From a virus (taxonomy: Duplodnaviria > Caudoviricetes), in IMG/VR virus record IMGVR_UViG_3300044825_001111, positions 1-50,963 of that record: DNA of 50,963 nucleotides. One strand, given 5' to 3'. A program made the translations under genes and the position numbers. Under the pieces are notes generated by a model, which searched no databases, was not told the origin of the DNA, and was given only the letters and a program-made list of their open reading frames with translations. Shown piece by piece: positions 1-50,963 of this stretch. Numbering within the stretch: position 1 is the first letter of the stretch; the number at the start of each line of letters is the position of its first letter.

Positions 1-233
1 TTATGGTGCAGCTTGCATAGACTCTGCAGGTTGCTCGGATCGGTGAACAGCGACCAGTCGCCTTTGTGGTCCTTGATGTGGTCGACGGCATAGGCTGCGG
101 TCGTCCTGCCCTGTTCGGTGCACATGCGGCAGAGCGGCTCGATGGCAAGGTGGTGGCGCCTGATCGCAAGCCAGTGCTTCGAGGTGTACCACCGCCGATA
201 GGCCTTAGCCTCTTCGCTCCGCTGGTCGCGCAT
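1..233 (-). CDS. HNH endonuclease, terminase-associated (HK97 gp74-like), 3' end cut by window edge
   Basis: Not in ORF track. Manual translation from ATG at 233: MRDQRSEEAKAYRRWYTSKHWLAIRRHHLAIEPLCRMC...VDHIKDHKGDWSLFTDPSNLQSLCKLHH (CxxC, DH, NLQSLC..H); GAGG RBS upstream. Confidence 0.9.
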   Translation of the reverse strand, partial: MRDQRSEEAKAYRRWYTSKHWLAIRRHHLAIEPLCRMCTEQGRTTAAYAVDHIKDHKGDWSLFTDPSNLQSLCKLHH

Positions 234-240
234 GGTCCTC

Positions 241-270
241 AAACGACAAAACCCGCCTTGCGGGCGGGTG
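241..270 (-). terminator. Intrinsic terminator upstream of late genes (tR'-like)
   Basis: Minus strand ACCCGCC-CGCAA-GGCGGGT followed by TTTGTCGTTT. Confidence 0.7.
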
Positions 271-299
271 TCGGTGTTCGTGATTGTGGATCGTGCGGG

Positions 300-328
300 A
301 AGGTGTCAGAAAACGTGTCACAAGTCAA
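300..328 (-). promoter_or_regulatory. Putative late promoter (pR'-like)
   Basis: TTGACT-17 nt-CACCTT on minus strand with two TGACAC direct repeats, just upstream of the terminator. Confidence 0.45.
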
Positions 329-591
329 GGCCACTGGATAATCTGGTAGGTCAGTGTCTCGCAACGCGCCGCATGTTGCGGTTGAACAGCACGCACCTTG
401 CCATCCCACTCCATTTGCTTGGTCTGGCCGGTTCTGAGAATCCGGAATTCCAGCGCCGGCGCACCGTGCGCGATCACCGTGCGACCCATGACCGATCCGT
501 CTTGACCGATCAGCACGACTTTATAGGGACCGGCTTTCTCGTTCGCCACGTTGGCCGCAGCCTCAATCGCCCAGTCGATCGCGTCCGTCAC
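325..591 (-). CDS. Hypothetical protein
   Basis: 88 aa ORF in the minus-strand operon, GGAG before GTG. Confidence 0.6.
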   Translation of the reverse strand: MTDAIDWAIEAAANVANEKAGPYKVVLIGQDGSVMGRTVIAHGAPALEFRILRTGQTKQMEWDGKVRAVQPQHAARCETLTYQIIQWP

Positions 592-613
592 TCTCCCACC
601 TCCATCGGCATGA

Positions 614-1066
614 TTATTTTTTCTCTTTCCAAACCGTCACCCACACTTCACCGGACCGATCAAGCTCGCTCGACCAATGATCTCGGACCGCCTTGAGTTC
701 AGCGATGATTTGATCTAGCGCCTGCGTTTCAGCGCGACTAACTTCCATGCCGTCAAAGTCGTACTTCAATGTCTCGATGAGATCGAATTGCTTCTCTTCC
801 TCATTGTAGTTTGTGTCCAGCCACACAGCGATCTTCACGCGACCATCTAAACCGAACGTCAACTGTGGCTTCGCAGTGTCTCGGATTTCGGAATACAATT
901 CACCGACAAATTGAGCCATTGAATCCGTCCAGTCGCCTTGCAATGTCCCGATGCTCGACTGAAGGGCGGAATTGACGCAATCGACTATGTATTCGAAGGT
1001 CGGCGGCTTAACAAAAAGCCGAGCGTCGGCGATCTTCTTGTCGAGGTAACTCTTCTTGTCAGCCAT
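614..1066 (-). CDS. Hypothetical protein
   Basis: 150 aa ORF, GGAGG RBS, overlaps stop of upstream gene. Confidence 0.75.
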   Translation of the reverse strand: MADKKSYLDKKIADARLFVKPPTFEYIVDCVNSALQSSIGTLQGDWTDSMAQFVGELYSEIRDTAKPQLTFGLDGRVKIAVWLDTNYNEEEKQFDLIETLKYDFDGMEVSRAETQALDQIIAELKAVRDHWSSELDRSGEVWVTVWKEKK

Positions 1067-1754
1067 TCTGTTCCTCCATCGGCATGATGCCCGGCCGCAT
1101 GTCCGGCCTTCCCTGTGAGACTATGCCACCACGCCTGGGCGGCCAATAGTGGTTCGCCAGCTGGTCAAGAGCCTTGCGGATCAGGTAGCGGCCGAGGAAG
1201 CGGCGCTCGCGCTGGGCCGAGTGCTTGAACCGGGCGTCCGCGAAATCGTTGAGCTCTGTGCCGTTGATGACCACCTCCGTCAGCACCATCAGGGAATCGC
1301 TATCGAGGATCTTGAGCGTCTTGTTGTGAGCGTTGCGGGCCGCGAGCACGGTGTCGGTTATGTCCTTGAACCCGCCGCCATCGACCCGCTCAAGCGACAG
1401 ATCCTGCGCCCGCTCGTTGGAAAGCCCTGCGCGGTAGAACGTGGCGTAGTAGCGGCAGCCAGCGTTGTACTGATCGGCGGTGATGCCGTCCTTGGGGTTC
1501 TTGATGGCAGCCACGCGCAGCTTGTCGAGGGGCGCGTCGAGCATGCGGATCGTGCGATAATGCGCGGCTTCGGCAGGCGTGAAGACCTCGATGTCGTCGC
1601 CGGCATGGGCGAGGCGTTCGGGTGTTGGCCCTTCGCCGGGATCCTTCTGGCCTTTGGCTGTCGACGTCTCGATGCCTGGCGCTTGCTGGCGCTGTTTGGT
1701 GGCGAAGCGCTTGCGGGCGAGGTGGTCGAGATAGTCCTTGTCGTCACCCGTCAC
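1059..1754 (-). CDS. Putative late-gene regulator/antiterminator (DUF6456-like)
   Basis: 231 aa; ITADQYNAGCRY...LERVDGGG motif and C-terminal HTH-like segment; Q-like position at end of early operon. Confidence 0.6.
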   Translation of the reverse strand: MTGDDKDYLDHLARKRFATKQRQQAPGIETSTAKGQKDPGEGPTPERLAHAGDDIEVFTPAEAAHYRTIRMLDAPLDKLRVAAIKNPKDGITADQYNAGCRYYATFYRAGLSNERAQDLSLERVDGGGFKDITDTVLAARNAHNKTLKILDSDSLMVLTEVVINGTELNDFADARFKHSAQRERRFLGRYLIRKALDQLANHYWPPRRGGIVSQGRPDMRPGIMPMEEQNG

Positions 1755-1897
1755 TTCTCGACCTCCTTAGCGATCTTGCGCAGCTCGTGCGCGATCTCGG
1801 ACTTCTCGGCGTGCCATGCCTCGGGGTTCCGCCGGTCAGGCACGTTGACCACGACGCGCTTTGCAAGGTCGGCCAGCTTGTCGGCGAGGCGGGTCAT
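1751..1897 (-). CDS. Small hypothetical protein (48 aa)
   Basis: MTRLADKLADLAKRVVVNVPDRRNPEAWHAEKSEIAHELRKIAKEVEK; 4-nt start/stop overlaps on both sides. Confidence 0.7.
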   Translation of the reverse strand: MTRLADKLADLAKRVVVNVPDRRNPEAWHAEKSEIAHELRKIAKEVEK

Positions 1898-2727
1898 GCG
1901 GCAGGCCTCCACAAGGCCCAGCCCTTTCCGTCCGTAGGCTGAACAAGTTCGATCGGCACTTGGCAGCCTGGCTCATTCGGTAGCGCGCCCCATTTCGCGT
2001 CCCACTGCTGGGTTTCTCGAGCAGTAGCCAGGCGCTTGGCCCACTTATCGGGCGGCACGGCGGCCGGTGCAGGGGCAGAGCCATGGACGCTGTCGACGAT
2101 GCCTCGGACAAAGTACCGCCAGCCCTGAATCGATCTGCTCTTCGGAGTTTTGGCGATCTGGGCTTTGATGCTGGGAATTACCTGGGTCTTGAGGTCGTAG
2201 CCGTCTTGCACCAGCTTCCAAATCGGTGCGATGACGGGATCCGCAAATACCGGGTGCGCCGATATTCCAGGGATGGCCCGCAAGGCAGCGTCGACGTCCT
2301 CGAAGGGGTTTGGGGATGATGAGGGTGAGGGTGAGGGTGAGGGTGAGGGGGCATTGCCGGAAGCATGCGCAGACGCATTGCCGCGGCTAATGTCTTTTTC
2401 TTTATTCCACCGTGACTTAGCACGAACGCTTTGCTTTTTCGAGCTTGCGCGGACGAATTGAAACTCTTTTTGTAACCGTTTCTGCAGCAACCAATTGCCG
2501 GTCGAAGAGCAGAACGTGGCGACGATCTTGGACAGAACCAACTTCTCGTCTTCCGTGCATTGCAGACGCTCCGCAATCCACTCCATGTCGTTCGGGACTC
2601 GGCACTCGGGCGACCGCCACATCAGCACCAAGAGGTCATGGTACAGGCCACGATGCGCCCGCGGAAGGAACGCCGTGTCTGCAATCCACGAGTCGGTGAA
2701 GAGCGGCAGCGCGGCAAACTCAGCCAT
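1894..2727 (-). CDS. Replication initiator, DUF1376/YdaU family
   Basis: N-terminus ALPLFTDSWIADTAFL...GLYHDLLVLMW; KRLQKE motif; SP-repeat linker; adjacent to DnaB. Confidence 0.8.
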   Translation of the reverse strand: MAEFAALPLFTDSWIADTAFLPRAHRGLYHDLLVLMWRSPECRVPNDMEWIAERLQCTEDEKLVLSKIVATFCSSTGNWLLQKRLQKEFQFVRASSKKQSVRAKSRWNKEKDISRGNASAHASGNAPSPSPSPSPSSSPNPFEDVDAALRAIPGISAHPVFADPVIAPIWKLVQDGYDLKTQVIPSIKAQIAKTPKSRSIQGWRYFVRGIVDSVHGSAPAPAAVPPDKWAKRLATARETQQWDAKWGALPNEPGCQVPIELVQPTDGKGWALWRPAA

Positions 2728-4141
2728 GCTGGCGCTCCATGTCCCGGATGACGGCACACCCGAGGTCGCAGTAGAATTCCAGCACCGGACAAGGCCCGCC
2801 TCTGTGTTTCCCGAACATCACCTCAAGGGTGTTTCGCTTCTTCGCCAGTTGCGCCTGGCGGGCGAGTTCCTCCTCCATGTCGTCTTTCTTCTGACGTTCA
2901 AGATAGTATGCCTCGCGGTAGACAAACATCACGACGTCGGCGTCCTGCTCGATGGCTCCCGACCAGCGCAGGTCTGACAGGCCGGGCCTCTTGTCCTCTC
3001 TGCCCTCAACACCGCGGTTGAGCTGCACGAGAGAAATCACAGCAACATCCAATTCCTTGGCAAGTTGCTTCAGCGACATGCTGATCTCTTCGGTTTCCGC
3101 CGCCTTGGATCCGCTATAGCGGCCAGTCGCGGCGATCAGGTTCAGGTGGTCAATGCAGATGACCTCGAGGCGCTTACCATCGGCGGCAAGGCGCTGGGCA
3201 TAGGCTTGGGCAGCAGCGCGGATCTGCGCCACGGTGAGGCCTGGGCGATCGGCAATGTGCAACGGCATGGCATCGAGCCGCGACTGCACCCGGCAGACCG
3301 CCTCGAACTTGCGCTCGAAGCCCAGGGCGCCGACCTGCGAAGCCGATATGTCCCGATACTCGATCCGGCTGTCGCGCGACCAGGCGAGGTCGCAGAGCGC
3401 CATTTCGGTCAACTCGTCGCGCCCCATCTCGAGGCTGAACATCATGACGCCGTGGCCCTTGGCGGCGGTCTTGAGCAGCCATGACAAGGCGGTGGTAGTC
3501 TTGCCCATGCCGGGCCTGCCGGCGATGACGTAGAACCGTCCGCGCCGCCATCCGCCGAGGGTCTTGGCCAGTTCGAGGCTGCCTGGATAGGCGAAGTCCC
3601 GCGGCGCCTCGCCAAGCGTGAATGCCTCCTGCAGCTTCTGCAGCACCTTGTCGGCCACCTTGGCAATCGCCTCGGCGCCCTCGCTTGTCTGCAGGTGCGC
3701 CTTCTTGAGCCGGTCCATTTCAGCGGCCACCGCCTCGATGCGTTCGGAGTCCTCGTTGGCCACGGCCGTCGCCAGCTCGTCGGCCAGGTGGTCGTGCTTG
3801 ACCTGCCGGGCGCAACCGGGAATCGCGATCCCTGGCGCTGCGTGGCGAACGTAGCGCGCAACCAGGGCCCTGCCGGTGATGCCGACCTCTTGGAGCGTTG
3901 AGTCGTCCTCGAGCTGCCGGATCAGCCATTGCACCAGCGGGAAATTGCAGAGGCCCAGTTCGGCGCCCTCGCCCATGAGGCCGAAGAGCCTGCCGTTGAA
4001 GGTATCGCCGAAGTGGCCCCACTCGATTATGGCGGCAACCTCGCGGTAGGTCGCCACGTCTCGAGCAACCATCAGGGCGCCGAGCAACTGCATTTCGTTG
4101 GCGAAGCGCTCGTCGACGAGATTTGCAGCCAGCGCCGTCAT
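2720..4141 (-). CDS. dnaB: Replicative DNA helicase, DnaB family
   Basis: Walker A AGRPGMGKT, FSLEM, IDHL, QLNR, RPGLSDLRWSGAIEQDADVV; likely start MTALAAN at 4141. Confidence 0.93.
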   Translation of the reverse strand: MTALAANLVDERFANEMQLLGALMVARDVATYREVAAIIEWGHFGDTFNGRLFGLMGEGAELGLCNFPLVQWLIRQLEDDSTLQEVGITGRALVARYVRHAAPGIAIPGCARQVKHDHLADELATAVANEDSERIEAVAAEMDRLKKAHLQTSEGAEAIAKVADKVLQKLQEAFTLGEAPRDFAYPGSLELAKTLGGWRRGRFYVIAGRPGMGKTTTALSWLLKTAAKGHGVMMFSLEMGRDELTEMALCDLAWSRDSRIEYRDISASQVGALGFERKFEAVCRVQSRLDAMPLHIADRPGLTVAQIRAAAQAYAQRLAADGKRLEVICIDHLNLIAATGRYSGSKAAETEEISMSLKQLAKELDVAVISLVQLNRGVEGREDKRPGLSDLRWSGAIEQDADVVMFVYREAYYLERQKKDDMEEELARQAQLAKKRNTLEVMFGKHRGGPCPVLEFYCDLGCAVIRDMERQHG

Positions 4142-4383
4142 GCGACCCTCCGTTTCGTCTTGCGGTGTTCGTGGAAGAGGCTGTGGCAGTCGTGGCAAAG
4201 CACGGTGACGTCTGCCGGCCACTCGCACCCGATTCGCACATAAGTGCGGTGATGGACGTCGAGGCGGTCGGCGCCATTGCAGACCTGACAGCGGTTGCCG
4301 GCGTGGGCGAGCGCCTTGCGCTTGACCTGCGACCAGTGCGCCGATCTGAGGTATGCGGAATAGTCGCCGACCGGGTTGCGCAT
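4138..4383 (-). CDS. Small HNH-type zinc-binding nuclease
   Basis: YLRSAHW..KR...CQVC...LDVHH...LCHDCH. Confidence 0.75.
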   Translation of the reverse strand: MRNPVGDYSAYLRSAHWSQVKRKALAHAGNRCQVCNGADRLDVHHRTYVRIGCEWPADVTVLCHDCHSLFHEHRKTKRRVA

Positions 4384-4595
4384 CAGCCTGCATCCTTCAG
4401 CGTAAGAATGCTTGCGCGCGTGAAGCGTCGCCTCGACCGTTCCTTCGCCCTGGCCATCATGTGTGCGCCCCGATTGTCCGTCGTAAGATCAACCGGCTTC
4501 TGCCGGTAGCGGCGGCCGTCAGGGACGCCGGGCATCTTCGCCAGCGTGACGGGCGCGAACATCATTTCCAGATATGTGCCTTTCTCGTACCTCAT
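4383..4595 (-). CDS. Hypothetical protein
   Basis: MRYEKGTYLE..., coupled to neighbours. Confidence 0.5.
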   Translation of the reverse strand: MRYEKGTYLEMMFAPVTLAKMPGVPDGRRYRQKPVDLTTDNRGAHMMARAKERSRRRFTRASILTLKDAG

Positions 4596-4816
4596 CCTTG
4601 CCTCCAGTGCTGCGCGGCCGGGCCGCATTGATCTCCGGGCTTCCGACAATCCAGCTTCGACTGCGGCAGCCTCTCGACGACCGCCTCCCAGCCGTCACGC
4701 GGCGGGCGAAGGGTCTTGCCGTCGGGCAGCAGGCGTTCGCGGAGACAGCCCACACGCTCGCGGCCCTGGACGTAGGTGATGGTGCTATGGAAGCAGCGGG
4801 TGCAGGCTGGGGTCAT
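4592..4816 (-). CDS. Hypothetical Cys-rich protein
   Basis: MTPACTRC...GCLR...CRKPGDQCGP; ATGA overlaps. Confidence 0.6.
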   Translation of the reverse strand: MTPACTRCFHSTITYVQGRERVGCLRERLLPDGKTLRPPRDGWEAVVERLPQSKLDCRKPGDQCGPAAQHWRQG

Positions 4817-4950
4817 GGGATGCCACCGTTGCGCTCGACCCAATACATTTCCGGCAGGGTGCGGAACTGCTTGCTGCCGACTTTCAGCGCCAGCATGTGT
4901 AGCGCGAGGTGGTAGCAATCGAGCGCGTCTTCCCGCCAGTCGTAGGTCAA
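4813..4950 (-). CDS. Small hypothetical protein (45 aa)
   Basis: TTG start after GGAGG, MTYDWREDALDCYHLALHMLALKVG...; fills the gap exactly. Confidence 0.55.
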   Translation of the reverse strand: MTYDWREDALDCYHLALHMLALKVGSKQFRTLPEMYWVERNGGIP

Positions 4951-5465
4951 AGCATCACCTCCTGTTTCGCAGGAGCGGGGCGCTCGATGAAGGGATGCAG
5001 ATTAGCTGCCGCTTTTTCGTATGCTTGGCGGGCCTCGTCCTGAGTGTTGAACCGGCCAAGGAAATGGCGCTTACCATTTGCGCGAATAAGGGCCTGCCAC
5101 TTTTTGTAAGTTTTATGGAGATGCCAGCCGCCGCCATGCCGAATGTTCTGCATGTTTTCGGATCGCGTGGCGTGACGCAGATTGGCTAACCTATTGTCGG
5201 ATGGATTGCCGTTAATGTGATCCACTTCATCGTGCGGCCAAACGCCTGTCGCATAGTAAATTGCAAGCCTGTGTCCGAGATACCAATGGCCGTCGAGAGA
5301 TATAAGTTCGTAGCCCGCGCTATTGAAATAGCCAGCCCGACTCCCCGCGGCCTTTCGTCCGCCACTCTTTAGCCGGGTGAATATGCCAGTTTCCGAATTG
5401 TAGCTGACCAGTTCTTTCAAACGGCCAAGCGGCATCTGCTCCTGTGAGCGGCGCTGCACAGTCAT
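4947..5465 (-). CDS. HNH-AP2 homing endonuclease
   Basis: HRLA...VDHINGNPSDNRLANLRHAT..EN plus AP2-like KKWQALIRANGKRHFLGRF. Confidence 0.9.
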   Translation of the reverse strand: MTVQRRSQEQMPLGRLKELVSYNSETGIFTRLKSGGRKAAGSRAGYFNSAGYELISLDGHWYLGHRLAIYYATGVWPHDEVDHINGNPSDNRLANLRHATRSENMQNIRHGGGWHLHKTYKKWQALIRANGKRHFLGRFNTQDEARQAYEKAAANLHPFIERPAPAKQEVML

Positions 5466-6157
5466 AACATTTTCTCCTGAACTGGCGGTTTAGGCCGCTC
5501 TTGAAAAAAATCAGGCTGCTTATAGGCTTGCTCGATCCGGCGACACGCTATGTCAAAGTACTTCGGCTCTATCTCAATGCCGATGAACTTGCGGCCTAGC
5601 TTGGCGCAGGCGACTCCAGTGGTGCCGCTGCCCATGAAGGGGTCGAGGATGGTTTCAGCTTTCGGAACCCGCAAAACAAAATGCTCCACGAGCCATGCTG
5701 GCTTTTGATGCGGGTGAACTCTTCCTTTACTTTCCCAAGAAACAACAACTTCGCCTCTCAATACACCTTCGCCGCGCGAGCCTTCCCAGCCCCTTCCTCC
5801 GATGTAAGCTAACTCAAATGAAGGCTTCCACGGCATCGAAAGGTCGCCCATGCCAAATGCCGGGCCTTTGTCCCACACCACACAGGCGCGGGCGTTTGCA
5901 GTCGGAGGTGTCTTCCACGTCCCAAAGAACACAGACGGACGCTCGCCGCACCACTCAACAACCCAATCTCTTGCCTCGGTTGTCTCGTCGTTCTGGATAG
6001 TGGTTTTCTGCCAAGACGCGCCGTGATTACTGGCGTGAGAAATCCCATAAGGCGGATCAGTCACCACGGCATCGACCTTGCCAAGCGTGGGGAGAATGTC
6101 GCGGCAGTCGCCTAAGTAAAGAACGGCATCGCCTATGGTTTCAACGCGCACCGTCAC
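5462..6157 (-). CDS. DNA methyltransferase (N6-A/N4-C, beta class)
   Basis: DPPY, HPHQKP, ILDPFMGSGTTG; GTG start at 6157. Confidence 0.92.
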   Translation of the reverse strand: MTVRVETIGDAVLYLGDCRDILPTLGKVDAVVTDPPYGISHASNHGASWQKTTIQNDETTEARDWVVEWCGERPSVFFGTWKTPPTANARACVVWDKGPAFGMGDLSMPWKPSFELAYIGGRGWEGSRGEGVLRGEVVVSWESKGRVHPHQKPAWLVEHFVLRVPKAETILDPFMGSGTTGVACAKLGRKFIGIEIEPKYFDIACRRIEQAYKQPDFFQERPKPPVQEKML

Positions 6158-6522
6158 CGCCAGCCCCCGATCTTCGCCCGCAACAGGTCCAGCGCCTTGC
6201 CTTCGACGCAGTAGCCGATGCCGTAGAGCGTCCTGATGTAGAGCCACGGTAGCTTGCGCCTCACGCGCTTGACCTGGCTGTCGGCAAGCCTGAGATCGCC
6301 GTCCTCGACGTGGCAGCACAGCGCCGCGATCCGCTCCCGCGTCATGGTCTTGCCGGTTGCAAATGCTCGAAGCAGCTTGGCCTCGCCAATGGTGCAGCGC
6401 AGGCCTCGCATGATAGCGGCCAGCTCGTCGGCGTCGCTGTTGACGCGGTAGACCTCAAGCTCGGCTTCGAGCGCCTCGACCTTCTGGCGCAGCTGCGTAA
6501 CCTCTTGCTGGTAGGTGTTCAT
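6154..6522 (-). CDS. Winged-helix DNA-binding protein (OmpR/CtrA C-terminal-like), no receiver domain
   Basis: EAKLL...TRERI...DSQVKRVRRKL..IRTLYGIGY matches the Trans_reg_C pattern; N-terminal coiled coil. Confidence 0.75.
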   Translation of the reverse strand: MNTYQQEVTQLRQKVEALEAELEVYRVNSDADELAAIMRGLRCTIGEAKLLRAFATGKTMTRERIAALCCHVEDGDLRLADSQVKRVRRKLPWLYIRTLYGIGYCVEGKALDLLRAKIGGWR

Positions 6523-6914
6523 GCGGCCTTCGCCTTCCCCGGCAATGCGCCCCAATCGACCAAGACGCGCAAAGCATCATCGATGTTGTCCGCCCATGTT
6601 GCGTATGCTCCAGCGTCACGCGCATCTGCGAGAAACTGCTTCTGCACATCAGAGGGCTCTTCTCCGCGTGCCTTGAGTTCGAGAAAATGCGCGCGGCCAT
6701 CAACCACGATCAGCAGGTCAGCCGCGCCCGGCTTTAATCCCTGCCGCTTGTATTCGGCACCGAGCGCAGCCGATCTTTTCCCCTCGTTCGTGATCTTGAG
6801 GTACAGAACGCCCGGCAATGCGGTGAGGCGAAGGTGCTCGCAGACGGCGCGCTGCAGCCGGGCTTCGGGGTTGTCCCTGCGGGTGCGGGTGTAGAAGGGA
6901 AGGGCGCCGTTCAC
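6519..6914 (-). CDS. VRR-NUC domain nuclease
   Basis: EARLQ...GLKPGAADL...FLELKA..G..SDVQ (PD-D/ExK). Confidence 0.85.
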   Translation of the reverse strand: MNGALPFYTRTRRDNPEARLQRAVCEHLRLTALPGVLYLKITNEGKRSAALGAEYKRQGLKPGAADLLIVVDGRAHFLELKARGEEPSDVQKQFLADARDAGAYATWADNIDDALRVLVDWGALPGKAKAA

Positions 6915-7483
6915 GCCGCGACCTCCTGGCGCTTCCTCCGGTCAAGCGCCTCGGGAATGTCGCCCATGTCGAGAGAACCGGCGAGCGGCCGCGGGGGGAC
7001 GTCGGACACCTGCTCGCCGGCCGCCGATCGAAGGAGTGTTGCACTACCTTCGTCGCTATCGTCCGGCAGGCAGTGCGCGGACGATATGGGATTGATGGAC
7101 GGCGAGCCAGGCTCCAAAGTCTCGCCGTCCGCACGCGGGCTGGTGGTTACCGTCTCCGCATGGTCTGTGATCTCGCCGGTTTCGGGGTCGTGGGGCTCCG
7201 CGCCCGCGGGCGTGTGCGCGCGGGCAAGTTCCGTGCCAGTTGCCTCAAGCATCGCCAGCACCGCCCAGACGCGGGCGTCGTGAGCCTCAAGAGCGTCCTT
7301 GTCGACGCGCCGCTTCTGCCGCAGCTTCACCGCCTCTTTCCAGGCCTTAAACGTCGGCGGCTCGACGCTTTCCTTGATGTTGTCAAAGACCGCCTTCTTG
7401 TCGTCCTGCAGGGCGCGGATCTCGGCGTCGAGCGCGTCGATCTGCGCGGCGGCGGATTTCAACAGCGCGGCGTTCTCGATCAT
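6911..7483 (-). CDS. GapR-like (DUF2312) DNA-binding protein with disordered tail
   Basis: LKSAAAQIDALDAEIRALQDDKKAVFDNIK...KAWKEAVKLR pattern. Confidence 0.6.
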   Translation of the reverse strand: MIENAALLKSAAAQIDALDAEIRALQDDKKAVFDNIKESVEPPTFKAWKEAVKLRQKRRVDKDALEAHDARVWAVLAMLEATGTELARAHTPAGAEPHDPETGEITDHAETVTTSPRADGETLEPGSPSINPISSAHCLPDDSDEGSATLLRSAAGEQVSDVPPRPLAGSLDMGDIPEALDRRKRQEVAA

Positions 7484-7492
7484 GACCGCACC

Positions 7493-7861
7493 TCAATCTT
7501 CGCTGCCGCCAGTGCCGCCATCGTTCCCGCCCTGAAGCAGCAGGTGGCGAACCGCTTCAAGATGCGGCGCATAAAACTCCGGGTCGCTTGCCTCCATGGC
7601 GGCAATTGCCTCTCGCATGGCGACGAATAGTTTCTGACTTTCTGCACGATTGGCCTCGACCTTCTCCGCGCACCACCGCAGGTGCGCTGCTTCGATTTCT
7701 CGCGCCTCTTCGACGGTCGGCCGACGTTCACAGAACATCATGTGGCGGACAGTGCTGGCGGGCTTGCTGTGCCAGTTCAGGCGGACGCGGATACGCCACT
7801 CACGCTCGCGCAGCTTTCCTTCGCCGCCGAGCTCGCGGAGCTTTGTGGCGTAGGCACTCAT
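7493..7861 (-). CDS. Hypothetical regulator (cII-position)
   Basis: 122 aa ORF downstream of cro and a terminator. Confidence 0.55.
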   Translation of the reverse strand: MSAYATKLRELGGEGKLREREWRIRVRLNWHSKPASTVRHMMFCERRPTVEEAREIEAAHLRWCAEKVEANRAESQKLFVAMREAIAAMEASDPEFYAPHLEAVRHLLLQGGNDGGTGGSED

Positions 7862-7942
7862 GGGTTGCCCCTACGTTGGAGCGCATTTCCAATTCGCTGG
7901 AATGGATGCGCGGTAGTGTCGAGGGCATGGAACAGAAGCTGA

Positions 7943-7973
7943 AAGAAAGAGCCGGGACCACGAAGGCCCCGGC
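7943..7973 (-). terminator. Putative intrinsic terminator (tR1-like)
   Basis: Minus strand GCCGGGGCC-TTCGT-GGTCCCGGC then TCTTTCTTTC. Confidence 0.55.
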
Positions 7974-8012
7974 CAGGCGTCGCCGCTTCAATGGGAAAAG
8001 CGGCGGGGAGAA

Positions 8013-8456
8013 TCATGCGGTGCGCCCTTCAGCAATCCGGGACTTTCTCCAAGCCAGATTGCCAGACCTTGGGTTTTCAAGAGCGCGTTGCCATGCAGCC
8101 TTCATTGATGCCGAACGCTTGGCTCGCGTGGTCTGCTTACTTGGGCCGCAATTCTTCCAAAGCAGCGCGTCAAATGAGGGTATGGGCTCTGACAAGCCAA
8201 GCCCGCGTTTGCCCTCCACAAACTCGCGCAGCCGTCCCGCAACAATGAACCATTCGTTGTGGTGCCGGTATTCTTCAAACTCGCGGTGCAGCGCAGATTC
8301 TTCTTTTGCAGACGACGCGGGCCAGATCGCTATGATGCGGCACGGAGACGCGCTATGGCGGGTGTAGCTTTCGGCTCGAAACTCGGGATTCGAAGATCGG
8401 CCGATCTTCACCATGCCGTTCATCGCTTCGACCATATAAACGTGAAGCCTGCTCAT
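8013..8456 (-). CDS. GIY-YIG superfamily (T5orf172-like) protein
   Basis: VYMVEA..GMVKIGRSSNPEFR...E..LHREF...HNEWF. Confidence 0.8.
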   Translation of the reverse strand: MSRLHVYMVEAMNGMVKIGRSSNPEFRAESYTRHSASPCRIIAIWPASSAKEESALHREFEEYRHHNEWFIVAGRLREFVEGKRGLGLSEPIPSFDALLWKNCGPSKQTTRAKRSASMKAAWQRALENPRSGNLAWRKSRIAEGRTA

Positions 8457-8677
8457 GCGGCACTTTCCCGCTTCTTCGCGTGAAGGCTTACCAGCACATC
8501 AAAGTTCACGCCGCGAATGCCGCGATCCTTGCAGGCATCGACAAGCGCCGGCCAATAGACGACCGGAATAGATTGGCGCCGCTTCATTTCAGAAGCGGCA
8601 GATGGCTTGACGCCAAGCAGCGCAGCAACCTTGCCGCTGCCGCCCAATTCGTCAAAAATAGCGTTGATGCTTTCCAT
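8453..8677 (-). CDS. Cro-like HTH protein
   Basis: IFDELGGSGKVAALLGVKPSAASEMKRRQSIP..YW; divergent from repressor. Confidence 0.8.
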   Translation of the reverse strand: MESINAIFDELGGSGKVAALLGVKPSAASEMKRRQSIPVVYWPALVDACKDRGIRGVNFDVLVSLHAKKRESAA

Positions 8678-8684
8678 GAACACG

Positions 8685-8715
8685 ACCACTAACACGCAGC
8701 GTGTAAGTCTGTCAA
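8685..8715 (-). promoter_or_regulatory. pR-like promoter with palindromic operator
   Basis: TTGACA (8715-8710) followed by CTTACACGCTGCGTGTTAG containing the palindrome ACACGC-N-GCGTGT, immediately before cro. Confidence 0.7.
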
Positions 8716-8753
8716 CATTATTTGTGGAAGCGTCGGCTGTAACGTTTCAGCCT

Positions 8754-9086
8754 ATGGAAACGATGCACTCCAGGCTGCGCGCGGCCCGCCTCAGCGCGGG
8801 GTTCAAGCCTGCAAAGGGCGCTGCCGAAAGGCACGGCTGGCCTGTCTCGACATACTCGGCACATGAAAACGGCCAGAACGATTACGGGCCGGAAGTCGCT
8901 GAAAACTATGCCAAAGCCTTTAGAACAAGCGCGAAATGGCTGTTGCTTGGCGGCGATTTAGTGGCTGATGAAGTCGCAGAGGTGGCGGCAGACCTGCGCG
9001 AACTCCCGGAAGCCGAGTCGCGGGCGATCTTGGCGGAACTTCGGACCATGATTAAGACGGCCAAGATGCTCGGAAAGGCTCGTTAA
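8754..9086 (+). CDS. CI-like XRE repressor, short, without S24 peptidase domain
   Basis: RLRAARLSAG...AAERHGWPVSTYSAHENG...AKAFRTSAKWLLLG; 110 aa. Confidence 0.85.
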   Translation: METMHSRLRAARLSAGFKPAKGAAERHGWPVSTYSAHENGQNDYGPEVAENYAKAFRTSAKWLLLGGDLVADEVAEVAADLRELPEAESRAILAELRTMIKTAKMLGKAR

Positions 9087-9114
9087 ATCGGCCACATATA
9101 TTCTTTGCTCATTC

Positions 9115-9158
9115 CTTACACAATTCATGTTGACATAAAGCGTGTAAGAGATTAGGTT
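9115..9158 (+). promoter_or_regulatory. pL-like sigma70 promoter with operators
   Basis: TTGACA (9130-9135)-17 nt-TAGGTT (9153-9158); overlaps AGCGTGTAAG, the same half-site as at pR, plus CTTACAC upstream. Confidence 0.75.
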
Positions 9159-9185
9159 CGGACCATCCACTCAGGAGATGCGCCG

Positions 9186-9407
9186 ATGCCTGCAAACCCC
9201 CGCCCCTGGACCTACCGCAAGACCTACGTCGGGTCGTCCCCGTTTCTGACGATCAGCGACGCGAACGGCCAGCCGTTCGCCTATCTCACGCTTTGGCCTG
9301 AGAACGTCGAGGCAAACGCCCGGCTGATCTGCGAGGCGGTGAACGCTGCACCGGTTGAGACGGTGACGGGTTTCAATCTGACCACCGAGCCGAGCGAGGT
9401 GGCGTGA
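9186..9407 (+). CDS. Hypothetical protein
   Basis: AGGAG RBS; PRPW...EANARLI..A motif common in phage early proteins. Confidence 0.75.
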   Translation: MPANPRPWTYRKTYVGSSPFLTISDANGQPFAYLTLWPENVEANARLICEAVNAAPVETVTGFNLTTEPSEVA

Positions 9408-9591
9408 TGATTAGTCGGATAATTATCGTCGGCCCGAACAATCAATTCCCGCGCCTCAGCGGTGAAGCCCACACGGCGAGGGCATGTTCGCCGAGCCCCA
9501 GGAGTGTCCAAGCAGAAACTGCAAACCCTAGCTCAGTCACACATGGCGGCCGGCTTCCTCAGTACAGGCCGGCCGCCGATCGGGGGCGGGG

Positions 9592-9771
9592 ATGAAGCAG
9601 CTCTTTGCGCTTTTCTTGGCCTGGCCCGGCGGCAGCGAATACCTCGTCGCCACGGACCTCACGATTGAGCAATGCGCGGGAAGGGCGGCGATGGAGCGGA
9701 TGGCCGACGAGAGGTGGTCCGTCCGCTGCGAGCCGCAACGGAAGGTGTTTCGGGTGGTGAGGAGGAAATGA
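9592..9771 (+). CDS. Small hypothetical protein (59 aa)
   Basis: MKQLFALFLAWPGGSEY...QC...RCEP; ATGA overlap with next gene. Confidence 0.55.
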   Translation: MKQLFALFLAWPGGSEYLVATDLTIEQCAGRAAMERMADERWSVRCEPQRKVFRVVRRK

Positions 9772-10160
9772 GAACCCCCACACCCCACGTCGACCTTTAC
9801 GGCTGGTGGATGGTCGCCCTCGGCGGCGGCGATCCCGAGACGACCCACGAAGTTCAATGTGGCTGGTTTAAGCGCCGACTGGTGAAGGGCGGGCCGTGGG
9901 TGCCGGCACGGATCTGGATGGATCAGCCGGTCGACGAACTGGGCGAACTCTGCGGCGACGAAACCCTGCAATGCGAGGTCGCTGGCCGCTGGGCCGATCC
10001 CGAGGACGCCTGGACCTGGCTCTGCGCCAATCCGATCAGTGAGCAAGAGTTCAAGTATCTGACCGCGCTTGCCGAGCATTGCGAGCGGCACGAGCCGGAC
10101 CATCCGGCGGCCAATCCGCGCAAAGCCATCGACCATTTGTCAACGCCTCTGCATTTCTGA
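9768..10160 (+). CDS. Conserved phage hypothetical protein
   Basis: GGAGG RBS; QCGWFKRRLVKGGPWVPARIW. Confidence 0.75.
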   Translation: MRTPTPHVDLYGWWMVALGGGDPETTHEVQCGWFKRRLVKGGPWVPARIWMDQPVDELGELCGDETLQCEVAGRWADPEDAWTWLCANPISEQEFKYLTALAEHCERHEPDHPAANPRKAIDHLSTPLHF

Positions 10161-10171
10161 AAGGAACCACC

Positions 10172-10957
10172 ATGTCGCTTGCCGAAGACCTGCGCGGCCA
10201 CAACCTGCCGCCCCCTGACCTGCTCACCGGCGATGCCCTGCGCGCCAAGCTGCAGGCCGACCACGAGGCCTTGCTGAAACGCCGCGACGAATTGCTCGCG
10301 GCCGAGGCGCGGATCCCGGCGATCGATAACGAGGACGCCGCCCGCAAATGCTCGGATTTCATCAAGCAGATCACGGCCGCCGCCAAGACGGCAGACACCG
10401 CTAGGGTCGGCGCCAAGGAGCCCTACCTGGAAGGCGGGCGCGGGATTGATGGGTTTTTCCGCGCAATCAGCGATCCGCTCACCGATCTCAAGAAGAAGGT
10501 CGAGCGCAAGCTCACCGACTACCTGCGCCAGAAAGAGGCCGAAGAGCGTGAACGCCGCCAGCGCGAAGAGCGGGAAGCCCGCGAGCGGGCCGAACAGGCC
10601 CGCAGGGAAGCCGAAGCCGCCGCCCAGGCCATGCGCGACGCCGCCAGCCTCGACGAAGCGGTGCAGGCCGAGAAGGCCGCCGATGCCGCCGCCGCTGATG
10701 TGGTGAAGGCCGAAGCCGCCGCCACCGCCAAGCCCGCCGAACTGTCGCGGACCCGCGGCGAGTATGGCGCAGTCTCGAGCCTCAGAACCGAATGGGTTTT
10801 CGAAGGCGTCGACCGCGCGACGATCGACCTTGAGACGCTTCGCCCCTACCTGCCGGTCGACGGCATCGAGAAGGCGATCCGATCCTTCATCCGCGCCGGT
10901 GGCCGCGAGCTGCGCGGCACCCGGATCTACGAAACCACAAACGCAGTCGTGAGGTAA
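10172..10957 (+). CDS. Coiled-coil phage protein of the recombination module
   Basis: GHNLPP start, long E/R/A-rich helix, RELRGTRIYE end; upstream of RecT. Confidence 0.75.
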   Translation: MSLAEDLRGHNLPPPDLLTGDALRAKLQADHEALLKRRDELLAAEARIPAIDNEDAARKCSDFIKQITAAAKTADTARVGAKEPYLEGGRGIDGFFRAISDPLTDLKKKVERKLTDYLRQKEAEERERRQREEREARERAEQARREAEAAAQAMRDAASLDEAVQAEKAADAAAADVVKAEAAATAKPAELSRTRGEYGAVSSLRTEWVFEGVDRATIDLETLRPYLPVDGIEKAIRSFIRAGGRELRGTRIYETTNAVVR

Positions 10958-10960
10958 GCC

Positions 10961-12001
10961 ATGAACGAAGTCGCCACGAAAGCCCCGAACCCGCTGGTCG
11001 CTTTGCACGACCAGATGGAACGCCGAACCGGCCAGTTCGCCGCCGCCCTGCCCGCTCACATTCCCGCCGAGAGGTTCAAGCGGGTGCTGCTGACCGCGGT
11101 CCAGAATAACCCGACGTTGGCCACCGCTGACCGGCAGACCTTCTTCAACAGCGCGATGAAGGCGGCCCAGGACGGACTTCTGCCGGACGGCCGCGAAGGC
11201 GCGATGGTGATCTACAAGACCAAGGTCAAAGAGGGCAACCGCGAGTTCTGGGTCGACGCCGTCCAATGGATGCCCATGATCGGCGGGATCCGCAAGAAGG
11301 TCCGCAACTCGGGCGAGATCGAGACATGGGACGCCCATTGCGTCTACGAGAACGACGCCTTCGAGTTCGAGCTCGGCGACAGCCCCTACATCAAGCACAA
11401 GCCCGCACTGAGCGGCGACCGCGGCAAGATCATCGCCGCCTATTCGGTGGCGACTTTGAAGAGCGGCGAGAAGTCCCGCGAGGTCATGTCGATCGACGAG
11501 ATCATGGCGGTCTGGCGGAAGTCGTCGAAGCAGAAGGACAAGGAAGGGAACCCGAGCGGCCCCTGGAAGGACCACCTCGGCGAAATGTGTCGCAAGACGG
11601 TCGCGCGCCGGCACTCCAAGGTGCTGCCGATGTCGACCGATCTGGACGACCTGCTGCGCCGGGACGATGACCTGTACGACATGGAAGGCGCCAGCGACAA
11701 GGCATTGCCGCCGTCTGCGAAGCGCCCGCAGATCAGCGACTTTGCCGAACTGCCACAGAACCCGGTGATGACCGAGGATCCGAAGGCGCCGAAGCCCGAA
11801 CCCGCCGCCGAGAAGGTCGACGAGGAAACCGGCGAGATCACCGAGGTCGGCGTTCCCGAGGCGATGGAGCTGGGCCGCCAGCGTCGCAAGGACAATCGGC
11901 CCAGGCGCCCGATCGACGGGCTGACCGAAGCCGAGGCCTCGGCATTTCTGCAGGGCTGGGACAGCGAAGACGATCTCATACAGCAGGCCGCGAAACGTTG
12001 A
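10961..12001 (+). CDS. recT: RecT-family single-strand annealing protein
   Basis: ALPAHIPAERFKR...AAQDGLLPDGRE...GPWKDHLGEMCRKTVARR. Confidence 0.9.
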   Translation: MNEVATKAPNPLVALHDQMERRTGQFAAALPAHIPAERFKRVLLTAVQNNPTLATADRQTFFNSAMKAAQDGLLPDGREGAMVIYKTKVKEGNREFWVDAVQWMPMIGGIRKKVRNSGEIETWDAHCVYENDAFEFELGDSPYIKHKPALSGDRGKIIAAYSVATLKSGEKSREVMSIDEIMAVWRKSSKQKDKEGNPSGPWKDHLGEMCRKTVARRHSKVLPMSTDLDDLLRRDDDLYDMEGASDKALPPSAKRPQISDFAELPQNPVMTEDPKAPKPEPAAEKVDEETGEITEVGVPEAMELGRQRRKDNRPRRPIDGLTEAEASAFLQGWDSEDDLIQQAAKR

Positions 12002-12033
12002 ACGTGCATAAGCAAACCAGACAGGAGAACGAA

Positions 12034-12786
12034 ATGGCTAAGAACGAAACGACTGCGACACTCCACATCGACCCGCTCAAGCAGGGCCGCGTCAAGATGC
12101 GGATCATTGGCTCCACGCCGATGTTCTTCAACGCGATGAGCGCCAAGGCGAAGCGATCGCTGCTGCTTGGCGGCGGCAAGAAGACTGCGGCCGAGAAGAA
12201 GGAGATCAAGCATGATCCCGAGGCCGAGTTCCGCGACAGCACCTATCGGTCGCAGTCAGGCCCGACGCTGCTGGTGTTCCCGGCGCCCGGCATCAAGAAT
12301 GCGATGGCGACCGCCGCACTCGTCACCGACGGCGTGAAGAAAACCGACGTGCAGCGGCTGATCTTCTTGCCGCAGGAAAAGGTATCGATCTGGGGTCGGC
12401 CGTACCTGCGGATGGACGTGGTTCGCAGCGCCGACATGAACAAAACGCCAGACGTTCGGACGCGCGCTTTCCTGCCGCGCTGGTGCGCCGAGGTGGACTT
12501 CGCCTTTGTGACGCCGAGCCTGTCGGTTCACTCGATCGCCTCGCTGCTGGCGAACGCCGGGCTGGTGTCGGGGATCGGCGACTTCCGGCAGGAAAAGGGC
12601 AAAGGCAGCTATGGAACCTTCCGCATTGTCTCGGACGAGGACGACGAAGCGCTCTGGAAGGAACTAACCGAAAGCGAAGGGCGCGAGTGCCAAGAGGCGG
12701 CGATGGCCGATCCTCATGCGTTTGATTCCGAAACGCAGGAACTGTGGGCGATGCTTCGTCAGGAGCGGATGCGCAGGGCGGCGTGA
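12034..12786 (+). CDS. Stand-alone Cas7/RAMP-like protein (putative Vipr-type RNA-binding effector)
   Basis: RAMP-like layout: N-terminal strand IIGSTPMFF, helix FPAPGIKNAM, C-terminal Gly-rich loop AGLVSGIGDFRQEKGKGSYGTFRI; AGGAG RBS; array follows directly. Confidence 0.75.
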   Translation: MAKNETTATLHIDPLKQGRVKMRIIGSTPMFFNAMSAKAKRSLLLGGGKKTAAEKKEIKHDPEAEFRDSTYRSQSGPTLLVFPAPGIKNAMATAALVTDGVKKTDVQRLIFLPQEKVSIWGRPYLRMDVVRSADMNKTPDVRTRAFLPRWCAEVDFAFVTPSLSVHSIASLLANAGLVSGIGDFRQEKGKGSYGTFRIVSDEDDEALWKELTESEGRECQEAAMADPHAFDSETQELWAMLRQERMRRAA

Positions 12787-12790
12787 TGAG

Positions 12791-13370
12791 CTTGGTCGAG
12801 GTGAGGCACGGCCGGTCGAGATCTGGATGGGCGCGGTCAGGCATGGCGGTCGGCGTTAGGAACGGCGGGGTGTGTCCCGCAGAGTTATGGCTTGGCGGTC
12901 GGGGCACGGTTCGGCACGGCGGCGCGGGTCATGGAATGGCGGTCCTGGAGAGGCTGGTTCTGGTCAGGCGCTGCACGTCCGGTCAAGGCGGTCGAGGACG
13001 GACAGGCCCGGCAGGGACCGGCCGGATTGGTCACGGCACGGGTCAGGCGGTCGCGGTTTGGCCTCGCGCTTCGGGGCTGGGTGAGTTGAGGTGCGGCGAG
13101 GTCTGGCGGTCCTGGTCGGGCCGGGCCTGCAGCGGAGAGGCGCGACATGGCGAGTCGCGTTCAGTTCCGGCTGGGCGGTCAAGGTACGTCGTGGCTGTGT
13201 TTGGCGTGGTGGCGAATGGTCTGGCGACGCAAGGCGGTCGAGGACTGGCATCGCGTGGACTGGCAGGGTTTGGCGCGGGCTGGCGGTCATGAAGGGGAAT
13301 GTTCTGGCGCGGCCCGGAGTGTCGCGGCGGTCAAGGCAAGCATGGAAACGGAACGGCTTGGATAGGACAG
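12791..13370 (+). repeat. GGY-NN pentamer array of about 11 units delimited by GGCGGTC (putative guide ncRNA array)
   Basis: GGCGGTC at 12845, 12894, 12938, 12987, 13046, 13105, 13174, 13233, 13282, 13326; spacings 49,44,49,59,59,69,59,49,44 (all 5n+4); interiors show 5-nt periodic GGY-like triplets alternating with variable dinucleotides. Confidence 0.9.
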
Positions 13371-13373
13371 ACA

Positions 13374-13901
13374 ATGGCGAAGTTTGACAGAACTTACCGA
13401 CAAAAGATCGTCGACGAATACCTCAACGCGACGGGCGAGAACACTTTCGTGCCCGCCGCTTTCATCGACTGGCTGCGCGATCAGCCAGACCATCGGGCTT
13501 ATCCGATCTTCTTCTCCAAATCCGACGAGGACGCGGCTGCAGAATACCGGATCAACCTGGCCCGGCAGTTCGTCAGCGGCTTGCGGGTGAAGATCCGCAT
13601 GACCGCGACGACGATCGACGAGGGCGGGCGCGAGGTGAAGGTGACGGAGAGCGCGGTGACCGCGGTGCGGGTGCCGGCCTTCTATTCACCACTGAGCGAG
13701 CGAAAGGGCGGCGGCGGTTATCACGCCTTCGACTCCGAGGATCCTGCGGCGTTGCGCGAGCTGCGCCGGCAGGCGGCGACCGATCTTCGCCGGTTCATCC
13801 ACCGGCACGAGGGCATCGCCAAGTTGAGCGGGATCTCGCTCGAAGCAATCAAGGTCATTGCTGCAGCGTTTGACGCACTCGACGTCAGCGAGGCGGCGTG
13901 A
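13374..13901 (+). CDS. Accessory protein flanking the array
   Basis: MAKFDRTYRQKIVDEYL...PDH...DEDAAAEYRINLARQFVSGLRV; starts immediately after the last array unit. Confidence 0.8.
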   Translation: MAKFDRTYRQKIVDEYLNATGENTFVPAAFIDWLRDQPDHRAYPIFFSKSDEDAAAEYRINLARQFVSGLRVKIRMTATTIDEGGREVKVTESAVTAVRVPAFYSPLSERKGGGGYHAFDSEDPAALRELRRQAATDLRRFIHRHEGIAKLSGISLEAIKVIAAAFDALDVSEAA

Positions 13902-13984
13902 TGGTCACGGCGGTCATGCCCCGGATGGGTAAGGTGCGGAACGGCGTATCTCGGAATGAACTGGAAGCGGCAAAGGAGGCCACC

Positions 13985-14131
13985 ATGGCGAAAGAGGCAA
14001 CGTCGAAGCGGGTCGCGCGCATCGCGGCGAAGGTGCTCAAGCAGAAGGATCTGTTCGGGCCGGACATCCTGGCGCTGGCGGCGAGCTGCCTGACCCAGCG
14101 CGAGCCGAAGAAGAAGCCAGCCAAGAAGTAG
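13985..14131 (+). CDS. Small basic protein
   Basis: AGGAGG RBS; MAKEATSKRVARIAAKVL...LAASCLTQR. Confidence 0.7.
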   Translation: MAKEATSKRVARIAAKVLKQKDLFGPDILALAASCLTQREPKKKPAKK

Positions 14132-14165
14132 TGCAGTGCAGTAACCCCAACAGGAGAATGAACCG

Positions 14166-14369
14166 ATGAAGTATCTACTTGCAGCAATCGCGATCGCGGC
14201 CATTACGACCCAGTCGCCGGCCTTCGACAAGCCCGCCTATGAAGCCGCGAAGCAGCAATGGAAGTCGGACAAGGCCGACTGGAAGGTCGCCGAGGAAGCC
14301 TGGAAGGCGGACGGCAAGCCGGACCCGAAGCCTGCGAAGCCCGCGAAGCCGGACCGCTCGCTCTACTAA
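14166..14369 (+). CDS. Small secreted protein
   Basis: Signal peptide MKYLLAAIAIAAITTQSPA; W-K heptads; KPAKP tail; AGGAG RBS. Confidence 0.75.
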   Translation: MKYLLAAIAIAAITTQSPAFDKPAYEAAKQQWKSDKADWKVAEEAWKADGKPDPKPAKPAKPDRSLY

Positions 14370-14436
14370 CCCAGCGCGGCGGCGATCGGGTCACGGAATC
14401 CGGTCGCCGCGCACGATCAACACTGAGGGCAAGACG

Positions 14437-14688
14437 ATGACCGAGGAAGAAGCAAAGACGAAGTGGTGCCCGCATGTGCGGTACTCTTGGAGACAAGACC
14501 CGTCATCAAACAGATGGTCGCAATCAGCGACAGAAGGCGATCCCTCCACGACTGCATTCAATCCCGTTGCCTGCCGCTGCATCGGCTCTGAGTGCATGGC
14601 GTGGCGGTGGATTGAGGTCATGTTTCGAGACGCCATTGATAGCAGCAAGGCGCCAGAAGGCTACTGCGGACTGGCAGGCAAGCCATGA
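14437..14688 (+). CDS. Cys-rich phage hypothetical protein
   Basis: MTEEEAKTKWCP...CIGSECMAWRW...GYCGLAGKP. Confidence 0.8.
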   Translation: MTEEEAKTKWCPHVRYSWRQDPSSNRWSQSATEGDPSTTAFNPVACRCIGSECMAWRWIEVMFRDAIDSSKAPEGYCGLAGKP

Positions 14689-14885
14689 CCGACCTCTGCT
14701 TCACCAGCGACGCGGACTCTCTGATCTACGCGGCGATCCTTTTCGTGGTCGGCTGCTGCGGCGTGTACCTGCTCTGGCTGGCGAAGCAGCCTCTGCCATC
14801 GGTGCCGCCCGAGCGGACCGAGCTCGACTCCGACGACCCGCGCATCACGAGAATTTACCAAGGCAACAGAAAGACGGAGATCTAA
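14685..14885 (+). CDS. Small membrane protein
   Basis: One hydrophobic helix; ATGA overlap. Confidence 0.6.
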   Translation: MTDLCFTSDADSLIYAAILFVVGCCGVYLLWLAKQPLPSVPPERTELDSDDPRITRIYQGNRKTEI

Positions 14886-14887
14886 CC

Positions 14888-15175
14888 ATGTCGACAATTT
14901 TGGAAGCAATGAAGACCATCACCGCCGTCGAGGGCAGGATCCGCGACGGGATCGCAGCCACGGCGCAGGAGCGCGACACGATCCTGGGCGCGATGGACGC
15001 CGAGGCCACGAAGCTGACGCAGGACGTCCTCGAACTGCTCAAGGCCTACCAGATGAGGCTCGGCGAGCTGCGGGCAGACCTGCAGAAATCTTACGACGCC
15101 CAGATCCGGGCTGCGGAAGAGGCGATCGGAGCCACCCCCGCGCCGGCGCCGAAGATCGCACTGGCGGCTGAGTAG
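14888..15175 (+). CDS. Hypothetical coiled-coil protein
   Basis: GGAG RBS; MSTILEAMKTI... Confidence 0.7.
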   Translation: MSTILEAMKTITAVEGRIRDGIAATAQERDTILGAMDAEATKLTQDVLELLKAYQMRLGELRADLQKSYDAQIRAAEEAIGATPAPAPKIALAAE

Positions 15176-15177
15176 CC

Positions 15178-15423
15178 ATGAAGCTGAACAAGGAAGGCGT
15201 GGAGAAGGCTGCGGACGTAAGAAGTAGGCGTTTATTTGGTGCCCCGCTGCAAGACCTTTCCGAAGACGCACAACAAGTGATCACCGGCCTAGTCTCAGAC
15301 GAACTCACAGCATACTTCGATCATCTCCGGCAGGCGGGATTGATGAGGGTTTCCGATGTCAAAGGACGAAACTCGGATGAGGTCGTGGCCCGCCGCATCA
15401 TCATCCGCGCGGACGAGGAGTAG
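15178..15423 (+). CDS. Hypothetical protein
   Basis: 81 aa, tightly packed in operon. Confidence 0.6.
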   Translation: MKLNKEGVEKAADVRSRRLFGAPLQDLSEDAQQVITGLVSDELTAYFDHLRQAGLMRVSDVKGRNSDEVVARRIIIRADEE

Positions 15424-15428
15424 AGCGC

Positions 15429-16064
15429 ATGACCGAGAAGCCGATCTTGTTTTCCGGCCCGATGGTGAAGGCCATCCTCGACGGCCGCAAGACCATGACG
15501 CGGCGGGTGTTGAAGCCGCAGCCGATCTGGAGCGATGGCGGCTCGATCAATGACGGCGGCGGACAGATGGACTACATCGAACCGCATTGGGCGCGAGAGC
15601 CAAAGCTTGCCTACGCCCCCGGCGACCTGCTGTGGGTGCGCGAGACGTGGGCAGAGGCTTGTGAACTGGATGAGAACGACAAGCCCGCAACGGACATGAG
15701 GACATACTATCGCGCCGATGGAGAGCCGTTTTCCCGCTATCTCGATCCTGACACCGATGAATGGCGCGAAGGGATCAAATGGCGGCCCTCCATTTTCATG
15801 CCCCGGTGGGCTTCCCGCATCAGCCTGCGCGTGACCGCCGTGAAGGTCGAGAGGTTGCAGGACATCAGCGAGGACGACGCAAAGGCGGAAGGCATCTTTC
15901 AAACGAAAGCGGGGTCGTGGAGCGCGGTAGAAGATTACTCACCGCTTGCCGGAACATCGCCAGTCGGCGGCTTCTATTGCCTGTGGACCGCCATCAACGG
16001 CGAGGGCGCCTGGGACGCTAACCCCTGGGTGATGGCCGTGTCGTTTGAAAGGGTGAAACCGTAA
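15429..16064 (+). CDS. ASCH/PUA-like phage protein
   Basis: PILFSGPMVKAILDGRKTMTRR...GDLLWVRETW...WRPSIFMPRWASRI...NPWV. Confidence 0.85.
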   Translation: MTEKPILFSGPMVKAILDGRKTMTRRVLKPQPIWSDGGSINDGGGQMDYIEPHWAREPKLAYAPGDLLWVRETWAEACELDENDKPATDMRTYYRADGEPFSRYLDPDTDEWREGIKWRPSIFMPRWASRISLRVTAVKVERLQDISEDDAKAEGIFQTKAGSWSAVEDYSPLAGTSPVGGFYCLWTAINGEGAWDANPWVMAVSFERVKP

Positions 16065-16066
16065 CC

Positions 16067-16708
16067 ATGCGCCGCGCAGCCGTGCCAAAGGTAAGCCTGC
16101 CGCCGGACGGCGAGCGCCGCGAAAGGGTGCTGGAAAGAAATGAAGTCGCCCGCCTGCTATGGGCGGCGCGGAAGCTGAAACTGCCGCACGTCGCGCGGTT
16201 CATCCTGATCGGGATTTATACAGGGACACGTCACAATGCGATGCTTAGCCTTAGATGGACGTCAAATCTCAGTGGGGGAAGCGTTGAGCTTGAGAGAGGC
16301 ATTATCTTCCGCCGTGGAAGCGCTGAACGAGAAACAAGCAAGCGGCGTCCTCCTGTCAGGATACATGAACGGTTGGTGGCTCACCTACATAGATGGCAGC
16401 GGGAAGACAGTGCAGCAGGACTTTCCAGCGTCATCCACTACCAAGGCCAGCGCATCGGCAAAATGAAACGCGCCTGGGCCAGCGTCGTCAAGGAGGCCGG
16501 GCTGGGCCGGGACGTGACGCCGCATGTCTTGCGCCATAGCTGCGCGAGTCATGCCTTGTGGGGGCGCCCGGCAAAAGGTGCGCGACCGGAGACTAGGCCG
16601 ATGACTATTTGGGACGTTGCGGGCGTCGTGGGCGCGGATGCTTCCACAATTGAACGAATTTACGGGCATCATCAGCGCATAGATGAGGGAGACAGGAGAA
16701 CCGCATGA
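16067..16708 (+). CDS. int: Tyrosine recombinase catalytic domain only (N-terminally truncated integrase)
   Basis: YTGTR, K, TPHVLRHS and IYGH catalytic pattern in 213 aa; no arm/core-binding domains. Confidence 0.8.
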   Translation: MRRAAVPKVSLPPDGERRERVLERNEVARLLWAARKLKLPHVARFILIGIYTGTRHNAMLSLRWTSNLSGGSVELERGIIFRRGSAERETSKRRPPVRIHERLVAHLHRWQREDSAAGLSSVIHYQGQRIGKMKRAWASVVKEAGLGRDVTPHVLRHSCASHALWGRPAKGARPETRPMTIWDVAGVVGADASTIERIYGHHQRIDEGDRRTA

Positions 16709-17403
16709 AACCCGTTCCACATTGCCCCGGATACTTTGCGAGCGAGGACGGCCATATTTTTCGCAATGGCTCCCAGCGAAAGCCGCGCACGAACGGGCGC
16801 GGGTATCTCAGGATAAAGGTGTCAGTGAACAATGCGCAATGGGATGAGTACGTTCATCGCATGGTCTGTGCGGCCTATCATGGCCCATGCCCTGACGGCT
16901 TTGAGTGCCGCCACCTGGACGGCAATCGCCAGCACAACTCGCCCAGCAATCTGGAGTGGGCCGACAAAGCCACCAACGAACGGGACAAGATAATTCACGG
17001 AACCATTTTGAGCGGCGAACGCAATGGGCAGGCCGAACTAACTGACGCGATTGTGATAGAGGCCAGACGCCGCGCGGCAGCTGGTGAACGCATAGATCAT
17101 ATCGCCGCTTCATTTGGGGTTAACCGCCTCACGCTTGGACAGGCAATAGCAGGGAAGCGTTGGAAACATTTGCCCGGAGGGCTTGGGTCGTTTTCCACGA
17201 GGCGAAAGTTCAAGCCAGATGGCATTGTCAGGATCAGAAGGGAGTATGCGAGCGGTCGGCTTCAAAGGGACATCGCCGCCGAGTATGGCGTCAACCAAAC
17301 CGCCATTGGCGCAATTGTCAGGCGAGAGGCCTATCCTCATATCTCTGATGCGGCGGAGAACACCCACAGAAAGATCGACGCGCCGGAAAGGAAGAAGGCA
17401 TGA
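16705..17403 (+). CDS. NUMOD4-HNH endonuclease with C-terminal HTH repeats
   Basis: GYFASEDGHI...VHRMV..A...CRHLDGN..HN..SNLEW. Confidence 0.88.
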   Translation: MKPVPHCPGYFASEDGHIFRNGSQRKPRTNGRGYLRIKVSVNNAQWDEYVHRMVCAAYHGPCPDGFECRHLDGNRQHNSPSNLEWADKATNERDKIIHGTILSGERNGQAELTDAIVIEARRRAAAGERIDHIAASFGVNRLTLGQAIAGKRWKHLPGGLGSFSTRRKFKPDGIVRIRREYASGRLQRDIAAEYGVNQTAIGAIVRREAYPHISDAAENTHRKIDAPERKKA

Positions 17404-17624
17404 ACGGATGGCAACCGATTGAGACGGCACCGAGGGATGGGACACCCATCTTGCTCGGGCGCTTTGTCAAGAAATGCAAATATGGCCGCGCCAACATTCA
17501 GCGCGTCGATTGGTGGCGTCGTCCAGAGGACAAGCAGACTTATGTAGGATTTGGGCAGTTCAGCAGTTACTGGCCGCCAACCCACTGGATGCATTTGCCG
17601 CCGCCGCCAGAGGCAGCCCCATGA
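17400..17624 (+). CDS. DUF551-like protein
   Basis: WQPIETAPRDGT...PTHWMHLPPPP. Confidence 0.85.
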   Translation: MNGWQPIETAPRDGTPILLGRFVKKCKYGRANIQRVDWWRRPEDKQTYVGFGQFSSYWPPTHWMHLPPPPEAAP

Positions 17625-17665
17625 CCCTCATTCTGGGGCCAATCTGGGGCGGGAAGGTAGAAAGA

Positions 17666-17712
17666 TGGTCGGAGCGGCGGGATTCGAACCCGCGACCCCT
17701 ACCCCCCCCAGA
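17666..17712 (-). mobile_element. attP core: 3' half of a tRNA (Pro-like)
   Basis: Minus strand reads ...GGTAGGGGTCGCGGGTTCGAATCCCGCCGCTCCGACCA (T-arm, acceptor strand, CCA); no 5' half present. Confidence 0.8.
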
Positions 17713-17783
17713 CAGTGGATCAGGGGCTTGGCTCCCCGCACTATCGCTTACCGGCCTGAAACACTCATAGGAGAATCCCGCAC

Positions 17784-18107
17784 ATGACCCCTACACCCAC
17801 AACAAGACTGGACAAGCTATTTGCGAGCTACACCTTTGAGGGTGATGTTAGATTGGAGGTTCGGGTGCGCGGGGATTGCTTGATCCCCGCCCTTCAATCT
17901 GTTGTCAGTACCGAAGATGTACTGGAAATGCTCGAAATGCTCATTGCATTGAAGCGCAAGGAATTGGCGAAGTCCGCAAACACCCTCCAATCAGAGGGGC
18001 GACCTCAGGGGATGGGAGTAGGTCCGTTGTTCCCAAAGGCCGAATTTCTGGCGGCGGAGGCCGATAAGATCATAGATGACGCCCCGCCCCTACCCTTGAA
18101 ACCGTAA
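17784..18107 (+). CDS. Hypothetical protein
   Basis: AGGAG RBS, 107 aa. Confidence 0.6.
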   Translation: MTPTPTTRLDKLFASYTFEGDVRLEVRVRGDCLIPALQSVVSTEDVLEMLEMLIALKRKELAKSANTLQSEGRPQGMGVGPLFPKAEFLAAEADKIIDDAPPLPLKP

Positions 18108-18132
18108 CGGACTTTTGAAGGAGGCCCGCACT

Positions 18133-18438
18133 ATGAGACTGCATGAGCATGAGAAGATTGTGGAGGCGATGGCGAGGGCTTTACATAAGGCTTCATGGCA
18201 AGACGCCAGCGAAGAAATGTGGGCTAGATACCCGTCAGAACATCTAATGTATCTTGAAAGCGCCACCGCCGCCCTTGACGCCCTGCTGGATGCTGCTGTG
18301 CGGCTGAAAGTCAGCAGAGACACCACAGCTTACGCCTTTGCTGGCGATGAAGCATGGGGGGCAGGTCCGCCAGAGTTGGTTGTCGAAGATTGCTTCCCCG
18401 CCCTCATCCTTCGCCTGGAGGCCCGCGATGACGAATGA
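18133..18438 (+). CDS. Hypothetical protein
   Basis: AGGAGG RBS; VEAMARAL...ATAALDA. Confidence 0.7.
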   Translation: MRLHEHEKIVEAMARALHKASWQDASEEMWARYPSEHLMYLESATAALDALLDAAVRLKVSRDTTAYAFAGDEAWGAGPPELVVEDCFPALILRLEARDDE

Positions 18439-18718
18439 CGAGCCAATTCAAACTGTCCCGCCGATAGTTGATAACGTCGATTATGTCGCGGCGCATCTTG
18501 ATGTCATGGGCATGGAAGGTGCTGCCCGTTTGATCCGCCGCCTGCGGGATGAACGGGATCAGGCGAGAGCAGCACTGGCCCGGTTCGCAGACGCCAGCAG
18601 AAGTTATGCGGGTGGCGACTTTTCTGGCGATGACTACTGCGACGAAATGCAGACAATCAAGGTCGGCCACCTCCGCACCGCCGCCCGCGTCCATGCTGAG
18701 ACAGGAGAGAAGGGATGA
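18428..18718 (+). CDS. Hypothetical protein
   Basis: GGAGG RBS; MTNDEPIQT... Confidence 0.65.
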   Translation: MTNDEPIQTVPPIVDNVDYVAAHLDVMGMEGAARLIRRLRDERDQARAALARFADASRSYAGGDFSGDDYCDEMQTIKVGHLRTAARVHAETGEKG

Positions 18719-19323
18719 ACACCCGCCTGATCGGAGCCGTCGCCCTTATAGCCATTGCCTTTGGTGGTGGCATGACTGCCCGCCCCTATCTGGCCGCCCC
18801 ATTCAAGGAACACTCCCAAGCCGTCAGCGTCCGCGTAAGCCAGCAAGAGGGCCTGACCGCCCCCGTCGACTTGGTGATGTTCGGGGATAGCCTGACCGAT
18901 CAGGGCCGCTGGGACGAGCTGCTAGGCCTCAAGGTGGCGAACCGCGGCGTGGGCGGCGACACGGTCAAGATGGCTGCGCAGCGGGTTCACACCCTGCCAC
19001 CTGGCCCGGTTTACATCATGCTCGGCATCAATGACCTGAACTGGCTCCAGCGACCCCACGATCGTGTCCTGGCGGATTACGACGCGCTGCTCGCCAGCCT
19101 CAAGGGCCGCAAGATCGTGGTGCAATCGGTGCTCGGGCCGGAAGGTCTTGGGCTCCCGGAATTCAATGCCTCACTCAAGGCCCTGGCCGAGCGGCACGGC
19201 GCTGACTTTCTCGATCTCACTCCGCAGCTGGGATACCCGCTGAAACCCACCTATGACGGCATTCATCTGACCGGCGATGGATACCGCCTGTGGGCGAAGC
19301 AAATCTCAGGCAGCCTCCTTTAA
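18715..19323 (+). CDS. Exported SGNH/GDSL hydrolase (esterase)
   Basis: N-terminal hydrophobic segment; FGDSLT, NRGVGG, GIND, DGIH blocks. Confidence 0.9.
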   Translation: MNTRLIGAVALIAIAFGGGMTARPYLAAPFKEHSQAVSVRVSQQEGLTAPVDLVMFGDSLTDQGRWDELLGLKVANRGVGGDTVKMAAQRVHTLPPGPVYIMLGINDLNWLQRPHDRVLADYDALLASLKGRKIVVQSVLGPEGLGLPEFNASLKALAERHGADFLDLTPQLGYPLKPTYDGIHLTGDGYRLWAKQISGSLL

Positions 19324-21822
19324 GATTTTTCCCATCACTGGATAGTCCTCTTCGAGCAAGACGCGAGAGGCCAAGATGGTATCGCCGCGCAGCGATATGT
19401 AATTGTTGATGTTCGAGAAGTACGCGGTGCCACTGCTATTGATGTTGTCGAGCGCTACCTGGCCAGGGCCGATCGAGGATATGTCGTCGACAGCGGCGTC
19501 ATGAAGTCCGGTTTGGTCGATCAGGCGTTGCGTGCCGACAACAGAGACATTGCCCACAATGCGCTCGGGGATCCACATCCAGCATTTTACGTTGACCCCG
19601 GACGGATAGGGATTCCGGCGGACAGTTGGGAAGCCATCCAAAAACAGGCGACCGCCCGAGTGGGTGTAATTGAATGTGCCCGACGTCTGCTCGATGACAA
19701 GCATGCCAGACTGATTGAATGGAATTTCCTCACTGACCGGAAGATCGTTGCCAGTCGGTTCGCCTGTCGTTTCATCAATCTCAGGCTCAAATCCATTCTT
19801 GTAAACAATGCCGTTGCCAACAAAGACAAGTGCTCCGACGCCCTGCACTTCGAAGCCCGGCGCATTCGCCCCACTGGCAACGGGTGTGACGTTGTGCATC
19901 ACGATTATGTCGTCGCTGTCGAACAGGTCTTCTCGATCGGCCGCCGCTGAGACCGCGTCCTTGGCGTCGATATAGTCCTGCTCGGTGGGGAGGTATGGCG
20001 CCCGCCACCACTCGGGCCGGATGTTTACGCCATTGACCCTTGCAATTCCGGCGGTCACAACAGTGTCAGAGGGGCCGGTGACAATGTTCAGCAATTCATT
20101 GTCGGTGAACACCGACGGAGTATCAAGCCACAGATGCCCGGTCGTGCCATTGTCCGTGATTAACTTGATAACTCCCTTCCTTCCGGACGTCGCTCCCTTG
20201 ACCGTTGTCCCTAGTGTGAACGCTGCCGTCTGCTCATCAAAGAAGAGCTGAGTATTCTCCCACCGATATTCAGGATACTCAGGTGTTGGCGCCGCATTGG
20301 CAAGACGACGCACCACGCAATAGCTGTCGATCGCATTCTCGTTGCGCATGGCCCACACATGGGACATGAGCACCGGGAACTTGACCCAATAGGGATCGTC
20401 GGCGGTCTTGAACTCCGTCGGGTTCGCGGTTGCCGACATTTTCGCCGGTAGCGTTTCGATCTCGTACCAGATCACGAACAACCGCCTGTACATCGTCTTG
20501 TACCAGCCATCGGCCATGGCATCGATGCACGCTGCCACATTCTCAAGCGACCAGATGTGGAACTTGTTCTGCGGGTTCTCGAAGATCGCGAAGAGGTCAT
20601 CGACGGCCGGATCGTTGTTGAACACGTCGGCGAGAATGCGCGAGCGCGCGGTGGCGTAGGCATCTGCCGCTCCCGTCCGGCACTTGAGCAGGAGCGCATA
20701 GGTGCCGATGATATTGTACCCCCAATTCGCTGACCATTGGCCGTCGGCGGTTCGCGCTCCCGATGCGCGATAGCTGTCGTAACGGCTTACATAGTTCGAG
20801 CGCATCTGGCCATTCTTCATCGGCTGGCAAGTCGTGGCGACCGCGTCATCCCAATAATCGCGGATCGACATGAAGTCGTAGCGGTTGGAGTGAGCGGCGA
20901 CGAGAGCTTCATAGCTGCCATAACCAGCGCTGCCGAATTGAAGCGTGACCGAAACATAGAGGCCAGAATAGTCGCCCGCGATTGGCGGCTTTCGGTGTTG
21001 CGAGTAGGCGAGTATGCCAAGTTGCGCGATGGGATTTGCGGTTTGCGGGGGCAGCGTGTGAATGGCGTTCGTGCCAGTCCACACCTTGTCGACGACGTCC
21101 TTGCTGAAGCTGTAGACAGTATTTGAGTCCCAAACGTTCGTGTCGTCTGGATCAAAGGTCGTCCGAAACCATGTGCCGGCCGCCTCCGATGTGAAGCCGT
21201 CATAGAGAAGCCGTGCCGCAATCAACTCGACGAGCGTGTCGTATTCGGCCGGAGAAAGGCTGCCGCTCAAGTTAAGCGTCGGGGTCGCAGGGTTCCCGCC
21301 TTTTGCAAAGAGGTATTGCGGGTTCGCGTCGAAAAAGCTCTTGGTCGGTTCGCTTGTCCAGAAACTTGCCCACCGATGGCCGGCGGGCGCAGGGAAGCCG
21401 GAGTCCGCGGTGTTGGCGCACCCGTTCAACCATTGCCATTTGCGCAGCTGCTCATCGAAAACATTGAACTCGGAACTGTAGCCGCCGCTCCAATTCGACG
21501 CGTAGTTTCTGGAAACCTTCACACCGGCCGCCATCCACCAGGACTGCTTTGCGCCCGAGATATTGAAGTCAAGGGTGCTCGGGCGTCTGATGTAGTTGCC
21601 GACCGGCCCATAGTGCCGATAGCCGAGGGCATCCAGCATCGTCACCAGGCCGTGCTGCAGCGCGCGGAAGCTGCCAGCATTGACGGTGAAGGTGTCGACG
21701 CCGTTGCCGGAATAGGAGAACTCCGTATCGTTGTGACCAGCCGCCGTCTCGCTTGTTGTCAGTTGCGCGGATCCATCCACCGCCCGCAATTCATCGAGAT
21801 AGTCTGATGGAAGTGTGCCCAC
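19306..21822 (-). CDS. Large virion-associated protein, putative glycan hydrolase/tailspike
   Basis: 838 aa at end of tail module; N-terminal ALQHGLVTMLDALGYRHYGP resembles GH20/GH67-N plus DUF4838-type proteins. Confidence 0.55.
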   Translation of the reverse strand: MGTLPSDYLDELRAVDGSAQLTTSETAAGHNDTEFSYSGNGVDTFTVNAGSFRALQHGLVTMLDALGYRHYGPVGNYIRRPSTLDFNISGAKQSWWMAAGVKVSRNYASNWSGGYSSEFNVFDEQLRKWQWLNGCANTADSGFPAPAGHRWASFWTSEPTKSFFDANPQYLFAKGGNPATPTLNLSGSLSPAEYDTLVELIAARLLYDGFTSEAAGTWFRTTFDPDDTNVWDSNTVYSFSKDVVDKVWTGTNAIHTLPPQTANPIAQLGILAYSQHRKPPIAGDYSGLYVSVTLQFGSAGYGSYEALVAAHSNRYDFMSIRDYWDDAVATTCQPMKNGQMRSNYVSRYDSYRASGARTADGQWSANWGYNIIGTYALLLKCRTGAADAYATARSRILADVFNNDPAVDDLFAIFENPQNKFHIWSLENVAACIDAMADGWYKTMYRRLFVIWYEIETLPAKMSATANPTEFKTADDPYWVKFPVLMSHVWAMRNENAIDSYCVVRRLANAAPTPEYPEYRWENTQLFFDEQTAAFTLGTTVKGATSGRKGVIKLITDNGTTGHLWLDTPSVFTDNELLNIVTGPSDTVVTAGIARVNGVNIRPEWWRAPYLPTEQDYIDAKDAVSAAADREDLFDSDDIIVMHNVTPVASGANAPGFEVQGVGALVFVGNGIVYKNGFEPEIDETTGEPTGNDLPVSEEIPFNQSGMLVIEQTSGTFNYTHSGGRLFLDGFPTVRRNPYPSGVNVKCWMWIPERIVGNVSVVGTQRLIDQTGLHDAAVDDISSIGPGQVALDNINSSGTAYFSNINNYISLRGDTILASRVLLEEDYPVMGKILKEAA

Positions 21823-21825
21823 GGT

Positions 21826-23214
21826 TCAGTAGACTCCTTGATAGTCGTGGAACGCGATCTTGTGCAGGCCGGCGACGTTGATCACCGAGCTGCCCGTCGC
21901 GTCCGCCAGATATACCCCGAAAAGCCCGTTCAAGTCGTCGGTGCCATCGTCATAGAGATCGGCATCAAACTGCAAATACCAGAAGCCGTCTTCGAGCGGG
22001 ATTGCGATGTTGTTCGTGATCCGCGGGCTGACCGACGAGAACGCTCCGGTGTCGAGGTTGAACGACATGTTCGGGTTGATGGTGAGGTTTTGTGAAACAA
22101 ATCTGATCCAGGCATTCGGCGACGCCCACTGCAGCTTTTTGACGAAGAAGCGGAAGCGCGGCGCCGCGCTCAATATATCAAGGCTCCGGTAGATTCTGCA
22201 GATCGTGCTGACACCGCCAGGATTAGCCTCAAGCGTGAGGCCATTGGAGTTGCCGAGCGGATCGACTTGCGCTGTCCCGACGGTGATATTGCTGCTGACG
22301 ACCAAGCCGCCCGACAGCGCGCCGTCATGAGCGCCGCGCCACCTGACCGTTTCCGTCGCGGGCGTGGTGAAGTCATAGGTAATCTTGTTGCTGCGGTTGC
22401 CGTTCGCGTCGACCTGAATGATGTGAACCCGGTACGCGATCCCGCCTGTGAGGCCGGTGATGTTCGGGACCGAGACTCGCCCGGTCGCCGTGACCGTCTT
22501 GCTGACGAAGAAGGTCGCCCCGGTGCCCGCCACCACGTCGTCGTCCGAAGGCGAGGACGCGGCGGGATAGACCGCGACCTTGGAGGCGCCGGTCTGATCG
22601 TCGGTCAGCCACGAAGCGATGCCGGTGGTCTGCCCCTTAAACGTCGCAACCAGGCCCGACAGGATCGGCACGGCATCCGGTGTCGTGAAGGCGTAGGTCA
22701 CAACCGGCGCATAGTCGCCAGGCGTCGCGCTGCGCTTAACGGTCGACATTGCGATGTAACTGACCTCTTGCGTCAGACCGTTGATCGGCGGCGTACCATC
22801 GGTCAGCGTGGTCATTTCGAGCGACGTGCGGTGTAGCGTCGGCCCGGTGCCATTGACGGCCCAGTCTTCGAGCGTTTCCGGTGCCGGCGTCGCTGTGCCA
22901 GTCGGGACGACCACGAGGCTGAAGAAGCCGGGTGTGGCAGGCGGCCAGGTGATGGTCCAGCCCGCCCGTTTGCCGTCTGCGTGAGGGTTGACGACGAAGT
23001 TTGACAGCTCGGCGCCGGCCAGCGGCGTCAGCGCGCCAGTTGCAGACACCACCGCATCGGCAAGCACTGCGCCAAGGGCTCCAGTCTGCGGCAGTGGATC
23101 CAGCAGCCCGGCACCAGCCACCACCGCATCGTCTAAACCCAGCGACAGATCACCAACAATCGGCGGCGGCGGGGTCGGTCCTTCCAGGACGAGCGTGTAT
23201 TGCGCGAGAGGCAT
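21826..23214 (-). CDS. Tail-associated protein with two FN3/Ig-like repeats
   Basis: Repeated GLT...Y...TY.FTTP units followed by a beta-rich C-terminal domain. Confidence 0.65.
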   Translation of the reverse strand: MPLAQYTLVLEGPTPPPPIVGDLSLGLDDAVVAGAGLLDPLPQTGALGAVLADAVVSATGALTPLAGAELSNFVVNPHADGKRAGWTITWPPATPGFFSLVVVPTGTATPAPETLEDWAVNGTGPTLHRTSLEMTTLTDGTPPINGLTQEVSYIAMSTVKRSATPGDYAPVVTYAFTTPDAVPILSGLVATFKGQTTGIASWLTDDQTGASKVAVYPAASSPSDDDVVAGTGATFFVSKTVTATGRVSVPNITGLTGGIAYRVHIIQVDANGNRSNKITYDFTTPATETVRWRGAHDGALSGGLVVSSNITVGTAQVDPLGNSNGLTLEANPGGVSTICRIYRSLDILSAAPRFRFFVKKLQWASPNAWIRFVSQNLTINPNMSFNLDTGAFSSVSPRITNNIAIPLEDGFWYLQFDADLYDDGTDDLNGLFGVYLADATGSSVINVAGLHKIAFHDYQGVY

Positions 23215-23216
23215 CG

Positions 23217-23987
23217 TCAGGTGCCGTAGTGCGCTTTGCGGGCGTCGAGCCAGGTTTTCAACTCAGACAGGTGCGAGGTGATCCTGTCGCCTTTCCACAT
23301 GACGATTTCAAACACGGTGACGAAGTCGGTGGCATTCGCGGTCAGATCGCCAATGGTGCCGGAGTTGTTTCCGAGCCGCAGCCAGCCGCGGCTCGTGTCG
23401 ACGGGCGAGCCGCCGCCTCCGTACATGGGCGCCACAGCGTTTCCGTTGATAGAACTTGCAGTGAGCGCGGCGGTGGTCACCGATACCGCGTCGATCGTGC
23501 CGCGACTATTGCGGTCGCTCTGGTTCGTCGATGCGATGAAGGCCGAAACTGTATTGTTCGGAATGCCGGAAATCTGTGCGCCAGTGACTGCGGGAGTATT
23601 GGAACGCGCAGAGATCACGCTGGAGGACCGTACAAGATGAAAGGGTCTGGCATTCGACGAGACGGTCGCCTGCTTGCCGATCGTCATCGCATTAAGCGTG
23701 ACGTTGTTTGCAAAGGTTGGATAGAAGAGGATGCCAATGGTTCCCTGCCATCCAATCGGAACAAAGCATTTCCAATTGTGGGAATTGTCGAGCTTGAGTC
23801 CGCGGCGGGAATTCGACCCAGCCGTAGCGAACAGCGGCGTTCCATCCGTCTTGACCAAGGCGTTCCGCAAGCCGTAGCCCGCATGATCGAGAAAACGGGT
23901 GTCGCCGGAATCGTAGGCGGCACCGTCCGTGTCGTCGAGGCGCCACTCAGAGCAATAGCCGGGGATTGCCGCTGCTTCTGCTGTCAT
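23217..23987 (-). CDS. Tail-associated beta-sandwich (lectin-like) protein
   Basis: WRLDD start and EIVMW...L..W..HYG end typical of LamG-like tail domains. Confidence 0.55.
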   Translation of the reverse strand: MTAEAAAIPGYCSEWRLDDTDGAAYDSGDTRFLDHAGYGLRNALVKTDGTPLFATAGSNSRRGLKLDNSHNWKCFVPIGWQGTIGILFYPTFANNVTLNAMTIGKQATVSSNARPFHLVRSSSVISARSNTPAVTGAQISGIPNNTVSAFIASTNQSDRNSRGTIDAVSVTTAALTASSINGNAVAPMYGGGGSPVDTSRGWLRLGNNSGTIGDLTANATDFVTVFEIVMWKGDRITSHLSELKTWLDARKAHYGT

Positions 23988-25228
23988 TACGTCACCACGA
24001 TTTCTTGAGGGGTTGCCCACTCGTAGTGGGTGAAGGCGCCGTCGTAGACAGACGCCGCGCTGTAGCCGGCCCTTCTGATCTGCGACCCAGACCTGTTTGA
24101 CGCACCGCTGACGAGGCTCGCTGAAGTCGCCTGCATCGCAATCCGAAGCACCTGCGAGCCAGCGCCTGAAGGCGTCGACGCAAGGGTCAACGTCACGCCA
24201 TCTGATCCGAGCGCCACGGCGTTCGTGACCTGCACAGGCGAGCCATTGTCGATGTACTCAAAGCCTGTCGCATGAGCCAACGAGGTGTTGAGATTGGTGC
24301 CGAAGGTGGCGGCCCCGTCGATCGTGATGTTCTTGTTAAAGGTCACCGCGATCGACGCACCGGTGCGAACGGCGGTCAGCATTTTGAGCGGCGGTGCCGT
24401 GTCGCCGTCCTCGAACCACCGCTTGATGCGTAGCCCATAAGCCTCGCCGCGCTGAACGAATCCGAGCGGGGTCTGATGAATGCGGTCGGACTCGCTGTCG
24501 TAGGGGTAGCTCGGCCCGATCGACATGGCGTTGGGCACGTCCTCTGACAAACGAAGGATTGCCTTCTGGATGCCAACGGCATTGGCAATGACGGGCTGCA
24601 TTTGCATATGATGGGCGAACAGGATGGGTGGAACATAGCTCGGCCGACCGACAGCCTGGGCCGCGTAAAGCTGGAGCGCCGTGCAATAGTCCATTCCGTT
24701 GGCGTAGTATTGCGCTTCGCTGGTCGCGTCGGAGACGGCTTTCTCGCCGTGGTGATAGACGAACACATAGTCGAGCTCGTGGCCATCAGCTGCAGCGAAT
24801 GCCGCGAACCGCTCGATGATTGCAAGCGTCGTGGCCATCGGACCACCACCTGCGAGGACTTCGAGGTTTCGGGAGCCGATAGCGACGGACGCCATGTAGC
24901 CCTTCACATGGGTCGACGGCAGGCCGATGAGATCCAGGCCACCGCCCGGCCCCTGGATCGTGCCCTCTTCGGCGTAGGTTGCAGCCGTTGCGGCGTCAGA
25001 CCAATGCAGCGTGTTTTCCTCGTTGCTGCCGCCGCTCGCTGGGTCAAACAACCAGTGCGGGCTTGCGCAACCGCCAACAGGCATATTCATGGGACCGCTG
25101 CTCGTGCCGGTTAGGCGCGAGGAACCCCTAGGCCGATTGTTCGACTGCCCGACAAGGATGATCGCCAGCGCCCTCGGCGTCGGCGGTGTCGTCCGCATGA
25201 AGCCGCCGATTGAGAACGGAAACGTCAT
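23987..25228 (-). CDS. Sialate O-acetylesterase-like (SASA/SGNH) tail protein
   Basis: [17 protein letters not shown] motifs. Confidence 0.75.
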
Positions 25229-26520
25229 TGCATTGCCACCACGTTGAGAAGGGAGCCAGTGTCGCCGACATGAATGAAGCACTTGAATTCATGTCCGTTG
25301 GTCGTCGTGAAGGAGTCGCCGCTGACCTTGGTAAAGCCCGAGGTCGTGATCGCACCGGCCGAAGCGCCGTTCGTGATCTCGACCGTGAGAGACGTGGCGC
25401 GGCCCGCGGTCACCGTCGGCGGCGCCAGGGTGTGCGCACCATTGTTCGTATACTTGTGCTCGTTGCCGTTGGCGAAGGCTGGCGTCACCGTGCCGGACGA
25501 CACGACGCCGGCCGTGCCATAAGTGTTGTACTGCGTTGACGAGAAGCCTGCGGTCAGGTTCGCGGAAACGTCCGACTTGAGCGTGTCGGCATCGTAGGCC
25601 TGCACGTCGGTTCCGATCACGAGGCCCAGGGTCGTCCGCCCGGCCGCCGCATCTGCGTCGTCGACCAAGCTGCGGCCGAACGACGTGAACGTGGCGAGGG
25701 CCGCAGTCCCAGAGCCGGTGAAGTATGGCAAGCGGTCGGCAGCACTGGTGAGGCCCGCGATTGCGGCGAGTTCCGCGTCATAGGCCTGCACGTTGGTTCC
25801 GATGACCAGCCCCAGCGTGGTCCGCTGCGCTGCGGCGTCGGCATCATCCAGAAGTGCCCGGCCGGCGGCGGTGAAGGTCGCCAGGGCGGCCGTGCCGGCT
25901 CCGGTGAAGTACGGCAGGCGATCCGCGGCGGACGTCAGCCCGGCAATAGCTGCCAGCTCTGCGTCGTATGCCTGGACGTCCGTACCGATGACAAGTCCGA
26001 GCGTGGTGCGGGCAGCCGATGCGCTCGCGTCGTCGATCAGGGTTCGCCCGTAGGCCGACAGCGTGGTCAGCGCCGCCGAACCCGCGCCGGTGAAGTATGG
26101 GAGCTGATCTGCCGCCGACACCAGGCCGGACAGCGCGGAGAGTTCGGCGTCCTGTGCCTGCACGTTGGTGCCAATAACCAGGCCGAGGGTCGTCCGCATG
26201 GCCGAGGCGTCGGCGTCGTCCATGACCGTGAGCGCGAAGGCCGAGGCGGCGCTGGCGTCAAGCTTGGCGTTGAGCGCCGAGGAAAGGTCGGTCTGCGAGG
26301 CAATGCTGCCGGTGATCGTGCCCCATGCCGCGCTGCCGCCACCGCCGCCGCCACCGCCGACGACGAAGTAGCCGAGAGACGCCCAGGCCGTGACGCCGTC
26401 GCCGATCTTGAACTTGCCCGAGTCGGTCTCGTAACCATGCTCACCCGATGCGAGAATCGGGTTGGCCGAGGTCCAGTTCGCGGTTGTGTCGCGGCGAACT
26501 TGTAGACGGATGAATGACAT
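25225..26520 (-). CDS. Tail fibre with Mtd-type N-terminal domain and 62-aa repeats
   Basis: [39 protein letters not shown]; repeated [34 protein letters not shown]. Confidence 0.85.
25585..26230 (-). repeat. Three-and-a-half tandem 186-nt coding repeats in the tail fibre
   Basis: LGLVIGT(N/D)VQA occurs four times at 62-aa spacing. Confidence 0.85.
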
Positions 26521-27056
26521 TACGAGGATCCTCCGAGAGTAAGCCCAGGGTTGCCGTTGCCGAGATCCCAAAGCGGGATGCTGGTGAAATCAGTTGCCGC
26601 GGAGCCGGCATCAAATGACGTGATGCCGTCGCTGGTGCCGCCGACGATGATCGGCAGGACCACGGCCGCGTTGACCGTGCGGGTCCGGTTGCCGTCCATT
26701 TTCAAGTATGTCTCGCGGTCGCCGGGCGAGCCGATCAGCAGGGTGCCCTCGGCCGTCCAGATGTCGTCGGTCAGGTCGCGGAACAGGTGGAGGCGGTAGA
26801 CGCCCGCGCGCACACCCGCGTGCTGCACCTCCGTCGCCGTAAGCCTCAGAATGCCGGTCGCCGCATTGGTCGTCTCGATCAGCCCCTCGTCGGCCGCCGC
26901 GCCGACGCTGCGGAAAGTGAAGACCAGGACCCCGTTGTTGTAGACCTCGGCGACATACTCGGCACCCGACAGGTTGATCGCCGCGCCAGCCGCGTCGACA
27001 AAGGTGATCGGCACCGACCACAGCGTGTCAGTGTAAAGGCCATGATTTAGAGGCAT
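26520..27056 (-). CDS. Baseplate/fibre attachment protein (BppU-like)
   Basis: [19 protein letters not shown]...G.Y..L...EG pattern. Confidence 0.6.
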
Positions 27057-27060
27057 TGTG

Positions 27061-27429
27061 CTACTTTCTGAAAGTGGCGGTCAGAAACATTCCGGCGAAG
27101 ATCGTCGCCATGAGACCGGCCTCGGCAACCGGAAGAGCGGCCACAGTCCCGTCGAGGTTCCAGATCGAGTCGACGACGATGGACAGGAAGTAGACGACGG
27201 CCGTCATTTCGGCCAGGAACCGCGGAACCCACGCGACCGGGTGCCCGAGCTGCAGCTTGACGATCTGCGCCTGCTCCTGCCGGGTGGCGAGCTCGGCCTT
27301 GATCTCCGAGATCGTGACCTCGGTCTTCAGCTTCTCGCGGTCGTTCTCGATCGCCGCCCGCTTTTCGAGGTGGCCCAGGACGGAGGTCAGGACGCCCCCG
27401 CCCAGCCAGTTCAGGATCATGGCGAGCAT
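27061..27429 (-). CDS. Membrane protein of the lysis region (holin-like)
   Basis: Hydrophobic N-terminus, charged coiled coil, two C-terminal TM segments. Confidence 0.65.
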   Translation of the reverse strand: MLAMILNWLGGGVLTSVLGHLEKRAAIENDREKLKTEVTISEIKAELATRQEQAQIVKLQLGHPVAWVPRFLAEMTAVVYFLSIVVDSIWNLDGTVAALPVAEAGLMATIFAGMFLTATFRK

Positions 27430-27725
27430 CACTGATCTCCGTATGGCCAAGGCGGTAGATCGACTGTCTGCCCGGCAAGCGCGTGGGTGCTGTCGCTCAG
27501 GAACTCGATGCGGCCGTCGCGGACGAAGCAATGGCAGATCGGGGCAGTCGAGTGCGCCTTGCCCGCATTGGTGAGCAGCGATGGCGAGAGCGTCGGCTTC
27601 TCGACATCGCCGTTCCATGTCCAACCCAGCGGATCGGTGGTAACACCGTGGACCGCATCGCAGCCGGGACACCACAAGTGAAGGCCGCGCTTCCCGCCGC
27701 CGGTCCATTGCTTAACCTTTGCCAT
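27429..27725 (-). CDS. DUF6527-like Cys/His protein
   Basis: WCPGC..H...WNGD..KPTLSPSL...CHCFVRDGRI. Confidence 0.75.
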   Translation of the reverse strand: MAKVKQWTGGGKRGLHLWCPGCDAVHGVTTDPLGWTWNGDVEKPTLSPSLLTNAGKAHSTAPICHCFVRDGRIEFLSDSTHALAGQTVDLPPWPYGDQ

Positions 27726-27729
27726 GGCG

Positions 27730-27951
27730 TCACCACCAGCCCTGAATGATCGTCTGCGCCTTCTTGCGGAACCACATCACGCCCAGGACCATGACGGGGA
27801 TCGAGACGCTCAGGACTTCGGTCAGCGCGACCTGCAGCTCGGCCGGCGCGAGCGGAACGCCCCAGGTCTTGACCGCATAGGCGGCGAGGATGGCGATGCA
27901 CATTTGCGTGGTGCGGGATTTCAGAAAGCCCTCGACGTTTTGCTGATCCAT
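27730..27951 (-). CDS. Holin-like small membrane protein
   Basis: FLKSRT plus two TM helices and a basic C-terminus, right after endolysin. Confidence 0.65.
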   Translation of the reverse strand: MDQQNVEGFLKSRTTQMCIAILAAYAVKTWGVPLAPAELQVALTEVLSVSIPVMVLGVMWFRKKAQTIIQGWW

Positions 27952-27952
27952 G

Positions 27953-28627
27953 TCACTTGCCTCCGAAGAACACAGCCGCGATGCCGGCTAGAAGGGCGCC
28001 GACGATCCAGAACATGACCTCGCCGATCGAGCGCTTGGCGCTGATGGGCTCCGGTGGCGGGCTGGGCAGCGGCGGAACGGTCGGCGCGACATCGGGCTGC
28101 GACGGGTTGATCGAAGCCATAGACAGCGCCTTGGAGCGCACGCCGTCGACGCGGCGGGTCCAGCCTTTGCCGAACGTGTCCCAGGTGCTGAGGTCTTCCA
28201 GGAACTTCATGCGGCGGTCGCAGAGCTTGGCAATGACGCCCTCCGCGGGCTTGGCCGCCGCTGTGGCAATTGTCACATTGCCCATGAGGCCGTCGACGGC
28301 AACGCCGAGCACTTCCTGCAGATGCTCGATTGCCCGACGCGGCCCTGAATTGACCGCATAGTCGAACACCGCATAGTCGAGGCCAGATGGCAGGTTGTCG
28401 GCGCGAACCGCCATCCAGTATTGCTGATAGTAGATTGCCTCGATCTCGGCGTCGCTGATGCGCGCCACCGACTGTTGATCCTTGCCGGCATTCCGGCGGT
28501 AAGCGTCATAGACGCGCTGCGTGACGCCGCGCATGGTGGCGCCGCCGGGATCCCGCGGGTGATTGGAAAAGCCGCCCTCGTGGACAAGGACGGCCGCCAG
28601 CGATGATTTGAAGTTGGCCTTCATCAC
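27953..28627 (-). CDS. Endolysin, glycoside hydrolase family 108, with C-terminal TM helix
   Basis: HEGGFSNHPRDPGGATMRGVT, FDYAVNSG, FGKGWTRR. Confidence 0.92.
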   Translation of the reverse strand: MMKANFKSSLAAVLVHEGGFSNHPRDPGGATMRGVTQRVYDAYRRNAGKDQQSVARISDAEIEAIYYQQYWMAVRADNLPSGLDYAVFDYAVNSGPRRAIEHLQEVLGVAVDGLMGNVTIATAAAKPAEGVIAKLCDRRMKFLEDLSTWDTFGKGWTRRVDGVRSKALSMASINPSQPDVAPTVPPLPSPPPEPISAKRSIGEVMFWIVGALLAGIAAVFFGGK

Positions 28628-29004
28628 ATACCTCTCGGCTCAAAGATGCAGTAGTAGCCGCGGCGCGGGTCCGACGAGACGGTGTCGCCCATCAGGCAAA
28701 TGTGCCACAGGTTGTCTTCGCTCGGCTGCAGGCGGGCGTAGTCAATGAACTCGTCGAAGCCCGTCCGGCGGTTGTAGTTGATCGCCTGCGCCTGCTCTGG
28801 CGTGAGCGTCACGCGAATGCCGCGCGGGTCCGAGAAGTCGATGAACCGGACATCGAGCGGCGCGCAGTCTGAGCCGCCGCAGCATGACGTCATCTTCCCG
28901 AAGATCGGGTCGCGCTTCTGGCTGTACCAGCTATGAGCCCAGACAACCGGCGCCAGAAACACGAAAGCCGCCACGAGGGCGGCCACGGCGAGCAGATGGC
29001 GCAT
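28624..29004 (-). CDS. Secreted Cys-containing protein
   Basis: Signal peptide, AHSWY...CCGGSDC...HIC...YCIF. Confidence 0.75.
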   Translation of the reverse strand: MRHLLAVAALVAAFVFLAPVVWAHSWYSQKRDPIFGKMTSCCGGSDCAPLDVRFIDFSDPRGIRVTLTPEQAQAINYNRRTGFDEFIDYARLQPSEDNLWHICLMGDTVSSDPRRGYYCIFEPRGM

Positions 29005-29008
29005 GGGA

Positions 29009-29179
29009 CTAGACCGGCGGTGCGGACGAGAAGAGGCCGGCGATCCATGCCCAGATTGCGGCGCCGAGAGCGACCAGGGCGGCCATGCCCTTCTTCCAGT
29101 CCATGCCGGTCGGGGTCATTGCGCTGTACATGAAGATCGCCGCGAGGGCGACAAGCACGCCGATAAGAATGTAGCTCAT
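29009..29179 (-). CDS. Small two-TM membrane protein
   Basis: MSYILIGVLVALAAIFMYS...ALVALGAAIWAWIAG. Confidence 0.65.
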   Translation of the reverse strand: MSYILIGVLVALAAIFMYSAMTPTGMDWKKGMAALVALGAAIWAWIAGLFSSAPPV

Positions 29180-29463
29180 TGGACTTCCTTTCCGATGGTG
29201 GTTGTTCTGTCCGTTTTGCCCGCGTCCGAACGCCGGTCGAGCAAGGTCTCGATCCGCTGTGTCAGCCGGTCGAGGTTCTTCAACTGTTCGCGGATCTGGA
29301 CGATGTCCTCGCGCAGCGTGACTTGAGTTTCGAGCGTCTTCTCGATGACCGTAACGCGGGCATTGGTGGCGCTCGCGTACCAGATGCCGCTTCCGACAGA
29401 GCACAAGATCGTTATGATCAACGCGAGCGGGATTTCTCGCCCTACGTGCCAGCGTTCGGCCAT
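29176..29463 (-). CDS. Membrane-anchored coiled-coil protein (lysis region)
   Basis: WHVGREIPLALIITIL... TM followed by heptads. Confidence 0.7.
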   Translation of the reverse strand: MAERWHVGREIPLALIITILCSVGSGIWYASATNARVTVIEKTLETQVTLREDIVQIREQLKNLDRLTQRIETLLDRRSDAGKTDRTTTIGKEVQ

Positions 29464-29475
29464 TTCCTTCTCCCA

Positions 29476-32070
29476 TCAAGCATGAATTTCCGGCGCTTCG
29501 TCGAGAAGCGTGACGCGGGCTTCCAGGTTCGGCAGCCGCTCGATGTTGAACACCTTGCAGCGACGCGCCGTTGATACAAATGACCCGATGGCGACGGTCT
29601 TGCCCGCGACGACAGTCTCGGGATCCGTGACGGCAAACGGCGTTGTGAATAGGATCGTCTGGCTGTCGACCACGGACGCGATCTGCTTGGTCAGCGTCAA
29701 GCCGGTGTCGAGCTGGATCGTCACCCCTGCCCCGGTCGTCGGCGTCGTCACGGCGGCATCGAGGCGCAGGCCGGTGACATTGCCGGCGGACTTCAAGACT
29801 TCGACGATCACCGCCGACGCGATCGTGCTGTCGAGTTCGTCGACTGCCAGCGCTACCAGCGTGCCGCGCCCGCTGACCAGGTGCGCCCAATCCATTTCAA
29901 AAGAATAGGTGTTCTTGCGATAGATCATCTGGCGCAGGTCGAAGGTTGCCCGCGCCTGCACCTTGGTCCGGTTCGTGAACAGATTGTAGCGGATCGCCTG
30001 GAACAGCGTGGCGTTGCCGCTGTTGTAGCCGGGCGCATAGACAATCGTTTCCGTCGCCCGGAAGTCGTCGGCTTCGTCAAGGAACTCGGCGCGGATCGCG
30101 TGCGGAATCTTTGTGAAGGACCGCTCGACCGAAAGGTTACGGATGATCCGGGAACTCAGGAGCTGCGTCGTCGCTTCGGAGGTCGTGTCACGTTCCAGAA
30201 GGATCGACCACTTTTCCTCTTGCCTAGGAACGCCGCGGCAGGTGGCGGCCAGTTCCTGCAAAGCCTGCTCGACCGAGTAGCCCTGGATGATGCCGTTCGC
30301 CTCGTAGCCATTCGCCTCGCAGTCTAGATATGCGTCGCCCAGCGCGCGGTCGTCGACGAGACTCGCCGACAATGGCTGCGCGTTTAGCGAGCCGATCAGA
30401 ACCTCCCGATAGAGCGCGGCGGGGTTGTTGGTGGGATTGTAGGACGTGACCCAGGTCGTGCCGCTAAACGTGCGCGCCCGGCTGGTGAAACTGCCGCTGA
30501 TGCTTTCGATCTTGGTCTTGCGCGCCTTGACCGCGATCAGGCAAAGGTCGGTGCGGACGCCAATCGGGTGATCGTTCTTGATGCAGGTGAAGGCCTCGAC
30601 CTGAGCGGCGCCGACGAGTTTCTTCTGATTGACCGTGACCTTGTAGGTCGAAGAATCGAGGAAGTAATCGAAGAAGCGCGCCTTGGTCGGGCTGCCGTTG
30701 TATTCGTAGGTCGAGGCCGAAAACGACGAGAGATCGTAGCCAGTGCCGCGGCGGATCCTGATGTCGTACTTGTCCTTCGGAAACGTGGTCCCGCTGAGAT
30801 AGAGCGTCACGCCGTCGCGGTCGATCTGGACGTTTTTGGCTGGCTTGAGCGTGCCAGTCTGCCGGAAGTGGCTATTGGCCTGCCAGCTCTGGGTATCGCC
30901 GCCGGTGTAGCCGTAGGCGTAGAACGTCGCCTCGCTGCTCGTCGGAGTGGCCGAGCCAGAGATCGCGCTCCACACCAGTTTGATATGCTGGCGCAGCGGC
31001 TTTGCCCAATCGTCAAGCGGGCTGATGTGGATCTCCGGGCCCTTGATCCATGTCGGTGAGCCGTGGCGCTTGATCTCGATGCGGAACGGGATCGCGGCAC
31101 GTTGCGTGCTGCCGTCACCGCCTTGAAAATAGTAGCCAGCCGGTAGGGCCAGCCGCAGGATCGCCTCGTCGGGCTCGCTGACCGTCTGGAACAGGTGATA
31201 GACCGACTTGGAGTCGTCCGGCGATGACTGGTCGACGAGACGGTCGAGCCGGCCGTCATTGCCCTCTTCGAGATCGAACTCTGACAAGGCCTCGCCCTGG
31301 CGCTCGACACCCATGCGGGTGACCAGCGTGAGCGCCGAGCTTGAGCTCGTCCCTCCCTCGCGGGTTTCGATCTCCACGTCGGGGAACTCGCTGTATGGCA
31401 CCCCGTTGATCAGCACTTCGTTGATCTGCGTGAACCCGGCCAGACCGACGATCGCGTAGACCTCGACCGTCCCGTCGAGCAGCAGGCTATAGGGCTGCAT
31501 GACGAATGGCGGCGAGGCGGTGACCGTGCCCATGACCTTCGGCAGATACTCGAAAGGCGCCATTGCGTTGCCGTTGATCCCGGCGACCGCCTCGGGCCGA
31601 AAATTCCGGTTCTTGGCGTTCCCTGCCACCGGCGGCGGTGCCAGGGCCCGCAGCGCCAGTTGTCCGGCGATGCCGAAGGCGGCCCCGGCCAATTGAGCGC
31701 CGAGCGTAGCAGGCCCGAAAGCGGCGCCCAGGAACGGCGCCAGCGTGCCGCCCGAGATCAGCGCAGCGCCCGCGATGATGGCAATGGTCGCCACGATCGT
31801 GATGACCTGCTTCGTGCTGCCCTGCTGCCCGCCGTGGAGCGTCGGAGGGTAAACCGTCACGACCATGCCGTCTTTCGGCCTCACCAGCCGCCAGAACCGG
31901 CACGGGACGACGTGGCCATTGATCGCCACCTCGCCAGTCTCGAGAACCCATTGCGGCACCTCGGCCAGCGCCACGATGTCGGCCAGGGTCGCGTTGCCGG
32001 GCACGGTCACGCGCCGCGCTGGCTCGAACCAGTCATTGCGGGATATGACGTTAACGGCTGGCAATGACAT
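29476..32070 (-). CDS. Tail tip / host-specificity protein (lambda I/J-like)
   Basis: N-terminal ubiquitin-like plus Gly/Ala-rich segment, NNPAALYR, tail-hub motifs; follows NlpC/P60. Confidence 0.8.
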   Translation of the reverse strand: MSLPAVNVISRNDWFEPARRVTVPGNATLADIVALAEVPQWVLETGEVAINGHVVPCRFWRLVRPKDGMVVTVYPPTLHGGQQGSTKQVITIVATIAIIAGAALISGGTLAPFLGAAFGPATLGAQLAGAAFGIAGQLALRALAPPPVAGNAKNRNFRPEAVAGINGNAMAPFEYLPKVMGTVTASPPFVMQPYSLLLDGTVEVYAIVGLAGFTQINEVLINGVPYSEFPDVEIETREGGTSSSSALTLVTRMGVERQGEALSEFDLEEGNDGRLDRLVDQSSPDDSKSVYHLFQTVSEPDEAILRLALPAGYYFQGGDGSTQRAAIPFRIEIKRHGSPTWIKGPEIHISPLDDWAKPLRQHIKLVWSAISGSATPTSSEATFYAYGYTGGDTQSWQANSHFRQTGTLKPAKNVQIDRDGVTLYLSGTTFPKDKYDIRIRRGTGYDLSSFSASTYEYNGSPTKARFFDYFLDSSTYKVTVNQKKLVGAAQVEAFTCIKNDHPIGVRTDLCLIAVKARKTKIESISGSFTSRARTFSGTTWVTSYNPTNNPAALYREVLIGSLNAQPLSASLVDDRALGDAYLDCEANGYEANGIIQGYSVEQALQELAATCRGVPRQEEKWSILLERDTTSEATTQLLSSRIIRNLSVERSFTKIPHAIRAEFLDEADDFRATETIVYAPGYNSGNATLFQAIRYNLFTNRTKVQARATFDLRQMIYRKNTYSFEMDWAHLVSGRGTLVALAVDELDSTIASAVIVEVLKSAGNVTGLRLDAAVTTPTTGAGVTIQLDTGLTLTKQIASVVDSQTILFTTPFAVTDPETVVAGKTVAIGSFVSTARRCKVFNIERLPNLEARVTLLDEAPEIHA

Positions 32071-32482
32071 GGTGCCTGTAAATCCCGCAGATCCGATCTT
32101 TGACGGTATGGCTCGTGAGCTTCGGCGCGACCGCGTCAATCCCATGTTCCACGTGTAACACTGTGGCAAAAGGCGCCACGATCCCGACATGCGCCGGAAC
32201 CCCGACCCCGCCCGCGTGGCCGCGCATGACCACGACGTCGAACTCTTGCTCGGCGCCCCGGATCACCGGCAGCCATTCCCGGCTGTCGATGCTCGATACA
32301 ATCGCCCGCGCGACGCCTCGAATGTCGGTCGCCTTGATTGCCGCGAAGTCGTCCAGCGGCATCTTGAGCCGTTCCCAGAAGACCAGCCGGACCAGCCCCC
32401 AGCAATCGACGCCCGTCCGGTCCCGGCCTCCGTCGACGAAGGGCAGCCCGACATAGTCGGACGCCCAGGAGATTTCAGTCAT
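32051..32482 (-). CDS. NlpC/P60 tail assembly protein
   Basis: YVGLPF..GGRD..GVDCWGLV...HVGI. Confidence 0.9.
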   Translation of the reverse strand: MTEISWASDYVGLPFVDGGRDRTGVDCWGLVRLVFWERLKMPLDDFAAIKATDIRGVARAIVSSIDSREWLPVIRGAEQEFDVVVMRGHAGGVGVPAHVGIVAPFATVLHVEHGIDAVAPKLTSHTVKDRICGIYRHHVIASR

Positions 32483-32945
32483 CGAAGAAGAGGCCAGGCA
32501 GGCGGCTCGGCGTCGCCCGCAAGTGTGGGTATGGCTCGCCGGTGAACGATTGCAACGTGAGGTCGCCCTCGACCGTCAAGGCGTTGGCGACCACGTTCCG
32601 CAATTCCAGACCCGAGAATGATTTTTCCGGCGTGTCCGCTGAGGACGCCAGGACAAGCACGATGTCGACCGTGATCTGCCCGGTGGCCGCCTCGATCGCT
32701 TCCCAGATCTCGCGGCTGACGTTCCCGATCCGAAGCCTTGCCAGCGGCGCGTCGTCGCCGTCACCCGGTAGCTCGATCTCGAAGGGATAGGCCAAGAAGT
32801 CGTGACCGTTCGAGACAATCTTTTCGCTGTTGTTGCAGACCCGGAACGTCTCAAACCCGGTGCCGCTGATGGTCAGCAAGACGATCGCCACCTCGTCCGT
32901 GCGGTGGCCGAGTATTGCCCGCGCCATTTCCTCCGAGATTGCCAT
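32475..32945 (-). CDS. Minor tail protein (DUF1833-like)
   Basis: LLTI...SNG..F.AYPFEIELP...NVSR...TP..LPGLF. Confidence 0.8.
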   Translation of the reverse strand: MAISEEMARAILGHRTDEVAIVLLTISGTGFETFRVCNNSEKIVSNGHDFLAYPFEIELPGDGDDAPLARLRIGNVSREIWEAIEAATGQITVDIVLVLASSADTPEKSFSGLELRNVVANALTVEGDLTLQSFTGEPYPHLRATPSRLPGLFFDD

Positions 32946-33151
32946 CAGGCGGCCGGTTTTCTTTCAAGCAAGGCGTTAACCCGCGCCACCTCTTCGGTGA
33001 CCAGGTCTGCGAGCGGCGCCTCTAGCTTAACTTTCAGCCAGTAGCGAATGTTTGAGTGCTGATAGGCGCTCAAAAGGATGTGCTGATTGTCACCCTCAAT
33101 GGGAGCGGCGCGCCATTGGTCGCGCGGTATCAGTTCAAGCGGTGGTAGCAT
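32945..33151 (-). CDS. Small hypothetical protein
   Basis: 68 aa, 1-nt overlaps with both neighbours. Confidence 0.55.
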   Translation of the reverse strand: MLPPLELIPRDQWRAAPIEGDNQHILLSAYQHSNIRYWLKVKLEAPLADLVTEEVARVNALLERKPAA

Positions 33152-34527
33152 TATGCAGCCTCTCTCAGCAGCGCGCACTCGACGCGCCAGACCTGCGGCG
33201 CCACATACTGGATCTGCGGCGGCGCGGCCCATAGCCAGGCCTTGATCGCTTCGGTCTCCGGGTCGGTCCAGTAGAACGGCGTCGCCCCGTTGGCGCAGTC
33301 GTCCCGATAGAAGCGGTCGAGCATATCCTTCGCCACGTTGCTCTTGAGCATGAGCGCGAAGGTCACGTCGGCGTAGTTGCCTCCGCTCCTGGCGCGATAC
33401 TGCCGTGCACCGACTTCCGAATCCGTCCGCAGCGTGTCGTCGCCGGGCGTCGGCTTATAGGTGCCGTCGAGCGGCGATTGCGGAAAGTCATACGCAGCCG
33501 GCCAGAGCGGGCCGAACTGACCCGCTTGCACCGTCGCGTCGTCCAGCGTGGCAGACAGGCTGCCAGTGATGCCGCTTGCGGTCGTAGCGCCGACCACCGC
33601 GTCGTCGAGGGTAATCGAAGCCGAGCCGGTGAAGTCCCATGCAACGACGCCAGCTGCCACCGCGTCATCGAGCGTGACAGCCGCTTCGCCGTCGATGTCG
33701 ACCAGAACTTCCGTGTAGACCGTGGCGTCGTCGAGTGTGACGTCCAGATAGCCAAAAGTCTCAACGTCGATGGTGCCGGCCGCGGTGGCGTCTGCGAGCG
33801 TCTGGCTGAGAACGCCGTCCGCAACGCCGGATAGGTTAGCCGCCCCAGTTACGGTTGCATCCGCTGCAGTGAGCGCCAGCGCCCCCGCAATCGCCAAAGT
33901 GGCGGCGGCTGAAACCGTAGCGTTGGACAGCGACTTTGACATCGAGCCAGAAATCGAGCCGCTGGTCGTGATGACAAGCTGTGGCGGATTGGCCTGCGAT
34001 GGAGACTGCCACCACGCGATCTCTTCTTCGTTCGTGCCTGGTGCCGTCCCTGCCGCAAACAAGTCGGTGGTAACGTAGAACCGGGTGCTTCCCGACGGGT
34101 TGATGTTTGCCGGGAACGCGACGTTAGTAAACGAGTTGTATGCGCCAATCGACATCGCGCCAGATGCAAGAGTGGCAAGCAATGTGTCGCCGGCTACGTC
34201 AGCACCCGGCACCCAATCTGCTGTCGTGACCGAAGTGCTAAAGTCGTAAAGCCGAGCCTGCGCCACGAAGGGATTGTCGGCGACCACGTTGCCTAAATAG
34301 ACCTTGAGCTCGACGCTGGTGATGGTGCCGGTCACACCCGAGGTGTCAAACTCTAAGAACGACTCGTAGAGGTAGTTTGTGCCGGTTATAAGCTGCTGGC
34401 CGATGATCTGCGCTGTCGAGGAAAATGCAGTCTTCGTTCCGCTCGTCCCACGCGCATTGGCATAATTGCTTGCCTGAGAGCGCACATAGCCAAAATTTGT
34501 TGACGCATTGATGGTGTAGACAGGCAC
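33151..34527 (-). CDS. Tail protein with C-terminal distal-tail (gpM/Dit-like) domain
   Basis: Central TLDDA repeats; C-terminal WP..FPQ...FY...GATPFYWTDP...W.V. Confidence 0.7.
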   Translation of the reverse strand: MPVYTINASTNFGYVRSQASNYANARGTSGTKTAFSSTAQIIGQQLITGTNYLYESFLEFDTSGVTGTITSVELKVYLGNVVADNPFVAQARLYDFSTSVTTADWVPGADVAGDTLLATLASGAMSIGAYNSFTNVAFPANINPSGSTRFYVTTDLFAAGTAPGTNEEEIAWWQSPSQANPPQLVITTSGSISGSMSKSLSNATVSAAATLAIAGALALTAADATVTGAANLSGVADGVLSQTLADATAAGTIDVETFGYLDVTLDDATVYTEVLVDIDGEAAVTLDDAVAAGVVAWDFTGSASITLDDAVVGATTASGITGSLSATLDDATVQAGQFGPLWPAAYDFPQSPLDGTYKPTPGDDTLRTDSEVGARQYRARSGGNYADVTFALMLKSNVAKDMLDRFYRDDCANGATPFYWTDPETEAIKAWLWAAPPQIQYVAPQVWRVECALLREAA

Positions 34528-34541
34528 CGATCCACCTCAGA

Positions 34542-34949
34542 TCAGGCGTTGCCGGCTGTGATCTGGAAGGCTGACACCGAGAAGGCCTGGCCGGCGTTGA
34601 ACGTCACCGAGTCAACAGTGAGGTCGCCGCCGCCGCCGGTGACAGTGACGGTGCCTTGCGCGCGGCAGGTTGTGCCATCGCTTTTGTACAGACGCCAGTG
34701 CGCCGCCGTGCCGCTATTGTCCGCCGAGCCGTCTGACCAGGTGCCGTTTTTGGTAATAGCGCCCGATGACGCCGCGTTGAATGCGGTCGCCGGAAGGCTG
34801 AGGGTTGCCAATACAGTGCCGGAATCCGCTGTGGCGACGTTGGCTGGCGCCGACCCGGTGCGGATCTTGAGAACCGGCGAAGCGCCAAGCTCCGAGACAA
34901 ACGCATCAAGCATCGCATTGCGCGATGCGACTGCAAGCTGAAGTGCCAT
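34542..34949 (-). CDS. Virion structural protein
   Basis: RNAMLD...LKIRTG..P...GTAAHWRL...G.V..G..GDL. Confidence 0.75.
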   Translation of the reverse strand: MALQLAVASRNAMLDAFVSELGASPVLKIRTGSAPANVATADSGTVLATLSLPATAFNAASSGAITKNGTWSDGSADNSGTAAHWRLYKSDGTTCRAQGTVTVTGGGGDLTVDSVTFNAGQAFSVSAFQITAGNA

Positions 34950-34958
34950 GATCTTCTC

Positions 34959-36305
34959 CTAAGATTGTCGGATGAGCCGAACGGCGACGTCCCAAACGTC
35001 GGCCGAGTAGTGTTGCGGATCGGGCGCCTCGGCCCATTCCCAGATGCGCGAGGTGACGCCGCCATCCTCGGGATCGTGCATGACGAAGGTCAGCGCGCCT
35101 TGGTCGCAGGTGTCGAACCAGAACGCGATCAGCGCGTCTTTCTGCGCCGAGGTCAGGCGGAACGAGCCGCTGCAATTGTATTGAGCCGTTGTCACCATGC
35201 GGCGGACTCGCGGCGTTCCGATCGACGGCTGAAACTCGGCAACGGTGTCTGCTGCCGCGCGCTGCCAGGTCTGAGGGAAGCCGACCAGCTCGGGCCAGTG
35301 ACGTGCCTCGATGCCGCCGCTGTAGATCAGCGACGCCGAGGTGCCGGTGAGCGTGTAAAAGCCGGAATCAGCCGACACGCCATTAAGGCGCGTCAGGTTC
35401 GCGGTTGCCCCGGTGAGGGCGTAGGAACCAGCAGACGCAACGACTTCCCGCCCGTAGAGCAGGCTCGCCGCCGCGCCGGTGAGCGTATAGACGCCGGTTT
35501 CCGCGCCGACGACCTTTGCCCCGCTGCCCTGCTTGATCAGGCTGGCAGGCGTCCCTGTCAGCGCGTAGGCGCCAGCGGCACCGGTGATGATGACAGCGTG
35601 CAACAGGCTTGCCGCGACGCCAGTCAAGGCGTAGGCGCCGGGATCGGCGGTGATGATCTTGGTTTCAAGAGGGCGGATCGCCAGCGTGAAAGACGCCCAA
35701 TTCCGCGCCGACGCGGAGATCGTGAATGCGCCAGGATCTTCGCTCGTCCCGGTTGCCAGCTTGCACGCTACAGAGACGGCGTTCCCAACATTTGTGTTGG
35801 TCTGCACGGTGTTGACGCCAAGGGCGAAGCCGGTCGGATAGGAACCGAAGGTAAAGTCGCCGTTTTCGCAGAAGGCCACCGCGAGCCAAAGGTTTTCAGC
35901 ACTTCCCCAGGACGGCGTCAGCGACGGCGGGTCTGGCGCCAGCGTTGACGTCTGCTGGTTTGCCGACGAGACGGCGATCTCTGAGGTCGAGACGCCGTTG
36001 CGGTGACCGTTGATCAGCAGCGTCACCGCGCTCGCTCGCTTCGGTGCGTCAATGGTAACAGTCTGCGTCGACCCCTCAGACCCCGCCGCAATCTTGGCAA
36101 AGATCGCGCAGGAGTCCTTGGCATTGACGTCCGCAGACGCCAGCAGCGTCCAACCGCTCGGCGTCGTGATGCCGCCTTGGTCGTGGCGAATGAAACACAT
36201 CAGCAGCAGATCGCCCGACGAGATGCCGGTCGGCAGCGTCACCGCATGTGAGGTCGTTGACGAGTCCTGCGAATAGGTCGCCGTCGATTCGATTGCGACG
36301 GCCAT
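34959..36305 (-). CDS. Second tail protein with C-terminal Dit-like domain
   Basis: Central GxYxLTG repeats; C-terminal WP..FPQ...FW...GALTF..HDP...W.V. Confidence 0.7.
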   Translation of the reverse strand: MAVAIESTATYSQDSSTTSHAVTLPTGISSGDLLLMCFIRHDQGGITTPSGWTLLASADVNAKDSCAIFAKIAAGSEGSTQTVTIDAPKRASAVTLLINGHRNGVSTSEIAVSSANQQTSTLAPDPPSLTPSWGSAENLWLAVAFCENGDFTFGSYPTGFALGVNTVQTNTNVGNAVSVACKLATGTSEDPGAFTISASARNWASFTLAIRPLETKIITADPGAYALTGVAASLLHAVIITGAAGAYALTGTPASLIKQGSGAKVVGAETGVYTLTGAAASLLYGREVVASAGSYALTGATANLTRLNGVSADSGFYTLTGTSASLIYSGGIEARHWPELVGFPQTWQRAAADTVAEFQPSIGTPRVRRMVTTAQYNCSGSFRLTSAQKDALIAFWFDTCDQGALTFVMHDPEDGGVTSRIWEWAEAPDPQHYSADVWDVAVRLIRQS

Positions 36306-36713
36306 TTACCTGACGTCCCAGAACGGCCGCAGATCGAAGAGCTCGGGTCGCTCGCGGCGGTCAAAGTTCTTGGCGAGCGGATGATCGCCGCCGACGCAGA
36401 ACTTCACATGGCAGCGCCCGCAGGTGTTGCAATAGATCTTGTAGATGTCAGGCTTGCCCTTGGCGGCGTCGGTCGGGCACGAATACCAGGCCTCGATGTC
36501 GTGAGCGTTGAGGTCGCGGCAGCATTCCGCGATCTTGTCATTCGTGGCGAACTGTTCAAACCACTTCTGCTTGCCCCAGAGGACGTGTTTGATCTTCTTC
36601 ACCGCGATGCGGGCGCAGGCGAGAATGTGCAGGCTGTCCGGCGGCTCATAGGCAAGCGTCCGGCTTTCCGGCGGCTGATTATGGCCGATCTGCGGAGGCT
36701 GATGGTCCATCAT
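36306..36713 (-). CDS. Hypothetical Cys-rich protein
   Basis: CC...CNTCGRCH..FC. Confidence 0.7.
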   Translation of the reverse strand: MMDHQPPQIGHNQPPESRTLAYEPPDSLHILACARIAVKKIKHVLWGKQKWFEQFATNDKIAECCRDLNAHDIEAWYSCPTDAAKGKPDIYKIYCNTCGRCHVKFCVGGDHPLAKNFDRRERPELFDLRPFWDVR

Positions 36714-37156
36714 GCGCAGGGCGTCGTCAGTGTGCGTTCAACCGACCATCCGCGGTTGAGGCGGACCCGGAGAAGGCGAGATTTCACGCCGAGACTTTCG
36801 GACCATTCCACAATCGTCATGCGGCGCCCGCCAAGTTCGAGATAGCGGTTCATCCGGCGATTGCGGCTCTGCTCCTTGCGCGAAGCCCAGCGACAGTTTG
36901 CTTTACAATAAGGACCGTCATTGTCGATGCGGTCGAGGGTCATGCCTTCCGGCGGCTCGCCCATGTCAGCGGCGAAATTCTCGAACACAGCCCAACGCGG
37001 ATCGTAAGCGATCCCCCGTCCGCCCCAATCCTTGAATTGTTTGTTGTTTGGGTTGTCGCATCGAGACTTCATGCCAAGCCAGCAAACATGCAGGCGCCAC
37101 TTGGGGTTTTCCTTTGAGCGCAGTGATTTCAATGAGAAACCGTGCTTGTAATTCAC
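36710..37156 (-). CDS. HNH-type homing endonuclease in the tail operon
   Basis: W..MKSRC.NPN...GGRGI...TLDRIDNDGPYCKANCRWA; GTG start after AAGGAG. Confidence 0.88.
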   Translation of the reverse strand: MNYKHGFSLKSLRSKENPKWRLHVCWLGMKSRCDNPNNKQFKDWGGRGIAYDPRWAVFENFAADMGEPPEGMTLDRIDNDGPYCKANCRWASRKEQSRNRRMNRYLELGGRRMTIVEWSESLGVKSRLLRVRLNRGWSVERTLTTPCA

Positions 37157-37166
37157 GATCAACTCC

Positions 37167-37586
37167 TTATGCGGCAGTACAGAGAGATGCGCCCACATCC
37201 AAAGTAAATGTCTCGCCGTTGCCGACCGTGAACGTCGAGCCGTAGTCAAACGAACACATCAGAATATCGGTGGTCGCCGTGTCGTCGTGGATCGAGATGT
37301 ACCGAGCCGATGCGGACCAGTCGGCGGCGCTCGCGGTCCACACGCAATCGACGGCAGTCATTGTGACCGTGCCACCGCTGCGGGTGCCGTCGTTCTGAAT
37401 GTCCATGCCACCGGCCGTGTAGCCGGTGCCGGTGATCTGCGTCAGGTCGGCCAGCTCGTCGTCGGTCGCCACAACCGGCGCGTCGGTATGGATCACCGCG
37501 CGGAAGGTGTCGGTGGTGCCGAAGATGTCGACTTCCTCGTTGACCAGCGCCTCGATGAAATGCTCGTACTTGACGAAAGATGCCAT
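37167..37586 (-). CDS. Virion structural protein
   Basis: GTGYTAGG...D..WTA...DYGS.FTV..GETFT. Confidence 0.75.
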   Translation of the reverse strand: MASFVKYEHFIEALVNEEVDIFGTTDTFRAVIHTDAPVVATDDELADLTQITGTGYTAGGMDIQNDGTRSGGTVTMTAVDCVWTASAADWSASARYISIHDDTATTDILMCSFDYGSTFTVGNGETFTLDVGASLCTAA

Positions 37587-37595
37587 TGTCTGCCT

Positions 37596-39266
37596 CTACC
37601 TCTGAGTGAGCGCGGCGGGCGTTGCGTACATGCCCGGCAGCGTCTTGCGATTGGTTTTCATGGCCTCGTCGCGGGCGATGCCGCGCACAATGACGTCGAG
37701 GATCTGCTCTCCGTTTGACCCGCGGCGCTTGCGCTGCTCGACCTGGCCGCCGCCCTGGTTGATGACGTTGACAGTCATGCCGCCGCCTGCGCCCATTGGC
37801 GTGACGCCTGCTGGACCGTGGATGATCTCGGGACCGTTCTCGCCAGCGATACCCCACTTGCCTGCGCCCAGGGTGCCGCCCTCGGCATAGAAGCCGCCGA
37901 AGCCTGCGATGCCTTGCGCGCCGCCTAGTTGGGTGCCGCCGAAGTTCAGAAGGTTCATCAAGCCGGACTGAACCAGTTGCGACAGAATGTCGGAGAGCGA
38001 GGATTTCAGGCTTTCCGCCATGTCCATCCATGCGTCCTTGAAAGACATCGTGCCGCTTGCCAGGCCAACGATTGCGTTGCCGAGATTGTCTGAGATGGAG
38101 GTGACGAGCTGGGTTGCCGCAGCATTGGCATCGTCAAAGCTGGTCGTCAGCTCCTGCACCTCGATGCCATATCCCCGAATGTCGTAGGCAGTGATTGATG
38201 GGACAGACCCGGAAGAGGTTCGCGGCAGCGTTCCCGTGCCCCTGGTGGCATTTGGCAGCGTTGGCGCCGGCTGGGTGCGCTGCGAAGAGGGAAGGTTCGT
38301 CTTGCCGCCTGCGGGTGTCTGCGGCCCGCCTGGACCCCATAGGGCGTCGAAATCAGATTGGAGCTTTGGAATGCTCTTTTCGACCAGCCCAAGATTCTGC
38401 AGGGCGGTGGTTAGAAGTTCGATTTCCTTGCGGGTGCTTTCGATATAGGGCGAGAGTTCTGCAAACCACGATGTGAGCGCCTCGACCCATTCCGTCACCG
38501 GCGGGCCGCTTTTGACCAATTCCACGAAACGGTTTGTGAGATCCACAAGACTCGGCAGCAGGGCTTCCATCACCTGCATGGTCAGGGCCTCGCCCGCCGT
38601 CTGCAGGCGGGTCAAGTTGTCGTTGAAGTTCTCGGCGGCAACCGCGGTCTGCTCGCTGACCACGCCACCGAAGCGTTCCAGTTCGTCGCCTGCTGCCGCA
38701 ATCGCTTCCCGGCCGCCGTTCAGCAGCGGGATCAACTCCGCGCCCGAACGGCCAAACAGCGCCATTGCAATTGCCGTCTTGCCCGCGCCGTCCTGCATGA
38801 CCGCGAACTTTGCGGCGATGTCGGCCATGATGTCGGACGTTGGACGCAGTTTGCCTTGCGCGTCGACGGCGGCGATGTTGAGCGCTTGCAGGGCTTCGGC
38901 AACCGAACCCTTGCCGCTCGACTGCATTTCGGCGAGGCCTTTGGAGAACTTGCCGACGCTGCCCGCAAGCTGATCGAGCGACACATCGGCCAACTTCGCG
39001 GCGTATTCCAGCTTCGACAGTTCGGCCACCGGAATGCCGATCTTCTGGGCCGCCTTGCCCAGATCATCCATGCGATTGGCGGCAGACTTCAGCGCCCCGC
39101 CAATGGTAGACAGCGACAGCGCACCGGCGGCGCCGATGGCAAACGCTTTAAGCCCCTTGCCGAGCGTCCCAAGCTGGCTCTGCACCGTCTTGACGCCCGC
39201 GCTAAACTGCGCGGTATCAATTCCGAGCCGAACCTGCAGGTTGCCAATTTGAGCAGATCCAGCCAC
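37596..39266 (-). CDS. Tape measure protein
   Basis: IGNLQVRLGIDTAQF, Ala-rich helices, GFYAEGG...GENGPE. Confidence 0.9.
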   Translation of the reverse strand: MAGSAQIGNLQVRLGIDTAQFSAGVKTVQSQLGTLGKGLKAFAIGAAGALSLSTIGGALKSAANRMDDLGKAAQKIGIPVAELSKLEYAAKLADVSLDQLAGSVGKFSKGLAEMQSSGKGSVAEALQALNIAAVDAQGKLRPTSDIMADIAAKFAVMQDGAGKTAIAMALFGRSGAELIPLLNGGREAIAAAGDELERFGGVVSEQTAVAAENFNDNLTRLQTAGEALTMQVMEALLPSLVDLTNRFVELVKSGPPVTEWVEALTSWFAELSPYIESTRKEIELLTTALQNLGLVEKSIPKLQSDFDALWGPGGPQTPAGGKTNLPSSQRTQPAPTLPNATRGTGTLPRTSSGSVPSITAYDIRGYGIEVQELTTSFDDANAAATQLVTSISDNLGNAIVGLASGTMSFKDAWMDMAESLKSSLSDILSQLVQSGLMNLLNFGGTQLGGAQGIAGFGGFYAEGGTLGAGKWGIAGENGPEIIHGPAGVTPMGAGGGMTVNVINQGGGQVEQRKRRGSNGEQILDVIVRGIARDEAMKTNRKTLPGMYATPAALTQR

Positions 39267-39595
39267 TACCCTTTGTTCCTTTTTTGCAAGACTGCGTGCC
39301 AGTTGTAGGCGGCCGCGATTTGCTCGGCGCGGCTCTGTCGGTGCTTTTCACCGCGAACCGCCCGCAAAAATTCGGGCAGTTTCGGAAACTTCTTGGCCTC
39401 GACGCGGTTCAGTTGTGCCCCCGTCCATGCGCACCACGCTTGGAACTCGCGGTCACTTCGCATCCGTGCCACCATTGCGCGGGCCTCACGGTCCATCTCG
39501 CCCGGCGTCAGACGCCAGAAACGGTCAGGCTCACCGCCCGCCTCGATCCACTTGCCGTGGATGGCGGCCCAATCCCATCGGGCGAGCGGGTCTAA
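39266..39595 (-). CDS. Tail assembly chaperone T segment (likely via -1 frameshift)
   Basis: Open -1 frame LDPLARWDW...FWRLTPGEMDR directly after the G stop. Confidence 0.65.
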   Translation of the reverse strand, partial: LDPLARWDWAAIHGKWIEAGGEPDRFWRLTPGEMDREARAMVARMRSDREFQAWCAWTGAQLNRVEAKKFPKLPEFLRAVRGEKHRQSRAEQIAAAYNWHAVLQKRNKG

Positions 39596-39915
39596 GGGTG
39601 GGCGCCATCGGCACCTTCAGCCGGGGCGGGAAAGGCCGCGTTGAATGCGTCGGTCAGAACCTCAACCGACCTCTTTGGCCCGAGGGCGTCCATGATCTCG
39701 CCGGCGGATTCGAGGCTGGTGCCCGGCTGCTTTGGCAGGAGCGCAGCCCAGAGCAGAACGCGGCGAACCGAAACCCATTCGATCTCGGCCATGATGGCCA
39801 CAATCGACTTGCGCAGAATGTTCTCGGCCTCACAGATGGCGTTGGTCGAGAACTTGATTGTGTAGGTCTTGCCGCCAGCGTCGAAGCCGACCTCTCCCTT
39901 GATGTCGTTTGCCAT
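39592..39915 (-). CDS. Tail assembly chaperone G
   Basis: GEVGFDAGGKTYTIKFSTNAICEAE...AAFP; between tube and TMP. Confidence 0.8.
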   Translation of the reverse strand: MANDIKGEVGFDAGGKTYTIKFSTNAICEAENILRKSIVAIMAEIEWVSVRRVLLWAALLPKQPGTSLESAGEIMDALGPKRSVEVLTDAFNAAFPAPAEGADGAHP

Positions 39916-40337
39916 TAGGAGATCGTCGTCGCGCCGCTGGTCTTCATCTGCCATGTCGCAGACAGCTTGTCGTCTGGCGCCGCGCTGATGGTGTAGGATT
40001 CGGTCGAAGCCTCAAATGTCCAAACCACGGTCGGACTGCCGGGCCACGTAACCCTGCACATGATGTTGACCGCAGCATCAATGATCTGGCGAATGAGCTG
40101 ATCGGTTGTGCTGCCGGGCACAAAGTTCATCTCCACCGTACAGTTGCCGCCGTCCGTCAGCCCCTGAATGAACTCGCGGCGACGGTTTGGAGACCGCATG
40201 TGCGTCACGTCGATCTGATCGATCGTGTCAGAAGGCGGCTCAAAATTTGTGACCTCGGCCAGCTCGGTCCAGCTCGATCCCGAATTGGTCGAAACCTCGA
40301 CAATCGTTCCCAAGCCAATTCTTGCAGAAGTAGCCAT
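39915..40337 (-). CDS. Major tail tube protein
   Basis: IDVTHMRSP..RREFIQGL.DGG..T.EMNF.PG. Confidence 0.9.
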   Translation of the reverse strand: MATSARIGLGTIVEVSTNSGSSWTELAEVTNFEPPSDTIDQIDVTHMRSPNRRREFIQGLTDGGNCTVEMNFVPGSTTDQLIRQIIDAAVNIMCRVTWPGSPTVVWTFEASTESYTISAAPDDKLSATWQMKTSGATTIS

Positions 40338-40340
40338 GAC

Positions 40341-40751
40341 TTAAACTCCGTTGTGGAAAATGATGAAGTCGAGCGAGGTGCGGAAAAGCTTGTCCGGCGA
40401 GGCCTCCGGCTCGTAGCCATCGCGCTCGGTGTCCAGAAAGCAGCCTTGAAACTCGATGCCGTCAGTCGTGACCTTGAGGCCCGAAAGGCAGGCCTCGATC
40501 GCCCGCGCCAGGCCCTTTGCCGAGGCGAAGGTCAGGCCGTAGCAGTCGATTTGAATGCGCGACTCCTGGAAGCCAGAGGGGCCATCCATCGGCGTGTCGC
40601 GGAGGCCCGTGACCTTGTGCAGCGTGGCGTAGGGCTTCGAGACGCCTTGCGGGGCGAGCGTCCAGTGCAGGCGACCGGGCTGCGATCCCGTTTGGACAAG
40701 CGCCGCCACCCCGCTGTCTGCCAGCAGGTAACCGATCAGGGCTTCTTCCAT
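40341..40751 (-). CDS. Tail terminator (DUF3168-like)
   Basis: MEEALIGYLLAD...PY...RIQIDCYG...RTSLDF. Confidence 0.85.
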   Translation of the reverse strand: MEEALIGYLLADSGVAALVQTGSQPGRLHWTLAPQGVSKPYATLHKVTGLRDTPMDGPSGFQESRIQIDCYGLTFASAKGLARAIEACLSGLKVTTDGIEFQGCFLDTERDGYEPEASPDKLFRTSLDFIIFHNGV

Positions 40752-40753
40752 TG

Positions 40754-41344
40754 TCAGCCGGCCTCGAAAGCCATCAGGGCCGCAAGCGAGGCCCGATACT
40801 TGATGTCGGCGCCGTATCGCTTGCTCCGGCCTATGCGCCGGGCAGCTGCGATGATCTCGTTGCCGAGTTCGCGCCGGATGATCGACAGCGCGTAATCCTT
40901 CTGGCCGTCCCAAGCCGGGCGCATGTATGGGTGCGGCGGATGGTTAACGGTTCCGAATTCTTGCAGGTGGGCGTAGCGGATGACGCCCTTACCCCGCGCG
41001 GGTCCGATATACATTTCAGCGAAAGAACTTGGCCCGGCAGCGCGTCGCGCGTCGCGCAAGGCGGCTCGGGCACCACTGATGTTCAGGCCGCCAGACGCTT
41101 TCATGACGGCTGCGAACTCGGCCATGCCGACCTTGTTCTTGATGCGGGCCGACACAGCGATGCTGTCGCGTAGTTGCCCGCCGTTAACGGCAGCAACCGG
41201 GGCTGCATTCCGTGCCGCGGCTGCGATCGGTTCGCCCGCCTTCTTCAATGTGCGAACAAGCGTGGCCTTTGCAATGCTCTTCGGCAATTCGCCGAGCGCC
41301 CGGTCCAGTTCCTTTAAGCCCGAGATCTGGACAGACACGCTCAC
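40754..41344 (-). CDS. HK97 gp10-like tail component
   Basis: GLKELDRAL...EFGT...PHPYMRPAW. Confidence 0.88.
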   Translation of the reverse strand: MSVSVQISGLKELDRALGELPKSIAKATLVRTLKKAGEPIAAAARNAAPVAAVNGGQLRDSIAVSARIKNKVGMAEFAAVMKASGGLNISGARAALRDARRAAGPSSFAEMYIGPARGKGVIRYAHLQEFGTVNHPPHPYMRPAWDGQKDYALSIIRRELGNEIIAAARRIGRSKRYGADIKYRASLAALMAFEAG

Positions 41345-41673
41345 GGCGTTTCCGCCCTTGCTGTTGCGGTGATTTCCAGCCCTTCCCGACGCCCCACCTC
41401 TTTGACATTTTGCACATCGTATGTGCGGCCGTCGAAGGTCAGGCGATCGCGCGGATCAATGTCCGCGACGTCGGATGAGTAACGGATCGTGAACCGATAG
41501 GACTTGAGCGCCAGCGTCTCGCCCGCTCGGATCTTCTCGCCGTCCATGACGGGCTTTGCCTCGGCCCATACCGTGGCGATGTCCGTCCAGGTCTGGACGA
41601 GTTCGTTGAAGTCGTTCGCCGCCGTGGTTGCGCGCAGGATTGTGATGCGGCGGTCAAGGCGGCCGGCGTGCAT
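41341..41673 (-). CDS. Head-tail adaptor/closure protein
   Basis: AGRLDRRITI...VWA...FTIRY. Confidence 0.88.
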   Translation of the reverse strand: MHAGRLDRRITILRATTAANDFNELVQTWTDIATVWAEAKPVMDGEKIRAGETLALKSYRFTIRYSSDVADIDPRDRLTFDGRTYDVQNVKEVGRREGLEITATARAETP

Positions 41674-42086
41674 TAGATGGCGACTTCCGCAGCTAGGGGG
41701 CCGATCTTGATTGCGGTGGTGCTGACGCCGATGCCGATAATCGTCGGATAGTCACCGGACTCAAGGTCAGCGAACGGACAGATGCCGCCGGCGGTGTCGG
41801 ACAGGTAGTAAGCCACGCCGACCGCCACCGTTGCGCCGATGGCGATGATGCCGCCGGTCTGGACGACGACGGGCTGGCCAGATGCAGCGCCGTTAAGGGC
41901 GATGCCATAGAACACGCGCGCCGCTGCGGTCGCGGAGTCGGCATCCGTCAGCTTCGCCTTGTTGCTGTCGCTGGCGTCCTTGTAAAGAGACTGGCCGGCG
42001 GTGATGGCGGCGCCCGCGATCAGGCTTTCAGTTTTGGCGCCGGTGCCCTTGAGGACGCTGGTTGCAGTGATTGAGAGATCGGCCAT
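41673..42086 (-). CDS. Structural protein (decoration-like)
   Basis: AGAAITAGQ..Y...GIALNGA..GQP...YYLS. Confidence 0.65.
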   Translation of the reverse strand: MADLSITATSVLKGTGAKTESLIAGAAITAGQSLYKDASDSNKAKLTDADSATAAARVFYGIALNGAASGQPVVVQTGGIIAIGATVAVGVAYYLSDTAGGICPFADLESGDYPTIIGIGVSTTAIKIGPLAAEVAI

Positions 42087-42105
42087 GAGGTTTCTCCTAT
42101 GGGTG

Positions 42106-42660
42106 TCAGCAGGTCATGCGGCGCGAGGCGCCCATGAGTGAAAGCGCCGAACGAGCATTCGCATCGTTCTCGGGTGCGTCGTAGAGGTCTTTCAAAACCT
42201 GAATGATCGCCGCTTTGTCGTTTGCCGGAACAGCAGCGGCGGTCGTTCCGTCGCCGGCGACCCAAGTCACGCGCACCGCATCGGCGCGCTCGTAGGTGCT
42301 AGGCCATTCCTGATCGGGCTTGAGGTAGACATACGGCCCGAGTTCATCCTGCGCGTGCGCGTAGACGGTCGACGCAAGCGTCTGCGTTGCATTGTCGGCG
42401 TCGTAGTACGTGATCGAGGTGATCGAAATGACCTTGCCGATCGGCAGGCGCATGACGTCGTCGAACCCGTCGAAATCCTGCCGCCAGGTCTGCGCCAGTA
42501 GCGCGCGCCCCAGCAGCTTCTGGACGTGTTCTGTCGCAGCCGCGACCAGCACGGTGATGCGCTCGTCGTCGTCGCTGTGATCGACGTGAAGCTGCATCTT
42601 CGCTTCGTTGAGCGATACTGCCGCAACCGTCGGCGCCACCGTCCTGACCGGATCAAGCAT
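42106..42660 (-). CDS. Head-tail connector (gp6-like)
   Basis: VSLNEAKMQLHVDHSDDD...GRALLAQTW. Confidence 0.88.
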   Translation of the reverse strand: MLDPVRTVAPTVAAVSLNEAKMQLHVDHSDDDERITVLVAAATEHVQKLLGRALLAQTWRQDFDGFDDVMRLPIGKVISITSITYYDADNATQTLASTVYAHAQDELGPYVYLKPDQEWPSTYERADAVRVTWVAGDGTTAAAVPANDKAAIIQVLKDLYDAPENDANARSALSLMGASRRMTC

Positions 42661-43559
42661 CAGCGCATCATCCTGCTCAGTACGGGATAGAAGTCGCAAG
42701 TCACCGCGGAGCCGTCTCCCATTGTCAGCGTCAGAAGTCCCTGATCGTCGAACGACGCAGACCGAACAGCCAGGCCGGGCGCGCCCTGGGCGCCACGCTC
42801 GCCGCGGTCCCCCTTCTCGCCCTGCTTGCCGCGCTTGCCCTGGGCGGCGATCAGCTGCCAGCCCTCGCCGGGACATGGGCCGGGGTCGTCATAGCGGGCT
42901 GCGAAGGACGCGCCGTTGAAGGCCACGACGTCCAGCGCCTGATAGGATTCCTCGGCAGACCATGTGCCGCGAACCGCGAAGCCGCGGCCATCCTGACCGT
43001 CGACGCCCCGCTCAGCAATGCAGGTCCAGTCCAGGTGCGGCGGCGCCTTGCCGGTGTCGCGCTGCGCCTGGTAGGTCCGGCCGTCGAAGGTGACGACGTC
43101 GCCCTCGTAGTGGACGGCATCGGCCCAGGCGCGGACCAGCGGCAACTTGCCGGGCGGTCCTTCCGGGCCGCGGTCGCCCTTTTCACCGGGCAGGCCGGGT
43201 TCGCCGTCCTTGCCGGCCGGTCCAGGCTCTCCCCGTTCGCCGGGGTCGCCTTTTTCGCCCTGCAGCCCCTGCTCGCCAGGCAGACCATCCTTGCCTGCTG
43301 GTCCGGCCTCACCTTGCGCCCCAGGCTCGCCAGGAGCGCCGTCGGCGCCCTTTTCGCCAGGCAAGCCCTGCGGCCCTTGCAAGCCATCAGCACCGCGCTC
43401 ACCGGCCACGCCCGGCTCGCCACGCTCGCCCTTTTCGGGCTGGCGGGCTTCGAGGGCGGCAAGGCGGGCGATAACCGGGTTCAATAGGCCGTCGACATGG
43501 TCGCGGACAAACTCGGCGACCGCTCGCATCAGCCCGGCCGCCTCAGACCTTTTCAACAT
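42660..43559 (-). CDS. Collagen-like (Gly-X-Y) head-associated protein
   Basis: About 30 consecutive GXY triplets, then two YxxGDVV-type modules. Confidence 0.85.
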   Translation of the reverse strand: MLKRSEAAGLMRAVAEFVRDHVDGLLNPVIARLAALEARQPEKGERGEPGVAGERGADGLQGPQGLPGEKGADGAPGEPGAQGEAGPAGKDGLPGEQGLQGEKGDPGERGEPGPAGKDGEPGLPGEKGDRGPEGPPGKLPLVRAWADAVHYEGDVVTFDGRTYQAQRDTGKAPPHLDWTCIAERGVDGQDGRGFAVRGTWSAEESYQALDVVAFNGASFAARYDDPGPCPGEGWQLIAAQGKRGKQGEKGDRGERGAQGAPGLAVRSASFDDQGLLTLTMGDGSAVTCDFYPVLSRMMR

Positions 43560-44934
43560 AGGCGGCCTCTTTGAGAACTGTTGAGAAAACGCCAAAGGCT
43601 CTTGCCTCTGCCGTTTCTTCGTCTTCGGGTTCTTCTTCGGGCGGCGCAAAAGGGGCCGCCGGCGCCGCATTCGTGTTTGGCGGCTTCATTTCCGAGCCGA
43701 AGGACAGCGGCACAACCTGCTGCTGAACGCGCGGCTCCTTGCCATGACCGCCCGGCACCGCCGGCTTGTCGAATTCGTCGCGGGCTTCATCGGGCGACAG
43801 GATCCCCGAGATCACCGCCCGCGCCATGCCCTCGATCCGGTCCTTGAAAGCAGAACGCAGGAGCGCGCCGGTGTTAAACTCGAGATATTCGTCGGGCAGC
43901 CCCTTGAGGCCGAACAGGTTGCCCATCGCCTCCTCGATGTGATTGAGGCAGAAGCCGAGGCCTGAGGCGATCCATAGCTGCATCAGCTGCTCGGTCGAAC
44001 CCGGCATCGAGGTGCCGATACCCAGAACCTGCAGCGGCATGCGGAAGGCAAGCGCCACGTTCTGGTCGGTCATCTTGAGCAGGTCGGCCAGCTGTGCGTC
44101 GGCAGCCTTGCCCGTCACCGGCTTGGCCTTGAGGCCCCAGGTAAGGATCGGAGTGCCGCCTGCGCCCTCGCCCTGCGTCTGCATGTTCCAGGCTTCGCGG
44201 AGCTGCTTGACCTGCTCGATCGACAGCTGCTGGTCGGTTTCCAGCATGAACGACGGGCGGGCCTCGTTGATATAGTAGGACACCTGCTGATTAAGCGCGG
44301 CGCCGGCCATCGCTCGGTCGAGGACCGTGGAAAGAATCGGGCTTTCGCCCTTGAGCGGGTGCCTGGGCGTGTGAAGTCGCACATGAAGGACGTCGCGCGC
44401 CGGGATCGGATACTCCATCGACAGGCGGCGCTCGATGATGTCGTTGCCTGACAGCTGGTAGAAGATGGAGCCGTCGACGGCGACCATCGGGTAGCCGGTG
44501 CGCATCAGGTGTAGTTCTTCAACCTCGCCGCGGGCATTCCGAACCGCCAGCGCGAAGGCCTCGCCGTTCTCGTAGAGGCGGCGGGTCAGATTCAGCAGCC
44601 AGTCCGAGATCGACTGGTAATCGTTCGGGCGCTTGATGATGCGGGACAGCGCAGATGTCTTGACGCGCTCGCGCCCGCCATTGTCGAGCTTGCGCCAGTG
44701 ATCTCCGGGGCACATGGCAACCGTCTGCGCATAGGCTGAAACGCAGGCCTCGACCATCGCGCTCGACTGGCCGTAGGGCGACAGCGAGTAGCCGGCCTGC
44801 CACCAGTTCATCAGGCGGCCGGCCGCGGCTGAGAGCCAGCCATCCGACAGCGCATAGGGGCCAGGGCGATATTCGCCTTCCGCCGGCGCGCGCTTCACAA
44901 GTGAAGACGTCACGCGGGCGAGCCAGTTCGCCAC
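43543..44934 (-). CDS. Portal protein, HK97 family
   Basis: VEACV...PNDYQS...GEAF...DVLHVR...G.SP...A.AFRMP. Confidence 0.92.
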   Translation of the reverse strand: MANWLARVTSSLVKRAPAEGEYRPGPYALSDGWLSAAAGRLMNWWQAGYSLSPYGQSSAMVEACVSAYAQTVAMCPGDHWRKLDNGGRERVKTSALSRIIKRPNDYQSISDWLLNLTRRLYENGEAFALAVRNARGEVEELHLMRTGYPMVAVDGSIFYQLSGNDIIERRLSMEYPIPARDVLHVRLHTPRHPLKGESPILSTVLDRAMAGAALNQQVSYYINEARPSFMLETDQQLSIEQVKQLREAWNMQTQGEGAGGTPILTWGLKAKPVTGKAADAQLADLLKMTDQNVALAFRMPLQVLGIGTSMPGSTEQLMQLWIASGLGFCLNHIEEAMGNLFGLKGLPDEYLEFNTGALLRSAFKDRIEGMARAVISGILSPDEARDEFDKPAVPGGHGKEPRVQQQVVPLSFGSEMKPPNTNAAPAAPFAPPEEEPEDEETAEARAFGVFSTVLKEAAYVEKV

Positions 44935-44936
44935 GC

Positions 44937-45158
44937 TCAGTCCTTGGCCTTCGCCTGACGAGTCTTGTAGCCGGCTTTCGGCGCTTCGGGTTCGGTCTGG
45001 CGCTCGCTCAAATCGACGCCGCGGCTGCTGTAGGCATCAGGTGCCCGCTTTGCGACGGCGACGCCGCCCTTGTGGCGTAGAACGCCCTTATCGTCGAAGT
45101 CACATTCGACCGGGTCAACCACCGAGCCGTCCTCGAGAACGTACCATGTCGCGCGCAT
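44937..45158 (-). CDS. Small head-region protein
   Basis: AGGAG RBS; YKTRQAKA end. Confidence 0.7.
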   Translation of the reverse strand: MRATWYVLEDGSVVDPVECDFDDKGVLRHKGGVAVAKRAPDAYSSRGVDLSERQTEPEAPKAGYKTRQAKAKD

Positions 45159-45176
45159 CGGTTTCTCCTGAATTAA

Positions 45177-45206
45177 CGAAAAGCGGAGCGGCCGAAGCCG
45201 CCCCGC
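45177..45206 (-). terminator. Intrinsic terminator
   Basis: GCGGGGCGGC-TTCG-GCCGCTCCGC then T-run. Confidence 0.7.
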
Positions 45207-45218
45207 CTAGAGTTTGCG

Positions 45219-45590
45219 TCAGTCTTCGACGACGATGTGGAACGCGCCGGTCGTGGCGTTACCGCCCGAGGCCAGCACGATCTTCACGCGATCGCGTCCG
45301 AGCGCATAGGTGTCATTGACGGCGGTGCCGCCAGACGCATAGAGCGCAGCGACGCCAGCATTTGAATGCGTGGCGATGCGCGGCGCACAGACCTTGGCGG
45401 CATTGACGTTTGCTTCGGTCCAGAGCGTTGCCCCGGTTGCCTCGGCGGTGATGGTGAAATCAACACCGTCCGTGAAGTTGTTCTTGACATATTCGATCTG
45501 GAGCAACTTTCCAGACAGATACGGAGAATAGCCCGTATAGCTTCCATCGGAAGCGGTGGTGACGTTGACGACGAACCTGCGAACAGCCAT
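45219..45590 (-). CDS. Putative head decoration protein
   Basis: 123 aa beta-rich ORF after capsid, AGGAG RBS. Confidence 0.65.
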   Translation of the reverse strand: MAVRRFVVNVTTASDGSYTGYSPYLSGKLLQIEYVKNNFTDGVDFTITAEATGATLWTEANVNAAKVCAPRIATHSNAGVAALYASGGTAVNDTYALGRDRVKIVLASGGNATTGAFHIVVED

Positions 45591-45616
45591 TGGGCACTCC
45601 TATAATTGCAGGGTTC

Positions 45617-45650
45617 AAACGAAAACGGCGGGCCGTCATTGGCCCGCCGC
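45617..45650 (-). terminator. Intrinsic terminator after capsid gene
   Basis: GCGGCGGGCC-AATGAC-GGCCCGCCGT then TTTCGTTT. Confidence 0.75.
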
Positions 45651-45668
45651 GCTATTGTTCGATCGGCG

Positions 45669-47555
45669 TTACCAGGTGGTGCCGTCGATCCACGCCACCA
45701 TGCCGGTGCGGCGCATCTTCCAGGTCAGAGGCAGGATCATGCGCAGCGCGAGGCTGTTCGTCTGGAACATGCTGCGGATCGGGTCGTTGACCGAGCCGGC
45801 CGCCGTCACGATTTCGCCCGGCGCATCGCTCATGTGGAGCGTGGCCTGCTCGCTGACGTCGAACTCCGGCGTGTCGCCAGTGGCGGTGCAGAAGTCCTCG
45901 GCGTCGACCGCGATAAGGCGGCCAGAGGTCGCGCTCGTCGAGGTGAGGATGCGGAACTGCGACATGAACTGCGAAGCCCAGCCGAAGGTACCCTCGGGTC
46001 CGGGCATCATCGCCAGCTTGCGGGCCTGTGCCGGGTTCATGATAAGAACCAGACGGCGGCCAGCATTGGCAGCGTCGAACACCGCGAACAGCGTGTTGAG
46101 ATCGGCAAGCACAGCCTGCCAATCGCCGCCGCCGTAGCCGGTTGCAGTCGCCGAGACGCCGTTCAGCAAGCCAGCCGGACGAGTGGTCGAACCCGCCGTC
46201 GAGTCGAGCAGAAGGCCGTCTAGGGTGATGGCTGTCCGGCGCAGAATCGAGTTGCGCAGAACGGCTTCCAGCGCCGGGGTCGTGTACTTCGCCGCCTCTT
46301 TCGACATCGTGGTGATGATGCCGAACTTGTGCGGGGCCATCGTGATCGACGTGGTCGTGAAGCGGCCGACCGGAATCGGGTCGCCTTCCAGAACGAAGCC
46401 GCCGGCAAGGGCCGCATCGGTGGAAATCGACGGGATGGTGATCGATCCCTGGCTGTTGTTGAAGGTCACGCCAATGCCGGCTTCACGCAGGCCCGGATAG
46501 ACCGAGTCCGGGCTAAGAAGCCCGAGCAGTTCCTGGGTGGCATTGTTGACGAGCTGCGAAGCCCAGCCGGAAGTCGTGGTCGTGGCAATCGTGGCGTCAG
46601 CCTTGGTCACCAGAGCCGTGGCTTCGTGACCGGGATAGCGCTCGTTGAGAACGACGTCGATCTCCTTGCCGCTCACCTTGGAGACGAAGTGGCAGAGAGC
46701 CGACCGGAAGATCAGGTCAGCGGCCTTGACTTCGTCCTGCGGGAATCCGAGCGGACGGCGAGCGACCGCCGGGGCGGCAACGCCAGCAGCCGCGCGGGCA
46801 TTGACGCCGATCTTCGCTTCAGCCGCCTTGAGCGCGCCAAGCGACTTTTCGGCCGCATCGATCTGGCCCGTCAGCTCTTCGACGGCAACCGTATCGATGT
46901 CCTCCACGCCCGTCAGCTCCGCAAGGCGGTCCTTCTTGGAATTTAGTTCGTTCTGCGCATCCTCGATGCGCTGTGCCAGAGTTTTCATGGCAGGTGTCCT
47001 CTTGTTGGGTTGGGTTTGCGAGGCGTTCCCGCCCTTGGTCGTGGCCATGTCGCGTCGCTGGATCCCGGCGGACTCGCCGAAAGCGATCGACATGGTTTCG
47101 GAAGAAAGGTTGAGCGACTTGGCAAGCGCCAGCGCCGCAGGATTGGCAGGCACCGCCACGAGCGAGCACTCGCGCAAGTCCTGCTTGATGAATTTCATCG
47201 GCCCGTAAGGCTTCTCGGGGTCCAGCGGTTCGGACTTGATCGGCATGAAACCGACCGAAACCGCCCGCAGAATGCCCTGCTCCACCAGCGAGATCAGTTC
47301 GTCGATCCGCGCACTGGTTCCCTTGGCCGCCAGCTTGAGTTTGCCCACCAGCTTGCCGCCTTCGACGCGCACCGATTCCCAGGTGCCGATCGCAAAGTCT
47401 GACTTGTGGCCGAAGAGTGCAATCGGGTTCTGTTTGAACCACCGCAAATCCCAGCCCTTGGGGTCTATCACGTCGCCATAGGTGTCGACCGTGTCGTCAG
47501 ACATGACGAATTCCAGGCCGTCGCCACGCATGGCGACAGTTTTCTTGACCAGCAT
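45669..47555 (-). CDS. Prohead protease-major capsid fusion (HK97 fold)
   Basis: N-terminal NPIALFGH, AVSVGF, ECSLVAVPANP; coiled-coil delta region; capsid domain ending RPAGLLNG...SMFQTN. Confidence 0.92.
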   Translation of the reverse strand: MLVKKTVAMRGDGLEFVMSDDTVDTYGDVIDPKGWDLRWFKQNPIALFGHKSDFAIGTWESVRVEGGKLVGKLKLAAKGTSARIDELISLVEQGILRAVSVGFMPIKSEPLDPEKPYGPMKFIKQDLRECSLVAVPANPAALALAKSLNLSSETMSIAFGESAGIQRRDMATTKGGNASQTQPNKRTPAMKTLAQRIEDAQNELNSKKDRLAELTGVEDIDTVAVEELTGQIDAAEKSLGALKAAEAKIGVNARAAAGVAAPAVARRPLGFPQDEVKAADLIFRSALCHFVSKVSGKEIDVVLNERYPGHEATALVTKADATIATTTTSGWASQLVNNATQELLGLLSPDSVYPGLREAGIGVTFNNSQGSITIPSISTDAALAGGFVLEGDPIPVGRFTTTSITMAPHKFGIITTMSKEAAKYTTPALEAVLRNSILRRTAITLDGLLLDSTAGSTTRPAGLLNGVSATATGYGGGDWQAVLADLNTLFAVFDAANAGRRLVLIMNPAQARKLAMMPGPEGTFGWASQFMSQFRILTSTSATSGRLIAVDAEDFCTATGDTPEFDVSEQATLHMSDAPGEIVTAAGSVNDPIRSMFQTNSLALRMILPLTWKMRRTGMVAWIDGTTW

Positions 47556-47566
47556 CGGCGCCTCCT

Positions 47567-49144
47567 TCAGGCGATCATTGCGTGAATGTCGAGCGGCACC
47601 GGGCCGGGCATATCGGCGCCCGAGACACCCGTCGCCATCGCCAGAGCGACCATCCCGTCGATGCGTCCGTGCGATTTCATCTTGTCCAGCTTTCGATTCC
47701 CAGACGGGTCGGTCTTGACGGTTGCGTTCGCGGCGCACCAGGTCAGGACCGGGTGCCCGCCGTGGGCGATCTGTGCATTGAGCAGCAGCGTTTCGAGCGT
47801 CCGAAGCGCCGGCGACATGGACTGGAAGCCCTGGCCGAACTCTTCGAAGATTGCGGTGTCGCCCTCGATCTCTTCTTCGAGAAAGCCCGCTTTCAGCAGC
47901 CAGGGCCGCAGGTGCTTCATGTTCCAGCGGTCGAAGGCGATCTTCTTGAACGGGTTCTCGCGGTGTTCCTCGAAGATCAGATTGGCGACGTACTCATACT
48001 CGATCGACTTGCCGGGCGTGGTTTCGAGAAAGTTCTGCGCCTTCCATGTGTCGTAGGGCACCCGGTCCTTGACCGCCTTGTCGCGGAGGCCGTGGTCGGG
48101 CAGCCAGAACGTCGGACGGACGTGCCAGACGCCCTCATGCCGGGCGATGCGGACGAAGGCAGTCAAGTCCTGCGTCGAGGACAGGTCGAGGCCGGCATAG
48201 ACGTCGAGGCCTTCGAAGTCGTCGATCGGCGCCCGGTTGCAGCTGTTCCACAGAATGCGGGACACGAACGGCGAACTCGCCGACACGCGCCGGTTCAAGA
48301 TCAGGTTCTCGAAGCCAGGCTGCTGCGACGGCATCCGTCGCGCATCCTCCATCATCGAGAGGACTTCGGCTTTGTTCATGAACAGGTCGAAGGCCGGATT
48401 GGCGGCGCGGATCGCCTCTTCCGAGAACGGGTCCATGTCGTCGGGCGCGGTGTCGAACCGCAGGACGGTCTTGGGATCCGCACCCGTCAGGGCGTCGTCG
48501 ATCAGGGTCGAGAGCAGGTCGCCGTCGGTCGGCGCCTGGGTCGAGATAATCACCGACAGCGGCTCGTCCTGTGCGGCGGTGGCAGTCTCGAGCGCCTCGT
48601 AGAGTTCCGACCGCGGCCCCTTGACCTGGCCGAGTTCGTCATGGATCGACACCGCCGGGCTGAGACCGTAGGACGTCGAGGCGTCGGCCGAGAGCGCCTT
48701 GTAGAGCGTGCCGAGCTGCGGGCAGGCCAGCTGCTTTGCCGTGTCGCGGATCACCGTCACCGCCGACAGGTCCGGCGACATGCGGATCATCTTGGCGGCC
48801 AGGCTGAACAGGACCGCCGCCTGCTCGCGCGACTGCGCCGCCGAGTTCAACTGCGCGTTCGGCCGGGCCTCGGGACCGCAGAGGTGCAACAGCACGATCA
48901 GCGCCGCCTCGACCGTCTTGGCGTTCTTGCGGCCGCGCGAGATAATCGCCCGCCTGGTGCCCGCCGGGTTGTCGTAGATCGCCCGGAAGTCCTCGACCAT
49001 GTATGGCGCGACCTTGAGCGGTTTGCCGACGAACCGGCCCTCGGGCACCCTGATGTAGCGTTCGATCCAGGCGACGTTGCGCTCGGCCCGGGTCGGCTTC
49101 TTGACCCTCGGCTTTGCAGCCTTGGCCTTCTTCACTCTTCCCAC
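47567..49144 (-). CDS. terL: Terminase large subunit
   Basis: GRKNAKT, IHDELG, ISTQ, GLDLSS..DLTA, RIDGMVA. Confidence 0.95.
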   Translation of the reverse strand: MGRVKKAKAAKPRVKKPTRAERNVAWIERYIRVPEGRFVGKPLKVAPYMVEDFRAIYDNPAGTRRAIISRGRKNAKTVEAALIVLLHLCGPEARPNAQLNSAAQSREQAAVLFSLAAKMIRMSPDLSAVTVIRDTAKQLACPQLGTLYKALSADASTSYGLSPAVSIHDELGQVKGPRSELYEALETATAAQDEPLSVIISTQAPTDGDLLSTLIDDALTGADPKTVLRFDTAPDDMDPFSEEAIRAANPAFDLFMNKAEVLSMMEDARRMPSQQPGFENLILNRRVSASSPFVSRILWNSCNRAPIDDFEGLDVYAGLDLSSTQDLTAFVRIARHEGVWHVRPTFWLPDHGLRDKAVKDRVPYDTWKAQNFLETTPGKSIEYEYVANLIFEEHRENPFKKIAFDRWNMKHLRPWLLKAGFLEEEIEGDTAIFEEFGQGFQSMSPALRTLETLLLNAQIAHGGHPVLTWCAANATVKTDPSGNRKLDKMKSHGRIDGMVALAMATGVSGADMPGPVPLDIHAMIA

Positions 49145-49566
49145 GGCAATTTGCCTCTGGCCGCGCTCTTCGAGGCGGTGGCCGCAGCCTGCGGCGTGTA
49201 GCGCGCCTGATTGGTCAGCCGCAGCTTCGTCGCCTTGTCGGCGGCGCCCTTCGTCTCGAGGTCGCGCATCTTGAGCAAGTCGGAGTAACGCTTCACGCCG
49301 TCCTTGTTCTTGAGCCAGTCCGTTTCGAACATGTTGATGATGACGGTGATCTTGTCGGCCGCGGCCCGGTGCCGGCAGTAGTCTTTCAGCAGTGCCCGCA
49401 GCGCCGCGGTGTTGAAGAACTCGATCGCCTCACTCGCCACGATTTCGCGCCAGATCGCCACCTCGGCTTCCGTCATGTCGGCCGGCGGCTGCGCCCGCTG
49501 CCCGAAGGCGCCCTGGATGACGTTGGTTTCGACGGAGGCGGCCGACTTGCGTCCGCGTTTCTGCAT
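49132..49566 (-). CDS. terS: Terminase small subunit (P27-like)
   Basis: RGRKS...PP..M...W...ATKLRLT..AR; directly upstream of terL. Confidence 0.85.
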   Translation of the reverse strand: MQKRGRKSAASVETNVIQGAFGQRAQPPADMTEAEVAIWREIVASEAIEFFNTAALRALLKDYCRHRAAADKITVIINMFETDWLKNKDGVKRYSDLLKMRDLETKGAADKATKLRLTNQARYTPQAAATASKSAARGKLPWEE

Positions 49567-49583
49567 GGTTGATCCTGTTTAGG

Positions 49584-50939
49584 TCAGGCGGCCTTGCCAG
49601 CCTTGACCAGTTCTTCGCGCTTGCTGGCGCACCACAGCTCGTAGGACTCGAAGCCGTCCTTGCGCCAGTCGTACCGGGCATCGGCCACGTCCTCGAAGGT
49701 CTGGCCGGTGGACTCGAGCGTGGCCTTTTTCCCCGAGAAATCCTGCCAGCGCTTGATGGCGACGTCGACGTAGATCGGGTTCAGTTCGATCGCTAGCACC
49801 CGGCGGCCGGACTGCTCGCCCGCGATGATGGTCGTGCCGGATCCCGAGAACGGCTCATAGACCGCGTTGCCGGGGACGGAGTTGTTCTCCATCGGGCGGC
49901 GCATGCACTCGACGGGCTTCTGGGTGGAGTGGCCCGTTTCGGATTTCTTCGGCTTTGCTATGTCCCACAAGGTGGACTGCTTGCGGTCGCCAGCCCAATG
50001 GCCGGTCGCCTTCTCGCGCACCGCGTACCAACACGTCTCGTGCTGCGAGTGGTAGTTCCCGCGCCCCACGACAAGCGCGCTCTTGCCCCACACAATCAGG
50101 TTGCGGAGCTTGAAGCCGCAGTCCGTGAGCTGATTGGCGACGCTGACAAGCTGCTTTTCGCCGTGCCACACATAGGCCACGTCGCCCGGAAACAGCGCCC
50201 ACGCCTCGCGCCAGTCCGACTTGTCGTCATTCTCGACCTTGCCCTTGGCCCGGCCCTTGCCCGTGCTCAACAGGCTGCCATCGGCGTTCTTGGCCGTGGT
50301 CCGCCAGTCGGCGTCGTACTCGACCCCATATGGAGGATCGGTCACCATCAGGTGGGGCCGTTCCTGCCCCAGACAGGCCCCAACAGCGGCAGCGTCGGTC
50401 GAGTCGCCACACACCAGCCGGTGCCCGCCCAGAAGCCACACGTCGCCAAGCGTGGCCACCGCGCGGGCGCCTGCCTCGGGGACGGCGTCAGGGTCGGTGA
50501 GGCCGGCAGTGCCTTTGCCCGCCAGCAGGGCGTCGATGTCCGAGAATCCCAGCAGGTCGAGGTCGAAGCCGGATCCCTTGAGGTCGGCCAGCTCGTTCGT
50601 CAGCATGTCGGCATCCCACCCGGCGTTGAGCGCCAGCTGGTTGTCGGCCAGGACGTAAGCCTTCTTCTGGGCGTCGGACCAGCCCTCGGCCACCATGACC
50701 GGCACTTCGGCCAGGCCCAGCTTGCGGGCGGCAAGGACGCGGCCGTGGCCGGCGATGATCTGCCCGCCCTCGTCCACGAGGACCGGGTTCGTCCAGCCCC
50801 ACTCCTGCATCGACGCCGCGATCTGCGCCACCTGGGCGTCGCTATGGGTGCGGGCGTTCCGGGCGTAGGGGATCAGCGCCTCGATCGGCCGGCGCTCCAC
50901 GCGATCTGCAGGCCACTTTTGTTGCAAGAAAGCCCTCAA
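49584..50939 (-). CDS. ParB-N domain fused DNA methyltransferase
   Basis: LIPYARNARTH...IIAGHGR...ADN; DPPY; HSTQKP; EPFSGSGTT. Confidence 0.92.
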   Translation of the reverse strand: MRAFLQQKWPADRVERRPIEALIPYARNARTHSDAQVAQIAASMQEWGWTNPVLVDEGGQIIAGHGRVLAARKLGLAEVPVMVAEGWSDAQKKAYVLADNQLALNAGWDADMLTNELADLKGSGFDLDLLGFSDIDALLAGKGTAGLTDPDAVPEAGARAVATLGDVWLLGGHRLVCGDSTDAAAVGACLGQERPHLMVTDPPYGVEYDADWRTTAKNADGSLLSTGKGRAKGKVENDDKSDWREAWALFPGDVAYVWHGEKQLVSVANQLTDCGFKLRNLIVWGKSALVVGRGNYHSQHETCWYAVREKATGHWAGDRKQSTLWDIAKPKKSETGHSTQKPVECMRRPMENNSVPGNAVYEPFSGSGTTIIAGEQSGRRVLAIELNPIYVDVAIKRWQDFSGKKATLESTGQTFEDVADARYDWRKDGFESYELWCASKREELVKAGKAA

Positions 50940-50963
50940 TGTTACGGTTTATGGTTTTTGCGG

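Follow-up and report, generated by a model that had tools for sequence, protein, structure and literature searches.

Can one unit of an intergenic repeat array in a phage genome be read as a guide aimed at the catalytic site of an antiviral phospholipase? The question was raised by an earlier note on the DNA analyzed here, a viral stretch of 50,963 nt to which we refer as the window. In that note, one array unit was split into dinucleotides (NN) and intervening triplets, each dinucleotide was taken as the first two bases of a codon, and the outcome was the G-x-S-x-G nucleophile motif of patatins; the unit was accordingly proposed to be a guide that pairs with two target bases and skips the third. 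Our principal reading, to which we assign a probability of roughly 65%, is that this unit (U2) is a guide of a phage VIPR (Viral Interference Programmable Repeat) staggered array, that it is fitted to the patatin nucleophile elbow and that it would repress a patatin effector of the host or of a resident prophage. This reading is drawn from the sequence, from a structural model and from analogy with published systems.

According to the available text of the original description (10.64898/2026.04.26.720920), VIPR systems fall into seven types. A small RAMP protein, Vipr, polymerizes on a vrRNA composed of GGY/NN pentamers, in which GGY is buried and NN is exposed (10.64898/2026.04.26.720920, 10.64898/2026.04.26.720927, both as far as their available text goes). 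The NN pairs bind double-stranded DNA with one base skipped per pair, mostly the codon wobble, and the filament represses transcription; the natural targets given in the same available text are rival phages, satellites, prophage regulators and other VIPR loci (10.64898/2026.04.26.720920). Some types possess 'staggered' arrays, whose vrRNAs overlap by 1 nt, a feature which in that text is given in a figure legend only. The wobble-skipping principle is already in print (10.64898/2026.04.26.720920, Discussion; 10.64898/2026.10.15.759431, available text), and the pairing scheme that the earlier note had arrived at is the published VIPR rule. The locus in the window has the RAMP fold, the GGY/NN repeats, the phage setting and an in-frame guide against a rival, and it is organized as two genes, vipr and vap, with an intergenic pentamer array flanking them. 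By fold, repeat code, gene order and targets, it is a staggered-array VIPR system. The features of the locus are presented in Table 1.

Table 1 Features of the VIPR locus in the window (coordinates are counted from the first nucleotide of the window)
Feature	Coordinates	Strand	Description
vipr	12034-12786	+	250-aa RAMP (Cas7/Csm3-like) protein; predicted vrRNA-coating subunit, one protomer per pentamer
Array lead	12787-12844	+	Degenerate pentamers with GGTC punctuation, adjoining the vipr stop codon; no full GGCGGTC
Staggered vrRNA array	12845-13376	+	Ten GGCGGTC-delimited units of NN + G(G/T)Y pentamers
U2, putative patatin-motif guide	12898-12942	+	GTC, 8 variable NN, closing GGC-GG; under the one-base-skip rule reads GGnACnTCnACnGGnGGnATnAT = GTSTGG(I/M)(I/M)
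Guide U7	13178-13237	+	NN = AA AC GT TG TT GT GG AT CT GA AA; matches the Sak4-like AAA_24 gene at KNVWFVGILDE
Candidate vap (Vipr-accessory protein)	13377-13901	+	174 aa; homologue downstream of vipr in 75/80 loci
Solitary vrRNA-like unit 3' of vap	13903-13985	+	Eleventh delimiter at 13909; degenerate triplets

The source record is a complete linear tailed-phage genome with a portal, a protease-capsid fusion, a tape measure and tail fibers, and an exonuclease-RecT pair lies immediately upstream of the VIPR locus. A blastn search with positions 12000-14200 gave no match among GenBank phages, and tblastn searches with the portal and Vipr proteins retrieved distant isolates only (<60% identity). 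The alphaproteobacterial host suggested by the earlier note found no support: Vipr was not found in the 401 genomes searched, which were drawn evenly from the class of Rhizobium.

Is the tract between the two genes really built of pentamers? It is 590 nt long (12787-13376), contains no convincing coding frame and is made up of 266 G, 137 C, 82 A and 105 T. Ten full GGCGGTC delimiters are distributed across 12845-13326 at successive spacings of 49, 44, 49, 59, 59, 69, 59, 49 and 44 nt; all nine spacings equal 5k-1, as expected from whole pentamers that overlap by 1 nt. In the 590-nt tract, a distance of 5 nt between GG dinucleotides was observed 48 times, versus 23.8 times expected from 500 mononucleotide shuffles (z 5.0), and distances of 10, 15 and 20 nt were also enriched (z 2.5, 3.7 and 2.8, respectively). 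The units differ in quality: several are more degenerate than U2, and in the one at 12987, for example, G(G/T)Y accounts for 18% of the triplets. The array escaped Tandem Repeats Finder because its units are too dissimilar. No Rfam family was detected anywhere in the window at gathering thresholds, and a scan for promoters and terminators yielded nothing useful around the array.

The same architecture recurs in related viruses. Homologues of the 250-aa Vipr are encoded by 252 viral contigs, the best 80 of which (61-96% identity) formed the comparison set. GGCGGTC motifs were present within 800 nt downstream of vipr in all 80 compared loci, and in the cleaner arrays the runs of NN + GGY pentamers are unmistakable; the position of the array varies among loci, which carry it before vipr, between both genes or after vap. 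Among 2900 triplets of the clade, GGC (42%) and GGT (27%) are followed by GTT (10.6%), GGA (5.0%) and GTC (4.4%), and delimiter spacings of up to 90 nt equal 4 mod 5 in 509 of 613 cases. Parsing yielded 341 distinct NN strings, that is, guides, from 82 sources, with lengths of 6-15 NN and a mode of 8. Their NN composition, with GA at 11.4%, AA at 10.3%, AT at 9.4%, GC at 8.4%, GT at 8.3% and GG at 7.7%, resembles the first two positions of sense-strand codons: G makes up 36% and A 30% of the first base, and A makes up 29% and T 28% of the second.

The protein that would coat these RNAs has no Pfam family and matches phrog_4652, a family of unknown function (E 3.6e-12). An AlphaFold2 (AF2) model built from 27 sequences reached a pLDDT of 74.4 and a pTM of 0.74, and a Foldseek search of the PDB with this model returned 28 matches at E<=0.001 (best E 3.9e-5), headed by Csm3 of type III-A complexes, type VII Cas7, Cmr4 and Cas7-11; the TM-scores of these matches are low (0.3-0.45), and their sequence identity is 9-14%. 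When the family profile was compared with PDB sequences, the SUSP1 Vipr (36pp_D) was found at a weak E of 0.017, aligned over the G-loop, in which naGxxGiGDfR of the family corresponds to NAGNLCGVGDWR of SUSP1 Vipr (PDB 36pp), and GxGD(F)R to GVGDWR. Residues G180, G182, D183, F184 and R185 are invariant across the 27 homologues. In SUSP1 Vipr, D177, W178 and R179 contact G1, G2 and Y3 (10.64898/2026.04.26.720927, available text), and D183, F184 and R185 of the window Vipr are their counterparts. On the strength of the model and these alignments, we assign a predicted RAMP fold with a glycine-rich loop to the 250-aa protein. The numerically best PDB sequence match, EpiD (E 0.0025, 44 residues), covers an unrelated stretch and looks spurious. 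The vap candidate likewise has no Pfam family; its PHROG match is weak (phrog_15946, E 0.0051), its AF2 model has a pLDDT of 79.5, and the fold search against the PDB gave nothing significant (best E 0.49).

Another important question is whether arrays of this clade carry guides that obey the one-base-skip rule. We searched 7.6 Mb of loci with 274 clade guides of at least eight pairs, written as NNx patterns and allowed approximately 10% mismatches. These guides gave 436 matches in loci of a phage family defined by a Sak4-like AAA_24 gene (508 contigs) and 19 in VIPR loci; a shuffled set of double the size gave 15 matches altogether. Four motifs of the Sak4-like protein were matched by guides from different arrays, namely KYDTVFVD, KTGKPDxRGAY, KNVWFVGILDE and GIVDxVxTxAE, together with one motif in a Cas4-type exonuclease gene, and all of the Sak4 and Cas4-type matches listed lie on the sense strand and in frame. 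The window contributes guide U7, whose target gene is annotated as AAA_24/phrog_124. This guide fits 20 of 22 NN bases, in frame, at position 10443 of contig L233, and it matches 80 of 80 Sak4-family loci at >=18/22, 63 of them at 20/22 and with differing wobble bases; 30 shuffles of U7 gave no match. Seven of its 11 triplets are perfect GGY. At >=85% of NN bases, the window contains no target for any of its own guides, and U1, U3, U4, U6, U8, U9, U10 and U11 had no match at >=85% in 2.16 Mb of loci or at >=80% in the 1-Mb Sak4 set. Scans with nine-NN cores returned 13 matches for U6 and 10 for U5, most of them copies of one gene; beyond the searched core, the agreement was at chance level (18-21/26 and 19-20/22, respectively), and no convincing target emerged. 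A 19/22 match of U5 in a protease-capsid fusion gene (phrog_133) is a mere lead.

How firm, then, is the reading of U2? Positions 12901-12937 read gg GGC ac GGT tc GGC ac GGC gg CGC gg GTC at GGA at, which gives the NN string of the earlier note, GG AC TC AC GG GG AT AT. Taken as the first two codon bases, these pairs give G-T-S-T-G-G-(I/M)-(I/M), the motif of the patatin phospholipases that act as killing enzymes in numerous CBASS antiphage systems. The decoding is in register with the delimiter lattice, in which GGCGGTC copies at 12894 and 12938 bracket the unit, and the parse is not arbitrary. The core coordinates of the earlier note stand, and its end point falls short, as it leaves out the closing GGC-GG. 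From the published 'staggered array' layout of 1-nt overlapping vrRNAs (Fig. S18 legend, within the available text), we infer by analogy the unit ends given in Table 1. Five of the eight triplets are perfect GGY; the exceptions are CGC, GTC and GGA, which make up 0.4%, 4.4% and 5.0% of the 2900 clade triplets, respectively. With triplets as degenerate as these, the U2 copy could be weak or dead. With eight NN pairs, U2 has fewer than the 9-16 repeats of the VIPR systems studied in the available text.

To search for targets, the exact pattern GGNACNTCNACNGGNGGNATNAT was used. Genome contigs contained at least 120 matches. In-frame ORFs of >=100 aa surround 112 of the 120 genome matches listed, and Pfam assigned 94 of these ORFs to Patatin (PF01734), 15 to Asparaginase_2 and one to DUF1269; 94 of the 112 also match the PADLOC "Effector: Phospholipase" models. 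The G-x-S-x-G decoding of the earlier note is thus borne out by 94 of 112 in-frame ORFs from the matches listed, and the 15 asparaginase-type cases among the 120 mean that the pattern is not unique to patatin. The patatin context xDxxxGTSTGG surrounds 92 of the genomic matches listed and 73 viral ones. Judging by record titles, the matched patatin genes on this list span many phyla, and for most of the eight codons every one of the four bases is found in the wobble position, a variety that a contiguous guide could not cover. The residue after GTSTGGII is Ala in 85 of the 92 genomic patatins listed; in the asparaginase matches, by contrast, the position following GTSTGGMM is variable.

The earlier note had proposed a comparison of the gapped pattern with shuffled strings, and the outcome speaks for the decoding. 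A full scan of viral contigs gave 86 exact matches, of which 73 fall within long ORFs, in frame and in the patatin context; two controls that had the dinucleotides of the pattern in shuffled order gave 16 and 18 matches, which fell in mixed contexts and included no patatin. In the 401 genomes, 26 contained an exact match and none matched the reversed-pattern control. Many control matches were also in frame in ORFs of >=150 aa (11 of 16 and 13 of 18), so frame alone proves little; the patatin signal stands out from the controls by the match count and by its concentration in a single family. The defense context that the earlier note had expected holds for a subset. A CBASS cyclase adjoins at least 25 of the 92 genomic patatin-context matches listed, 25 of the 83 same-strand neighbor ORFs of these patatins matching PADLOC cyclase models, and beside the 73 viral patatin ORFs the figure is 11 of 71 neighbor ORFs. 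The remaining patatins may be stand-alone or belong to other systems. The window itself contains no copy of GGNACNTCNACNGGNGGNATNAT at up to three mismatches.

Does the same guide occur in a second phage? A search with the vrRNA-side core AC-GGY-TC-GGY-AC-GGY-GG produced 33 matches, few of them within VIPR-like lattices. One lies in G406, a complete 77.7-kb phage with terminal repeats, whose array is likewise punctuated by GGCGGTC and whose Vipr is 47% identical to that of the window (E 1.2e-67). The G406 unit has the NN string GG AC TC AC GG GG AT AT GC, which decodes to GTSTGGII followed by Ala. Between the two units, 16 of 16 NN bases are equal and four of the eight shared triplets differ. 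Over the first four pentamers only one of 22 bases differs, and this near identity means that the units may share ancestry rather than have converged; the guides beside the patatin unit in G406 are unrelated to those of the window. The occurrence of one guide in phages with Viprs of 47% identity suggests that VIPR can be aimed at immune effectors. A strict metagenome scan for the patatin guide retrieved only the G406 contig again, and the arrays of the 80 closest VIPR loci contain no such guide; the arrays found with it number two, those of the window and G406. Neither phage genome contains a patatin target at up to two mismatches. A target is present in the Sak4 phage family: contig L233 (14.3 kb) carries, in this order, an SMODS cyclase, a patatin, an integrase, a repressor-like HTH gene and the Sak4-like gene, and its patatin fits U2 at 16/16 and the G406 guide at 18/18. 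Hence a rival temperate phage can carry an effector gene that fits U2; L233 is the only one of the 80 Sak4-family loci with a patatin match.

Taken together with the published systems, these data allow a mechanism to be proposed. By analogy with SUSP1, Vipr would coat the transcript, one protomer per pentamer, burying G(G/T)Y and presenting NN. The U2 RNA would steer the Vipr filament to a 23-bp nucleophile-elbow site near the 5' end of patatin genes, where the NN pairs would bind double-stranded DNA with every third base skipped and the filament would block transcription. The repressed patatin could be a chromosomal gene of the host or belong to a resident rival prophage, and many such patatins would be CapV-type CBASS effectors. 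Since the wobble base plays no part in recognition, a single 45-nt RNA should fit patatins of very different codon usage. That the array is expressed, processed and loaded, and that DNA binding, repression and a benefit to the phage follow, we infer. Transcriptional silencing would leave effector protein that has already been made, which counts against a benefit in lytic infection.

Several other explanations of the unit have to be weighed. U2 could be a decaying guide that was formerly directed against patatin, its CGC, GTC and GGA triplets now preventing proper Vipr loading. Three of its eight triplets are indeed non-GGY, CGC represents only 0.4% of clade triplets, other units of the array are yet more degenerate (G(G/T)Y in 18% at 12987), and perturbation of GGY abolished silencing in SUSP1 (10.64898/2026.04.26.720920, available text). 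However, U7 still matches its target family at 20/22 with 7/11 perfect GGY, GTC, GTT and GGA together constitute 20% of clade triplets and are probably tolerated, and all 16 NN bases have been kept between the two phages despite changes in four of eight triplets; we regard decay as unlikely. A true VIPR guide with a merely coincidental patatin match, whose real target lies elsewhere, for example in a rival phage, and is perhaps matched imperfectly, seems to us a little less likely still. The exact fit of eight codons to the most conserved motif of a family, at five times the control count, is not readily produced by chance, the ninth pair of G406 again gives the patatin consensus, and U2 has no other target at >=85% of NN bases in 2.16 Mb of loci. 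What speaks for coincidence is the behavior of the other guides: if U2 and the corresponding G406 guide are set aside, the 455 matches of clade guides all fall on phage genes (Sak4-like, Cas4-type exonuclease and VIPR-flanking loci), the natural targets in the available text of 10.64898/2026.04.26.720920 are rival elements, and in-frame placement does not discriminate, since the shuffled patterns achieved it in 11 of 16 and 13 of 18 matches.

The biological target could also be the isoaspartyl peptidase/asparaginase family, which carries AAGTSTGGMM, instead of patatin. Asparaginase_2 accounts for 15 of the 112 ORFs scanned from the 120 genome matches listed, and in these ORFs too the motif is read in frame. 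Such genes do housekeeping work and have no evident tie to phage conflict, though, none occurs among the 86 viral matches, and the Ala specified by the ninth G406 pair suits patatin, whereas the asparaginase matches vary at the position that follows GTSTGGMM. We consider this target very improbable. Hardly credible, finally, is an array that serves as a protein-binding or structural DNA or RNA element (TRAP-like triplets, G-quadruplex, Chi/primase cluster, iterons) and not as guide RNA. It would account for the G-rich strand asymmetry (266 G versus 137 C in 590 nt) and the repeated 7-mer but would leave unexplained the hypervariable, codon-like NN pairs, the in-frame matches to rival genes against near-zero shuffles, and the Cas7-like neighbor gene. 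Candidate elements of this kind, namely a TRAP-like triplet-binding site, two-tetrad G-quadruplexes, Chi or primase-site clusters, iterons and RecT loading sites, were dropped in view of the VIPR papers and the in-frame targets.

What would be new in this reading? The mechanism has been known since 2026, and the novelty appears to lie in the target class, patatin. Patatin as a vrRNA target appears unreported in the literature searched, although supplementary target lists may hold such cases or cover this clade; patatin, phospholipase and CBASS go unmentioned in the available text of 10.64898/2026.04.26.720920 and 10.64898/2026.10.15.759431. The gapped code suggests that one guide can cover a whole protein family. 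As a tentative generalization, which we hold at somewhat less than even odds, VIPR arrays may include 'pan-family' guides that exploit the wobble skip to match a catalytic motif kept invariant throughout an immune effector family, here the CapV-type CBASS patatins, instead of tracking a gene of one rival. If this is true, one RNA of ~45 nt could repress the effector in any host or resident prophage, the locus would represent RNA-guided counter-defense, and the patatin would be the first VIPR target that is a defense gene. Natural guide-target pairs, including four sites on one Sak4-like gene, are plentiful in the clade and are useful for deriving targeting rules outside type II. Staggered-array VIPR systems are little described in the available text, and the window locus adds an example.

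In comparison with known systems, the closest likeness is to type II VIPR of Escherichia phage SUSP1 and the P. fulva prophage, as characterized in the available text. Both kinds of loci are phage-borne and combine a small RAMP gene, intergenic GGY/NN arrays and a second conserved gene, and in both the one-base skip falls on the wobble position and the guides converge on rival mobile elements, without self-targets. A type II architecture was rejected for the window locus because no structured 3' tail lies between its guides: there is no invariant tail or pseudoknot, the units abut, and the 7-nt GGCGGTC is the sole constant element. In contrast to SUSP1 as described there, units of the window clade are 34-79 nt long and abut at GGCGGTC with 5k-1 spacing, without a long 3' tail or pseudoknot, the guides are shorter (6-15 NN, mode 8, versus 9-16 repeats in the VIPR systems studied), and the triplet consensus is G(G/T)Y instead of GGY. 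The window Vipr has no BLAST-level similarity to SUSP1; it differs from SUSP1 Vipr in its 250-aa length, a C-terminal helical extension and F in place of W in the G-loop, and the vap candidate has no recognizable fold.

The backbone of Class 1 CRISPR complexes (Csm3/Cmr4/Cas7) shares the predicted fold of the window Vipr, and VIPR and this backbone have a common RNA-binding mode in which a thumb flips bases periodically (10.64898/2026.04.26.720927, available text). Unlike Class 1 CRISPR, the window lacks CRISPR repeats, further cas genes and an acquisition module, and the VIPR period is 5 nt in the guide and 3 nt in the target, compared with 6 and 6. A different route to the same end is taken by Acb1, Acb2 and similar phage proteins, which neutralize CBASS at a post-transcriptional stage, where they degrade or sequester the cyclic-nucleotide signal. 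The proposed action of U2 would also be directed against CBASS, but through RNA-guided repression of the effector gene. Among published guides, SUSP1 vrRNA4, directed against a satellite recombinase, likewise has a codon-aligned footprint from which synonymous changes offer no escape (10.64898/2026.10.15.759431, available text). As described there, vrRNA4 tracks one gene of one satellite family, whereas U2 tracks the catalytic motif of patatins in many phyla.

Several guides in related arrays matched genes in loci adjoining other VIPR systems from this clade. These guides are located at L062:1360, L067:3836 and L074:4957, in three of the fetched loci encoding relatives of the window's Vipr, and the loci that they match are presented in the table. 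One guide group matched the peptide KVVRMEADIRK in 7 loci, with 20-21 of 22 NN bases agreeing under the pair-two-skip-one rule, and another matched the peptide DVEGIVTN in 5 loci (16/16). This pattern suggests that related VIPR phages target one another.

For guide U5, the 9-pair core was found in frame, as the peptide LLAGWE(D/E)AEE, in the gene of a head protease-capsid fusion (phrog_133; proteins of 619-760 aa) in 7 viral contigs, which are copies of one gene. The whole-guide agreement was 19/22, with agreement beyond the searched core at chance level, and the phrog_133 gene is only a lead as a putative U5 target. The target-side pattern of the patatin guide U2, GTSTGG(I/M)(I/M), also matched isoaspartyl-peptidase/asparaginase genes, which account for 15 of the 120 genome matches listed (L081-L200; e.g. 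L096, L099 and L106). There the motif reads AAGTSTGGMM and is situated at the Thr-nucleophile region; such genes are possible off-targets of a guide like U2.

In several related loci (L075, L080 and L046), the vipr stop codon is followed by a GC-rich hairpin of the GGGGCAG...CTGCCCC type, ahead of the first GGCGGTC delimiter; this hairpin could serve as a terminator or processing signal. The window has no such hairpin after the vipr stop codon, and its array begins right at that codon.

Features and matched loci (window positions unless another record is named)
Feature	Location	Remark
Hexamer repeat (TGAGGG)x5	2320-2349	perfect
Exonuclease (phrog_10477) and RecT annealing protein	10079-12001	directly upstream of vipr
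Guide U5	13046-13104	unit of the window's array
Short tyrosine-recombinase-like ORF (213 aa), then HNH endonuclease with HTH tail	16067-17403	
Loci matched by the L062, L067 and L074 guides	L019, L020, L021, L022, L023, L024, L029, L039, L040, L053	
Contigs with U5-core match in the phrog_133 gene	L453, L455, L457-L461	
Distant Vipr homologue	NC_031249.1 32732-33316	Gordonia phage UmaThurman gene 39

The annotated part of the window showed no full-length integrase. Among the 80 best of 252 viral contigs encoding Vipr relatives, RecT was close to vipr in only one locus and this exonuclease in none; thus, the exonuclease and RecT genes are outside the VIPR module.

Distant homologues of the window's Vipr (31-33% identity, E-values from 2e-19 to about 1e-8) are encoded by cultured actinobacteriophages in GenBank, including 25 Mycobacterium phage records, and are annotated there as hypothetical proteins. 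The annealing protein of the window phage is RecT, whereas the rival phage family targeted by the clade carries a Sak4-type protein instead.

What the first reader, a model, noticed from the sequence alone, without database searches (positions are those of the whole stretch)
12791..13370. Array grammar: GGCGGTC delimiters at strict 5n+4 spacing enclosing variable dinucleotides
Ten exact GGCGGTC motifs (12845 to 13326) plus a degenerate one at about 12791 are spaced 54,49,44,49,59,59,69,59,49,44 nt. Units parse as NN-triplet pentamers, e.g. 13112: ct GGT cg GGC cg GGC ct GCA gc GGA ga GGC gc GAC at GGC ga GTC gc GTT ca GTT cc GGC tg. Triplets are mostly GGC/GGT/GGA, while every unit has a different NN string of 8-13 dinucleotides. 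The unit at 12994 has a compensated 1-nt slip. This looks like a multi-guide cassette with processing sites, not a slippage microsatellite.
Basis: seen in the sequence. Interest (0 to 1): 0.88.

Follow-up and report, generated by a model that had tools for sequence, protein, structure and literature searches.

The report
Phage VIPR guide-RNA array (staggered type)
The repeat tract is a phage-encoded array of about eleven VIPR guide RNAs, lying between the gene for their RNA-binding protein and its partner gene; this kind of RNA-guided gene-silencing system was first described in 2026, so the find is real and of a known kind.

Summary
Ten exact GGCGGTC lie on the + strand with gaps all equal to 4 mod 5, the tract has a strong 5-nt period, and the NN positions are near-random while the GGY positions are constrained.

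The tract (12791-13373) lies between a 262-aa gene (11998-12786) and a 175-aa gene (13374-13901). The 262-aa protein has a Cas7/Csm3-like RAMP fold. It aligns with the phage SUSP1 Vipr protein over the G-loop, and the GG-binding residues are kept. The same gene pair and array recur in about 110 related loci.

This matches VIPR (Viral Interference Programmable Repeat), described in 2026 bioRxiv preprints: one Vipr protomer binds each GGY/NN pentamer, and the NN dinucleotides read double-stranded DNA while skipping every third base. The 5n+4 rule fits the published "staggered array" layout, in which each boundary is one repeat that is a base short (GGC-N).

In relatives, guides match terminase and capsid genes of other phages only under the 1-nt-skip rule, with the skipped base at the codon wobble position. 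No target was found for this window's own guides, and no RNA data exist.

Verdict: new member of a known kind.

The parts
11998..12786 (+). vipr gene: 262-aa RAMP-fold protein. The start is TTG 11998, or ATG 12034 where many homologues begin to align.
   Evidence: ORF. PHROG phrog_4652, no Pfam match. AlphaFold2 model pLDDT 70.6, pTM 0.70. Foldseek top hits are Csm3/Cas7 chains, E 1.5e-4, prob 0.99. hhalign against SUSP1 Vipr gives prob 88.9%, E 2.4e-6 over 51 columns. R156, D195, F196 and R197 are invariant in 24 homologues and align with SUSP1 R138, D177, W178 and R179.
12791..13373 (+). Staggered vrRNA array: 11 units of GGY-NN pentamers. It is intercistronic and on the same strand as both flanking genes.
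   Evidence: No Rfam family. No excess folding, z = -0.24. No terminator-like site on the + strand between the two genes.
12791..12844 (+). Unit 1, with a degenerate start CTTGGTC; 10 NN.
12845..12893 (+). Unit 2, 9 NN.
12894..12937 (+). Unit 3, 8 NN.
12938..12986 (+). Unit 4, 9 NN.
12987..13045 (+). Unit 5, 11 pentamer lengths, with two -1 and two +1 register slips inside.
13046..13104 (+). Unit 6, 11 NN. Shared with close relative L002, which has NN changes and a two-pentamer insertion.
13105..13173 (+). Unit 7, 13 NN. Shared with L002 apart from one NN change.
13174..13232 (+). Unit 8, 11 NN. Shared with L002 apart from two NN changes.
13233..13281 (+). Unit 9, 9 NN.
13282..13325 (+). Unit 10, 8 NN.
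13326..13373 (+). Unit 11, about 9 NN. It has no closing junction and runs into the ribosome-binding region of the next gene.
13374..13901 (+). Candidate vap (vipr-accessory) gene, 175 aa, fold without a known relative.
   Evidence: A homologue lies next to vipr or the array in 76 of 80 viral loci. AlphaFold2 model pLDDT 81.2. Best Foldseek PDB E-value 0.75. No PDB sequence match or PADLOC match of note.

Best explanation
The tract is a VIPR (Viral Interference Programmable Repeat) guide-RNA array of the 'staggered' layout, carried by a phage that probably infects an alphaproteobacterium. It is most likely transcribed with the flanking operon (inferred). Each unit gives one vrRNA made of 8-13 GGY-NN pentamers. 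Vipr protomers (gene 11998-12786) bind one pentamer each. They hold the two G and the pyrimidine with the thumb and G-loop residues, and expose the NN dinucleotides. The string of NN dinucleotides then pairs with double-stranded DNA while skipping every third base, usually the codon wobble base, and the bound filament silences transcription of genes of competing phages or other mobile elements. The binding and silencing steps are taken from the SUSP1 experiments in the papers and were not tested on this locus. Unit boundaries are single repeats that are one base short (GGC-G, followed by GTC-NN), which gives the 5n+4 spacing. I infer that this register break ends one Vipr filament and starts the next, and so sets the guide ends. 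The 175-aa downstream gene is the accessory partner (vap); its role is unknown.
For: Array grammar: GGY is conserved and NN is near-random, both in the window and in 398 unique units (3215 pentamers) of the family, where entropy is 1.93 and 1.99 bits against 0.32, 0.98 and 1.32 bits, and the Y position is C 53%, T 40%, A 6%, G 1%.

Protein: RAMP fold with Csm3/Cas7 as best structural matches. A profile match to SUSP1 Vipr over the G-loop, with the published GG-binding residues conserved.

Linkage: vipr, the array and the 175-aa gene occur together in 76 of 80 viral loci and in prophage-like loci, mostly of Alphaproteobacteria.

Spacing rule: 381 of 459 GGCGGTY gaps in viral loci and 61 of 80 in bacterial loci are 4 mod 5. 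Distant relatives use other junctions (GGCAGGC, GGCAGTC, GGCTGGC) and keep the same rule, for example 8 of 8 gaps in L110. This fits the '1 nt overlapping' staggered arrays of the paper.

Targeting in the clade: of 370 guides scanned against 1.75 million positions, 4 reach E<1e-3 under the 1-nt skip. The counts are 0 under 0-nt skip, 0 under 2-nt skip, and 1 and 0 in two shuffled sets. The best matches are 21 of 22 in a small-terminase gene and 16 of 16 in a major-head gene, both in frame with the skip at the wobble base.

Codon signature: NN dinucleotide usage tracks sense codon positions 1-2 of the window's genes (r 0.76) and no other register (r at most 0.34).

Turnover: against a relative whose Vipr is 96% identical, 3 units are shared with NN changes and the rest are replaced.

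No self-target stands above background.

Mechanism as published.
Against: No RNA evidence exists for this locus; expression, unit ends and binding to Vipr are all inferred.

No convincing natural target was found for the window's guides. Of the 11 guides, 9 were scanned locally and 5 in public collections, with these results:
- Five full-length exact patterns in IMG/VR gave 0 hits.
- Two metagenome scans gave 0 hits.
- A 10-NN sub-pattern gave 4 hits in unrelated genes that share a common LRRLADAI(E/D)A-type peptide and match only 20-22 of 26 bases.
- One 23-of-26 match was found in a sensor-kinase gene among 401 genomes.

The clade-level enrichment rests on 4 of 370 guides hitting 3 distinct targets, and one shuffled guide also reached E<1e-3.

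The window's array is more degenerate than the family average: the two G positions are G in 88% and 71% of pentamers against 96% and 79%, and A at the Y position is 18% against 6%. One unit also has four slips.

Similarity to SUSP1 Vipr covers only 51 columns, and the Foldseek TM-scores are low at 0.25-0.35.

The paper states that staggered arrays were not confirmed by small-RNA sequencing. I could not see its supplementary figures.
Confidence: 0.9

Rival explanations
1. The G-rich period-5 RNA is bound by the RAMP protein but acts as a scaffold, sponge or decoy and not as a set of guides. It might, for example, titrate a rival phage's Vipr, so that the NN strings carry no targeting information.
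For: No target was found for the window's guides. The array is more degenerate than the family average. The abstract of a third preprint reports standalone vrRNAs that redirect a rival's VIPR to decoy sites.
Against: NN usage across the family looks like sense codon positions 1-2, which a pure scaffold would not need. Relatives' guides match phage packaging and head genes in frame. The locus carries its own intact vipr and partner gene.
Confidence: 0.05
2. The tract works at the DNA level. Candidates are an array of sites for a DNA enzyme or binding protein (Chi-like sites against RecBCD/AddAB, primase sites containing GTC, origin iterons), or a run of two-layer G-quadruplexes.
For: The motif is strand-specific, G-rich and repeated. 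It lies next to an exonuclease-RecT module. From my own knowledge, not from any call here: GGTC resembles T7-type primase sites, and Chi sites are short G-rich words.
Against: RecT lies next to the array in only 1 of 80 loci, whereas vipr and the 175-aa gene are constant partners. The junction word changes in distant relatives while the 5n+4 rule and the GGY/NN grammar stay. Neither a host-specific Chi word nor a primase site explains that. G-quadruplexes need no strict 5-nt period and no pyrimidine after GG.
Confidence: 0.03
3. The tract is a slippage-generated pentanucleotide microsatellite or other non-functional repeat.
For: It has a 5-nt period.
Against: Units share only GGY, and NN is near maximal entropy. 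Tandem Repeats Finder finds no array. The tract keeps its place and grammar in about 110 loci whose Vipr proteins are only 41-96% identical.
Confidence: 0.01

Closest known systems
VIPR systems with staggered vrRNA arrays (bioRxiv 10.64898/2026.04.26.720920, fig. S18; I saw the legend only)
   Same: It is phage-borne, with vipr plus one accessory gene. The guides are GGY/NN pentamers. Adjacent guides are offset by one base, so that the end of one marks the start of the next, which is what the 5n+4 spacing shows.
   Different: I could not see the figure, the type tree or the data tables. Which of the seven types this clade belongs to, and whether the example shown uses GGCGGTC, therefore remain open. 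The paper says this layout was not confirmed by small-RNA sequencing.
Type II VIPR of Escherichia phage SUSP1 (KT454805.2), the characterised system
   Same: The Vipr G-loop motif is GVGDWR in SUSP1 and GIGDFR here, with the thumb arginine conserved. GGY is spaced every 5 nt. The operon has two genes flanked by arrays.
   Different: In SUSP1, runs of about 10-12 repeats are each followed by 46-62 nt without GGY at 5-nt spacing (the published tail with a pseudoknot), and there are no one-base-short junctions. Here there is no tail, and units touch each other. Vipr is 262 aa against 195 aa. Guides are shorter: 5-15 NN with a mode of 8 in the family, against the published 9-16. Protein similarity is limited to 51 columns.
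Class 1 CRISPR backbone proteins (Cas7, Csm3, Cmr4) with crRNA
   Same: The RAMP fold gives the best structural matches. The papers report the same mode of RNA binding, with one protomer per repeat and a thumb that flips bases periodically.
   Different: The period is 5 nt and not 6. The guide is made of dinucleotides within sequence-constrained repeats, not a free spacer between long repeats. I saw no CRISPR repeats and no cas genes among the neighbours examined, and no CRISPR RNA family in Rfam.
TRAP bound to (G/U)AG repeats in the Bacillus trp leader (recalled, not from a call)
   Same: An RNA made of conserved triplets separated by two variable bases, with one triplet read by each protein subunit.
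   Different: TRAP is a closed ring of fixed size and regulates attenuation. Here unit lengths vary, the protein has a RAMP fold, and the variable bases carry the information. This is a resemblance only.

Membership tests
VIPR | A Vipr protein with RAMP architecture (RRM core, glycine-rich loop, thumb) encoded outside a CRISPR context | tested here: met
   AlphaFold2 model. The eleven Foldseek hits with E<=1e-3 are all Csm3/Cas7-type chains, best E 1.5e-4. The G-loop lies at 188-207, between helix 177-190 and strand 208-210. No cas genes among the neighbours examined.
VIPR | Residues that hold the GGY bases in SUSP1 Vipr (R138, D177, W178, R179) | tested here: met
   They align with R156, D195, F196 and R197, which are all invariant in 24 homologues. 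W is replaced by F, another aromatic residue. H17, K33 and E71/M72 could not be aligned.
VIPR | Tandem YNNGG (GGY/NN) repeats, at least four units, in the intergenic DNA flanking vipr | tested here: met
   Eleven units of 8-13 pentamers start 5 nt after the vipr stop codon. The criterion comes from the paper's methods.
VIPR | GGY conserved and NN hypervariable | tested here: met
   Window: 1.86 and 1.97 bits against 0.70, 1.28 and 1.48 bits. Family: 1.93 and 1.99 bits against 0.32, 0.98 and 1.32 bits over 3215 pentamers.
VIPR | An accessory gene (vap) in the same small operon | tested here: inconclusive
   A 175-aa gene is a conserved partner in 76 of 80 loci. It has no detectable relative, and I had no sequences of vap1-6 for comparison.
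VIPR | vrRNAs are expressed as discrete small RNAs that co-purify with Vipr | not testable with these tools
   No RNA run holds the tract, and the contigs laid do not cover it.
VIPR | NN strings match natural DNA targets under the 1-nt-skip rule, with the skip at the codon wobble base | tested here: inconclusive
   Met for the clade: 4 of 370 guides reach E<1e-3 under the 1-nt skip, against 0, 0, 1 and 0 in the controls, and the matches are in frame in terminase and head genes. Not met for the window's own guides, for which no convincing target was found.
VIPR | No self-targeting | tested here: met
   Within the window, the best matches of the 9 parsed guides are at background level under all skip rules.
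VIPR type II (SUSP1-like) | Each vrRNA ends in an invariable 3' tail of about 40 nt with a pseudoknot | tested here: not met
   Units abut and only a 7-nt junction word is shared. Folding shows no excess structure, z = -0.24. SUSP1 shows 46-62-nt gaps after each repeat run.
VIPR with ribozyme-interspersed arrays | Hammerhead ribozymes between guides | tested here: not met
   Rfam scan of 12000-14200 at E<=1 gave no ribozyme, only one chance lncRNA match outside the array.
VIPR staggered arrays | Adjacent vrRNAs offset or overlapping by 1 nt | tested here: met
   All 10 gaps in the window are 5n+4. So are 381 of 459 and 61 of 80 gaps in relatives. The same rule holds with other junction words. 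The definition comes from the legend of fig. S18; I did not see the figure.
CRISPR array | Direct repeats of about 23-50 nt alternating with free spacers, with cas genes nearby | tested here: not met
   The only shared word is 7 nt. No Rfam CRISPR family. No cas genes among the neighbours examined.

The most novel reading that the evidence does not exclude
In this Vipr clade, guide boundaries are written neither by a structured handle nor by a ribozyme. They are written by a single repeat that is one base short (GGC-N before G[G/T]C). This break in the 5-nt register would end one Vipr filament and seed the next, so that protein phasing alone punctuates a long transcript into guides. In addition, the guides of the clade are overwhelmingly sense-strand and codon-phased. 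That would point to an unknown route by which new units are copied from coding DNA or mRNA of rivals. The clade, with its 262-aa Vipr and a partner gene of unknown fold, may also be a type or subtype that the published seven-type scheme does not describe.
Probability: 0.3. Interest if true: 0.65.

Novelty: new member of a known kind. Interest (0 to 1): 0.42.

Why it matters
VIPR is a newly described way of reading DNA with RNA. A protein filament exposes dinucleotides of a repeat RNA, and these pair with DNA while skipping wobble bases. The authors propose it as older than CRISPR.

This window adds a complete 51-kb phage genome carrying the least characterised layout, the staggered array, which the authors did not confirm by RNA sequencing. 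The comparison made here yields testable rules for that layout:
- The 5n+4 spacing holds in roughly 83% of gaps across about 110 loci.
- The junction is one four-base repeat whose sequence can change while the rule stays.
- Guides hold 5-15 dinucleotides.
- Units turn over between phages whose Vipr is 96% identical.
- The natural targets found in relatives are terminase and capsid genes of other VIPR-bearing phages.

The first-stage reading from raw sequence also reached the right kind of explanation unaided.

Tried and rejected
I considered this because RecT lies two genes upstream. I dropped it because RecT is next to the array in only 1 of 80 loci.
- **DNA-level and other RNA readings.** A Chi-like or primase-site array, G-quadruplexes, a TRAP-like ring binder and an SD-like ribosome track were considered from memory. 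All were set aside once the RAMP protein and the VIPR papers were found.
- **Repeat, RNA-family, promoter and literature scans.** Tandem Repeats Finder found nothing. Rfam gave nothing relevant. No sigma-70-like promoter lies in 9000-15500. A literature search for the word GGCGGTC returned only primer lists.
- **RNA evidence.** No RNA holder is listed. The contigs of four runs do not cover the array.
- **Targets of the window's guides.**
  - Local scan of the 9 parsed units gave background only.
  - Five full-length exact patterns in IMG/VR gave 0 hits.
  - Two sub-patterns of unit 7 gave 4 hits, judged chance, and 0 hits.
  - Two metagenome scans gave 0 hits.
  - Five genomes holding prophage relatives gave 0 hits.
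  - Among 401 genomes of the class, with up to 3 mismatches, there was 1 hit in a sensor-kinase gene, judged probably chance.
  - These collection scans take exact patterns only, so targets with a few mismatches would be missed.
- **The vap candidate.** No structural or sequence relative was found.
- **Pfam.** None of 24 Vipr homologues has a match at E<=0.05.
- **No other YNNGG array in the window.** Only isolated runs of 3 occur outside the tract, at background level.

Full report
**Observation.**
The region 12787-13373 is intergenic. It lies between a + strand ORF ending at 12786 and a + strand ORF whose likely start (MAKF...) is at 13374.

Ten exact GGCGGTC lie on the + strand between 12845 and 13326, with gaps 49,44,49,59,59,69,59,49,44. 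A degenerate copy at 12791 adds a first gap of 54. All ten gaps equal 4 mod 5.

Identity at lags 5, 10, 15 and 20 is 0.39-0.43, against 0.22-0.35 at the other lags up to 23. Beyond that the peak drifts to 5n+4, as the one-base shift at each boundary predicts. The tract is 45% G and 23% C.

Parsed as NN plus triplet, the 89 pentamers between exact motifs have 1.86 and 1.97 bits at the N positions. The triplet positions have 0.70, 1.28 and 1.48 bits. With the first unit included, GGC, GGT and GGA make up 62 of 99 triplets.

The unit at 12987 has two -1 and two +1 slips, not a single compensated slip. Tandem Repeats Finder and Rfam report nothing in the tract.

**Context and conservation.**
The window is a complete viral record of 50,963 bases. 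The upstream genes are an exonuclease (10079-10954), RecT (PF03837, 10961-11998) and a 262-aa protein of PHROG 4652 with no Pfam family.

A search of IMG/VR with the 262-aa protein found 252 relatives, of which 80 loci were kept.
- Nearly all have a G-rich period-5 tract beside the gene, and in most of them GGCGGTC or GGCGGTT is the commonest 7-mer.
- Among gaps of up to 130 nt between successive GGCGGTY on the gene's strand, 381 of 459 are 4 mod 5. A further 46 are 3 mod 5, as expected when one junction is missed. The opposite strand has only 2 such gaps.
- The 175-aa downstream gene has a homologue in 76 of 80 loci, either after the array (as here) or directly after the 262-aa gene with the array behind it. 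RecT is present in only 1 of 80.

A scan of bacterial and archaeal genomes found 31 more loci. Most are in Alphaproteobacteria: Rhodobacteraceae, Hyphomonadaceae, Sphingomonadaceae, Methylobacterium and Aureimonas. There, 61 of 80 gaps are 4 mod 5.

**Identification.**
A profile of 24 homologues (alignment A1) gave a weak PDB match to 'SUSP1 Vipr protein' at the glycine-rich loop. That match led to four 2026 bioRxiv preprints.

What I read of each:
- 10.64898/2026.04.26.720920: outline, the whole Results and Discussion, Methods sections 18, 20 and 27, and figure-legend passages.
- 10.64898/2026.04.26.720927: abstract and sections 5 and 6.
- 10.64898/2026.10.15.759431: abstract and outline only.
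- 10.64898/2026.10.21.760802: passages found by term.

The papers describe VIPR systems as follows.
- A small RAMP protein (Vipr) and an accessory gene (vap) are flanked by arrays of vrRNAs built of 9-16 YNNGG repeats.
- GGY is held by the protein. The NN dinucleotides pair with double-stranded DNA while skipping one base per repeat, usually the wobble base.
- The complex silences transcription of competing phages and satellites.
- There are seven types and several array layouts. [quoted passage not shown] Only the ribozyme and single-guide layouts were confirmed by small-RNA sequencing.

**Tests of membership.**
- The AlphaFold2 model of the 262-aa protein (pLDDT 70.6, pTM 0.70) has Csm3/Cas7 chains as its best Foldseek matches (E 1.5e-4, probability 0.99, TM 0.25-0.35).
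- I fetched the SUSP1 record (KT454805.2) and found its vipr at 28474-29061 on the minus strand. hhalign of A1 against it gives probability 88.9% and E 2.4e-6 over 51 columns that cover the last core strands, helix 2 and the G-loop.
- In that alignment SUSP1 R138, D177, W178 and R179, the residues that hold the two guanines and the pyrimidine, correspond to R156, D195, F196 and R197. All four are invariant in the 24 homologues.
- Family-wide, 398 unique units (3215 pentamers) show entropies of 1.93 and 1.99 bits at NN against 0.32, 0.98 and 1.32 bits at GGY. The third triplet base is C 53%, T 40%, A 6%, G 1%.

**Anatomy of the boundaries.**
The window's junction can be read as GGC-G followed by GTC-NN. 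That is one repeat with a single N, followed by a regular repeat whose second G is T, as in 15% of family pentamers.

Relatives whose Vipr is 41-53% identical use GGCAGGC, GGCAGTC or GGCTGGC. They keep the rule: 8 of 8 gaps in L110, 5 of 5 in L099, 5 of 5 in L096 and 6 of 7 in L098. The general junction is therefore GGC-N-G[G/T]C, and the one-base-short repeat explains the 5n+4 spacing. This fits the legend of fig. S18, but I did not see the figure.

SUSP1 differs. Each run of GGY at 5-nt spacing is followed by 46-62 nt without it, which is the published tail, and no short junctions occur. The window's tract folds no better than shuffles (z = -0.24). It has no hammerhead, and no terminator-like site lies on the + strand between the two genes. 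It is therefore probably part of the operon transcript; this is inferred.

**Function tests.**
I parsed guides automatically as GGCGGTY pairs with 5n+4 gaps. I then scanned them, both strands, against the window plus all fetched loci (1.75 million positions), under skip rules of 0, 1 and 2 bases and with shuffled NN order.

Of 370 guides, 4 reach E<1e-3 under the 1-nt skip. The other counts are 0 (0-nt skip), 0 (2-nt skip), and 1 and 0 (two shuffles) (an earlier, smaller run is).

The hits are:
- L059 and L058, matching 21 and 20 of 22 bases in a small-terminase gene of L016 and six other loci.
- L064, matching 16 of 16 in a major-head gene.
- L083, matching 17 of 18 on the antisense strand of a phage gene of unknown function.
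- A weaker hit from L088, matching 15 of 16 (E 0.007) in a large-terminase gene.

Where the reading frame is clear, the skipped base is the third codon base.

Across the family, the 16 NN frequencies correlate with sense codon positions 1-2 of the window's long genes (r 0.76, KL 0.065 bits). They do not correlate with other registers or with the antisense strand (r at most 0.34).

**The window's own guides.**
No self-target stands above background and there is no significant hit in the local set. Of the 11 units, 9 were scanned locally and 5 in public collections.
- Exact NNx patterns for five units found nothing in IMG/VR.
- Two patterns found nothing in the metagenome collection.
- The first ten NN of unit 7 hit four unrelated genes that share a peptide of the form LRRLADAI(E/D)A. 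Only 20-22 of 26 bases match over the full guide, which I judge to be chance.
- Among 401 genomes of the class, one match of 23 of 26, in frame, lies in a sensor-kinase gene. I also regard this as probably chance.

These scans accept no mismatches, or at most three, so real targets may have been missed.

**Turnover.**
In L002, whose Vipr is 96% identical, units 6, 7 and 8 of the window recur with a few NN changes and one insertion of two pentamers. The other units and the leader differ. Units are thus gained, lost or replaced faster than the protein changes.

**Not shown.**
No sequencing run on record as RNA holds the tract, and the contigs of four runs do not cover it. Expression, processing and binding therefore remain inferred. 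The 175-aa partner protein has a confident model (pLDDT 81.2) but no structural or sequence relative.

**Verdict.**
The element is a VIPR vrRNA array of the staggered layout beside its vipr gene and a candidate vap gene. It is a new member of a kind first described in 2026, so the interest is moderate. The points that go beyond what I could read in the papers are:
- the family-wide 5n+4 statistics;
- the general one-base-short junction;
- the sense-codon signature of the guides;
- the terminase and capsid targets among related VIPR-bearing phages.

Noticed in passing
L016:1544-8511 compared with window 10079-13901: The vipr-array-vap cassette sits at different places in related phages. In L016 it lies between the large terminase gene and the head genes; in the window it lies after exonuclease-RecT. 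It behaves like a movable cassette.
   Followed up: partly
window 11961-13974: One contig of coded run X4 joins 11961 to 13974 with 38 other letters between. This would be a relative that lacks vipr, the array and vap exactly. Only 27 letters lie on the shorter side, so it is a weak hint.
   Followed up: no
L006:3846 and L006:5329-5466; also L010, L011, L012: Some relatives carry GGCGGTC-punctuated units both upstream of vipr and downstream of vap, that is, two arrays per locus.
   Followed up: no
L088 and L089 (one Sphingobium MAG contig): One bacterial contig holds two Vipr loci about 34 kb apart. A guide from another locus (L083) matches 17 of 18 bases in a phage gene beside the second one.
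   Followed up: partly
L053:4001-4780: The vipr homologue of this 52.8-kb viral contig has an in-frame stop codon, and its array signal is weak (period-5 score 0.095, G 29%). It may be a decaying locus or a recoded one.
   Followed up: no
family-wide, 398 units: The first and last NN of a unit are biased towards A. The second base is A in 48% of both, so the junction context is roughly AA-GGC-G-GTC-RA-GG. The end repeats may belong to a handle and not to the guide.
   Followed up: no
window 18715-19320: A GDSL-type lipase/acylhydrolase domain protein (PF13472) with weak tail-fibre PHROG matches. It is possibly a tail-associated esterase.
   Followed up: no
L117:1501-1538 (genome G239): Unit 7 of the window matches 23 of 26 NN bases, in frame, at the start of the PAS region of a chromosomal sensor histidine kinase gene. 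I judge this to be chance, though host decoy sites are described for VIPR in the abstract of 10.64898/2026.10.15.759431.
   Followed up: partly
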